Shown here: one piece after another, positions 1 to 64,000 of the stretch
Numbering within the stretch: position 1 is the stretch's first letter
Layout of the letters: every line of letters begins with the position of its first letter
NCBI GenBank assembly: GCA_951406725.2
Contig: OX597836.1
Coordinates: 28,458,001-28,522,000 of the forward strand
Length of the DNA: 64,000 nucleotides
Direction of reading: 5' to 3'
Source of the DNA: Octopus vulgaris
Taxonomy: Eukaryota
Position numbers and translations under genes: made by a program
Notes under the pieces: generated by a model
Told to the model about the DNA's origin: nothing
Seen by the model: the letters and a program-made list of their open reading frames with translations, nothing else
The model's database searches: none

Positions 1-535
1 TCGACTTTGCCGTTCATCCTTTCGGGGTCGATAAATTGAGTACCAGTTAAGCACTGGGGTCGATGTAATCGTCTTAATCTGTTTGTCTGTCCTTGTTTGT
101 CCCTTCTGTTTAGCCACTTGTGGGTAGTAAAGAAATAGGTATTTTGCCTGTCTTTATGTTTTGAGTTCAAATTCCACCGAGGTTGACTTTACCTTTCATC
201 CTTTCAGCATTGATAAATTAAGCACCAGTTGCATACTGGGGTCGAGCTAATCGACTGGGTCCCTTCCTCCAAAATTTCGTACCTTGTGCCTAGAGTAGAA
301 AAGAATATATGGTACCAAGATAAGGCGGTGAGCTGGCAGAAACATTAGCATGCCGGGTGAAATGCTTAGCAGTATTTCATCTGTCTGCTTCTGAGTTCAA
401 ATTCCACTGAGGTCGACTTTACCTTGCGTCCTTTCGGTGGTTGGTAAGTTAAGTACAAGTTACGTACTGGAATCGATCTAATCAACTGGGCCTCCTCCCT
501 CAAAATTTTGTGCCTTGTGCCTAGAGTAGAAAAGA

Positions 536-980
536 ATATTTGACTTGCTCTGTCACACTCAACAGTATTTGATCTGTTCTGTCACACTCGAATGGAAGTA
601 TTACTCAAAAAAAGCAATATTTGACCTACTCTACCACACTTAAGTTGAGTGTTACTCAACAATATTTGACCTGTTCTGCTAAACTGGAGTGGAGTATTAC
701 ACAGTATTTGGCCAACTCTGTCACCCAACAACAATTTTGGCCTATCCTGCCACACTCAAGAAGAGTGTTACTCATCAGTAACATTTGACCTATTCTGCTA
801 CACTCAAGTGTGATATTCCTCAATAACAACAATATTTGACCTTTTATCATACTCAAGTAGTGTTACTCAACAAGATTTGATCTGCTCTGCCAAACTCAAG
901 TAGCTTTACTCAACAACAATATTTGACCTACTCTGCCACACTCAAGTGGAGTGTTACTCAACAACAACATTTGACCTACT
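536..980. repeat. Diverged minisatellite, ~30-50 bp units (atatttgacctactctgccacactcaagtggagtgttactcaac)
   Basis: About 10 recurrences of atttgacc...cacactcaag...ttactcaac. Confidence 0.8.
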
Positions 981-1850
981 GTGTGTCATAGCCAAAATCT
1001 TCCTTCTTAAACTGCCTACTATTTGTAGCTGTTGGCTGAACAATATGTACTGACCTTAGAGAGGTCACTGTGAGGTTAGTGAAGTAGGTGGTGTTCGGGT
1101 GAGGGTGAGAGGGCTCTGTTAATGATAGGAAAATAGCCAAATAGCCCTTGGACTCTTGTGTGTTAGAGAGAGAGAGAGAGAGAGAGAGTGATATAGGAGA
1201 AAATCACTATGCTCAATTTAACTCACCTGTGTTGTGTGGTAGGTGAGAAGCAACACATACACATGCACACACACACACAAGACAGACAGACACACACACA
1301 TACACACACAGAGCTAGAAAGCAAAGAGAGAGGTGAAGCCAAACACAGACAGACAGAAGGGAGGAGAGAGAGAGAGAGAGAAGGAAGTTAGTGTGGGCAA
1401 GAAAAGATAAGGAATGGTTGATTGGGAAGAAAAGAAGAGAGATGGAGGAGGAGGAGGAATTAGTGGTGGCTGGAATGAAGAGAAATATAGAAAGAATGAA
1501 TGAGGAGTAGGAAGAGAAAGGAAAATAGATAGTGGTGGGAGGTGGGGGTGGATAGCTGTAAAGGATTGTATGTGGAGAGAGAATAGGAAGTCAGCAAGGA
1601 AGGTGGTGGTGGAGGAGGTAGTGATGGTGGTGTCGAAGGTTGTTATTTTTTTTTTTCCTATTGGCTTCCTATATGGTACTTCAGTTTGTATTTGATTCAT
1701 AAAAAAAGAAAAAAAAAGCTTTCGTCTTTGACATGAATAACTCTATAGGCAGGCAGGTAAGCTGATATTCCCACCTGACTACATCAAATACTATTATTAC
1801 TGATTTCTGAGTAAAAATGCCTGGAATATTTTTGTTTGTTTTGGTCACAT

Positions 1851-2110
1851 ATATATCTATTCGCTCAGTCGACTCGGTCACCCGATGGATCAGTGTCCTC
1901 CAGTCAGTTCTATCCTGGGCCGCTTCTTTCAGATCGGCTATGTCCATTCCGGTATCACTCTTGATGGTGTCAAGCCAGCGGGTTCTTGGTCGGCCTCTTC
2001 CTCTCTTGCCACTAACCATTCCGAGCATGATATCCTTCTCCAGGGATTTTCTCCGCATAACATGACCGAAATATGCCAATCTATGTTTGGTGATCCTAGC
2101 TTCTAGCGAC
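1851..2110 (-). mobile_element. 5'-truncated RTE/BovB-like LINE (ORF2 C-terminus) with 11-bp TSD
   Basis: SLEARITKHRLAYFGHVMRRKSLEKDIMLGMVSGKRGRGRPRTRWLD; TSD tttggtcacat at 1840-1850 and 2111-2121. Confidence 0.92.
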
Positions 2111-2462
2111 TTTGGTCACATGGCGCCCCTTAAATAATTCAGCAAGAATCATCCTACTTTAGTCAGCCACGAACATTCTAGCAAGAACCTCCATGCGATT
2201 TTTACCCACTCGAGAAATTATTTGAAACAAAGACGGTGTATTTCAAAAGAAATAAGTTAACAAAAGGGTTAAGAAGGTAGTTCATGAGTGTTGAATATGA
2301 ATGAGATTTGGTTGCTATTTCTAGCAGGTTGAGTAACTATGTAAAACAGTTGTTCACAATTGGGGTCCATATGGCCCCTGAGGGTCTATATAAATTTTTG
2401 AGGCGAGGGTTAGTAAATTGGGGATCCACAATAGAATTTGAAGGGCCCCTGAAAAACTGTTG

Positions 2463-3062
2463 CTTTAGATGTATACTCTTACTCTTTACTCTTTTACTTG
2501 TTTCAGTCATTTGACTGCGGCCATGCTGGAGCACCGCCTTTAGTCGAGCAAATTGACCCCGGGACTTATTCTTTGTAAGCCAAGTACTTATTCTATCGGT
2601 CTCTTTTGCCGAACTGCTAAGTGACGGGGACGTAAACACACCAGCATCGGTTGTCAAACAATGCTAGGGGGACAAACACAGACACACAAAGACACACACT
2701 CACATATATATATATATATATAAAAGGGGGGGGGTGCACGTAACGCCGCAATAATATAGGGATAAATATTTTATATATAAAGAACGTGAAATACAGGAAG
2801 GGACAAACACGGAACACAGACAAATCATTCGAAGCCTTCAATCTTCAGTCAGACACCGAATCATCATCGCAAATTTCGATATATATATACACACACATAT
2901 ATACAACAGGGTTCTTTCAGTTTCCGTCTACCAAATCCACTCACAAGGCATTGGTTGGCCCGGGGCTATAGCAGAAGACACTTGCCCAAGTTGCCACACA
3001 GTGGGACTGAACCCGGAACCATGTGGTTGGTTAGCAAGCTACTTACCACACAGCCACTCCTA
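2463..3062 (-). mobile_element. tRNA-derived SINE (ggagtggctgtgtggtaag family), interrupted
   Basis: Reverse complement of the 26543-26956 element; many copies in window. Confidence 0.8.
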
Positions 3063-3784
3063 TGTATTGTTATGTATTGCAAGAAACAGCTGGGTATCTT
3101 TCTCTAGCATTTTTACATAGTTGAACCTACAAGAGTTGATGTGTGAAAAACAAAATAGAAGTTTTGAAAGAAGTATCTGCAAAACTAGTTTTTAAGCATC
3201 GAATGGCTATGGGGTGGAGTCCACTAGAGTAAAATAGTAATCAAAGGGATCCATAGACAAAAAAAAAATCGTTGGAAACCCCTGTAGAGGCTTCCAAATT
3301 GTTGTGAAGACTACAAGTGATGAAAAATCGCTCAAATACACCACAACGTTTGAACCTTTTTGAATTTTTTCTTTCTCTATTTTTTCTCTTAATCTGTATG
3401 TAACTCCAAAAGTTTGTTTATTCTCTCTATTTATTTCCTCGTGTTCCATTCTGCTGAAGAGCATAGGCTCGAAATGTAAAAGACTTTCTCACATTCCTGA
3501 GCATCAAACTAATACACCTGGTTGTTGTTTATACACTTGTCTTTGTCTTTTGTTTTTCTGTCCATCCATCCATGGCCATTTGCCAGCTCCGTCTGGCACC
3601 TGTGTGGGTGGCACGTAAAAAGCACCCACTACACTCAGGAGTGGTTGGCGTTAGGAAGGGCATCCAGCCGTAGAAACACTGCCAGATCAGACTGGGCCTG
3701 ATGCAGCCTTCTGGCTTCACAGACCCCAGTTGAACCGTCCAACCCATGCTAGCATGGAAAGCGGACGCTAAATGATGATGATGA

Positions 3785-3827
<43 letters not shown>

Positions 3828-4730
3828 AGTGGCTGTGTGGTAAGTAGCTTGCTTACCAATCACATGGTTCCGGGTTCAGTCCCACTGTGTGGCACCTTGG
3901 CAAATGTCTTCTACTGTAGCCTTGGGTTGACCAAACCCTTTTGAGTGGATTTGGTAGATGGAAACTGAAAGAAGCCTGTCGTATATATGTATACATATAT
4001 ATATGTGTGTGTGTGAGTGTGTTTGTGTGTCTGTGTTTGTCCTCCCCCTCAGCATTGCTTGATGTATGCATTTTAAAAAAAATAATTTTAGTTGATCCCT
4101 TTTATATAAAAATCTGGATTTTGTATGCAATGCATAAAAAAAAGTGACTTTTTGGTATTGGTTATAAGTATGGTCTGTTGTTGTGCTTGATTGACTGCAT
4201 TCTTATGTTGGAGCTTTTGTGTCTTACTTGATGTTATACTGGTACAAGCTTCTTAATTTTCAGATAATTCTTTGTGTATTCCTTTCATTCTTGAAGGTGC
4301 ATGGCTCAGTGGTTAGAGTGTCGAGCTTACGATTGTAAGGTTGTGAGTTCTATTCCTGGACCGGGCTGTGTGTTGCTCCAGTTCACTCAGCTGTAGAAAT
4401 GAGTTGCAATGCCACTGGTGCCAAGCTGTATCGGCTCCTTTGCCTTTCCCTTGGATAACACTGGTGGCATGGAGAGGGGAGGCCGTTATGCATGGGCAAC
4501 TGCTAGCCTTCCATAAACAACCTTGTCCGGACTTGTGCCTGGGAGGGTAACTTTCTCGGTGCAATTCCATGGTCATTCATGACCAAAGGGGGTCTCCCCC
4601 ACTTCCATTCATTCTTGAACTAGAGACCATAAGATAGAAGTAACCATGGACAAAACTACATCCACAATCGCTGAAGGATGTTTCTCATGTTTATACACTT
4701 GTCTTTGTCTTTTGTTTTTCTGTAAATTTC

Positions 4731-4787
<57 letters not shown>

Positions 4788-5369
4788 AGTGGCTGTGTGG
4801 TAAGTAGTTTGCTTACCAATCACATGGTTCCGGGTTCAGTCCCACTGCGTGGCACCTTGGGCAAATGTCTTCTACTGTAGCCTTGGGTTGACCAAACCCT
4901 TGTGAATGGATTTGGTAGATGGAAACTGAAAGAAGCCCGTCGTATATATGTATACATATATACATGCTGCCATGAGAAATCCTTACATGACATTAGCAAC
5001 TGAAATCTGAACAATAATAATTAAAATGTGTTATTTTTGTAATACTCACTACTCCCCTATGAGCACCTGTTCTGAAGTACAAAGAATTTAGGACCCCTTC
5101 TTGACATTGTATATAAAGACCTTATTCATAGGTTGTCAAGTGGTGGTATAAAAAAGGAAAGTTGGAAGCTGTGGTCGGATCAGAGGAAATGGTGTGATCT
5201 TATAGTTTTAAGCTATGTAACTGAAGTTCACCTATCTGACATTACCAAAGATTGGAACTAATTCTTATAAACTTTACGATTAATGCATTTTAATTAATAT
5301 ACCCCCTTCCTCCCAATTTGATTGATCTAATTTGGTTTTGTTTTTTCTGCTTCTTGTTTTCAGTCCAAA

Positions 5370-5445
5370 ATGGATAAACTAAAAATAAATATCCGTGCAG
5401 TCTTACAGAGTGCTAAGAATGGAGTGGAGGCTTCAAATTTTGAAG
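5370..5445 (+). CDS. TDRD7: TDRD7 coding exon 1, LOTUS1 N-part (MDKLKINIRAVLQSAKNGVEASNFE)
   Basis: Polypyrimidine+cag acceptor at 5361-5363, ATG at 5370, donor GTAAAT at 5446 (phase 1); RAVLQS-KNGV LOTUS signature. Confidence 0.9.
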
Positions 5446-5599
5446 GTAAATTGTTTTTTTAAGGTATTAATCATCTAGGTAAGGCAGTGGTGGTGGTGGC
5501 TGAGACTTTGGTTTGAAGGTGAGGGCTTTATACCAAAATTCTTAGCTCTTTATTGTTCATTCTGTGTGCCATGCTGAATCACCCTGAGAACTATGTTAA

Positions 5600-5988
5600 C
5601 CCTTTCGTTACCAACCCGGCTGAAACCGGCTCTGGCTCTGAGTGCAAATGTCTTGTTTGCATAAGTTTTGAATTAAAATCTCCCACTAAACCTTAGTCAC
5701 AATTTATGTTCCTAACACTAGCTGAATGATAACTAAGTTATTTTACTAAATTCTTTGTTATATTTAACCCTTTTGATACCAACCCGACTGAAACCGGCTC
5801 TGGTTCTGAGTGCAAATGTCTTGTTTGCATAAGTTTTGAATTAAAATCTCCCACCAAACCTTAGTCACAATTTATGTTCCTAACACTAAATTAATGATAA
5901 CTAAGTTATTTTACTAAATTCTTTGTTATATTTAAAATTAATTGAAAGAAACACAGAACATCTCAAAATAAATACAGTAACGAAAGGG
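5600..5988. mobile_element. piggyBac-like MITE (TTAA TSD, CCCTTTCGTTAC TIR) with internal tandem duplication, inserted in a SINE
   Basis: ttaa|ccctttcgttac...gtaacgaaaggg|ttaa; empty site visible in the SINE copy at ~14525-14570 (gagaactacgttaaggg); sister copy 57338-57558. Confidence 0.85.
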
Positions 5989-6825
5989 TTAAGGTTATGC
6001 ATGTCTGTGGAGTGCTCAGCTACTTCGTTATCATCATCATTGTTTGATGTCCGTTTTCCATGCTGGCATGGGTTGGATGGTTTGATAGAGTTCTGGAGAG
6101 TTAGCGGCTACACCAGATCAGATTGGAGCCTGGTGCAGCCACTGGCTCTCCAGACCTCAGTCAAACTGTCCAACTCATGCCAGCATGGAAAATAGACATT
6201 AAACGACGATGATGATGATGAGGCAGTTCCGTTGATCGGATCAACTGGAACACTCTTAAAGGCATAACCGGCAGAGCGCCAGTTAATTTTCCCTGTTACA
6301 GTGATGGACCCTGTTTTATAAATTTGTATATTTTCCAATGAATTTGTTTGGGTGATCAATTTTATGGTCTGGAGTCTCACTTCACTATCAACTTATTACT
6401 GCTAGCAACAACAACAACAACAGCACACCGCAGACTGTCACTCTCTCCTCTTTCTTAACCATCTATACATACAGACATCTAATCCTCATGTAACATCTGA
6501 CACCTTGTCTTGTTTACATAAACGGATTTCCGAAACTTTCTTCAGTGATGATATAATGACTTAATCTCCTTCAACCACACAGAGATACAATCACTACACA
6601 TACTAAGCAAACAGTCCTGTTATCCCAACCTGTCTCTTCAGTTATCCGTGACACAATGGAAGCCCTCACCTGCTATAAACACAAGAGCTCACAATCTCTA
6701 TCAAGTCTTCCATGGTGAATTCTATTTTGTAAACCAGACTCTCTTTTTAGCACGAACACACGACACACACATGCACACAACGTGAACGCACACACACAAG
6801 CACACATGAACTGAGACGAACACAC

Positions 6826-7200
6826 AGGAACCCACACGGACACACACGAACCCACACGGACACACACGAACCCACACGGACACACACGAACCCACACGGA
6901 CACACACGAACCCACACGGACACACACGAACCCACACGGGCACACACGAACCCACACGGACACACATGAACCCACACGGACACACATGAACCCACACGGA
7001 CACACACGAAACCACACGGACATACGAACCCACACGGACACACATGAACCCACACGGGCACACACGAACCCACACGGACACACATGAACCCACACGGACA
7101 CACACGAACCCACACGGACATACGAACCCACACGGACACACACAAACTCACACGGACACACACGAACCACACGAACACACCCACGAGCACACACGAACCC
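6826..7200. repeat. 20-bp minisatellite (gaacccacacggacacacac)n
   Basis: Direct inspection; explains overlapping Cys/Val- and His/Thr-rich ORFs. Confidence 0.95.
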
Positions 7201-7834
7201 ACCCACGAACATACACATACACGCAAACACACACACACACCTGTGACTGCTGCTGTTGGACATACATTTAGAACAATGGTTCTCAACTGTGGCTTCCAGG
7301 GACACATGTGGCCCTCAGCATCCTTCAAGTGGCCTTTGGTTTTCTCTCTATAAATACAATAAATTTTCCTTTAAATGATTTGTAACTTACCATTTTTGGT
7401 GTGGCTCACTAAATAAAATCCAGATTTTGGATTTGGCCCAGATATTCCCCTATTTCTTCTTGCTACCCTTTGTATTGCAACTGCAGTGCTCACTGTTCCT
7501 CTAAAGCAGACAGTTTCTTATCCCCTCGACCCAGGTGCTCCTTAGTCACCCTTCTTACCTCTTCTAATTCCTCCTGCGTCCTAATTCCTCTTCTCTGTCA
7601 ACCCCATCTGTGTATTAGACCTCTGCCTACAAATGTTTAAACTGGACATTAACCTCTCTGTCTACCTGATCCACTCAAGACTTTAGTTGGCCTGGGGCTA
7701 TTTAGTAGAAGACACTTGCCCAAGGTGCCACTCGGTGGAACTGAACCCAAGACCATATGGTTGGGAAGCAAGCTTCTTAACCACAGCCATGCCTGTTACA
7801 CATAGGTGTATGTCTTACCATCATTTAAGTCCTT

Positions 7835-8208
7835 TTTACTTGTACTTGTAGCGACATTTACCCTGGGCGGGTTGAGTCGACTTCTTCTCATGGAAGAAGT
7901 TTCGTGGGGATATGTGGATTTCACAAGCGGTCCCCAACAATCCTGCATGTAGAGACATCCTGTTTGCCACAGATTGCCCGCAGACGCAGGGACAGAACAA
8001 CCGAAGAGCCGCTGGTTGCCGAAGCAGACACTCCGAGGATTTTCACTAGAGCCCCGTCTGCTGGGTTGTGGCCCTAATACCACTCAGTGTCAGAGCAATC
8101 CGCCTTGGGTGGTCCTACCAGGAACCGAAGTTCCCGACAGCATAGCTCTGACGCTACCCGTTGCCAGCGTCCCCACCACGGTGAGGAGGGGATGGACTTT
8201 GGGGACGC
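7835..8208 (-). mobile_element. Non-autonomous RTE-related short retroelement with structured 5' end and (ACAAGT)-type tail
   Basis: Near-perfect 13-bp direct repeat catttaagYcctt at 7822-7834 and 8208-8220; minus-strand tail tacaagtacaagtaaa; 5' part resembles RTE 5' UTRs (cc....cgtggtg...gagctatgc...cctggtagg). Confidence 0.7.
8052..8208 (-). ncRNA. Candidate HDV-like self-cleaving ribozyme
   Basis: P1 GCGUCCCC/GGGGACGC, L3 UCACCGU, P1.1 CA/UG, GCAA, P4 GGGU/ACCC, CNRA (CAGA), P2 CCCC/GGGG; a few mismatches. Confidence 0.6.
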
Positions 8209-9303
8209 ATTTAAGCCCTTCGTTACCATATTTCTTTAAAACTACATTGCCTTTGGTTCAACAAATTTTGAAAATATTGAAGAATTTAGTTAAAAAAAAC
8301 TTTGTCATTATTCAGCTGTTGTTTGGGACATAAATTAACATGGAATTCTGATGGAAGGTTTTAATTTACATCACTTTAAAACTTGGAACTTGTACCATAA
8401 GAACCAGGGGCAGTCTCAGACAGGTTGATATCAAAAGAGTTAATGTCCCTTTTTTCCATGCTGTGGGTTGGATGGTTTGACAGGAGCTGGTAAGGCTGGA
8501 AGCTGTACCAGGTTCCATTGTCTGTTTTGGTCGGATGCTCTTCCTAACACCAACCTCTTTTGAGAGTGTACTGGGTACTTTTTCTGTGGTGCCAGCACTG
8601 ACAGGATCGCCTGTGTGAGTGTGTGGGTGTGTGTGTGTGTGTGTGTTTGTATATGTGTGTGTGTGTATATATATATATATAGGTGCAGGAGTGGCTGTGT
8701 GGTAAGTAGTTTGCTTACCAACCACATGGTTCTGGGTTCAGTTCCACTGTGTGGCACCTTGGGCAGGTGTCTTCTACTATAGCCTCAGGCCGACCAGAGC
8801 CTTGTGAGAGGATTTGGTAGATGGAAACTGGAAGGAGCCCGTTGTATATGTTTGTGTGCCTGTGTTTGTTCTCCCACCATTGCTTAGGCAATTGAGGTTT
8901 GTGTGTTTACATCCCTGTAACTTAGCGGCTCGGCAAATGTGACCGATAGAATGAGTACTAAGTTTACAAAGGTGGTGCTCCAGCATGGCTGCAGTCAAAT
9001 GACTGAAACAAATTAAAAGAATAACAAAAAAAAAAAAAGAAAGAATCCATCCATCCATTCACTAACACAAACACACACATCTGTATATGCACACACCTGT
9101 ATATGCACACACACACACACACACACCTGTATATGCACACACACACACACATCTGTATATGCACACACACACACACACATCTGTGTACACACACACACAT
9201 CTGTATACACACGCACACACACAAAACTGAATCTCCATTTTGCTTCATGATTTTCATTACATTTTTGTCAATGTTTTACCTTTGTTTTTTTTTCACTATT
9301 TAG

Positions 9304-9409
9304 ACCACTACAGAAGCTTGACAAAAGAAAACATACAATATGCACAGTATGGCTATAAGAGCCTTGACGAACTTATGGCCAACATTCCAGATACTGTATA
9401 CTTAGCAAA
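9304..9409 (+). CDS. TDRD7: TDRD7 exon 2, LOTUS1 (DHYRSLTKENIQYAQYGYKSLDELMANIPDTVYLA)
   Basis: tag acceptor, GTAAGT donor, phase 1 to 2; YRSLT..GY.SL..L..IP LOTUS motif. Confidence 0.92.
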
Positions 9410-9589
9410 GTAAGTTTCATGAACTCATTGTTTTCAATGTTTGTTGTTGTTTTGCCATATCAACTCTGGTCAGCCCTGATCAAAAATCTCTGACAATAAA
9501 AGATGTTCTAGCTATGACTATCCTGTCCTTTTTGTAATTTTTTTTACATACATACCATATTTTTCAGTAAACAATACAAGTCAATGTAG

Positions 9590-9926
9590 TTAGTTATATA
9601 ATACGAGCAAAACGTCCCCCCCCATCCAATGATGCTGAGTTGCCAAAGCCAGGTTTTTTTTGTGCAAACTGCACGTGCATTTTTCTCGCGTACGCGTAGT
9701 ATCAATTGCAACAGCTGATGTACTTGCACGTACAAATACACGTTCTCATGGCTTTATCGATTGCATTCTCACCTGGAATCAATTTTTGTAATTTTTTCAA
9801 GACTTATACATGCCCTGATATCGTCGGTATCTACATATCAAATTTGAGCGCATTCAGATGGAGGATGCCCGAGATCTTAGAAGACACACACACACAGTCA
9901 GACAGAACGGATTTTATATAATAGAT
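9590..9926 (-). mobile_element. Possible non-autonomous Helitron-like element
   Basis: Minus strand begins atctattatataaaa followed by tctgtctg/tgtg repeats, as in short Helitron derivatives; 3' CTRR end not clearly seen. Confidence 0.35.
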
Positions 9927-9929
9927 AAA

Positions 9930-10400
9930 CATCATCATCATCATCGTTTAACGTCCGTTTTCCGCGCTAACACGGGTTGGACGGTTCGACCAGGGTCTGG
10001 GAAGCCAGGGCTGCACCAGGCTCCAGTCTGATCTGGCAGTGTTTCTACAGCTGGATCCCTTCCTAACGCCAACCACTCCACGAGTGTGGTGGGTGCTTTT
10101 TACGTGCCACCTGCACAGGTGCCAGGGGTGTCTGGCATCGGCCATGATCGGTTGGTGCTTTTAACGTGCCACCGGCACGGAAGCCAGCCAAGGGGGCGCT
10201 GGCATCAGCCACGTTCAGATAGTGCTTTTTATGTGCCACCGGCACAGAAGCCAGTCGAGGCGGTGCTGGCATCGGCCACGTTCGGATGGTGCTTTTTATG
10301 TGCCACCGGCACAGAAGCCAGTCGAGGCGGCGCTGGCAACGGCCACATTTGGTAGGTGCTTTTTATGTGCCACCGGCACAGGTATCACAACTATTATTTC
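9930..10400 (-). mobile_element. SINE-like repeat with (GAT)n tail and internal ~55-60 bp tandem units
   Basis: Same family at 3570-3790, 15330-15500, 27375-27560, 35140-35510, 37920-38220, in both orientations. Confidence 0.8.
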
Positions 10401-10839
10401 CATTGATATTTGTTTCGATGTACATGTAGTGTAAACATCCAAACATTATTGCTATCTTACCAAATCCTGTTGCATTTCTCATGGAATATTTAGTCCTTGA
10501 AAATCATCTTGGTGTATAAGTCAGCCTATCCCCCCCCTCTTTTATTTTTGCTGTAAATTTTTGTCTGAAAAAATTCAACTTGGTATTTCGTCTGTCTTTG
10601 TTCTGAGTTGAACTTCCGCCGAGGTCAACTTTGCCATTTATCCTTTCGGGTTTGATAAATTAAGTACCAAGTTTTGTACTGGGGCCGATCTACTCAACTG
10701 GCCCCTTCCCCAAAAATTTTGGGCCTTGTGCTTAGAGTAGAAAACAGTATATCGTATAAGCATGTAGAGTAAACATTCAAATATTGTGACTTTCTTTTGT
10801 ATATGTCCTATCACTGATCTGTGATCTTCTGTTTTCCAG

Positions 10840-10948
10840 TTATCGTGGTACAAAGATTTATCGTGCAGTCTGTACCGATTCCACATATCACCTACAGAAG
10901 CTCATTGACAGACAGAAGTCAGTATCAGCTCGAAAATCAAAACCGGTT
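10840..10948 (+). CDS. TDRD7: TDRD7 exon 3, eLOTUS C-terminal extension (NYRGTKIYRAVCTDSTYHLQKLIDRQKSVSARKSKPV)
   Basis: ccag acceptor, GTATGT donor, phase 2 to 0; T.HL..LI.RQK matches the extended-LOTUS helix. Confidence 0.88.
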
Positions 10949-11019
10949 GTATGTATTCGTATGGACAATATTGTTTACATAAGTGTGTTTGTGTGGGTTT
11001 CTGTAAATGTGTGTGTGTA

Positions 11020-11073
<54 letters not shown>

Positions 11074-11199
11074 TGATAATGGATTGATGTAGAAAAAGAA
11101 TTTAGTCTTGAAAAATATTTAAAACATAAACCTCATGGAATCTCAATGTGTAATTTTGTGATTGGTGAAAAACGAATGCTCTGGATAGCATTCAGCCCA

Positions 11200-11260
<61 letters not shown>

Positions 11261-11465
11261 CATACACACACACATATATAAAGAAAACAAGAAATGGAAC
11301 AAGAACATAACAGGTGACAACAAAACATCCAAACAGTTAGACGATACAAAAAAGGACAGGAAAAAACAAGGACGGTTCATTCGGAGCTTCCTATCTTCAG
11401 TTGAATTCCAGATTGTCTTTGCAGTTTCGACCGGTTATACAGACATACATATATATCCATACCAC

Positions 11466-12065
11466 TATCCACAATAACCTTGCCAGAGCATGATCTGTGA
11501 ACCGTGCATCTGCTTTCTCCCCCCACCCCACTGTCTTCTGTTTCCCCTCACCTACCACCCTACCTCTCCAACGCACCATTCTCAGAGCCTTCCGGTAACT
11601 CCAGTCTGATCCCTCCACTTCACACATCTTTCCTAACCAACCCTACCCCTCCTTCAAATGAGCCCACAACGTGCGAGACCTCTTGGTCCACAGCTTCATC
11701 CCTTACCCAACCTTCCAACCTGGCTCATTCCCCTGCTCCCACCCACGCTGCTGCACTTGCTCTTACCTCTCCAACACCACCCTCCTCACCAGCACCCATC
11801 ATCGACCCTATCTTATTACCGACTCCTTCACCTGCACTTCTACCAATGTCATCTCCTGCTCTCTCTGCCCTTCTCTATACATTGGGCAAATGGGATGCTG
11901 CTTGGTTGACTGGTTCGTGGAACACCTCAGACATCTGACTTGGCAATGACACCCCAGTCTTGTGCTATTTCCACTCTTTGCATATATGTCTGTGTTCAGA
12001 TTGTCCTTGCACAGGGGTCATTTGGACTCCTGTCTTCGCCATGAACAGGGATTAATCTTCTCTCT
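11466..12065 (+). mobile_element. Penelope-like element remnant (GIY-YIG endonuclease region)
   Basis: PGSFPCSHPRCCTC...FTCTSTNVI-SCSLCPSLYIGQMG..L..WF.EHLR; frameshifted and degraded. Confidence 0.85.
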
Positions 12066-13007
12066 TCTCACTCTCCTCCCCTCTCCTCTCTTCCTCTCAC
12101 ACCTACTTCCTCCGACCTACCTCTCCTATCTTCACTTCACTTCTACCCACCTTTTCCCTTACCCCTCTCCCTTCATTGTCACCCCTCCCTCGTAACCCCA
12201 CCCCCACACAATCCACCCCCACCCCCACACAATCCACCCCCACCCCCACACAATCCACCCCCACCTTCCCATACACCCACCCCCACATACACCACCTCTA
12301 CCCCCACCCTCTGCCTAACCCACACCCCACCCTTGCTTTCCCCACTCTCGCCTCCCCTACATTCCAACACCACCACACGTCACAACATCACATCACACCA
12401 CCATGCACACACTAGCACTGACCACTTCCCAGCCCCACAACTACATATGCACACACACACGTCAAGGTCACCAGCCCTCTTCCATGCACACATACATGCT
12501 CTACACACACACATTCGTTTTGGGATCACAACTACTTTATCATCTCCCCTTCTTCCTAGCTCTCCTGTGTGACTCCTCTGTTTGGCATTCACCATGATAG
12601 ATCGCTAGCTAGTACACATTCTTTATTTTCTCTCTTTGTTTCTTTCTGTGTTACTTTCTGTAGAAGAGTGTAGGCTCGAAACATTAAAGATTTTTTCACT
12701 TCCTGAGTGTTAAACTAATACATCTGTTTGTTGTCTACACCACCTGTCTTCGTCTTTTGTTTTTTTTTTGTGAATTCTCCCTATATGTAAATATATATAT
12801 ATAAATTAGTGTATGTTTTTATACACGAAAGAGGTGGCCTTTAACAGGACACCTTACATGCTGTAAAGTGCAGTTAAAGCCCAAACCACGAATAATTTCA
12901 AAGGGAATGAAAAACGAAAACATTTCAATAGTTACCCTTATACTCGAGTTTCTGCATCAATGTGCTAATAAATTAATTTGCCATCCATGCTTCTTCAGTA
13001 AGGGCTC

Positions 13008-13122
<115 letters not shown>

Positions 13123-13656
13123 CACACACACACAGTGTGTGATAATGGATTGCTATAGAAAGAGGATTTAGTCTTGAGAAATATTAACCCCCCGCCCATC
13201 AAAGATGGTGGCCTTGCACCAGGATCATTAGCACACCGGCCAAAATGCATAGCAGTAAATTGTTCATCTTTATGTTCTGTGTTCAAATTCTATTAACTTT
13301 GTCTTTCAACTTTTAAGTGACAAAAAATTAAGTACCAGTTAGGTACTAGGGTCGATGTAATCAACTTATTCCCTCCCCAGAAATTGCTGGCCTTGTGCCA
13401 AAATTTTAAACCATCATCATTATTATTTATGTTTTGAGTTCAAATTCTGCCGAGGTCAACTTTGCCTTTCATCCTTTCGGGGGTCAATTAAATAAGTACC
13501 AATTACGCACTGGGGTTGATGTAATAGTCTTGATCCCTTTGTCTGTCCTTGTTTGTCTTCTCTGTGTTTAGCCCCCTATGGACAATAAAGAAATAAATAA
13601 TAACAACAAAATTATTATTATTATTATTATTCCCTTTCCTTTTCTGTCTATTTTAG

Positions 13657-13941
13657 CCTAATCGGCGGCGTCCTCTCTTTGCCAATGAAAATCTTCAGAA
13701 CTCCACTTGCAGATACAATAGATATGAAGATAACCGAAAGCGATACCCAAATGTGCGAGTGACAGTTGACAGTTCAGGTCGTGGACAGCAGGTAAACTGT
13801 CGGGGTGATGTGAAAAGATCTGTTGAGATGGGAGATATTAATGCAAATTGCAATAAGCATGAGATAAAATCTGTGATGATGTCTGTATCGAAGAGCAATC
13901 GTGTGTTTGAGAAAGCAGTCAAAGACATCTCCAGCAATGAG
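13657..13941 (+). CDS. TDRD7: TDRD7 exon 4, linker (PNRRRPLF...KDISSNE)
   Basis: ttttag acceptor, 95 open codons, GAG|GTATTT donor, phase 0 to 0. Confidence 0.8.
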
Positions 13942-14024
13942 GTATTTGGTTCTATTTTGCTTTAAATTTTTGATATTCAGGTTATTCTGTCAAATGTAAT
14001 GTTTGTTTATTTATGTTGTTTTAA

Positions 14025-14245
14025 CCCTTTAGTGTTTGCATTATTCTGCCAAAATTATTCCTTTTTTATCCACATTGTTTTGAACTAATCATGCATTATC
14101 TTGTAGCTCTGAGATTTTGATGAGGTAGCAGTTAATTTTTAAAACGATATTGTAGGGTTGGTGTGAGAGACCAGATCTGGCCAGTTTGACCATAGGACAG
14201 GTAGAATACTTCTGGCTGGATATGGCCGGTTTAAATGCTAAAGGG
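14025..14245. mobile_element. piggyBac-like MITE family B (ttaacccttt...aatgctaaagggttaa)
   Basis: TTAA-flanked CCCTTT/AAAGGG ends; copies near 19840-20060, 44420-44645, 46457-46680, 49935-50143, 62793-63013. Confidence 0.8.
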
Positions 14246-14270
14246 TTAAATTAATCATATGTTATCTTGT

Positions 14271-14580
14271 GGAGGCGCAATGGCCCAGTGGTTAGGGCAG
14301 CGGACTTGCGGTCGTAGGATCGCGGTTTCGATTCCCAGACCGAGCATTGTGAGTGTTTATTGAGCGAAAACACCTAAAGCCCCACAAGGCTCCGGCAGGG
14401 TGGGCGGGTGGGTGAACCCTGCTGTACTCTTTCACCACAACTTTCTCTCACTCTTCCTGTTTCTGTTGTACCTGTATTTCAAAGGGGCCAGCCTTGTCAC
14501 ACTCTGTGTCACGCTGAATCTCCTCGAGAACTACGTTAAGGGTACACGTCTCTGTGGAGTGTTCAGCCACTTGCGCGTTA
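14271..14580 (+). mobile_element. tRNA-derived SINE with well-preserved A/B boxes
   Basis: ggcgcaatggcccagtggttag...ggtttcgattcc head followed by non-tRNA body; reverse copy at ~19605-19780. Confidence 0.85.
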
Positions 14581-15972
14581 ATGAGCTGCGACATCAATGG
14601 TGCCAAGCTGTATCGGCCCCTTTGCCTTTCCCTTGGATAACATCGGTGGCGTGGAGAGGGGAGGCTGGTGTGTGTGGGCGACTGCTGGTCTTCCATAAAC
14701 AACCTTGCCCAGACTTGTACCTCGGAGGGTGACTTTCTAGGTGCAATTCCATGGTCATTCATGACCGAAGGAGGTCACAGTCACAATCAAATGTTATCTT
14801 GTAGTTTAGAGATTTCAATGATGCGATTGTGTATTTTTAGAATGACATTGTAGGGTTGAGGTGAGAGGCCAGATCTGGCCAGTTTCAACATGAAACGGGT
14901 TAAATATTTTGGTCAGATATGGCCAGTTTGAATGCTAAAGGGTTAATCATTTTTTTTTTTTTAACCACTGGTTCTCATCCGTTTTCCATCTATGGTCCCC
15001 TTTGATTACTATTTTATTCCGGTGGATCCCTCGTAGCCATTCGATGCTTAAAAACTAGTTTTATAGAAACTTCTTTCAAAAGTGCTACTTGTGTAGGTTG
15101 ATCTATATGAAAACATCTGAGAAAAAAAGTTTAGCTGTTTCTTGGAATAAATACATTTAAAAGCAAGATTTTTTTTTCATGGACCCTTAGATTATTACTG
15201 TGGGTACCCAATTTACTATTTTGTTCATGTGGAATCCCCAGGTGGGATCATATGGATCCCAGTTGAGGTCCTGAAGAATCCACTAGAGTGGATGCAAGTA
15301 CTAATAATATATGATTTATAAAAACATGTGACATCATCATCATCATTTAACATCCGCTTTCCATGCTGGCATGGGTTGGACGGTTCAACTGGGGTCTGAG
15401 GAGCCCGAAGGCTGCACCAGGCCAGTCAGATCTGGCAGTGTTTCTACAGCTGGATGCCCTTCCTAACGCCAACCACTCCGAGAGTGTAGTGGGTGATTTT
15501 TAAAAATCTGTAAATATAAAACCATCCAGATTTCTGAGTACCTTATTTCTTCTAATATATATATTTATATGCCAGGTCTGCCTGACTGGCTCCTGTGCTG
15601 GTGACATGTAAAAAGCACCTTTTGAATGTGACTGATGCCAGTACCCACTGACTGGCTCTCATGCTGGTGGCTCATAAAAAGCACTATCCGAATGTGATCG
15701 ATGCCAGGCCCGCCTGACTGGCTCCTGTGCTGGTGGCATGTAAAAAGCACCCACTACACTCTTGGAGTGGTTGGCGTGAGGAAGGGCATCCAGCTGTAGA
15801 AATATTGCCTGATTAGATTGGAGCCTGGTGCAGCTGCTGGCTCTCCAGACCTCAGTCAAACTGTACAACCCATGCCAGCATGGAAAGCGGATGTTAAACT
15901 ATGATGGTGGTGATGATGATGATGATGATCTCCTTCCATCCTAATGTGTTGCTTCCTTTTGTTAATCAGCAG

Positions 15973-16042
15973 GTACCTTATGGCTCAATGAATACATTTC
16001 CTCTGGCCCCTCGATTCCAGAAACAGAAGAACAACACTCCAG
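15973..16042 (+). CDS. TDRD7: TDRD7 exon 5 (VPYGSMNTFPLAPRFQKQKNNTP); NAGNAG alternative start at 15970
   Basis: cagcag acceptor, CAG|GTTAGT donor, phase 0 to 1. Confidence 0.75.
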
Positions 16043-16698
16043 GTTAGTAGTCATTTGAACATACTGTGTACATACATATACATACATACAGGCACACACA
16101 CACATATGTATGCATGCATACACATGTATACATACATTATGATGAGGGTGTATCGTTGTGCTCATTTCAACCTGCTAGAAATAATAGCCAAAGTTTCTCC
16201 TGAAGACCTCCTTTGCCAATTTTAAAAATAAAAAGAGCACAGTGGCTACTTTGTTTCTTTGTGGGAGGTGGGGCACCAGGCCACATTGTGCTTGGCAGTG
16301 GTGGATGCTTTAGTGAAATGATTTTAATATAAACTACACAGTAATCCTTGTTGAAGGATCTCTGGAGTAGCATGACTTGACAGGGTGCATAATTTACAGA
16401 CCAAGGAGTCTCTCCAGGACGAGCCTTTTCTTCTCTGCATTGGAGGGGTTCACAACTCTGATCCTCCAGATATTTGATTAGAATACTGCAGGAAAGAATC
16501 ATAAGGTGGATTCTTGCCAACTGGCTGGTAACTTAACAGAAGACCAAAATGAGATGATCTCAGTTGGTTGTCTTTGGGAATCCAGCAGGAAGGTCTAATG
16601 ATGGTTGCTTCTGACAGAACCATAACAGAGAAAGTGCCTGAGGATTCTACCTCCATGACTTTACCTTTCATCCTTTTGGCATCAATAGAACAAGTACC

Positions 16699-16934
16699 TA
16701 TTTCTTTATTACCCACAAGGGGCTAAACATAGATAGGACAAACAAGGACAGACATAGGTATTAAGTCGATTACATCGACCCCAGTGCGTAACTGGTACTT
16801 AATTTATCGGCCCCGAAAGGATGAAAGGCAAAGTCGACCTCGGCGGAATTTGAACTCACAGCGTAACGACAGACGAAACACGGCTACGCATTTCGCCTGG
16901 CGTGCAAATGTTTCTGCCAGCTCGCCGCCTTAAG
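16699..16934 (-). mobile_element. SINE (ggcggcgagctggcaga family) with 13-bp TSD
   Basis: TSD tagaacaagtacc at 16686-16698 and 16935-16947. Confidence 0.88.
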
Positions 16935-17252
16935 TAGAACAAGTACCAGTTGAACACTGGGGTCAATGTAATCGATTCAACCCCTCCCCGCAAATTGCTC
17001 CCCTTGTGGCAAAATTTGAAATCATTATTATTATTATCACTAAAAAAAAAAAAAATTATATTTGATTCTTCACTGAAAATGTAATTTTAGAATGGTATCT
17101 TAGTAACTGTAAATTATTTCCAGATAAAATGGGCAGAGAAGATGGATGGGTGGATATACAATAATGACCTTCCTGAGATATTTTAATGTACAATATTTAA
17201 AATGTGATTTATAGCCTTTATCTAAATGTTTTATTTTGTTTGTGTTGGCCAG

Positions 17253-17303
17253 CACCAGATTTTGTGAAAGGAAGGCATGAGCATATACCAAGATCAAATA
17301 AAG
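17253..17303 (+). CDS. TDRD7: TDRD7 exon 6, small symmetric exon (APDFVKGRHEHIPRSNK)
   Basis: ccag acceptor (alternative in-frame acceptor 6 nt downstream), strong AAG|GTAAGT donor, phase 1 to 1. Confidence 0.65.
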
Positions 17304-18448
17304 GTAAGTTTATTACATGTACACGCGTGCTTGCATACACACAATATAATCTATGTACATACACAATATATGTACACACACAGACATGTGTGGCTGTCAT
17401 TAAGTCTTACTTCTTCACGTGTGATTGTGTATGTGAAGCTAAGAACCATAGCTATCAAATATGACCCAGTAGCAGGTACCATGATTTTGACTGTTTTTTG
17501 GGGCTTACATTACATCAAGTTGTACCGATATAATGTAGGATAAATATAACAATAATAATAATAACAATAATCCTTGGATGGAATTTATAAACATTTAATG
17601 CACAAATCACATGACTTTTAAGATCAAAGTCTGTATTCCTGGGATGATTACAGATACTATGGACTATACTGTAATCTTCCCAGAAATACACAATGTAATC
17701 TTAAGACTCATGTAATTTGTGGAAACATGTATAGCAAGGATTATTATTATTATTATTGAGAAGATAGCAGTGCATGCCATCAAAGTGACACTGTGGTAAA
17801 ATATACGAAGCCCAGTATACTCATCATGACCACCCATCTGATAAGGGTACACCAGGCACATGTATCACAAACATATGTGCATGACATGGTGATCTCACAT
17901 CAAGATAAACAATGCATGACCTTGCAGGTGGGGCCCAGTTAGAATTTTCTTCTGGTCGAGTATTGAGGCAAGTGTAAACAAAGTTCATTTCCAATGAATG
18001 AGGGGTACTCATAAGTGGGCCGGTTGTCCCTACAAATCTTTAATATATATATATATGTGTGTGTGTGACAGAGAAAGGTGCTTGTGCAAGTTCAAATCTT
18101 TCCTGCTACAATCAACTTTTCTCTTCCTCTCTCTCTTTCTGAGGTTAGTTAAATAAAAGAAATTAGCAGTAATGTATTGGAGCATAAACTAATTTTCTAC
18201 AAATACATGGCCTTATGCTAAAATAAGAAATCATTTTACCATTTCTCTTTTATTTTTTTTATCTTATATAGTTTTGTCTTTTTTAAATATGGCATGGCTA
18301 TGTGGTAAGAAGCTTGCTTCCCAACCACATGATTCCAGGTTCAGTCCCACTGCATGGTACTTTGGGCAAGTGCCTTCTACTCTAGCCTCAGGCTGGCCAA
18401 AGCCTTGTGAGTGGATTTCGAAACGGAAACTGAAAGAAGCCTGTTGTG

Positions 18449-18491
<43 letters not shown>

Positions 18492-18822
18492 CTGTTTGTC
18501 CCCCCAGCATCACTTGGCAACTGACGTTGGCATGTTTACATCCCTGTAACTAAGCAGTTCGGCAAAAGAGACTTACAGAATAAGTACCAGACTTACAAAG
18601 AATAAGTCTAGGGGTCGATTTCTTTGACTGAAAAGCGGTGCTCCAGCATGACCACAATCATTTTGACTGAAACAAGTAAGAGAATAAAAGAGTAAAAGAA
18701 TGTTCAACACAAATGTTTATGGCAAAATTTCCTGTAACCTTCTGCTGATGGTAATACTTTTGTGATTGTAAATTTGAAAAAAAATCATTTTAATGTTAAC
18801 GTTTGTTTGTTTCTATTTCCAG

Positions 18823-18975
18823 TTTCCTCATCAGTATTGGATGGCAAACAATACACCGAATGTCTTGTAGAGTTTGTGTCGAAGAATTCCTTATCTTTTG
18901 CAATACAGGCATTACCTGTTGAAAATGGATTCACCGCCTCTATACAAATCAAAAACGAGGTTTATGAAAGTAGTG
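18823..18975 (+). CDS. TDRD7: TDRD7 exon 7, dsRBD-like alpha1-beta1-3 (VSSSVLDGKQYTECLVEFVSKNSLSFAIQALPVENGFTASIQIKNEVYESS)
   Basis: ttccag acceptor, G|GTTAGT donor, phase 1 to 1; L.E...K...GF.A.I.I...Y pattern of dsRBDs. Confidence 0.85.
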
Positions 18976-20194
18976 GTTAGTCAACCTAATTTTTCTTTCC
19001 CTCATCATCCTTATTTAATGTTCTCGTCCATGGTTGCATGGGTTGGACAGTTTGACCAGAGCTGGTAAGCTGAAGGGCTGCACCAGACTCCAGTCTGATC
19101 TGGCAAGGTTTCTACAGCCGGATGCCCTTCCTAATGTCAGTCACTCTGAGAGTGTAACGGGTGCTTTTACATGCCACCATTATGGATGCCAATTGCACGA
19201 CCCCAGTACCTATGTGTGAAAACTTTTCATTGCTCACTGTTAAAACTATCATTTCTATTTTCCACATCACATCAGACCTCTCCAACAGATCTCTGCTGTT
19301 CTTGTCTTCTTCTCCCAATCAGGACTCACGCCATTAGCCATAAAGAATAATCTCTAATTCGAGCCTACTCTAAGCTACTAAGAATGCGTGTGGCAGCTTG
19401 AAGATCCACCCACCACACGGTTGCATGGGCGCGAAAGCTACGTCGTTATTCTGATTCCGTAAACGGTGGCTTTTAACGGGTGGAGAGCTGAACCATCCTG
19501 GGGTACAGAGGATTCGCAATCTAGACTAGGGTCTGAAAGTTTACTGCACCATAGTGGGTTATACCATGGTTCCTCTGCTTTGTGGGAGAAGTAGGAAGAA
19601 AGAGTGAAAGTTGTGGTGAAATAGTACAGCGGGATTCACCACCACCACCACCTCGCCGGAGCATCGTGGAGCTTAGATGTTTTCGCTCAATAAACACTCA
19701 CAATGCCTGGTCTGGGAATCGAAACCACGTTCTTATGACCGCGAGTCTGCTGCTCTAACCACTGGGCCATTGCGCCTCCACTGCTGTTGTTGCAGTTGCT
19801 GTTCAGTTCCAGGTTAGGCATGTATAATCAAATGTTTAACCCTTTAAAATTTAAACCGGCCATATTCGGCCAAAAGTATTATGCCTGTTTTATGTTCAAA
19901 CTGGCCAGATCTGGTCTCTCACACCAACCCTACAATATCATTTTAAAAATTAACAGCTAACTCATCAAAATCTCATAGCTTCAAGATAATGCGTGATAGT
20001 TCAAAACAATGTAGATAAAAAAGGATTAATTTTGGCAGAATAATGCGAACACTAAAGGGTTAACAGTTGTGACAATCCTGTCTTACTTTCAAACATAGCA
20101 TAGTAGTCTATTTTCAGAATTCTAGTGTGTGATATGTGGGAAATCTGGCTGCTATACTTAGCTGATCAGGTGGACGACCAGTTTACATGCACCA

Positions 20195-20430
20195 TTCTTG
20201 AATTGCAGAGGATTATGGGAATTGAGACTGGGATGGATGTTGTGAAAAGAAATGGGATGAGGTGGTCGTGTCACATGCTGAGGAAGGATGGAAGTGAGTA
20301 GATGAGAAGAATGATTCTGTGGAAGAAAGTAGAGGAAAGAAAAGACTAAGGAATACACAGCTATAGATGATGGAGGAGGTAACGAGGACAAGGGGATTAG
20401 TTAGAGATGTGGATGATAGGGCACACATGG
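20195..20430 (+). mobile_element. Degraded RTE-type LINE 3' fragment
   Basis: Translates to KRNGMRWSCHMLRKDG*, similar to the RW.GHV.R motif of RTE ORF2. Confidence 0.5.
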
Positions 20431-20695
20431 CTAATTGTTTTTATCAAACAGGGAAAAGGCCTTAAAACACCCTTGTTTTTTTTGTTTGTGTGTGTGTGTG
20501 TATATGTATATATATCTCATTGCTGTTATGTTAAACTGTCGTATGGCCAAATTTGCTTGCAATAACTGGTTCTTTTGGTCAAACTATTGTATTTCCAGCT
20601 GCTTCAGATGCCAGGATGTCAAAACTTGTCAAAGTGTAGTCCAACGGTTTTGCTATGGAATGGGGGAAACTATTTTTCGTCGTTTTGCATAATAG

Positions 20696-20737
<42 letters not shown>

Positions 20738-20850
20738 CCTGCTCGCTTAGCCAGCGGGATGACGTCATTTGAAGGGTAAAACAATGCGAAGTGCATTGTG
20801 ACCAGCGATGTGTAGCAACATCTGATAGCCTGGTTGGTCACAGTGATCAC

Positions 20851-20912
<62 letters not shown>

Positions 20913-21074
20913 TTGGCCAGCTGTGTGTGGGAAAATATGTTTTCTTTCTGACTCCTCCAAAAATTCTTTCTAATATTTCATAAGATAGATACATCGAAAC
21001 CAGTATTATTTTATTAAACATTCTCTAAAATATACTTCTCTGCCTTTTCCAGCTTTATTTACCTTTTTTAACTA

Positions 21075-21130
<56 letters not shown>

Positions 21131-21146
21131 AACTCTTGTCTTTCAG

Positions 21147-21221
21147 CCCGCTTCCCCAGTGAACAAGAAGCGCAATACTCTGCAGCAAAGAATGCTTGTA
21201 TCAGCCTTGGTCTTGATCCGT
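21147..21221 (+). CDS. TDRD7: TDRD7 exon 8, dsRBD-like alpha2 (ARFPSEQEAQYSAAKNACISLGLDP)
   Basis: tttcag acceptor, GTAAGT donor, phase 1 to 1; S..EA..SAA..A...L helix. Confidence 0.85.
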
Positions 21222-21631
21222 GTAAGTAATTTCGGCATATCTTCCTTCAACACTCCAAATTTGTAGGTAACTGAACCCATAGCATGTATAGATATATAAC
21301 ACCTACATCTTTTATCCTTACCTTCACTTGTTTCAGTGAATAGACTGCGGCCATGCTGGGGCACTGCATTGAGGACTTATTCCAGTCAAATGAATCGACC
21401 CCAGTACTTTGTTTTTTAAAGCCTAGTACTTACTCTATCGATTTTTTTTTGGGGGGCTAAATTCCAAATATACACAGATGTAAACACACCAGTACCAGTT
21501 GTCAAGCGGTGGTGGGGGACAGACACCCCCCCCACACACACACTCACACTACAGGGCTTCCACACAGTTTTCTTCTACCAAATCCATTTGCAAGGCTTTG
21601 GTCAGCCTGAGGCTATAGAAGACCCAGGGTG

Positions 21632-22639
21632 TCATGCAGTGGGACTGAACCAGGAACCATGTGATTAGGAAGCATGCTTCTTACCACACAGCCCATACAG
21701 CCATGCCCCCCCCCCCACTTATGTATATGTAAGGACTCTCCCATTGATTTTAATATATTAATATTCTAGTTGTTTGATTTAGTTGAATTGCCTACTAATT
21801 GAACAAGGGGTAATAAGCAACATGGTTGAGTATTCCACAGACTTACGTACCCTTAATGTAAGTCTCAGGCAGAGTCAGCATGACAAGGAGACAAAGCTAG
21901 ATGTTTGAATTACTGGTACACTCTGACAGGCTTCCATGCAGTTTCTGTTTCCCCAATTGCACTGATAAGGCTTACAATTAACATGAAGCTATTGTAAAAG
22001 ATACTTATCCAAGATGCCCCGTTGTGGGTTTGAACCCTGCATCTCATGGCTCCAAAGTGAACGTCATAACCATTCAGACATGCTCTGTCCATGTGTGACC
22101 CAGTGTTGTAGAAAATTTGACACTTGAAGACATTTGTTTATTGGAATGACAAATTTTGGGACTCATGCAGTGGGACTGAACCAGGAACCATGTGATTAGG
22201 AAGCATGTTTCTTACCACACGGCCCATACAGCCATGCCCACCCCCCACTTATGTATATGTAAGGACTCTCCCATTGATTTTAATATATTAATATTCTAGT
22301 TGTTTGATTTAGTTCATTTGCCTACTAATTGAACAAGGGGCAATAAGCAACATGGTTGAGTATTCCACAGACTTATGTACCCTTAATGTAAGTCTCAGGC
22401 AGAGTCAGCATGACAAGGAGACAAAGCTAGATGTTTGAATTACTGGTACACTCTGACAGTCTTCCATGCAGTTTCCGTTTCGACACTTATCCAAGATGCC
22501 ACGTCGTGGGTTTGAACCCTGCATCTCATGGCTCCAAAGTGAACGTCATAACCATTCAGACATGCTCTGTCCATGTGTGTGTGTTGTAGAAAAATTGGAC
22601 ACTTGAAGACATTTGTTTATTGGAATGACAAATTTTGGG
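21632..22639. repeat. Tandem duplication (~530 bp + ~477 bp copy with internal deletions)
   Basis: 21632-22162 repeated nearly identically at 22163-22639. Confidence 0.92.
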
Positions 22640-24183
22640 CTCTCTACTCCCCTTTTGACCAGGCTCCCGTGGCTTTTATGGGTTTTTCCACGAGTAACCT
22701 TTCAAAGGGCCTCCCCCTATTGGGAGTTTTAATTGTTACTTATATTTCGTTGTTATCCTGCTTTTGTACATGGACTTTTTTCAAACGGACAAAACCCTTT
22801 GTAACTTTCGTCCTGTGTTTTGTCCCTTTATGTCTTAATTGATTTTTGTTAGCCCTTGTGGCCAATAAACGAATTAATTATTATTATTATTATTACTAAG
22901 GCAACAAGCTGGCAGAGTCATTAGCAAGCGAGGTAAAATGCTAAGCAACATTTTGCCTGTCTTCACACTCTGGGTTCAAATTCCACTAGGTCACCTTTGC
23001 TTTCTGTCCTTTCGGGGGTTGATAAAATAAGTACCAGTTGAATACTAAGGACGATGTAATCGACTTCCCCCAAAATTTCAGGCCTTCCGTTTATAGTAGG
23101 CAGGATTATTATTATTATTATTATTATTATCAATAATGATAAGGCAGCAAGTGGGTAGAATCATTAGCACAGTGGATGAAATACTTAGCAATATTTCGCC
23201 CATCACTACATTCTGAGTTCAAATTCTGCCGAGGTCAACTTTGCCCTTTCGTCCTTTCAGGGTCAAGTGAAACACTGGGGTCAATGTAATCGACTGGTCC
23301 CATCCCGCAAATTTCAAGTCTCATGTAGGATGATTAATATTAAGGTGGTCTGCTGGCAGAATTGTTAACATGCTTAGTAAAATGTTTAGTAGCATTTTGT
23401 CTGTCTTTATGTTCTGAGTTCAGATTCTGCTGTGGTTAACCTAACTTTTCATCCTTTCAGGGTCAATGAAATAAATACTAATTGAACTCTGGGGGTAAGG
23501 TAATCAATTACCACTCCCCACCCCCCAAATTTGCAGGCCTTGTGCCAATAATTGAAAGGACGGTTATTAATAATAACGGCAATGAGCTGGCAGAAGCTGC
23601 CAAGTATTTTGTGTGTGTCTTTACATCCAGAGTTCAATATAGGCCTTCTGTCTATAGCAGAGAGGATGATTGTTGGTGAGGCACTTGTAGCTTTTGTGGG
23701 GTTTCCCATGAATAGCCTAAAAGTGCCTCCCGCTATGAGGAATTTTATTTGTTTTTCTTTATTTTATTTACACGTTCTAAAACCCTTTGTATTGTCCTAT
23801 TTGTCATTTCATGTTGTTTTTCTGTAAGCCCTTGTGGCGAAGAAAAGAATTAAATTATTATTGTTATTACTAAAGCGGTGAGCTGGCAGAATTGTTAGCA
23901 CACCAGATGAAATTCTTAGCGGTATTTCACCCGTGCTACATTCTGAGTTCAAATTCCGCTGAGGTTGACTTTACCTTTCATCCTTTTGGCGTCGATAGAA
24001 CAAGTACCAGTTGAACACTGGGGTTCAATGTAATCAATTCAACCCCTTCCCCTAAACTGCTGCCCTTGTGGCAAAATTTGAAACCATTATTATTATTATT
24101 ATCGCTAAAAAAAATGTATATTTGATTCTTCACTGAAAATGTATTTTTAGAATGGTATCTTAGTAACTGTAAATTATTTCCAG

Positions 24184-24242
24184 ATAAAATGGATGATCCT
24201 GTAGGAATTGATGAACATGAACTGAAGAAAAGGGTCCAGCAG
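24184..24242 (+). CDS. TDRD7: TDRD7 exon 9, LOTUS2 start (YKMDDPVGIDEHELKKRVQQ)
   Basis: ttccag acceptor, CAG|GTAGGT donor, phase 1 to 0. Confidence 0.85.
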
Positions 24243-25478
24243 GTAGGTGAGCCCTCAATCATCAGAAAACATAACCCCTTTTCTGTTGTTGTTTAGCACC
24301 AGTTCAGCCATGATTGAATAACTGTTCAAGTGCCTTCCAACTGTGACCATCACGTTTTTTTAAGAGTATCTAGGACTGTGTTATCAAATGTGTCCCTCCC
24401 TTATTAAAGTAGGATGTGATTTTGAAAATTTGGTTGCTTTTCTAGCAGGCCAGGTGAGCACCGAGAGGCCAGGTGACCACACAGAAGCAACTTTGATTTT
24501 ATTTTGGTTTTTGTTATTTGCAACGGAAACAGTGTTAGTTCAAACTAGTAATGTATATATCATACCCAAAGCATGTATAATGTTGAAAGCCTTGTCAACT
24601 ATAGTCTTCATCTTGGGAAAGCGCCTCTTATAGATGTATAGTGTATAAAATTCAGAAAACATACCAGCAACAGGCTGAAATTGTCAAGTAGTGGCATTGC
24701 TAAATCCAGATTTCAGCTTTTTCTGAGCTTCACCAATAGCAAGTATGAACTGGCACCATAAGTAGGAATTGGTTGATACAGCATTAAGCTGGAAACCTGA
24801 ATAGAAATTCATTATTAGCAACAGAAGTTGTATTAATTGAAAAATTGGCGAACTTAAAGTGTACATATGTTGAAAGCCTTCTAAACTAGTATTTGTCTCG
24901 AGAAAATATCTCATAGATGTATAGTGTTAAAAACGGAAAGATATCAGCTGCAGGTGAAGGTTGCCCAGCATTGGTGGTAAAATTACTGGGTCTAGATTTC
25001 TGTTTATTAGCTTCATCAGTAGCAAATATCTATGTCCCCTCATGCCAAGCAAACATCATCTGCTAGATGATGTAGTTAAACAATGACTGAAAGGTCACTG
25101 ATGTTGTATGTTAGCAGCAGGCTGAACAGAAATTCATCATTAACAATGGAAGCAGTATTAATTCAAAATTTGCAATGTATAGACTTTAAATCATTGAATC
25201 AGGAGCAATCTCAAGCTGGTTGGTGTCAAAAGGGTGAGGTTAAAATTGAAGTAATTTGACACACGGAGATGTACTTGCATAGCAAGTGACCTGATCTGAG
25301 ATCGTATACTGGAACGAAAACAATTGCAGCGTGGAAGGTGTTTATAAGCCATTTAAGAAACACACAAAATCCGTTAGATTCACTTCAACATTTAAATTTA
25401 ATTTGTCAAAATATTTTCATCACTTTGAGACCATGACCTGTTCACTGACAAAATTTCGTGCTGCTTCTGACAAATTTA

Positions 25479-25885
25479 GGATCTTTTCGGTTTGGGCAGT
25501 TTTTTCTAGCAGTGTCATATGAAATTGTCACCCATAATTATGAACCTAGAATCGATCTATTGCATTTCAATCTGTTTTAGGGTTAGGGGTGGGGGGAAAG
25601 GGTATCTTTTTTTCTTCACAAATGTAAATAAACCCAATCTGTTTCTTAAACGAGGGATATATTCATATGGTACAGAATGTTTTTTTACCTCAATGGACGT
25701 CATTGATTGGTTGAAATTGCAGAAATTGAAGAAAAAAAACAAATATCTTACAAACTATAGAATTTTCTCAATAAAGCCAAGAGAAAAAGATGTTTTATAA
25801 ACACATTCTACCAGTATACGAAGTTTAAAATTTTTTAGTTACCTAGAAATTATGTTAAAAATTGCCGTTCAAACCGAAAAGATCC
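25479..25885. mobile_element. MITE with GGATCTTTTCGGTTTG TIRs and 8-bp TSD
   Basis: TSD caaattta at 25471-25478 and 25886-25893. Confidence 0.9.
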
Positions 25886-25985
25886 CAAATTTAATTTGAC
25901 AAATTAAATTTAAATGTTGAAGTGAATCTAACGGATTTTGTGTGTTTCTTGAAAGGCTTATAAAACACCTTCCACACTGCAATTA

Positions 25986-26125
25986 TTAGGTTGTCCAAAA
26001 GTTCGTAAACACTTGCGAAAATTGAATTTTTACTCGCCAAGTACTAACAAAAACAACAAAAATTATTTCTCAAAATAAAGACCATTATTTTCCAAGACTT
26101 TCTACGAACTTTTGGGACAACCTTA
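25986..26125. mobile_element. mariner-type MITE
   Basis: TIR aggttgtccaaaagttcgta / tacgaacttttgggacaacct, TA-flanked; resembles TTAGGTTG-type mariner TIRs. Confidence 0.7.
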
Positions 26126-26244
26126 TAATTTGATACACATTTTACAGTAAGTTTTGTTTTGGTTACAAAACAAACTTCATTCACTACTTGTTTTATTTTT
26201 AATTTAATATTGGTTTTTGCTTGTTTCCAATTTACCAAATCTAG

Positions 26245-26372
26245 ATTGTTGTTCAGAATGGGCTGTGGTTGAAAAATATGGGAGAGACATATGAAAAACA
26301 GTTTGGAGAGAAAGCTCCGGATAATCTACAAGACCTGGTACGATCTTGGGTTGACGTGTTTAAGATAGAACA
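26245..26372 (+). CDS. TDRD7: TDRD7 exon 10, LOTUS2 (IVVQNGLWLKNMGETYEKQFGEKAPDNLQDLVRSWVDVFKIE)
   Basis: ctag acceptor, GTAAGT donor, phase 0 to 2; NGLW...Y...F.E...W motif like TDRD7 LOTUS2. Confidence 0.9.
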
Positions 26373-26542
26373 GTAAGTAACGAGCCATTTAATGAATAAC
26401 TTAACTTTTAATTTTAATCAGTCGAGGTAATTGCTTCGTCTCACTTGTGTTTTCTTCTTCACTTGGCTATTAACCCTGCAATTAAATTTCATGGTTATTC
26501 CGCTAATGATGTTAAATATCTTTAAAAAAAAATACCAGTATA

Positions 26543-26705
26543 GGCGCAGGAGTGGCTGTGTGGTAAGTAGCTTGCTAACCAACCACATGGTTCCGGGTTC
26601 AGTCCCACTGCGTGGCATCTTGGGCAAGTGTCTTCTGCTATAGCCCCGGGCCGACCAATGCCTTGTGAGTGGATTTGGTAGACGGAAACTGAAAGAAGCC
26701 TGTCG

Positions 26706-26736
<31 letters not shown>

Positions 26737-26956
26737 ATGTATGTGTTTGTGTGTCTGTGTTTGTCCCCCTAGCATTGCTTGACAATCGATGCTGGTGTGT
26801 TTATATCCCCGTCACTTAGTGGTTCGGCAAAAGAGACCAATAGAATAAGTACTGGGCTTACAAAGAATAAGTTCCGGGGTCGATTTGCTCGACTAAAGGC
26901 GGTGCTCCAGCATGGCCGCAGTCAAATGACTGAAACAAGTAAAAGAGTAAAGAGTA
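26543..26956 (+). mobile_element. Full-length tRNA-derived SINE with internal (TA)n(TG)n and (AAGAGT)n tail
   Basis: ggcgcaggagtggctgtgtggtaag...ggttccgggttcagtcccac; many copies (e.g. 3826, 4786, 8680, 18290, 43672, 53338). Confidence 0.88.
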
Positions 26957-27559
26957 GGATGTTCTGCGAGTCACATTGTCTCAGTAAACCTTCTACTATA
27001 AGACTTCGGATGACCAAAGCCTTGTGAGTAGATTTAGTAGATGGAAACTGAAAGAAGCCTGTTGATGCCCATTGTGTGTGTGTTTATGTGTGTTACTGTG
27101 TCTTTACCTCCCCATCATGTTATGGTTGTAAACAAGTATCACTGTAATATAAGTGGTGTCTTTCGTTTCCAGTCTTCAGTGAAAGCTGATGATGATGATG
27201 ATGATGTATTGTTTTGTCTATTGAATTTATTTGTCATCAGAATAAGAAACTATCCTGTTTAGCTTAGGCAGTAACAATATATATATATATATATATCTCA
27301 TCATCATCATCATCGTTTAGCGTCCTTTTTCCATGCTACCATGGGTTATATATATATATATATATACACAAACGTGCAGGTGGCATGTAAAAAGCACCCA
27401 CTACACTCTCGGAGTGGTTGGCGTTAGGAAGGGCATCCAGCTGTAGAAAATCTGCCAGATCAAGACTGGAGCCTGGTGCAGCCATCTGGTTGCCAGCCCT
27501 CAGTCAAAACCGTCCAACCCATGCTAGCATGGAAAACGGACGTTAAACAATGATGATGA

Positions 27560-27594
<35 letters not shown>

Positions 27595-28075
27595 CATACA
27601 TACACATGATGTTTTCTCCTCACCCCCACAACACCACAATTTGTGAATGCTATAGTTCTAAGAACAATGCCAGCTTTGATAGAAATTTAGTCCAAATACC
27701 TGGGATTTGGGAGAGGCAAGCGTGAATGACTTTCCTGTTCTTTGTTCATTTGTTAGGCATTCTTGTCTTTTCAAAATTTCACATCAAAACTTCTGTTGTT
27801 ATTTTCATGGCTACAACAGATTTCATTCATGATGTTGTTTTTGTTTGTTTTTCTGCTTCTTGGAGCTCTTTGTATGCTTTATTTGTTTTCGATTTTTTTG
27901 TGTGATTTTTTTTTTTTTAGGCCAAATGATTGGCTGTTTATATTGGATGATACCCTGTTGGGTAGAAATGGGGTGCACATCCTGAATAAATCCAGTATAT
28001 AATTTGCAGCACTTTGCATCTTATAAGGCTTTTGGTCTCTTACTAGTCGTGGTCTTCATTATTCAGTTCCAAGTA

Positions 28076-28114
<39 letters not shown>

Positions 28115-29898
28115 TTCTTTACTACCCACAAGGGGCTAAACACAGAGGGGACAAACAAGGACAGACAAAGGGATTAAGTTGACTACATCGACCCCAGTGC
28201 GTAACTGGTACTTAATTTATCGACCCCCGAAAGGATGAAAGGCAAAGTCGACCTCGGCAGAATTTGAACTCGGAACGCAACGACAGACGAATTTCGCCTG
28301 GCGTCCTAACGTTTCTACCAGCTCGCTGCCTATATATATATGATGTATGTATATCATCAGACGTCCGTTTTCCATGGTGGTATGGGTTGGATGGTTTGGC
28401 AGGAGCTGGCAGGACCAGGGGCCACACCAGATATATGTGTGTGTTTATATACACCCCCCCACCCCATATATGCATTCACAGGTATGGCCGAAGTTTGTTT
28501 CCCAACCACATGGTCTTGGGTTCACTTCCACTGCATAGCACCTTGGGCATGTGCCTTCTACTATAACCTAGAGTCTTGTGAGTGGATTTGGTAGAAGAAA
28601 ACTGACAGAAGCCCTATATGTGTGTCTGTCTGTCTCTCTTTGTTACTTTAGTGAAATGCAAACAAACAAGAAAGTTGGAGTAGGAACTCAGTGAATCTTC
28701 AATTGAATAAGTAATCTTTATTGCATGGATTGAGCATCCTGCATCATGCTGCAGAAAATCTGCCTCAGCAAATTCTATCTGTGGGTGTCTGTTACTCTCT
28801 CTTTTGCCTTGGCATCATGTGTTCATTGTAAAATGATTGTCACTATCATACAAACAGTGTCCTTTATTTCCTATCTTCTGTAAAAAAAAAAAAAAAAAAA
28901 AAAGCGTCTGGCCATGAGAAATATTTACCTTGTTTGGAAACAGGTGAGGGTTGGGGTTGGCAACAGGAAGAGCATCCTGCTGCGGACAATCTGCCTCAAA
29001 AGATTTGATGCAAGCCATGTAAGCATGGAAAAGTAGAGCTCAAGCGATGAGGATGGCTATGTCTGTGTCCAAAAAAGACAATGATTTGATGCATCTTCTG
29101 CTTTAAAATTCATGCTTGAATCTGCGCGTTCAAAGATAAATTCTTGTCTTTCTTACTTGAGCGAAACATGTACAAATAAGGAAGCTGGAGTAGCAACTCA
29201 ATGAATCTTCAATTGTATAAGTAGTCTTTATTGTATGGATTGAGTTTTATTTTCTCCAATTACTGCTGTGTGTCTTTTAAAAAAAGCACCCCTCTTCCAC
29301 TGTAATTCTTCCTGTATTACAGCAGGTATAAATCTGCAGGAGAGACAGAAAGCTGGCAGAATTGTTAGCACGCTGGCCAAAATGCTAAGTGGCTTTTTTG
29401 TCTTTATGTTCTGAGTTCAAATTCTGCTGAGGTCGGCTTTGCCTTTCATCCTTACGGGGTAAATAAAATGTGTACCAGTTGAGCACTGAAGGGGGATTGT
29501 GTTGATGCTATCAACTTAGCCCCTCCCTTCAAAAATTTCTGACCTTGGGCCAAAATTTGAAACAAATGTTACCTGCAGAAATTCCGACCTTCTGTAAATG
29601 TTCTCTTGTGTTGCTTCACAGATCTCCATAAGATAGTGTTGACCCTTCAATTGTGAAATTAAATTTTAGAGTTATTCCAGTAATGGTGTTAAATATCTTC
29701 CAAAACAAATGGAACTGGTATTTTCTGTAAGTCACATTGCCTCAATAAACTTGGCATATCTCAACAAAAGGTAGTTCCAAACATGACATTCCTCAATAAA
29801 AGATAGATTGGGATATAAACACTGCTTTCTGCAGTTAAGGGTAATGAAATTTTGAGTGGATATATCTGAACCCCTTAGTAAAAGGGTTAAAATAAAAG

Positions 29899-30332
29899 GG
29901 ATCTTTTCGGTTTGAACGGCAGTTTTTTCTAGCAGTGTCATATGAAATTGTCACCCATAATTATGACCCTAGAATCGATCTATTGCATTTCAATGTCTTT
30001 TAAGGTTAGGGTTAGTTATGGTTGGTTAGGGTTAGGGGTGGGGGAAGGGTATCTTTTTTTCTTCACAAATGTAAATAAACCCAATCTGTTTCTTAAACGA
30101 GGGACATATTCATACGACACAGAATGCTTTTTAACTCAAGAGACGTCACTGATTGGTTGAAATTGCAGAAATTGAAGAAAAAACAACAAATATCTTACAA
30201 ACTATAGAATTTTCTCAATAAAGCCAAGAGAAAAAGATGTTTTATAAACACATTCTACCAGTATACGAAGTTTAAAATTTTTTAGTTACCTAGAAATTAT
30301 GTTAAAACCTGCTGTTCAAACCGAAAAGATCC
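29899..30332. mobile_element. Second copy of GGATCTTTTCGGTTTG MITE with 8-bp TSD
   Basis: TSD aataaaag at 29891-29898 and 30333-30340. Confidence 0.9.
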
Positions 30333-30772
30333 AATAAAAGTAGGGGGACATTGAATAATATCCTGGATTTGTGTGTCTGGAAAGAAAGTAGAACAGTCAT
30401 GGTTGGACTGTCCTATTTTGATACAATCCCGCAACCTATTAACTGTGAAATTAAACTTCATGGTTGCTCCAGTCATGATGTTAAATATTTACCAAAACAC
30501 AGAATTGGTATTTTTCGCCAGTCATCCAGAAAATAGTTTCAAGCCTGACATCTTTCAACAAAAAGATAGATTGAAATATAAACACTGCTTTTTGCAGTTA
30601 AGGGAGATGAAGTTTTGAGTGGATATATCTGATTTCTGCAGTAAAAGGGTTAAATATTTCAATTGTGTCCATAGTACAGGTTGTTTAAAGCATAACAAAC
30701 AGCTGTTATATAAGATAAACAATAATATTATAGAGAGTGATATTAATCATATTATGTATTATTTGTCAACAG

Positions 30773-30839
30773 AGCTTGTGCTACACAGATGGAAATCGTG
30801 TATCCAGTGAAACAGTCCTTGGTGTCATTTACAGGCAAG
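30773..30839 (+). CDS. TDRD7: TDRD7 exon 11, LOTUS2 end (QACATQMEIVYPVKQSLVSFTGK)
   Basis: cag acceptor, AAG|GTAGGC donor, phase 2 to 0; IVYP terminal LOTUS strand. Confidence 0.8.
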
Positions 30840-31244
30840 GTAGGCAGGCTTTTATTTTATAAATCTTCTATCTTGATATGTTTGCTCAGACATGGGCATG
30901 TGAGACTTCCTGAATGGCACGCCTAATGAAAAATTCCTTTGAATTATTTTTAGTATTGTGGCACACCTACTGAAGAGTCCTGCATTGTGTGGCTCCGTGT
31001 GCAGACAATTCGCCAATTGGACAATAAGTTGACATGTGGCAGTATCGGTCATGGAGTTCATAAAAACGGAATGAGGATACAGACTTTTAAAAAATGTCAA
31101 CATATTGTCCTTTCGGCAAATTGTCCAATCAGTCACTTGTCCTGTCTGTAAGTTATCTGTTGGCCAACTGTCTGTTGACGAATTGTCTGTCTACCATGTG
31201 ACTCACTTCTAGAAAACTGTTTGCCCATCCCTGTTTTAGGTTTA

Positions 31245-31760
31245 CTTATTTCTTTATTGCCCACAAGGCGCTAAACATAGAGGGGACAGACAAAGGGATT
31301 AAGTCGATTACATCGACCCCAGTGCGTAACTGGTACTTAATTTATTGACCCCGAAAGGATGAAAGGCAAAGTCAACCTTGGTGGAATTTGAACTCAGAAC
31401 ATAATGGCAGACGAAATACCTATTTCTTTACTACCCACATGGGGCCAAACACAGAGGGGACAAACAAGGACAGACAAACGGATTAAGTCGATTCCATCGA
31501 CCCCAGTGCGTAACTGGTACTTAATTTATCGACCCCAGTGCGTAACTGGTACTTAATTTATTGACCCCGAAAGGATGAAAGGCAAAGTCGACTTTGGCGG
31601 AATTTGAACTCAGAACATAACGGCAGACGAAATACGGCTACGCATTTCGCCCGGCGTGCTAACGTTCCTGCCAGCTCGCCGCCTTTTATATAAACGGGCG
31701 AAATACCACTAAACATTTCGCCCAGTGTGCTAACTAACGTTTCTACCAGCTCGCCGCCTT
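31245..31760 (-). mobile_element. Nested/tandem cluster of ggcggcgagctggcaga-family SINEs
   Basis: Repeated catcgaccccagtgcgtaactggtac / gaaaggatgaaaggcaaagtcg blocks. Confidence 0.8.
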
Positions 31761-32283
31761 ACGGTTTTAGGTTTACCTGAATGAGGAAACACTTCATCTT
31801 CATTTGATCATCTCTTCTACACCGGTGACATTTGATCTATATTTTGGTGGTGAGGGTACAAACTGTTGTTCTTTCATGTGTTTACATAATGTACACTTGC
31901 TAAGTGCCACTCCTTCCCCCCCACACACAACATACTGTTTTTGTTTATTTTTTGAGTAGAAAAATATAAAAGTACTCAATGTTAGAAGTCTGATACATGT
32001 TTGTCATTTCTTATCAATTTACTGAAGACTATGTGTGTGGCTGTGTTATGAGAAGCTTGCCTCTCAACCACATGGTTCCAGGTTCAGTCCCACTTGCATG
32101 GCACCTTGGGCAAGTGTCTTCTACTGTAGCCTTGGGCCAACCAAAGCCTTGTGAGTGGATTTCGCTGATGGAAGCACTCTTGTCCTCTTTCTTATATATT
32201 AAAATTGTGTTGTTTTTATATCTTAATTAAAAGTACAATTAATTTCTTGTCTCTCTTTTCTTTGTTTCATTTCATTTGTTAAG

Positions 32284-32321
32284 GAAGTTGAAATAAAACA
32301 TGCTGATTTGTTACCAGTCGG
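32284..32321 (+). CDS. TDRD7: TDRD7 exon 12, 38-nt exon (EVEIKHADLLPVG)
   Basis: Long pyrimidine tract + aag acceptor, GG|GTAAGT donor; needed to bridge phase 0 to 2. Confidence 0.75.
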
Positions 32322-33653
32322 GTAAGTTTACATTTCATCCTCCTCCTCTTTATTCTGCCTTCTGCTCTTTCCTCAGCCTCCCCCTCTACCTCTTTCCTCT
32401 TCCTCCTCCTCTATCACCGAATTCTCATCATTGTAGTACCACAGCTACTACCACACCACCACTGCTATTTCACCATGACTCCACCTCCACTATCCCCTCC
32501 ACCTACAATTACTGACAACGTGAGAGCTCGTTACTTGATTAATTTGACTTCCTAATTATAATGGCCAATCATCATCATCATTATTTGATGTCTGTTTTTC
32601 CATTCTGGCATGGGTTGTACAGTTTGACAGTAGCTGCCCACGCCTCATGTCTGTTTTGGCATGGGTTTTTATGGCTGGATGCCCTTCCTAATGCCAACCA
32701 CTTCACAGAGTGTACTGGGTGCCTTTATGCAGCACTGGCATTTATGTGGCACCAGGGCAGGTGCTTTCTATGTGGCCCCAGCACCCAGATCTCCTTCAAA
32801 CCACTCCCCACTATGTACATAAAAATTAAAAAAAAAGACACATTGGTCAATTTGTATAACAGGGATCACAACAGCATGACCTTAGCTGGACTGTCTTCTA
32901 GTCGTTTATCCATACAATAAGAGGCTGATATGAGCTAAACAACAACTGAACCAATGGGAGAGGAGCCTGTGTGCTGCTAAAACAGTAACCTAATATCTAC
33001 CTCCAGTTTTTTGTTGTATAAAATTGATAACCACCTGAGATAATCTTTTCTATTCTAGGCACAAGGCCTGAAATCTTTGAGGGGTCAGTCAATTAGATCA
33101 ACTCCAGTATGTGACTGGTACTTAATTTTTAGACCCCCAAGAGGATGAAAGGCAAAGTCAACCTCAGTGGAATTTGAACTCAAAACATAAAGACAGACGA
33201 AATACCTGTTTCTTTATTACCCATAAGGGGCTAAACATAGAGGGGACAAACAAGGACAGACAAACAGATTAAGTTGATTATATCGATCCCAGTGCGTAAC
33301 TGGTACTTAATTTTTCGACCCCGAAAGGATGAAAGGCAAAGTCGACCTCAGCGGAATTTGAACTCCGAACGTGAAGACAGACGAAATACCGCTAAGCATT
33401 TTGCCTGGTGTGCTAACATTTCTGCCAGCTCGTCGCCTTGGTAACCACCTGAGATAATGTTGATGGTTGTCTGCTGGTTATAGCTGAACTGGTTCAGGGC
33501 TACCTGACGACGATGATGATGGTGGTACTGGGTGGGGGTTTGGGGGGTGGTTCAATGATATAAAACAGATAACATTGCCACCATTACTAGTGCCCAGCAG
33601 GGTACTATGCTCCAGCAATGACACCCTGGTTACTTTTTTTTTTTTTATTGCAG

Positions 33654-33765
33654 ATCTGTACTCAATGTCTATGTCAGCTTTATCTACTCAGCTGCCCAAT
33701 TCTATGTCCACTACGAGACCAGTTGTATTCAGGAGATTGATGCTGAACTGAACCTTCACTGTCAG
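33654..33765 (+). CDS. TDRD7: TDRD7 exon 13, extended Tudor A N-part (SVLNVYVSFIYSAAQFYVHYETSCIQEIDAELNLHCQ)
   Basis: tgcag acceptor, CAG|GTAAGT donor, phase 2 to 0; V.VS.I.S...FYV eTudor motif. Confidence 0.9.
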
Positions 33766-35533
33766 GTAAGTCTGTGTGTGTGTGTGTGAGATTTTATGGT
33801 ATGCTACATGTGCTACTCTGATGTCTTCTATCTTTTCCTTGTTTCAGTCATTGGACTGCGGCCATGCTGGGGCACCGCCTTGTAGAACTTTTAGTTGAAT
33901 GAATTGGTCCTAGCTACTTATTTATTGTTGTTTCAAACCTGGGACGTGCTCTGTTGGTCTCTTTTGCTGAACCACTAAGTCATGCGGACATAAGCACACC
34001 AACACAGGTTAATTGATGATGGGCGGCGGGGGTGGGGGACGGACAAACAAACACACACATTTCTTTCAGATTTGTCTACCGAATCCACTCACAAGGTCTT
34101 GGTTGGCCCAAGGTTGTTGTAGAAGGTGCTCGTCAAAGGTGCCATGCAGTGGGACTGAACCTGAAACCATGTGGTTGGGAAGCAAGCTTCTTACCACACA
34201 GCCATGGTGCTGTGTAATGTGTTCTGATACAAGTATTATGGTATGGTACATACATACATATATATATATATACATATATACGATGGGCTTCTTTCAGTTT
34301 CCGTCTATCAAATCCATTCACAAGGACTTTGGTCGGCTTGAGGCTATAGTAGAAGACACTTGCCCAAGGTGCTACGCACTGGGACTGAACCTGGAACCCT
34401 GTGCCTATTTTTTTTTTCTTTGTGCATTTGTGCATCATAATTGTGGTCATTACTGGTGCCATGTGAATCGTAGTTGTGGTTGTTGCTAGTGACATGTAAA
34501 AGCACCCATTACACTCCTGGAGTGGTTGACTTTAGGAAGGGCATCCAGCTGTAGAGACCATGCCAAATCAGACTGGAACCTGGTGCAGCTCTCCAGCTCA
34601 TCAGTTCCAGGCAAACCATCTAACCCATGCCAGCATGGAGAGTGGACGTTAAATGAAGATGATGATATGGATATGCTTTATCATTGCCCACATGAGGAAT
34701 TTGTCTTTCGGTGAATTTTCCTATACGGCGAATTTTTGGACAAAGTTGCTAGTATATAGGTGAGTGGTAGGTAAAGTGGAATCTTTATGTGCACAGATTC
34801 CAACTTTCAGAGTGAAGGTCAAGTTTGGAGTGCCGTCTAGACAGGAGACCTGGACTATAAATGAGAAAGAGAGGGAGAGAGAGAGATAGATAAATATGTT
34901 TCTGAGAGGAACAAGGTGTTTGGCGTATATGTTTATAGGCAATGAGGTATAGGATAGATTGGAGGCCACGAATATTAGAGAAGACGAAGAACAATTAACC
35001 AGCAGGGTTAGTGTTATTTTAGCATTTAGGGATCTATATGGCACTAGACATTTTATCTGATCAGTCAACAAACTTATACCACAATACTGGGTTCTGTTTT
35101 AATCAATTCTGGTAACCTACCAGTCAATGTATTTTTAAACGTGCTGTGGGCACGTAACAAACAACATCCGAGTGTGGCCATTCGGCAGCCTCGTCTGGCA
35201 CCTGTGTCGGTGGCACATAAGAAAACACCATCCGAGCGTGGCCGTCTGGCACCTGTGTCGGTGGCACATAAAAACACCATCCGAGCGTGGCCGTCTGCCA
35301 GCCTCGTCTGGCACCTGTGTCGGTGGCACATAAAATCACCCACTACACTCTCGGAGTGGTTGGCGTTAGGAAGGGCATCCAGCTGTAGAAACACTGCCAG
35401 ATCTGACTGGCCTGGTGCAGCCTTCGAGCTTGCCAGACCCCAGTTGAACCGTCCAACCCATGCTAGCATGGAAAGCGGACGTTAAACGATGATGATGATG
35501 ATGATGATGATGTTTGACTTTGTTTATTTCCAG

Positions 35534-35644
35534 AAACGTCATGTGGATATAAAAGCTCTGCAGATTGGTGGATTTTGTGTTGCGCAGTACTCCGACAATG
35601 ATGCCTGGTACAGAGCATCTATTTTAGACATCGATGACGAAAAG
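35534..35644 (+). CDS. TDRD7: TDRD7 exon 14, Tudor A core (KRHVDIKALQIGGFCVAQYSDNDAWYRASILDIDDEK)
   Basis: G..CVA.Y...WYRA.I Tudor motif; ttccag acceptor, AAG|GT donor, phase 0 to 0. Confidence 0.93.
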
Positions 35645-36553
35645 GTTTTTATTTTCACCTTAACATCTCCCCCACCCCCCATGTAGTTGTTCTCTTTGTC
35701 GTCGTCGTTGTTTTTTTTTACCTTCCATCTACATGTTTTCTGTCAGACAAGTCAAATTTTTCAGATCAAACATTTACAGCCAAAAAGTGGGCAGGTGAAC
35801 TTATACAGCAAGACTACTTTCGAGAACCAAAAATTCCATGTCAAATGCACAAGGATTGGGAAAAATAGTAATGATGTTTGTAGGTTTACACTTCAGGTCC
35901 ACTATGATAGCACATAACAAAAATTTTAATTAGCTTTTAATTCTCTTGATATTTACTTTGCATCCATGTTGATGTGTGATTTTAATTGTAGATAAAAGCA
36001 AATATTAAAAATCAATTTGATATAATTATTATTTCAAATGAAAAGTTGTCCTTTTTTTTTATTTTGACTTTTCATCCTGCTGTGATATCTCCTGTCTCAA
36101 CCCCCCTCAACCCCGTTCCCTATACAAGTGCCGATGATCCGATCCATCCCAATATCTTGATATCCTGAAATCTGAATAAAATCCTGAAAATACCTGCAAA
36201 GAAAAAAATCCTTTGGTAGAATAGTTATTTGTGACACAGGGGATTGACTTCTGATTATAAACTTTGATTTTTTTCTTCTCTTTTCTGATTGAAAAATCTA
36301 CCTCAACTTACATGCTACATTGACTTGTATGCCAGAAGATATGGTATCTTCTATCATTTACAATCATAATTTTTCATGCCACATGATAGAGAAACCTGTC
36401 ATTCTCTCTTTGATTACCTGATTATTTCTCTTTACTGCTTTCTCCTTCTATGTTTTTCTTATTTCTCAGCTCTGTTTTCTTCTAGTCTACCAGTCTGTCT
36501 ATTTAGTTTATCCCTCTCTCCCTGCCTACCAGTGTATTTAGTCTGTCTCCCTG

Positions 36554-36594
<41 letters not shown>

Positions 36595-36743
36595 CCATTT
36601 ATTTTCCTGTCTCTCTACCACTCTGCCTTTCTCACATCTCCCTACCTGTTTGTCTGTCTGTCAATTTAGCCTGCCTCTTTCTCTATCAGTCTGTCTGTTT
36701 GTCGCCTGTCTCTCAACCATCCGGTTTCATGATTGCTTTACAG

Positions 36744-36884
36744 GGAGAAGTAGAAGTATACTATGTGGATTATGGTAACACAGAGAGGGTTTCTATTGAC
36801 CGAATCACCAAACTGCCCACCTCTGTTGCCCATTATCCTGCTCAGGCTATTCTCTGTGCATTGTTTCAACTCATACCACCACAG
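36744..36884 (+). CDS. TDRD7: TDRD7 exon 15, Tudor A (GEVEVYYVDYGNTERV...YPAQAILCALFQLIPPQ)
   Basis: VYYVDYGN and P.QAI.C.L motifs; CAG|GTAGGA donor, phase 0 to 0. Confidence 0.95.
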
Positions 36885-37050
36885 GTAGGACTTTCAGTTT
36901 CATATTGTTGTTGTTTTGGTTGGGGGTTTGGCTTTATTGAACTCTAACCTTTTGCCACTCTTTGAACTGATTCTTCTCAAAAAAAAAACTAATGCTTGTT
37001 AAATGACTGTGATGATTCTATAATTAATTGATTATTTTCTCTCTCATCAG

Positions 37051-37132
37051 GAGGAAACAGACTTTGAAGCTTCAAAGCAGGAATTTGGAGCTCTTGCTCA
37101 GGATCAACTTCAAGCTAAAACAGTGTTAATTG
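37051..37132 (+). CDS. TDRD7: TDRD7 exon 16 (EETDFEASKQEFGALAQDQLQAKTVLI)
   Basis: tcag acceptor, G|GTAAAT donor, phase 0 to 1; SN-like helix/strand of eTudor. Confidence 0.85.
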
Positions 37133-38633
37133 GTAAATTCTGTGGTTGTTTAACATTTTTGTGTTTAATTCAGTTAAATTTGTTATTTAATGTAAAATTA
37201 CATTAATTTTGTGGCTGGATATCATTTCCACCCTTCACTGCTAACGACACTCATCTTTACGAAAATAATGTATTCTGTTTGTTTGTTTGTCTTGAAACAG
37301 TGTTCTCATTTCTTAGTCTTTATCAAATGTCATAGGAAGGCCCAGATGCAATTTTGAATAACGCACAAAATCTTGGGTCTGAAGTCCCTTTAGGGATAGA
37401 ATATGGATGAGTGAAGAAAAGCGATGTAGCAAAATTGAAAGTTATATTGGAGTTGTAGTTGAGTAGAAGTGTTAGTGTAAAGAACAAAAACACTGTCAGC
37501 TTGTCACATCACTGGTTTTTTTTTTCTTTTTCCTTCAGTCTCTCCTTATCTTACACACACACACACACACTTTCTCACAGTGCATACATACATGCTGAGA
37601 CCCCCTTCGGTCATGACTGACTGTGGGATTGCACATGGAAGACCAGCAGTCGCCCATGCATACCGGCCTCCTCTCTCCACGCCACCAGTGTTATCCAAGG
37701 GAAAGGCAAAGAGGCCGATACAGCTTAGCAACTGTGACGTCGCAACTCATTTCTACAGCTGCGTGAACTGGAGCAATATGAAATAAAGTGTCTTGCTCAA
37801 GAACACAACACGCAGCCCGGTCCGGGATTCAAACTCACAACCTCACGATTGTCAGCTCGATGCTCTACCCACTGAGCCATGCACCTTCACATACATACCA
37901 CTATCATTATTAAAATTACACACTGCCTGTGGAATGTTAAAAGCACCAGGCACCCATGCCAGTGGAACATTAAAAGCACCATTTAAGTGTGATCGTAGCC
38001 AGGGCCACTGACTGGCTCCTGTGCCAGTGGCACGTAAAAAAAAGCACAATTCCAACATGGTCATTGCCAGTACCGTTGGACTGGCTCCTGTGCATCCAGC
38101 TGTAGAAACTTGGCCAGATCAGATTGGAGACTGGTGCAGCCTTCTGGCTTGCCAGCCCTCAGTCAAACCATCCAACCCATGCCAGCATGGAAAGCGGATG
38201 TTAAACGATGATGATGATGAATTCAAATTGCTGAGGTCAACTGTGCTTTTCATCATTTCAGAGTCCATAAAATAAGTACCAGTTGAGCACTGGGGTCAGT
38301 GTAATCTGGTCCCCTCTCCTAAAATTTCAGCCTTTCTGCTTGTGGTAGAAATAATTATTGAAATTATTTATAGGCCTTATCTTTGAACAAAAATTAACAC
38401 TTACTTTCAAATACTATTGAAGATATAAAAATGCTTTTTCTTTTTTTCATATATTAATTGAAGTCTCATGATTGATCTGTCTTTCTTACCTTTTCAGTGT
38501 CTCCCTTTCTCTCAGACACTGTCAATGCAACCTTGATGTCTATTCCAGATACTTCCCTGTCTTGTTTTTTAACTTTTTACTTTTCATGTTTTGTTTTTCT
38601 GTTTTCTTCTTTTTCTCTCCCCCAACTCTTTAG

Positions 38634-38768
38634 ATAACAAAGTTTGTCATGTAATTCTAATCAACCCCGAATCACCTTCAAAACTATCCATCAACGATAT
38701 TTTAGTGAACAGTAAATTGGCCTACCTCTGTCAGACTCCTGAAGCTGACCCAGAGGAGAATGAACCAG
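38634..38768 (+). CDS. TDRD7: TDRD7 exon 17 (DNKVCHVILINPESPSKLSINDILVNSKLAYLCQTPEADPEENEP)
   Basis: tttag acceptor, CAG|GTAAAT donor, phase 1 to 1; SIN..LV...LA eTudor C-terminal motif. Confidence 0.9.
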
Positions 38769-39039
38769 GTAAATATTTCATGATTTCTGACCTCTCTCCA
38801 CTTTACCTGCTTTTTTCTTCCTTATCTCCTTTACTTAAAAAAAGAAAAAAATTCTTCTCATTTTGCTGTTATTTTTTTGTTTGTTGTTTATTATATTGTC
38901 ATGATAGAAAAAAAATATTGTATTTTTTGGCAAATGAGTTAAATTTTGTAGATTGAAATCTACAACCAAAAGATGTTGCTTTGGTGGATCGAAAGTTTCA
39001 GGTGAAATGTGGCAGGACTTGGAAAGATTGTGAAGAAGA

Positions 39040-39600
39040 TTTGTCTGTCATCCATCTCCATGTGGTGAACACAATGTTTTCCTTGGTGGTGTCAGTTGCA
39101 GGATGTCCAGACCTTGAGCCATCTTTAAGACTCTTCCTTTTTCTCTTAAATTCAGCTGCCCGCTTTGCAGTGTTGATAAAGCTGGAGCATCATCCTCTAA
39201 TGTGGTGAACACAATCAATGTTTTCCTAATTGGTGACAGCTGCACGATGTCCAGACCTTGGGGTCATCTTCAAGACTCTCCCTTCCTCTCTTAAATTCAG
39301 CTGCTTACTTTTGCAGTGTTGATAAAGCTTGAGTGCCATCCTCAAATCTGGTGAACGCAATCAATGTTTTCCTCAGTGGTGGCAGTTGTAGGACATCGAG
39401 ACCTTGGGGTCATCTTCAAGACTCTCTTTTCCTCTCTTAAATTCAGCTACTTGCTTTTGCAGTGTTGATAAAGCTGGAGCATCATTCTCTAATGTAGCAA
39501 CCATGTCCACACAAATGAACTTGGGATCTGAACCCTTTTCCAGCAAGTATTTGATAATACCAAGATGCCATATTTTGTGCATTTTCAAGAGAAGTTGCTA
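39040..39600 (-). mobile_element. mariner transposase N-terminal remnant with ~143-bp segment triplicated
   Basis: MHKIWHLGIIKYLLEKG..PK.I.VDMVATL.NDAPALSTLQK.VAEFKRGKESLEDDP, typical mariner HTH region; three tandem units 39061-39495. Confidence 0.85.
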
Positions 39601-41207
39601 CTAGTTACTTTTGAAGTCTTCTTTGAACACTGTGATTCTCAGTTTACCTGGAAAGAAACAATGCAGTTACTAATAAGAAAAGTGGAATTAATGCTTGCAA
39701 GATTTCACAGTTCTAGCATCACACCTTCATAATCAGCCTCTGAACTTTTCAGCTGACATTCGTACTTTGTCGACCTGTAAGCTGGAAAATCTGGCAGTTG
39801 ACAGTACGTAGTCTGAGAGTGGTGATTGGCATTTGAAGAAGCTAGGAGTGCAATCTTTGCTTCCTCATTTTATGACGTCAGTCTATGAAGTTGTTACACA
39901 GTATAGGGTCTGTAAGGCTGAACACCTGTGTAGGGGTAATATTTTGAAAATATCAGTTCAACCCTTAGCATTCAGACTACTTTATCAAATGCAATGCTTA
40001 TTTATTCACATTGTTTTGAATTAATCACGCATTATTTTGTAGCTTCGAGATTTCAATGATGTCATTATTTTTAGAATGACATTGTAGGGTAGGTGTGAGA
40101 GGCTGGATCTGGTTAGTATGAATGTAAAACTGATAGAATATTTGGGCCTAAATATGATCAGTTTTACTATGCTTCATGCTATAGTCACATAACCGTTACA
40201 TTTGCATAACTTGTGATAAATATATATCATTAATTAAATATATTCTGTTAGAATATTACACACTGAACTTATAATGCATGCTCTTTGTATAAAATATCAA
40301 AAATATTAATACTATAAAGTATTTAGACATTAATACGAACAATTATATATACTGTATTTTGAAATAATAGCATGAAATTCAATATCAAAAAGATTTCTCA
40401 CGAAGATATATATGTCTAGAATAGTATTGTATTAAAAATATACACAAAAATATATGAAACATGACAGATTAAGAATTTGTTAATTAAAGCATCTTACGAT
40501 TGTTTCATGAAAGTATTGTCATTATAATGGAATCCATTGTTGATACACATTGAAAGACAATACTTCTGCTCGTTAGAGATGGAGAAGATAAAATTTTTTT
40601 TATAATATATCGAATGTTGTTTTAAAATTGTAATAAACATATACCAAATTACACGTATTTGGGTTCAGATTTACTGTGTTATATTTTACCCCGTCACCCA
40701 AATTTGTGGAAACTCCATAAAAGTTATGATTGTAAGAGAAAACTGCTAAAGACTAAACTTTCTTCTTTCAGAGAAGAATCATTGTCACAGAATCATCTAC
40801 TTTGTCTTTAATTATTGTAATTTCTAATGAAATTATTGTTTGCAGTGCTCTAAGCGTGCTACAACACGTCAACAAAAGTAGCTAAAAATGCATGAACAGT
40901 ACCTAGAATAATGTGCAGGAGGTGGACAGTGAATGCGTCACTTAAAAGCAAAATGAGGGAAGAGGTATCAGGTTCCCTGTTGGCGAATTTCATGAAGTCT
41001 GCAGGTTTTGAAGGATGTTGTAGTCTTGACACCTAACAACTGATGTCGGTAGTTTATTTCCATGCATCAGCATTTCTGAGCATGAAAAAAATATTTCTGA
41101 ACATCATACGGATATTGCGTTTGAAGCTTATACTGTAACCGGTGTTGACTCAATGGCCATGGCAGCCAAATGAAACCTGTTAGACAGCTGTAGTATACTA
41201 CTAATCT

Positions 41208-41421
41208 GGCGGCGAGCTGGCAGAATCGTTAGCACGCCGGGCGAAATGCTTAGCAGTATTTCGTCTGTCGTTACGTTACGAGTTCGAATTCCGCCGAGGT
41301 CGACTTTGCCTTTCATCCTTTCAGGGTTGATAAATTAAGTACTAGTTATGCACTGGGGTCGATGTAATCGATTTAATCCATTTGTCCTTGTTTAGCCCCT
41401 TGTGGGTAGTAAAGAAATATG
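41208..41421 (+). mobile_element. SINE (ggcggcgagctggcaga family) with 14-bp TSD
   Basis: tactactaatctgg at 41196-41209 and 41422-41435. Confidence 0.88.
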
Positions 41422-41876
41422 TACTACTAATCTGGAGAGCATTGCTAAATTCTTATTTTTATGTTGTTTAAATTTTTTTTTTGTCATTCTAGTCAATTGA
41501 TCGTTATAAACTTGTTCCATATTTTCTATATTGTTTACAAATGTTATATATATATGTACATTGTTTGTACATCATCAATGAATTATTTTTATGAAGTTAA
41601 TGTACAACTTCACAAACTTATTATTGATGTTCAGTACATTCATTACATCAGACACACACACACACACTCTTTCTCTCACACACAATATCACACATACACA
41701 TACACGCACACACACACACACACACATATAAAGCCTCTACACAAGCATACATTTGCATATAAGAAACCTATTACAAATTCATACACTCACACACATGCAT
41801 ACATACATTCTGACACATACATAAACACTCATTATTGTATATATATGAACGAAACTACCTCTGTTTTTGTTTCCAG

Positions 41877-41972
41877 AAAATGGGGTCTGCTCCCCCACGT
41901 CTCCTCCTCCTTCTCCTTCTCCTCCCACTTTATGTGTGGATAGCGTACGTGATGAGAAATTTGCAGGTGGTG
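41877..41972 (+). CDS. TDRD7: TDRD7 probable exon 18, Pro/Ser-rich linker (ENGVCSPTSPPPSPSPPTLCVDSVRDEKFAGG)
   Basis: ttccag acceptor; three in-frame phase-1 donors after 41966, 41969 and 41972; symmetric exon not required for frame. Confidence 0.6.
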
Positions 41973-42659
41973 GTATGGATCAAACATTTAACATATACCT
42001 ATATGTGTGTATATATATATATATTTATATTTATTTATCTATATATATATATATATATAACATATCTATATAATCCATAGTGATTGCTGGGTTTTTAAAC
42101 TTTCTAAAATTTGTTTTCCTCCTCCTTCCATCCATTTCTGTTGACCTTTGCCCCCTGCCCTCCTCCTCCACATACACCCAATTATTCGTACCCCCCAACC
42201 CTGTGTCTCTGCACCCATTTCCAAGAAACTTAAGTTTTCATTTGTAGAAATGGTTTCTGACCTATTTAGTTTTGCTCTTTTCCTCATCAATATGTCAAAG
42301 TTGTAATATTTTTTTAAAGTTTTAAAGTAGAATAGTAATTGTCCTGAATATTGGTCTGCAGTGGTGGTCATGGCAGGAATCATCATGTAATGGTTTGCTC
42401 TTCCTATGCACATTTTGTAATGGCTTCTTTCAGTGAACCTGGAGCTGTGTCTTAGAATATACCAGTGTCATCTTGTTTGTTGCTTAGATCAGACTTTCTA
42501 GAAAAGGCAGAAAGGAGACTGTAGCATGACCTGAATACTCCCTAATTGCCATCAAGTTCGGTCTCTACCCTTAAACAGATCTATAATTAAAGGCATGTTT
42601 GTTGCAATCATCGTGTCTTCCCTTTTTGAGATATGGTCTATCAAGGACTACATTATTTA

Positions 42660-42980
42660 GCATCTCCTTCCTCATTTTAAGGTGGAAGAATAGGATTTGA
42701 GGGACATTTGGCTGCTATTTCTACCATGTTACACAACCTAAAAAGAGGCTTCTCTGTTAGTTCTGCTAATGTGTCCTTCCTCATTTTAAGATTGTAAGGT
42801 GGAATTTGAAGGACTTTTGGCTGCTATTTCTAACAGGTTGTACAGCATAAAAGATGCTTCCCTGTTAGCTCTGCTAATGTGTCCTTCCTCATTTTAAGAT
42901 TGTAGGGTGGAATTTGAAGGACTTTTGGCTGCTATTTCTAACAAGTTGTACAGCATAAAAGAGGCTTCTCTGTTAGTTTA
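42660..42980. repeat. Three ~105-bp tandem units of a dispersed 'ttggctgctatttcta' repeat
   Basis: ccttcctcattttaag...ggctgctatttcta...ggcttctctgttag repeated three times. Confidence 0.8.
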
Positions 42981-43781
42981 TTGTATATTATTGTCGTTTA
43001 GCCATCTGTTACCTCTGATCAATCAAACTTACAATCAGGGATGTCTCAGTCATGACCATCCCTTCTTTTTTAGGGGTTTGTAGAACTGCATTATCTTTAT
43101 CCTTATTTAAGAGAGAAATGTATGATTCGATGGAGATTTAACTATTATTTCTAATAGATTGAGCAACCCAGTTGTGGTTACCTTAATTGTGTCTTGTGAA
43201 ATGATGCTTGAAAGATTTAGTTTTGGATGTCACTGATACATCACTGGGTTAGATCTGACTTTGCAGAGCTGAGAAGGAAGTGGACTCCAGAGCAATGGTT
43301 CTCAACAAGGCTCCACATGACCCTTGGTGGGGGTCTATATAAGATTTTATTGAGCAATAAATTGGTTATACTTCTATTGGCCTGGTGGTTAAGGTGTGGT
43401 ACTTGCAATTGCGAGATCATGGTTTCAATTCCTTGGCCTGGTGGTCTGTTGTGTTCTTGAGCAAAAAACACTTCAGTCTTGCATTGTTCTGCGATCTCTT
43501 CCACACCTGACGCGTGGTACACCGTGCACCTGTTCAGACAATGTCAGTTTGATGGAGGGAGAGAACTAATGTGCAACGTGCTGGTCATTTGGCAAAACCT
43601 CAACACTCACAAGCTATCTTTGATGAGAGAGTCCATCATTCTCCTACAATACATAAAATATTAAAATTCCAGGCGTAGGAGTGGCTGTGTGGTACCTTGG
43701 GCAAGTGTCTTCTACTAAGCCTCGGGCTGACCAAAGCCTTGTGAGTGGATTTGGTAGATGGAAACTGAAAGAAGCCTGTCG

Positions 43782-43826
<45 letters not shown>

Positions 43827-45583
43827 ATGTGTGTGTATATATGTTTGTGTGTCTGTGTTTGTCCCCCCAGCATCACTCAACAAACGATGCTGGTGTGTTT
43901 ACGTCCCCGTAACTTAGCAGTTTGGCAAAAGAAGCCGATAGAATAAGTACTAGGCTTACAAAGACTAAGTCTTGGGGTCGATTTGCTCAACTAAAAGGCG
44001 GTACTCCAGCATGGCCACAGTCAAATGACTGAAACAAGTAAAAGAGTAAAGAGTAATAATATTTAAGTATTAAGATGTAAAAGGAAACTTTTTTTAAACG
44101 ACAAATCATGAGGGTCCATCTGAATAAAATAGGGATCAAAAGGGACCATAGGAAAGAAATGGTTGAGAACCACTGCTATAGGGTTGGTTAAATACTCCCT
44201 GGTGTGGATATGTGTATTTATAAGTGAAGGTCCTGTTGAATAACGAGACCTAGAAATGTTGCAACTGTCAACTGTTTACTCTCATAATTAATTTAATTAG
44301 TGTTGAGCCAGCAGACTTTTCCTCAAAGACGGATGACAGTGTCATGGTTTCAAGCCCTGGCTATTCCACCTTTCTTAGTAATGCTCTACCCTGAGCTGCA
44401 ATATGTAATGTCTTTTTCTTAACCTTTTAGCATTCAGGTTATTCCATCAAATGTAATGCTTATTTACCTGCATTGCTTTTGAATTAATCATACATTACCT
44501 TGTAGCTTCAGGATTTCAATGACCTGATTGTTATTTTTCGAATGACATTGTAGGGTAGGTGTGAGAGGCAGGGTCTGGTCAGTTTAAACATAAAACGGGA
44601 AGAATATTTAGGCTGGACACGGCCAGTTTAAATGCTAAAGGGTTAAGACAGTAGGGCATGATTTGAGGGTTATTTGGCTGCTATTTCTAGCAGAGGTTCC
44701 CTTGGCTTCATGATAATTGATATTTTGTCTGTCTTTGGTACAGTTAGTTCTCCCCACCTTCCTCATCTTTCTACAATCCTGTCTATCTTCCTCACCCATT
44801 TTGTTTGTTCTTGTGTAAAATCTCCCTCTCCTCCTCCCTCTCCTCCTACCATTCCTCCTTCCCTTCTTTAAGAGAATTGCGATGGTTTTAGCAGGAATAC
44901 ATCTCCCTCCATTTGTTGGATTTGTAGTTCTTTACAAACTGATACTAACTCTTAATCCTCATTTTACTGCTTCTTCTTCTTCCAACGGTGTTGGTTTTTG
45001 CATGACTAACTGACGCTTTTCTATAACTACTACTACTACTATTACTACTACTACTACAACTAGTATCACTTCTATTATTACCACTACTACTGCTACTACT
45101 CAGTATGTTGTCTTTTGTTAAAACATCTCCTCTCCCACTATTGCCTTCACTTTCATACAACCGCTAGCTCTAGCTGCTATGTTATATAATCAACATTTTT
45201 CAGGTATTCGTATTTCTTTCTCTTTTTTTTGAAACTCGTATGATTGCATTGCTGTTACAACGAACACCTGTTCAACTGTACAACTGATAAATCAAAGACA
45301 ATACACACATTTTATATATCATCATCATCATTGTTTAACGTCCGTTTCCCATGCTGGCATTGGTTGGACGGTTTGATAGGAGCTGGCAAGCCGGAGAGAT
45401 GTCCGGACCCCAGTTCTCTGTTTTGGAAATGGTTTCTACAGCTGGATGCCCTTCCTAAAGCCACCCACTTAACAGTGTGCTGGGTGATTTTTTACGTACC
45501 ATGGGTATGGATGTATTTATGTAGCCCCGGCAGGAGTGCATTTTACGTTGCATCAGCACATAAAATTCATTTGTGCTGGTGCT

Positions 45584-45624
<41 letters not shown>

Positions 45625-45661
45625 ACTGATAGAAAATGGAATGAATGACATTCTTTATTTG

Positions 45662-45768
45662 CAATCACTACAATTGTTTCGACACATTTTCACACCTGTA
45701 ATACATTGGTGAGGTGTGTAATTATTATCATGCATCCAAGGTGTAAAATTCACCTCTTCAGGTGATTG
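45662..45768 (-). ncRNA. Type I hammerhead ribozyme motif (Penelope-type)
   Basis: CAAUCAC-CUGAAGA-G..stem II..C-GAAAC-AAUU-GUA-GUGAUUG; 7-bp stem I, palindromic stem III. Confidence 0.7.
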
Positions 45769-45851
45769 TTTAAATATATCTTTCATTAGACCCTACCATC
45801 ATTTCACTCAGTGTGAGAATGCACACCCAAAGTGATGTTGTCACCCAAATC

Positions 45852-45882
<31 letters not shown>

Positions 45883-45944
45883 ATGATACACACAAACATG
45901 CAGAAACAATGCCCACCAGGTGGTTTCCTGCCAGTATATGTCTT

Positions 45945-46105
45945 GAGATGGTGAAGATGCCGACGACCGCTTTGTTCAAAGCCTCCCTGGACCTCAAGTG
46001 GCCTGAACTCTTTACATGAACACCACCCTGTACTTAACTCCATGTCCCCCTACATGGCCTTGCTATTTGCTTTTGAGCCAAATTAACTAACTAACTAACT
46101 AACTA
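45945..46105 (+). mobile_element. CR1/L2-type LINE 3' end with (TAAC)n tail
   Basis: EMVKMPTTALFKASLDLKWPELFT resembles the CR1/L2 ORF2 C-terminus (FK..LD); followed by 3'UTR and ttaactaactaac tail. Confidence 0.65.
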
Positions 46106-48001
46106 TAAAACTGTTGGTGATTCAGGACTAAATAAATCCTGTGGCTTTGATTTCTCTGCCATTGAGAGAAGCCAATGCCAGCACATCATTATATGAATTA
46201 ATATTTTCAAGGGAACTGATTCCAGTATGAGTAACATCGAAGCATCAAAGAATATTTGATGGTAGATGATGCAGCTTGTTCAAGTTTTATCTTTGCCTCA
46301 AAGTAACACAGAGATTTCAATTCAGCAGCCCGTGTGTATGCTTTACCATATGAGCAGAAATTGCCAAAGAGACTCCTTGCGTTATGTAGGTGTATAACAT
46401 ACGAGTCATCCTGTTCTTGAAAGTCATCGAAATTGCCATTCCCTGTTAATCTTCTGACCCTTTAGCATTCAGATTATCCTGTCAAATATAATGCTTATTT
46501 GTTCACATTGTTTCAAATCTATCATGGCTTATCTTGTAGCTTTGAGATTTTGATGGTGTGTTTGTTTAGTTTTAGAACGACGTTGTAGGGTAGGTGTGAG
46601 AGGCTGGATCTGGCTAGTTTCAGCTTAAACCAAATAGAATATTTGCTCCAGATGTGGCTGGTTTAAATGCCGAAGGATTAATAGGCTTCTACTTTGAATG
46701 TTTCATCATCTATTGTCCTGCTGTACCTATTCAGTTTGGTCTTTCAGCATTCTACTTATTTGCTCTGCTGTTACTGTTTCTATTTCACTACTGTTTTCAT
46801 GGGATATTTGACTGCATATCCTGTTCATTTAATGATGATTTATCAATTGGCACTTGAATATTCACAGACTGTCAGAGTTGGCTCAGCGTATTATTCTGAA
46901 ATAGATTAAGCTCTTCTTGAGCCAGTCTGTCTTGAGCCAGTAGAAACAGAATTATATTCTCTACAGCTATGTCCATATTCAGATATTTATTTCAGTTGTT
47001 TTGTCCCCTTTTTTTTTGTTTGATTCAGCTATCCTTCTCTCCTTTTCTTGTTGTGCCTTTGTTGCCAGACATTCTGTTTTAATCACATATTTTGTTTTTT
47101 GATGGCCCATGTTGAATTCAAAAATTCTAATGTGTGAACAAATAGCACAGTATGTATACTACATTAAACGATAAACGTCATCCTTTTCAAGCCTAGCCAG
47201 GCTCATGGGCCCGATTTCCTGGTTTCTGTGGCATATGTGTTCACCCCCGCTGGATGGGACACCAGTCCATCGCAGCGTTACTCGAGAAACAGGAAGAGAA
47301 AGTAAGAGAAAGTTGTGGCGAAAGAGTACAACAAGGATTATGGTTTACATGTTTGTGTATAATGGAATGAAATTTGAAATGGAAAAATTTCTATTTGCTT
47401 TTGATATGATGCGTAGATATAATGCAAACACTTTCACAAATATTCTTTAAGTTTCTCAAAGGAAAGTTTTGCAATCACTTATATATATTCATGAAATCAA
47501 TTGAATAGAGGCAGTAGAGTTAGATAGATAGGAGAGAGAGAGAGAGAGAGCATTGTAAGTGAAAGTGTGTGTAAAAGATGAAAAATATTAAATGAAATAA
47601 CTTGGAAAGGGATACAAATGAAGTTTGTGAGAGAGGGAGAGAAAAGACAAAGAGGGAATAAGACATTGAAAAGAAGAAAAAAAAAAGGGGGGGGGGTGAG
47701 TGAAACAAAGCAGAGGAGAGCATTGCTTGGAAAGGGATACAAATAGTGTTTGAGAGAGAGAAGAGGCAAATAGGATGAGGAGTAAATTTTTAAAAAAAGG
47801 CAGACTTTCTCACAGTGAATTAGATTTCGTGTTCTGACTGGATCATATTTCTTTAATTTCATATTACTCTCTATCCTCACCTGATGCCTTATTCTGAAGC
47901 ATATGTATGTTGAGTTCTAACAACAAGTTATTAATATCACTATGCCTAAGTAAAATATATAATACATATATACATACATGCATATATATATATATATATA
48001 T

Positions 48002-48132
48002 ATACAAAATTTAGAGGAATGACCACTAAAGTGGATACCCTTTATGCTAAACATAGACATCAAATTGCCATTAACACGAATGTTTAGCATAGAGGGTGTT
48101 CACTTTAGTGGTCATTCCTCTTAATTTTGTAT
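48002..48132. repeat. 53-bp inverted repeat with 25-nt spacer
   Basis: 48002-48054 vs 48080-48132, 4 mismatches. Confidence 0.9.
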
Positions 48133-48218
48133 GTAACACAATTTTTAATCTCAGGATTTTTTTAAATATGCTAAGCCACTGGTTTTAATTGATTAATATC
48201 AATTTCTACCCCTTTTAT

Positions 48219-48273
<55 letters not shown>

Positions 48274-48590
48274 TTTTCCACTTTACTAATTAGATGTTTT
48301 TGCAAGCATCTAATTATTAAATATATATAAACACACATAAAATCAATCTTACTGACAAGTATGTAGTCACTGTGCAAACAAATGCTACCCAGGTGGGCCC
48401 ACAACAAAGAGAAAAAAAAAAAAAAAAAATTGAAATTGGTTATGAATGACTGTTATGTCTTCGAAAAACATTCCTACGACTGGTTGGGGAAAACAAAAAA
48501 ATGGAAATTTTCTTCTCATAAGACTAGGCATTATAGATGGTGGAGCTTCAAATGGTGTACAGTGGTTTGCTTGCATGTCAGCATGACAGG

Positions 48591-48624
<34 letters not shown>

Positions 48625-50580
48625 GTTGAAATGGTGGTGGTGGTGACAATTTCTTCTTGAATCCTGTTTTATTGCAGCAATGTTTTGGTTTTTGATATGT
48701 TTTTGAATGCAGATAATGTACATGGCATGTTGGCTTCTTAATGCATGCCTGCATTTTGGAAATGCATGGAAGCACGCACATACACACCCACACACAAACA
48801 CCCACACATTTTAAAATTAATTATCAGACTCCCGTTACTAAAATAGTGAGGGCATGTTGCCTAGAGGTTGCGGTGTTTCACTCACAATTATGAGATAGTA
48901 GTTTCAATCCCAGGGCTGGCTGGTGTGTTGTGTTCTCGAGCAAACTCATCTCACATTGCTGTGCGATCACTTTGTCACCTGATGCGTGGCACTTTGTGCA
49001 CCTGTACAGGTAATGTCAAACTGGTTGAGGGAGTGAGCTAACGTATACCTGATCACGAAAAGCCAATCATCTGTGCAGTCTGTTCAACAAGAAATTGTTG
49101 AATCATTTTTCTCAGATTTAAGAAACTACCAAGAAAATTACTAAAATATGAAACAGAACCTTTTTTGTTTTTTGAGAGGGTCAGGGGCTCAGCGAGGGAT
49201 TCAGTTTAGAAATGAAGGAAAGAAAGGCAAGCAAACTGTAGAGTGTTGCATTTGTTCTCATCCATTCAGTTATATGGTCAAATCCACTGGAGAGGCAAAA
49301 CCTGCCCTCCTTCAAGTTATACGCCACAGGAGGAGATGAACTAAGTGCTGTAATGAACGGCTACGTTTTGTGTTCAAATCTAGCCTAGGTCAATCTTGCA
49401 TCTCACCTGTCTTAGTGAAGTACCTGGGATTGATATAATTGACTAAAACATCGTATTGCCTGTTGGAAATTATAAAAGTGATGCATTGGTGGATCCATTT
49501 AATATTGGACAAAAGGCCATGTAGTATTTGTTTTGGCTTTTTATGTTCTGAGTTCAAACTCACCCAGGTTCAGCTATGCCTTTTCTCTTCCTGGTATTTT
49601 CTGAATATAGCTGGGGGCACATCTATGTGCAGCAGCAGCCCAAATGTGGGTGCCATACTCCATTGGTGCATTATGGAGTGTCTGCAATTTTTAGGGGACA
49701 AAGTGTCATCCAGGCCTTGAAGAGAATGGTCAATCTTTTGGGACCCTCTCTGGAGATGTGCTTTTGCTATTTTTTTCATCATTAACCCTTTTGTTTTTAT
49801 AATTCTGTTGAAACACATTGTGCTTGTTTTGATTAATTTCAAAAATAAATTAAAAATTTAGTAAAATAAATTTGTCATCAGTAAGCTGTTATTTGGAACA
49901 TATATTAAGAATTTTTAAGGGCAAGTCTTAAATTAACCCTTTGGCACTCTGTCAAATGTAACGCTTATTTATTCATATTGTTTTGATTTAATCATGCATT
50001 TATCTCTTAGCTTTGAAATTTGGATGATGTGGTTGTTTAATTTTACAATGACATTGTCAGGTAGGTGTGAGATGTTGGATCTAGCCAGTTTGAACATAAG
50101 AGGCAGAATATTTTGGCTAGATATGGCTGGATTAAAAGGGTTAAATCACTTTAAAGCAGGAATTTTGTATTTTGGAATCAGGGTTCATCTCAGGTATGTT
50201 GATAAAAAAAGGGTCAGTATACATAAACACACACACACACACACACACATCTCGTATGTTTGCCTAGAATTTAGAACTGATTTAGATAATGTCTTATCTG
50301 TTCCTATATAACATTGCTTTACTGACTTCATTAAGTATGCTAGCACTCTTAACTGTTAGGTTTTCATGCAGGAGGTGTCCCTCAGTAGCTTTTGTGTCAT
50401 TCTTCTATAAAATATTTGCTAAGTCTTAGATATAACAACAACAACAACATCAAAACAAAATTATTCTCAACCCGTTCACTTAACTTACCAGTTGTTGCTA
50501 ATTAACAAAAGTGACCCCTATTTCATTTCTTTCAACAGTGATATTGTCATTTGAATCTATTTGTTGGTCTTATTTTGCAG

Positions 50581-50681
50581 CACCTTTAATGTTGCCTGCC
50601 GATAGATTCTGGGATGTCTACGTGTGCTTTTTGTCATCTACAACGGATGTCATCATACGCATTGTTGGTGAAAATTACTCA
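50581..50681 (+). CDS. TDRD7: TDRD7 exon 19, Tudor B N-part (APLMLPADRFWDVYVCFLSSTTDVIIRIVGENYS)
   Basis: tgcag acceptor, GTGAGT donor, phase 1 to 0; matches TDRD7 PL..P...S.T..V.IR.VG..YS. Confidence 0.93.
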
Positions 50682-50999
50682 GTGAGTACCTTTGCCGTTA
50701 CTTTTCCCTCCATCTTTCAACAAATCTTTTATCTACCTCTCTCCATCTTTTGACAACATTGGTCAAATAGCTGGCTTTCAATCTTTTAGTTACTAAAAGA
50801 TGGAGAGCCAGCTATTACTGTCTCTGTTTTTCAATAAAACATCTCTCCCTTTTCCAGTTAAGCAGGGCTCCCTAATGACAAGGCTCTGGGTCAGTATCAA
50901 GCCATGGATTATTTTGTAATGTTCCACACAGCAAGAATACACTTCTTAAATTTTATTTCTACTTTATTGATTATCACAGTCTGCAGGGTGTTTTTGCAT

Positions 51000-52320
51000 T
51001 ATATATGTATTATATATGTAATATATATGTATTGTATATGTAATAGATATATATGTATTGTATACATAATATATATATATATATGTATTGTATACATAAT
51101 ATATATATATATATGTATTGTATACATAATATATATGCATTGTATATGTAATATATATATGTATTGTATATGTAATATATATATGTGTATTGTATATGTA
51201 ATATATATATGTGTATTGTATATGTAATATATATATGTGTATTGTATATGTAATATATATATATATGTGTGTATTGTATATGTAATATATATATGTGTGT
51301 ATTGCATATGTAATATATATATATGTGTGTATTGTATATGTAATATATATATATATATATGTGTATTGTATATGTAATATATATATATATATGTGTGTAT
51401 TGTATATGTAATATATATATATATATATGTGTATTGTATATGTAATATATGTGTATTGTATATGTAATATATATATATGTGTATTGTATATGTAATATAT
51501 ATATGTGTATTGTATATGTAATATATATATATATGTGTGTATTGTATATGTAATATATATATATATGTGTGTATTGTATATGTAATATATATATATATGT
51601 GTGTATTGTATATGTAATATATATATGTGTGTATTGCATATGTAATATATATATATGTGTGTATTGTATATGTAATATATATATATGTGTGTATTGTATA
51701 TGTAATATATATATATGTGTGTATTGTATATGTAATATATATATGTGTATTGTATATGTAATATATATATATATATATGTATTGTATATGTAATATATAT
51801 ATATGTGTGTGTATTGTATATGTAATATATATATATATATATATGTATTGTATATGTAATATATATATATATGTGTATTGTATATGTAATATATATATAT
51901 ATATGTATTGTATATGTAATATATATATATATGTGTGTATTGTATATGTAATATATATATATATATATATGTATTGTGTATTGTATATGTAATATATATA
52001 TATATATGTGTATTGTATATGTAATATATATATATATATATGTGTATTGTATATGTAATATATATATATATATGTGTATTGTATATGTAATATATATATA
52101 TATATATGTGTATTGTATATGTAATATATATATATATATATATATATATGTGTATTGTATATGTAATATATATATATATATATGTGTATTGTATATGTAA
52201 TATATGTGTATTGTATATGTAATATATATATATATATATGTGTATTGTATATGTAATATATGTGTATTGTATATGTAATATATGTGTATTGTATATGTAA
52301 TATTTATATGTGTATTGTAT
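51000..52320. repeat. AT-rich compound satellite (gtattgtatatgtaa(ta)n)
   Basis: Dozens of units with variable TA count; explains the 439- and 507-aa spurious ORFs. Confidence 0.95.
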
Positions 52321-52689
52321 AGATTCCAATTGTTTGTTGTGGCATGGTTTCTATGGCCAGATGCCCTTCCTAACGCCAACCACTTAATGGATTGTGCTGG
52401 GTGCTTTTTACGTGCCACCAGCATGGGTGTGTTTCCGCAGCACCGGCACGGGTGTCTTTTATGTGGCACCAGCACCTGAAAGGACAAGCCTGTACGTATG
52501 GAAGACAGAGATTTTACTTAGCTTGATGCTTCTTCTCAAGTACAGCAAATCCCCACATCTCGTGGTCCCTTGTCGTTTCCTCAGTGAGGCCCAGCGTCTG
52601 AAGGTCCTTTCTCATCACTTCATCCCCATGTAGATCAAATAAAGGATTAGGTTCAAAGTTCTGATACAACAACTGAATTCAACACAAGA

Positions 52690-52731
52690 CACCTGAAGAT
52701 GGCTGGAGCATACAACAGCTGAAACGTAGTG
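52690..52731 (+). ncRNA. Minimal hammerhead-like motif (Penelope-type)
   Basis: CAC-CUGAAGA-U-GGCUG..CAGCU-GAAAC-GUA-GUG. Confidence 0.5.
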
Positions 52732-52976
52732 AAAGTAATGATCAAAATGAGGACACCAGTTTGATTAATGTAAACGGTATACATAATATATATTCCTTAT
52801 CTCAGCAATATAGAATTGTATTGTTGAACTACAGGTGACAAGAACAGTTAATCTGAATATTGAATTTACCTTTTGTAATGTTTGAATGAGATTTTCTAAA
52901 GCATTGTCTCTCTCTCTCTCTTTAGATTCTCTAAAGCACTGTTCTCCCTCTCTCACTCTCTTTTTCCCCACTCTAG

Positions 52977-53126
52977 GACAAACTTGAAAAACTTGAGAAA
53001 GAAATTGAAAAGTGGTTTCCTGAACTACCCAATGGCCAGATCCAAGAAGGGGACATTTGTGCTGCTGAAGTGGAGGGCTTTTATCACCGGGTGAAGGTTT
53101 TACAGATGAAGGAGAGCAGAAGAACT
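52977..53126 (+). CDS. TDRD7: TDRD7 exon 20, Tudor B core (DKLEKLEKEIEKWFPELPNGQIQEGDICAAEVEGFYHRVKVLQMKESRRT)
   Basis: ctag acceptor, GTAAGT donor, phase 0 to 0. Confidence 0.9.
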
Positions 53127-54779
53127 GTAAGTGGTATTTTTTTGTACTGGATTTCTAGATTGTGACATTGGCACAGTACATCACATATGTGTCCTTCCCC
53201 TCTACAGCAACTTACTGACAAGGACGGAAACCTGATATTCATGCCTTTCCCAACGAGAAATGGGTGTTGAGTTGGGCTTAAGAGAAAAAAAGAAAATGGC
53301 TTGAAGGGTGATTTATTAAATATAAAATGTTTATATGAGGAGTGGCTGTGTGGTAAAAAGTTTGCTTTCCAGCCACATGGTTCTAGGTTCAGTTCAGCAG
53401 TGTGGCACCTTGGGCAAGTGATGTGTTCTACAACCTCAGGTCAATCAAAGCCTTCTAAATGGATTTGGTAGACAGAAACTAGAAGCCCATTGTATGTATA
53501 TATGTGTGCGTGTCTGTTTACCACCACCGCCACTTGACAACCGGTGTTGGTGTGTTTATGTCCATGTAACTTAGGAGTTCGGCGAAGGAGACTGATAGAA
53601 GTACTGGGCTTAAAAAGGTACTGGGGTCAATTTATTTGATTAAAAATCATTCAAGAGGCACCCCAGCATGGCCACAGTCCTATGACTGAAACAGTTAAAA
53701 ACAAAAACGAAAATAAATGAAACTGGTGTGTACATGTGAGTTGTGGTGTCAACTATAGTAAGCGAGAGAGACAACTAAATTGGTACATGGTGGACATAGG
53801 CAGGGAATGGGTAGTAAAGTGTTTTATATCTCATCTTGTCTCAATTGGTGAAGTTCTTCATCTCCTGATTGCATGTTGTGGAAGCTCCAGCTTGGCACCT
53901 CTTCAACTAACTGACATCACGCCTGCATCAGTAAAAGATGATGGACTATTTGAACATTGTGTGTAATGTGTGCCCTTTTTTTTTTACCCTTTACTGTTTT
54001 CAGTCATTTGACTGTGGCTATGCTGGAGCAACACTCTAGCAGGTTGGTTTAGTGGAACAGATTGACCCCCAGTACTTTTTTATTTACTTTAAAGTTTGGT
54101 ACTTATTCTCTCAGTCTTTTTTGCTGAATTGCTATGTTATAGGGATGTAAACAAACCAATACTGGTTGTCAACACACACAAACACACACACATGATGGGC
54201 TTCTTCCTGTTTCCATCTGCCAAATCCACTCACAAGGCTTTGGTCAGCCCAAGGCTATAGTAGAAGACCAAGGTGCCATGCAGTTGGATTGAACTTGAGA
54301 ACATGCAATTGGGAAGCAAACTTCTTACCACAGCCTTTTGGCTTGTATAAAATGTATGAGACTGGATTTAAATGCAGTGATGTATATGTTTTAATGTGTG
54401 TATAATGTATACACTTTATAAAAAATATATAAAAGTGACTTACTAAACATTTTAAGATCTTGCATCTATGGTTACACTGTTTGAGGAGGTCGAATAAGAC
54501 TTAAACACATCCTGAGTTGTGTCCCTTTGCCGTTGCATTCTGATGTTTGATTTTAAACTTATTCTTTTACATGTTGCAGTCATTAGACCGTGGCCATGCT
54601 GGAGCACCACCTTCAGGAATTTTAATCAAACAAATCAACTGCAGGACTTTTTTTTTTAATTAAAGCCTGGTACTTATTCTATTGGTCTCTGTTGAACCAC
54701 TAAGTTATGGGGACATAAACACACCAACACTGGTTGTCAAGCTGTGGTGGGGACAAATACAGACATGAAGACACATGCT

Positions 54780-54841
<62 letters not shown>

Positions 54842-55538
54842 AGAGTAAGCACATAAATGAGAAACAAGGTGGAAAAAGAGTACTCAAATACAAGAGGTAG
54901 AGTAATATGCTTTATTTAAAAGCAGCAGAAATATAACAAAGCCTTGTGAGTAGATTTGACAGACAGAAACTGAAAGAAGCCCGTTGTGTATATATGTGTG
55001 TGTGTGTATGTCTGTTTGTCCGCCCACCATTACTTAACCGATGTTGGTGTGTTTACGTCCCTGTAACTTGGCAGTTTGCTAAAAGAGACTGATAAAATAA
55101 GTACTAGGCTTACAAAGAATAAGTCCTGGGGTCAATTTGTTCGATTAAAGGTAGTGCCCCAGCGTAGCCTCATTCAAATAACTGAAACAAATAAAAGAAT
55201 ATATATAGATATATACACAACAGGCTTTCAGTTTCTGTCCACCAAATTCACTTTTAAGGCTTTGGTCGGCCTGAGGTTATAATAGAAGACATTTTCCCAA
55301 AGTACCATGCAATAGGACTGAACCTGGAAACCTGTGATTGGGTAGTGAGCTTCTTACCACAGTCATTTCTGTCTTTTCTTAAGCAAGTGGGCTGGAATTA
55401 GTAATATAGATAACGATGTGTTTCAGTTATTACATAAAGCTGATTAATTAAAACTCCTTGCTCGCTAGGTGTGCTAGCGCTCACCTCAGTATCATTTCGC
55501 TCATATAATGTTGTTTATGCTTTCTTTTTTCCTCTTAG

Positions 55539-55634
55539 GTGGAATGCCTATTCCTTGATCATGGTGATTCCGATAGACTAGTACTCAATCAGTTACGTGT
55601 ACTAGATTCTACCTTGAATTATTTACCATACCAG
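55539..55634 (+). CDS. TDRD7: TDRD7 exon 21 (VECLFLDHGDSDRLVLNQLRVLDSTLNYLPYQ)
   Basis: ttag acceptor, CAG|GTGAGA donor, phase 0 to 0; V.C.F.D.G Tudor motif. Confidence 0.92.
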
Positions 55635-57337
55635 GTGAGAAAAATCTCAGTTCTTCATATTCTTTACAGTCTTTTAGTAATGTGTGTGGGTGATTGAGTG
55701 GGGCTTGTGCTACCCCTAATATTATCTTTCTTCTCTCTTCTACGTCCCTCTATTACCCTCAACTTGTGCGTCATTGGTCACCCATCACTCCCTACATTCA
55801 CCCTTCAGCCCTACGCAATATTTAATCTTTTAAGCATTCATGATATTTTGCCAGAATTAATACTTATTTATTCTCATTGTTTTGAACTAGTTATGCATTA
55901 TGTTTGTAGCTTTGAGGTTTTGAATAGGTAACAGGTACGTTTTAGAATGGTATTGTTGGGTTGGTGTAAGAGGCCAGATCTGACAGTTATGAACATAAAA
56001 CAGAATGCTTTCGCCGGATACAGCCGATTTATATGCTAATGGGTTAAAACTGTCTCTACCTTGCATCCTCCTCTCCATCCTATCCCTGCCCCCTGTACAG
56101 TCTTGCAAACCCCAACCAGTTCCTCTGTTCCAGCACACTTTTGCTCACCTCATACCCTGAGGAAAACCACATAGATTTGCAGTTCCTACTGATCATCCTT
56201 ACCCTCTCCTAAAGGTGAGTAACCATGTAACTCCTCTACAAGAACCAGCTTACCTCATCACCCCCAATATTCTTGCATAAACGCTGTCCCCTCTTCACCC
56301 ATCCGGCTCCCACCTGGGTATTATAGTCTTTCAAGCTGCATAGCAACCTCAGTAGTGCTAGTGGCATGAAAAAAAGACCTTGTACACACTGTAAAGTGGT
56401 TGGCATTAGGAAGGGCATCCAGCCTTAGAAACCATGCCAGAGCAGACACTGGAGCATTTATTATTATGGCTGGGTTTCAGCCCAAGCCACAGCAACAAAG
56501 TCCACCTGCCACGAGATGTGGGGATTTGCTGTACTTGAAAAGAAGCATCAAGCTAAGTAAAATCTCTGTCTTCCATACGTACAGGCTTGTCCTTTCAGGT
56601 GCTGGTGCCACATAAAAGACACCCATGCCGGTGCTGTGGAAACACACCCATGCTGGTGACATGTAAAAAGCACCCAGCACACTCCGTTAAGTGGTTGGCA
56701 TTAGGAAGGGCATCCAGCCTTAGAAACCATGCCAGAGCAGACACTGGAGCGTTTATTATTATGGTTGGGTTTCAGCCCTGGCTGCAGCAACAAAGTCCAC
56801 CTGCCACGATTCTCAGTCCCTCATCACTGCCTCGAGGTCCTGGATACGTTTCAGGCCAGTGTCTGCAATCAAGTGGACTCTGAATAGCCTGACAGCATTT
56901 TCCTCTTCTTACACCCCCATCACGTGGGTTCCACAAAAATTAATTCCGATGCTTCCAGCTCAGGCTGGCACATGCAGTGTCCAGACAGTCACAGCCGTCT
57001 TTGCTTGATCTTCTTCCTAACTTTTGTCTGGTCCTCATAAAGGATCATGATGCAGTCCTTCGATTCATCATTCCAACTTATGCTAGCATAAAGCACGGAC
57101 CTTAAATAATGATGTTTGTGTGAGATGCATTCTGTGTTGAAATTGTTGGTTTTTTTTCCTTTTTTTCCCTCTCCCTTAAGCCCTAAGTGTTCAGTTTATT
57201 CTATCAAGCATATCGTATCCTTGACAATTTGATGATGTGATTGTTAAATGTAGAATAACATTGTGGGGCATGGGGGTGGGGGTCCAGGATTTTTTTTAGG
57301 GGGTGTTGCTCAAGAGTTTTGAAAAAATACTATTTAA

Positions 57338-57558
57338 CCCTTTTGTTACCAACCTGGCTAAAACCAGCTCTAGCTCTGTAGTACAAATGTCTTGTTTCCA
57401 TAAGTTTTGAATTAAAGTCTTCCACCAAACCTTAGTCACAATTTATGTTCCTAACACTAGCTGAATGATAACTAAGTTATTTTACTAAATTCTTTGTTAT
57501 ATTTAAAATAATTGAAAGAAACACAGAGCATCTCAAAATAAATACAGTAACGAAAGGG
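57338..57558. mobile_element. piggyBac-like MITE (same family as 5600-5988)
   Basis: TTAA-flanked, cccttttgttac...gtaacgaaaggg. Confidence 0.85.
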
Positions 57559-58559
57559 TTAAGGAGAGAATCGCAATTCGTAACAAATGGACCCCATTTT
57601 TATGCATTCTGATTTTGTTGTAGCAGACCATAAGCATATGAAAGAGTAATGTTGTCCTGTGAGTCTTGATTTACCCATGGAAAGTAGTGGTCAACTGCAC
57701 TTGTGTATCATAACTGAATAACATGGTCAGTTTTTTTTTGGTGTCAGTTTGGCTAGGAAGGGTGTTACCCAAACAACTAGGACAACACCCTTGCATCTGC
57801 CACTGGGGTAGGTGTGAGAGCCTGGATTTGGCCAGTTTGAGCATAAAACAAATGGAGAATTTTGGCCAGATATGGCTGGTTTAATTGCTAAAGTGTTACA
57901 GGATGCCCTTTCTTCACTGTGAAGACTTAATCCTCCAGGGTAAATATGATTTCCCTTGAATCCCTACATGATGATTGCTGAGCAAAGGACAGTTCTGCTT
58001 TGTTGTGCTCTTTAACCCTGAGTTTAGGTTGTCATTGATGATGAAGGGCAAACATCATATGATGGTGGTTGTTATTGTTGTAGTGGATGGAGTGGATCAA
58101 ACCAGTGGTGAAAAGCATTCAAGCCATGACCATCCCAACTTTGAAACTTAGTGTATTTCAAGTAATAATCACTTTCAGCATCATTTAATGTTCATTTTTC
58201 ATGCTGGCAGGGGTTCGACAGTTTGGCAGGAGCTGGCAAGGTTGGAGAGTTGCACCAGGCTTCACTAGTCTGCTTTGGTATTGTTACTACAGCTGGATGC
58301 TCTTCCTAATGCCACCTACTTTTCAGAGTGTATGGAGTGCTTTTTATGTGGCACCAGCACCAGCAGGGTTGGTGAGTAACTTGCGAGACAAAAACCTCTC
58401 AGCTGGGAGATAACATTATTCAATTTTTCTTTTCTTTCATTTTAAGACATCAGAGTGTAATTTGTATTCCACCTGTTCTCCTCTGTGCCACAAAGGAGGT
58501 GCGGGGGGCATGAAGAAATATTATTTGTATCATTTGTTATTATTATTTTTTTTTTGCAG

Positions 58560-58672
58560 GCAATTCCTTGTGTTCTTGCTGGTTTAGAGCAATATTCTTG
58601 TAATATCGGTGCCATTGACAAGTTGATGGAAATGGCACTTGGCAAGACTTGTGTGGCAGAAGCTGTGACAAA
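58560..58672 (+). CDS. TDRD7: TDRD7 exon 22 (AIPCVLAGLEQYSCNIGAIDKLMEMALGKTCVAEAVT)
   Basis: tgcag acceptor, GTAAAC donor, phase 0 to 2; A..C.LAGLE...GK..VAE. Confidence 0.92.
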
Positions 58673-59782
58673 GTAAACACCAAACTTATTCTATCTTTCT
58701 TTGTGTGTGTGTGTGTGTGGGGGGGGGGGGCTTAGTGGTCTGGGTGTTCAACAGTACATTGTACCCTTGAGCAAAGCACTCCACTCCACTTTTTTCTGCT
58801 CCACTTAATTCTAAATAAATATGAGTAGCAACTGGTAGTTAACCTTGTGACATGCTAGTGGCCTGTGTTCTGTAGGAAGCCTTGTACACACTGTCTCTTA
58901 ACCGTTTAGCATTCAGATTATTATTCTATCTAATGTAATGTTTATTTATTCATATCACTTTGAATTAATCCTGGATTATCTCATAGCTGCAAGATGTCAA
59001 TGATGTGTGGTTGTTTAGTTTTAGATTGACACTGTAGAGTATGTGTGAGAGGCCAGATCTGGTCATAAAGCAGGTAAAATATACAAGAACAAACTTCAGT
59101 TGAATGAGTCTATATGCTTGGGAACCGAACCTGTGTGTGTGGTTGCAAAGTGTATTATAACAAAATAATTCTTTAAAAAATGTCATTCTGTTGTTCTAAT
59201 ACTGTTTCCCCACTCAGTGAAGTCCCTTGGTCAAGTGATTTGAGTGTTCAACTCCTTATCGTATGATTGTGAGTTTCTTTACCTGGACTGGTCAGTGTTT
59301 GTGTCCTTAACAACCTGATTTATTTTTCCCTGTTGTGCCAGGTTACTCTGTTGTAGCAATTGCTAACCAGATGTCGGTGCTGCCCTTTCTCTTTCTGGCT
59401 GTTGTCACATCCTTAGATGTTCCACTGGATCAAGAGTGAGGTGCTGTGAAGGAGTTCATGCCTGCTCATGACTACACAGGCAGCTAAAACAGTTGGTGAA
59501 AGTATGGTACAAATTAGCAAGACATACTTATGACGGCTACTCACTTATGTGTGTGTGTGTCTATATAGATTTATATATAGCTGAATATGTTCATATAGGT
59601 TTATATACAGCTGAGTGGATTGGAGCAACATGAGTTGAATTCCTGGGGCATGCTGTGTCCTTGAGCAAGACACTTTATTTCACATTACTGCAATTTTCTC
59701 AGCTGTCAAAAACGAGTTGCATCTGTAATGTATATGTATGTCTATCCATGTTTGTATGTATATATAAATATGACTTGGTCTG

Positions 59783-59827
<45 letters not shown>

Positions 59828-60532
59828 CGTCATCGTTTAATGTCCATTGTCCATGCTGGCATGGGTTAGACTGTTTGACCAGGGCTGGTAAACTGAAAGG
59901 CTGCACCATACTCCAGTCTGATTTAAGCATGGTTTTCTACGGTTGAATGCCCTTCCTAATGCTAACCACTCTGAGAGTGTAACCATTGCTTTTACCTGCC
60001 ACTGGCATGGGTGCCATTTGCGTGACACCGGTATGCCACACCTGTGATTTTGCTTGGCTTGATGTGTCTTCTCAAGCACGACATAATGTCTAGGGTCTCG
60101 GTCATTGCCTCTGTGAGGCCCAATCCCTGAAAGGAATTCTGACACTTTGCCTCTGTAGGGCCCAACACTCGAGTGCCATGTTGCTCCCTGCTCTTCTAAC
60201 AATAGCAGCTCAAACTCTCTCAATGAACTCCATATTCTATGTTGTTAAAGTTGAACATCAATTATGTCTGTCAAACGCAGCCATAACAGTCTATGGTTTC
60301 TGCATCTTCTGCTCTAGCCCAAAAAAATAAATAAAATAATCACATGATTTTTAGTCCTAAATTTTAGTACTTCTTGTTCCTACAATGTTTACATATATAT
60401 ATATATGCAACGGGCTTCTTTCAGTTTCCGTATATATATATATATATATATATATCTCTTATGATAAAAGGCAGATTTTCTCTGCCTCCCAAACCATTCG
60501 TTTTTTATACAATTCTACAATATAGAATTTCA

Positions 60533-60568
<36 letters not shown>

Positions 60569-60746
60569 AGATCGTTAGCTACTACACACATTTTTTTCTC
60601 TCCTTGTTTTTTCTGTGTATCTTTCTGTCGAAGAGCATAGGCTCGAAACATAAAAGACTTTCTCTATTCCTGAGCGCTATACTAATACATTTGTTTGTTT
60701 GTACTCCACCTGCTTTCATCTTTTGTTTATTTTCGTAAACTTTCCC

Positions 60747-60781
<35 letters not shown>

Positions 60782-60811
60782 CAAAATAAGCAACAAGGAT
60801 ATCCAGTGGTA

Positions 60812-60901
60812 ATGCAGTATGATCGTTTCATGCGACTCCATTTAATTGAACAACGCAAATATTACATCAGTTTTAAAATGTAGAGCAATCTTCAGCTGCA
60901 T
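60812..60901 (-). ncRNA. Degenerate hammerhead motif (Penelope-type)
   Basis: AUGCAG-CUGAAGA...GAAAC-GAUC-AUA-CUGCAU; stem III G mutated, consistent with CpG decay. Confidence 0.5.
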
Positions 60902-61273
60902 AAAAGTATAGAATTTAGTTAAATTCAAAGGATTCATTTGTATAGTTATCCTATTAACCAAAATCACAAAGAGGATAAGTAGATAGGACATGTTTCATCA
61001 ACAATATCATAGTAGTAACTGATATTTTTTCACAGGAAGACACCACTTATCATTAATTTCACTTTGTTATTTAGATTTATTACTGGGGAGGGGGTTAGTT
61101 CTAATTTTATGTGTATATATATATATATATATATAATAATTATTTGAGGGAATATTATTCCTAACTTACAGGGAAAAATTCAATTTAGAAATACTAAATC
61201 AAATTTCACAAATTATAATATATATATATATATAGTCCAACCCATGCTAGTATGGAGAACGGATATTAAATGA

Positions 61274-61300
<27 letters not shown>

Positions 61301-61311
<11 letters not shown>

Positions 61312-61506
61312 TAGAAAAAAACACCTTTTATCAATTCAAAATGAACAATTACACCATCTATTATTATTTTGCAATTTACTTAATCATCGGTATATTATTG
61401 TTATTTTAATATTAATATTTCTATTATATGTAATTTTCTAGATGGTGTAATTTAATTGTTCATTTTGAATTGATAAAAGGTGTTTTTTTTCTAATTTATA
61501 TATATA
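61301..61506. repeat. ~60-bp inverted repeat embedded in (TA)n, ~95 nt upstream of exon 23
   Basis: aaattagaaaaaaacaccttttatcaattcaaaatgaacaattacaccatcta vs its reverse complement at 61439-61497 (small indels). Confidence 0.88.
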
Positions 61507-61518
61507 TGCGTGTGTGTG

Positions 61519-61557
<39 letters not shown>

Positions 61558-61599
61558 GAGACAAATTTTCTGTTTCAATGTATTTTTCTATTTGTCCAG

Positions 61600-62266
61600 A
61601 GATAACAAGATCTTTGCAGTTTTGTATGATACAATGGGTGAAGATGACATTAACATCAACAAGGCTGTTGCAGAGTTTGCTGAATCTGAAGGGACAGATT
61701 TGCTGAGTAGTTTGGTGCACGATGGCACTGAATCCGTTTCCAGCTCAACTCTCTCTGAACTTTCAATGAAATCAACGACCACGCTAGAGAATGTGATGAA
61801 GCAGTCCGGCTTGAAGGACTCGGCGACCTCGCCCACTGCCAGTAGTAGCAGCCACACCTCGCCTGTGTCTGGGCATCCGCCAGATTCACCGGCCAGCTTC
61901 TCCCTACATCACCCTAACCCTAACTCTCCAGATAGTAGTAGCAGCAGCAGCGTTTGTTCCGGTATTGTCACCGGCTTGCCTGGCAGCTCGACACCACTCA
62001 GCAGATCTTCCGATAGAATCTCAGCAAAGACACCAGAGACCCCAGCCATGTCGACCACTTCAGCAGTTGTTACTCCCAACAGCAGTGACTTTCCCTCTTC
62101 AACGAGTTCTGTTATCAGTAGTTGTAGTGATTCATCGAATACTGATGCTGTTTGGTCAAAGGCTGACTACATCAAGTTGAAGCCGCCGGGACCCTTCAAA
62201 ATGGCTCCCATCCCAGATGTGACCTTCGTGTATATCGACTACATAGCTGACCCTTCTAACTTTCAT
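61600..62266 (+). CDS. TDRD7: TDRD7 exon 23 (DNKIFAVLYDTMGEDDININK...Ser-rich linker...TFVYIDYIADPSNFH)
   Basis: ccag acceptor, GTAAGT donor, phase 2 to 0; diagnostic VLYDT.GEDDININ; ends in start of next eTudor. Confidence 0.93.
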
Positions 62267-62492
62267 GTAAGTATTCACCATTGTATTTTATTCTTCCCGT
62301 CTTTTTATCTCTCACTTGCTTCAGTCGTTAGACTGTGACCAAGCTGGGGCGCTGTCTTGAATTTTTAGATGAATGAACTGAACCCCGGGTACTTATTCCA
62401 TCGGTCTCGTTTTTGCTGAACTGGTGACACACCAACACCAGTTGTCAAGTGGTGGTTGGGGACAAACACAGACATAACAACACACAACATAG

Positions 62493-62533
<41 letters not shown>

Positions 62534-63269
62534 CATACATACACACACACACACACAGATATATATATGGTAGACTTTCTTCAGTTTCCATCTAGTAAAT
62601 CCACTCACAAGGCTTTGGTTGGCCTGAGGTTATAGTAGAAGACACTTGCCCAAAACTGCCACACACTGGGACTGAACCCAGAACTATGTGGTTGGGAAAC
62701 AGGCTTCTTACCCCACAGCCATGCCTGCATCTATATTTGTTTACTTCTTTCCACACACACTTGTTTATTTTGGTGCAGTGGCTGTGGGTTTAACCCTTTG
62801 ACATTTAAACCAACCTATCCAGCTCAAATATTCTACCCAGTTTTATGTTAAAACTGGTCAGATCCAGCCTCTTACACCTGCCCTACAGTGTCACTCTAAA
62901 AATATACAGTCACATCATTGAAATGTCAAAGCTACAAGATAATGCACGATTAATTCAAAATAATGCGAATAAATAAGCAATACGTTTGAGAAAGTAAAGT
63001 GAGTGCTAAAGGGTTAACATGTTGGACTACTGACCACCTGGTCATAAGTTCAAACCTTACAACAGCCACCACTGTTGTACTGTGCCCCTGAGAAAGTTCT
63101 CTTGCTCAAGCTTCACACCAGCTTCATCGTTCACTGATTGGGAATAGAAAAGAGCATCCACCCATAAAAACAGTCAGTCGATCCCATTCATGCAGGTATA
63201 AAATAGTGGAGTCATCCATCGATCAATCGATCCATCCATCTCTCTCCCACTGCTTTTGAGGTCATGGGG

Positions 63270-63765
63270 GTAGAGCACTCAGGCACCTCTTCCATAGGGT
63301 CTTATCAGAATGAACTGTCATAACACTTTCTGGTTGCATTCCCAAATGACCAACTATGGACATAATCCAACCATCCTAGTCTTGGCTTGCCCCTACATCA
63401 CCTGCCAGTTGGCTCAGCTTAAAGAATCCATCTTGCAATTTTTTCCTGCAACATTTTAATAACATGTCTATAGTATTAAGGCTGTGATTTCTCAATGTGG
63501 AGAAGTCCCAATTCCTGGGAGGGTCATGATAGTGAAGTCCTCAGGCCCTTCCTCCATAGGGCCCTCATCAGGTGCAACTGTCGTTAGACTTTCCAGCTGA
63601 ATTCCCAAGCATGACCAGCTGAGACCATGGACATTATCCAACCATCTCATTTCTTAAGTCTCCTACCAGTTTGCTTGGCTTGAAGAATCCATCATGCAAA
63701 TATGTCCTGTCACATTCCAATCCCATGTCCACAGCGCCAGAACTGTGACCTCCTCAATATGGAAA
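63270..63765 (-). mobile_element. Two degraded RTE-type LINE 3' fragments
   Basis: Minus-strand translation gives LHIEKSQ..Y.HV..M.QE...R.IL.A.PTG...RGKPR..WLD. Confidence 0.6.
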
Positions 63766-64000
63766 AGAAATGTTTTATTGTAAAGTAAAAAGCAAAAGAA
63801 AAAAAAAGCACCTCCAAAATTTATCTTTGTGATGTTGTGGCATAATGTTGATTGACATTAAGTTTCAGGGGTCAAACAAATCGCTTACTCTAACCGTGGC
63901 CCCTCTCATTAGGAAGGGACATAACTTTGATTGCCTCAACATTCGCTAACAAATTGATTTTATTCCATGGTTGATTGGTTTGGTTAATAACAACAAACAA

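Follow-up and report, generated by a model that had tools for sequence, protein, structure and literature searches.

A predicted HDV-like ribozyme heads a bipartite, non-autonomous retroelement family of likely RTE origin in the octopus genome

The minus strand of the 64,000-nt window (the whole stretch of Octopus vulgaris DNA analyzed here) carries a 374-bp insert that is very probably a ribozyme-headed, bipartite mini-RTE; the complete 5'UTR of a longer parent is joined to the last ~50 bases of that parent, and the first 157 bases are predicted to fold as an HDV-like ribozyme. The insert runs from 8208 to 7835, contains no intact ORF and has a GC content of 56%, against 39% for the window. 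Its limits as a whole non-autonomous bipartite retroelement (7835-8208, minus strand) are set by a sharp-ended family alignment and by a two-part match to a long element, L050. Direct sequence comparison reveals a 13-bp target site duplication with one mismatch, of which the 5' copy spans 8208-8220 and the 3' copy 7822-7834; the last base of the duplication is also the first G of the element (8208), a 1-nt overlap. At the 3' end, the sequence and the family alignment delineate an (ACAAGT)2 microsatellite tail (7838-7849, minus strand), whose two units at 7849-7838 are followed by AAA. The earlier note on this DNA had described a GC-rich insert of ~370 bp with a 13-bp near-identical direct repeat and an ACAAGT tail, in agreement with these coordinates. 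It had also reported no retroelement ORF; the element is indeed non-coding, but it retains the parent ATG (7891-7889), the last ~10 codons and the stop position. Pieces of other, very abundant repeats flank the element at window positions ~7680-7790 and 8256-8510.

A search of the 2.8-Gb assembly with the whole element gave 1544 first-look candidates, 40 of which were scored, with full-length matches at 91-94% identity. Exact 25-mers from the head and tail matched 220 and 394 times, and their reversed controls 0 times; the genome-wide search proposed in the earlier note thus recovers a dispersed family. Since the head 25-mer is present in just 16 of 39 loci picked without it, the sequence matches suggest ~500 or more headed copies. 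A previous tail pattern taken from the window copy had found 11 matches only, owing to a private change in that copy. Within a 60-row alignment, conservation starts at the first G, with no common sequence upstream, and identity to the majority sequence is 93-99% for most copies; the two outliers are one inverted and one 3'-only copy. The 60 loci picked by the head 25-mer comprise 57 short bipartite copies, one long copy and two that the script left unassigned, one of which (L196) is a longer deletion form, while the 30 tail-picked loci comprise 23 bipartite and seven 3'-only copies. The 5' ends pile up at the G that opens P1, as had been anticipated: matches begin at position 1 in 29 of the 60 head-picked loci and within positions 1-6 in 46. 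Among the 23 tail-picked bipartite loci they begin at position 1 in eight, within positions 1-5 in 14 and within the first 33 nt in 22. Roughly half of the copies are missing 1-30 nt at the 5' end, and a strict script detected target duplications of at least 8 nt in 26 of 60 loci. Abundant family copies also occur in contigs of four runs, under three organism labels; no empty insertion site was found among these contigs.

In some loci, head fragments are repeated ahead of the full head (L017, L028, L070, L058, L053, L200). A screen flagged six of 114 loci, one of them with a repeat 250 nt away that is probably unrelated; L053 was seen separately. In two loci that share a joint but lie on different contigs, the repeated fragment covers positions ~1-187; in another it covers positions 1-57, and L058 contains five tandem head units of ~18 nt. 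Each fragment restarts at or near position 1. This arrangement looks like template jumping at the RNA 5' end. It is consistent with a defined RNA 5' end, which a fixed start of transcription would equally provide.

Twenty loci were retrieved together with long flanks, and one of them, L050, identifies the parent. Its head matches element positions 1-321 (92.8%), its tail matches the last 54 nt (85%), and between them lies ~2.7 kb of a broken endonuclease and reverse-transcriptase (RT) frame. Because the homology falls in two parts around this frame, we read the insert as two joined pieces of the parent: the complete 5'UTR up to and including the ATG, and a 3' piece with the last ~10 codons, the stop and a short 3'UTR. 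In the window copy, the remaining parent 5'UTR occupies 7892-8045 (minus strand) and is retained by nearly all short copies; the end of the parent ORF (~10 codons and the stop position) and the short 3'UTR, with a predicted 3' stem-loop, occupy 7850-7887 (minus strand). The element therefore has no coding capacity, the ORF being lost from the ATG to its last ~10 codons. No tRNA was found among its six Rfam matches at E-values up to 10, arguing for no tRNA head. The search for an autonomous relative was successful in that L050 shares both ends, although its frame is broken: the parent is ~3.1 kb, lies in the same genome as the insert and has a broken ORF, and no intact copy was seen in a search with an endonuclease piece, in which ~25 of the 150 places scored were 50-100% identical and carried open frames of at most 361 codons. 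The lack of any intact parent ORF in this search makes it likely that the family is now dormant.

Among database proteins, P0001 comes closest; it is 73% identical over the RT region and comprises a single frame of ~1035 residues (1035 aa in all) with endonuclease and RT only, lacking both RNase H and a zinc knuckle. Of the matches whose source is a named animal, flatworm proteins rank highest, at 40-44%. An endonuclease-RT architecture, a length of ~3.1 kb and a microsatellite tail are traits that we take to be those of the RTE clade, to which the parent likely belongs by architecture rather than by a tree. An abundant, separate RTE family with many intact frames of ~1095 codons (L092-L102) was considered as the parent and rejected, having different 5' and 3' ends and 29% protein identity to P0001. 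This family, which also has a C-terminal Cys/His motif, was probably active recently. RTE-2_OV, with a long microsatellite 3'UTR and a zinc finger (PMC9115989), is a poor fit to the parent; the four of eight supplementary files searched gave no sequence match to the octopus families. The parent L050 has 56% GC in an AT-rich genome, and its protein is 70-80% identical to P0001, against ~33% to the named mollusc proteins listed; a horizontal transfer of the parent is possible on these sequence data.

The predicted HDV-like ribozyme (P1, P2, P3, L3, P1.1, P4 and J4/2) occupies 8052-8208 on the minus strand, and its predicted cut site is located just 5' of G 8208. The 5' strand of P1 (8201-8208) pairs with 8167-8174 at all eight positions. 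The P3-L3-P3' core (8175-8187, minus strand) comprises two base pairs and a U.U mismatch in place of the first P3 pair, closed by the 7-nt L3, and is accompanied by a GCAA linker. P1.1 is formed by C8183 and A8182 of L3 with G8165 and U8166 (CA/UG). P2 comprises four contiguous pairs, 8191-8188 with 8055-8052. Its 3' strand is adjacent to a conserved hexamer (together 8046-8055, minus strand) that could add 3 bp to P2; this extension is invariant, and hence carries no covariation signal. P4 and its branched insert of ~90 nt, which features a C(UUCG)G hairpin at 8140-8115, span 8062-8160 (minus strand), with pairs 8159-8156 to 8066-8063. J4/2 (8057-8061, minus strand) reads GCAGA, and its position suggests a catalytic role for C 8060. 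The earlier note had placed P1, P2, P3, L3, P1.1, the linker, P4, the candidate catalytic C and the UUCG hairpin correctly throughout, and its claim that the element starts exactly at the P1 G 8208 is borne out by the family, whose 5' boundary is the first P1 base. Its GGGU/ACCC P4 had the right coordinates but omitted a fifth pair, 8160-8062, which is C-G in the family and C.A in the window copy. The private changes of this copy are a G-to-A substitution at 8062 that disrupts the first P4 pair, together with a change at 8047. The two features that had been read as signs of inactivity, an 8-bp P1 and an extra nucleotide in J4/2, are both family consensus and not damage to the window copy.

An HDV-type descriptor, which was loosened to accept the window copy and written after seeing it, matched one site on both strands of the 64-kb window, with its start at 8208 and its C at 8060. 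Dinucleotide shuffles of the element matched this descriptor anywhere in 2 of 5000 cases, and at the 5' end in 0 of 5000. Together with the helix table of five families, the descriptor places P1, P2, P3, P1.1 and P4 in the correct order for a nested double pseudoknot. Rfam returned nothing at threshold; the best match was RF02682, at 16.6 bits (E=5.2) against a gathering score of 44, which is a database threshold and not a mechanistic criterion. That match covers the 5' half only and breaks off at the P4 insert, yet L3, P1.1, the linker and J4/2 align with RF02682, the consensus of which has U-A at the second P1.1 pair where the octopus element has A-U. Nested minimum free energy (MFE) folding, which is blind to the pseudoknot, was no better for the window copy than for shuffles (z=-0.57). 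When the family consensus was subjected to nested folding, P1 reached a probability of 0.38 and a rival hairpin took the 5' strand of P2.

Related families, named B, B2, C and the distant D alongside the window family A, were uncovered by a protein search and two motif searches with 76 and 36 matches (controls 0); the family D protein is ~33% identical. As a MAFFT alignment of the five families misplaced P1 and family D, helices were counted by anchoring on L3 rather than with a covariance model, leaving 53 of 59 usable copies in A, four of eight in B, two of two in B2, 25 of 27 in C and 24 of 26 in D. The majority P1 of family A is GCGUCCCC/GGGGACGC (8/8 paired), that of family B CCCCCU/AGGGGG (6/7) and that of family C CUACCCU/AGGGUGG (7/7). 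In the two copies of B2, CCGCCCU and a matching 3' strand pair at 6/7, and in D five C-G pairs are followed by two mismatches and one pair (6/8). P1 thus carries compensatory changes in B, B2 and C. When strands are swapped, the 5' strand of family A forms 6/6 Watson-Crick pairs with the 3' strand of that family, against 2-4/6 with the 3' strands of the other families; P1 is C-G-rich, so swapped strands partly pair anyway. P2, elsewhere CCCC/GGGG, has changed on both sides to CCGU/ACGG in family D. P4 opens with C-G in all families and shows two-sided changes in C and D, with a compensatory fifth-position pair in C; the P4 insert is missing from D, and its hairpin has also changed on both sides in B. 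P3 (U.U, C-G, C-G) and P1.1 (C-G, A-U) are invariant across the five families, and an extra base before P2 is found in four.

Conserved bases in L3 and a catalytic C in a C-N-R-A junction form the pattern of HDV-like ribozymes. L3 reads UCACCGU, UCAUCGU or UCAAAGC, retaining its U, C and G in five families. J4/2 is GCAGA, GCUAA or GCCAA, the latter two in related families; it varies only within C-N-R-A, and the candidate catalytic C is kept in all five. In every family the 5' boundary is the first base of P1, which is C in families B-D. Covariation, the check proposed for this fold, is therefore present between families in P1, P2 and P4; within family A there is none, its copies being 93-99% alike and star-like, and P3 and P1.1 are invariant. 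The HDV-like fold of the element head is well supported at the level of sequence, because its core is preserved in four related families through compensatory substitutions in P1, P2 and P4.

Further features were observed in these families. The family D loci L142-L166 have a compact predicted ribozyme of 80 nt, with no P4 insert, and short deletion forms of their own; a 3' fragment of this distant RTE family lies at window positions ~1700-1950, inside the minus-strand ORF 1681-2115, and its translation matches the family D 3' ends of L158 and L162. In four family B loci (L074, L080/L120, L113 and L133) the 5' strands of P1 and P2 have given way to a common foreign 5' flank, from which we conclude that this chimeric form spread without an intact ribozyme. 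In family C (e.g. L071 and L110), element positions 96-118, in the P4 insert, are complementary over 23 nt to the 3' stem-loop region. Shuffles did as well in 0 of 300 cases for C, and in 110, 290 and 47 of 300 for A, B and D, which is not significant.

Whether the folded head also cuts must be weighed separately. We consider cleavage by the family consensus probable, and place cleavage by the window copy at slightly less than an even chance. Alternatively, the HDV-like head may fold and not cut, or cut too slowly, and be kept as a promoter, protein-binding or RNA-stabilizing module, the 5' end being set by transcription start. We judge this unlikely. The U.U in P3 is invariant, a hairpin competes with the fold, and P2 is short, where R2 ribozymes have at least five P2 pairs (PMC3774820). 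The promoter start of L1Tc coincides with its cleavage site (PMC3185411), so 5' ends alone cannot discriminate, and 109 of the 111 bipartite loci retain the whole 5'UTR rather than just the ribozyme. Conversely, the candidate catalytic C, the C-N-R-A junction and the L3 U, C and G persist in five families, one of them at ~33% protein identity, and R2 ribozymes with mismatches in P1, P2 or P3 are reported active (PMC3774820). An initial C, as in families B-D, is also compatible with cleavage, since the active L1Tc ribozyme likewise starts with C at +1 (PMC3185411).

In the likely mechanism, an element copy would be transcribed by read-through or from an internal promoter, and the predicted ribozyme would then release the element RNA from any upstream transcript by cleaving immediately 5' of G 8208, setting its precise 5' end. 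The parent protein would then bind the 3' stem-loop and tail in trans, a mode of mobilization suggested by the shared ends and tail, and the RNA would be copied into a new site via target-primed reverse transcription. Short forms probably arose repeatedly, by the polymerase skipping the ORF, and later out-copied the parent. The view of the earlier note that the insert is a ribozyme-headed, non-autonomous RTE derivative is supported by the dispersed copies, their P1-G ends, L050, the between-family covariation and the octopus host, with the ribozyme predicted and the RTE assignment by architecture.

The window copy itself is a passive antisense passenger of an intron, with a weakened P4 base. 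The host intron (5445-9293, plus strand) lies between the first two coding exons (~5370-5444 and 9294-9407) of a TDRD7-like gene, delimited by tblastn of protein P0103 on the window; 21 pieces at 5370-62269 (plus strand) cover the first 977 of its 1158 residues. A LOTUS/Tudor protein with the label Octopus vulgaris matches one window exon at 100% identity, and its relative in Argonauta is named TDRD7-like (names and Pfam annotations of P0103/P0104). Since the element lies antisense within the first coding intron of this gene and the descriptor finds no ribozyme on the plus strand, no effect on the host gene is expected.

The deletion joints bear on how the short forms arose. In the window copy, the joint (7881-7899, minus strand) comprises CUUCUUC (7899-7893), the parent ATG (7891-7889) and GAAGAAG (7887-7881). 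Across 111 bipartite loci, three joint types are found in 38, 15 and 9 loci, alongside 10 or more other types that are clearly distinct; the 5'UTR is kept to its end in 109. The 5' breaks fall 14-49 nt from a 5' anchor (its CUUCUUC ends at 16), a window of ~35 nt that begins at the edge of this arm, while the retained 3' parts extend 16-382 nt from a second, 3' anchor (its GAAGAAG starts at 17), spreading the 3' breaks over more than 360 nt as far as the edge of the other arm; one 3' value of 8 is a slippage artefact. The short copies could in principle be independent decay products of DNA deletion after insertion rather than a self-propagating family, and many joints are indeed seen once, some with 3-6 nt of microhomology. 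We consider this highly improbable: the three recurrent joints occur on different contigs, in different flanks and with their own target duplications, and short copies far outnumber long ones. Decay is contradicted for the main joint classes; singletons may still fit it. That a GC-rich 5'UTR produced the HDV-like fold by chance is scarcely credible, since the weak Rfam score, the MFE result and a descriptor fitted to the window copy are set against the absence of shuffled matches at the 5' end, the compensatory changes across families and a P1 start that is the element start in each family.

Returning to a self-propagating family, a dozen or more different joints stop at the two complementary 7-mers, which hints that the ends of the element RNA pair with each other. 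The CUUCUUC/GAAGAAG hairpin closes at a probability above 0.9 in predicted folding of the short element. We tentatively propose that a helix between the 5'UTR end and the ORF end of RTEs may place the start-codon region beside the reverse transcriptase, which would jump to that region once it has copied the 3' arm. With majority sequences, shuffles did as well in 42, 17, 327 and 10 of 2000 cases for families A, C, B and D, in windows chosen after the match was seen and with A and C not independent; this gives modest support in A, C and D and none in B. With single real copies, shuffles did as well in 654-834 of 1000 cases for the worn copies of A and C, which is not significant, and in 24 and 2 of 1000 for B and D. 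Family D, of unrelated sequence, has its own helix at the same place, and three of the eight short forms observed for it lack the 5' arm. Much of the joint pattern could also result from selection that favors an entire 5'UTR and a minimal tail, and we therefore offer end-pairing as a hypothesis. If true, ORF deletion would be steered to one place, explaining why RTEs repeatedly spawn ribozyme-headed mini-elements and answering the question of why few LINE clades make bipartite derivatives (PMC5786205). The minimal RTE template would then comprise a ribozyme, 5'UTR, joint hairpin, 3' stem-loop and tail, which bears on RTE-based gene-insertion templates, where cognate 5' and 3' UTRs are used (PMC13708176).

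These data annotate an octopus repeat family that SINE-style pipelines would leave unclassified, and supply its parent and head structure. They also add five natural, predicted HDV-like variants missed by Rfam; family D is the compact one, the other four have a large P4 insert, and U.U in P3 is common to them all.

The earlier note considered this mobile-element system undescribed; the kind has in fact been described, in bipartite RTEs (PMC5786205), NARTc (PMC3185411) and R2 SIDEs (PMC3414825). For the octopus ribozyme-headed element itself, or for end-pairing in RTEs, no report was found in the literature; Repbase and Dfam lie outside that search and may list the family. Bipartite, ORF-less RTE LINEs include RTE-N2_Lch, RTESINE1/2, MAR4_MD, WALLSI3 and Bov-A (Kojima 2018, PMC5786205), of which RTE-N2_Lch comprises the 5' 214 bp and 3' 70 bp of RTE-4_Lch. 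Like the octopus element, they join a 5'UTR to the extreme 3' end, with no ORF and no tRNA head, and their retention of the parent 5' end has been tied to a self-cleaving 5' ribozyme (PMC5786205). The octopus family differs in its host (the word octopus is not in the main text of that source), in a ribozyme resolved helix by helix and in many independent joints per family; complementary 7-mers at the joint find no mention in the available text of PMC5786205. NARTc and L1Tc of Trypanosoma cruzi likewise share an HDV-like head between parent and non-autonomous element, cut at +1, and are dispersed. Their parent is of Ingi type with RNase H, and their compact 77-nt ribozyme, with a 1-bp P1.1, has been shown to be active (PMC3185411), whereas the octopus ribozyme is a prediction of 157 nt with a large P4 insert and a 2-bp P1.1. 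The R2 SIDEs of Drosophila resemble the octopus element in joining a ribozyme to a 3' end by internal deletion and in moving in trans, but are rDNA-specific and rare (PMC3414825), while the octopus copies are dispersed, number in the hundreds and outnumber the parent. The HDV-like ribozymes of RTEs (PMC5786205, PMC6765202) occupy the same 5'-end position as the octopus head, which departs from RF02682 in its U.U in P3, A-U in P1.1, ~90-nt P4 insert and extra base before P2. Overall, its sequence places the octopus family in the bipartite non-autonomous LINE class, RTE by architecture, and so among elements of a known kind.
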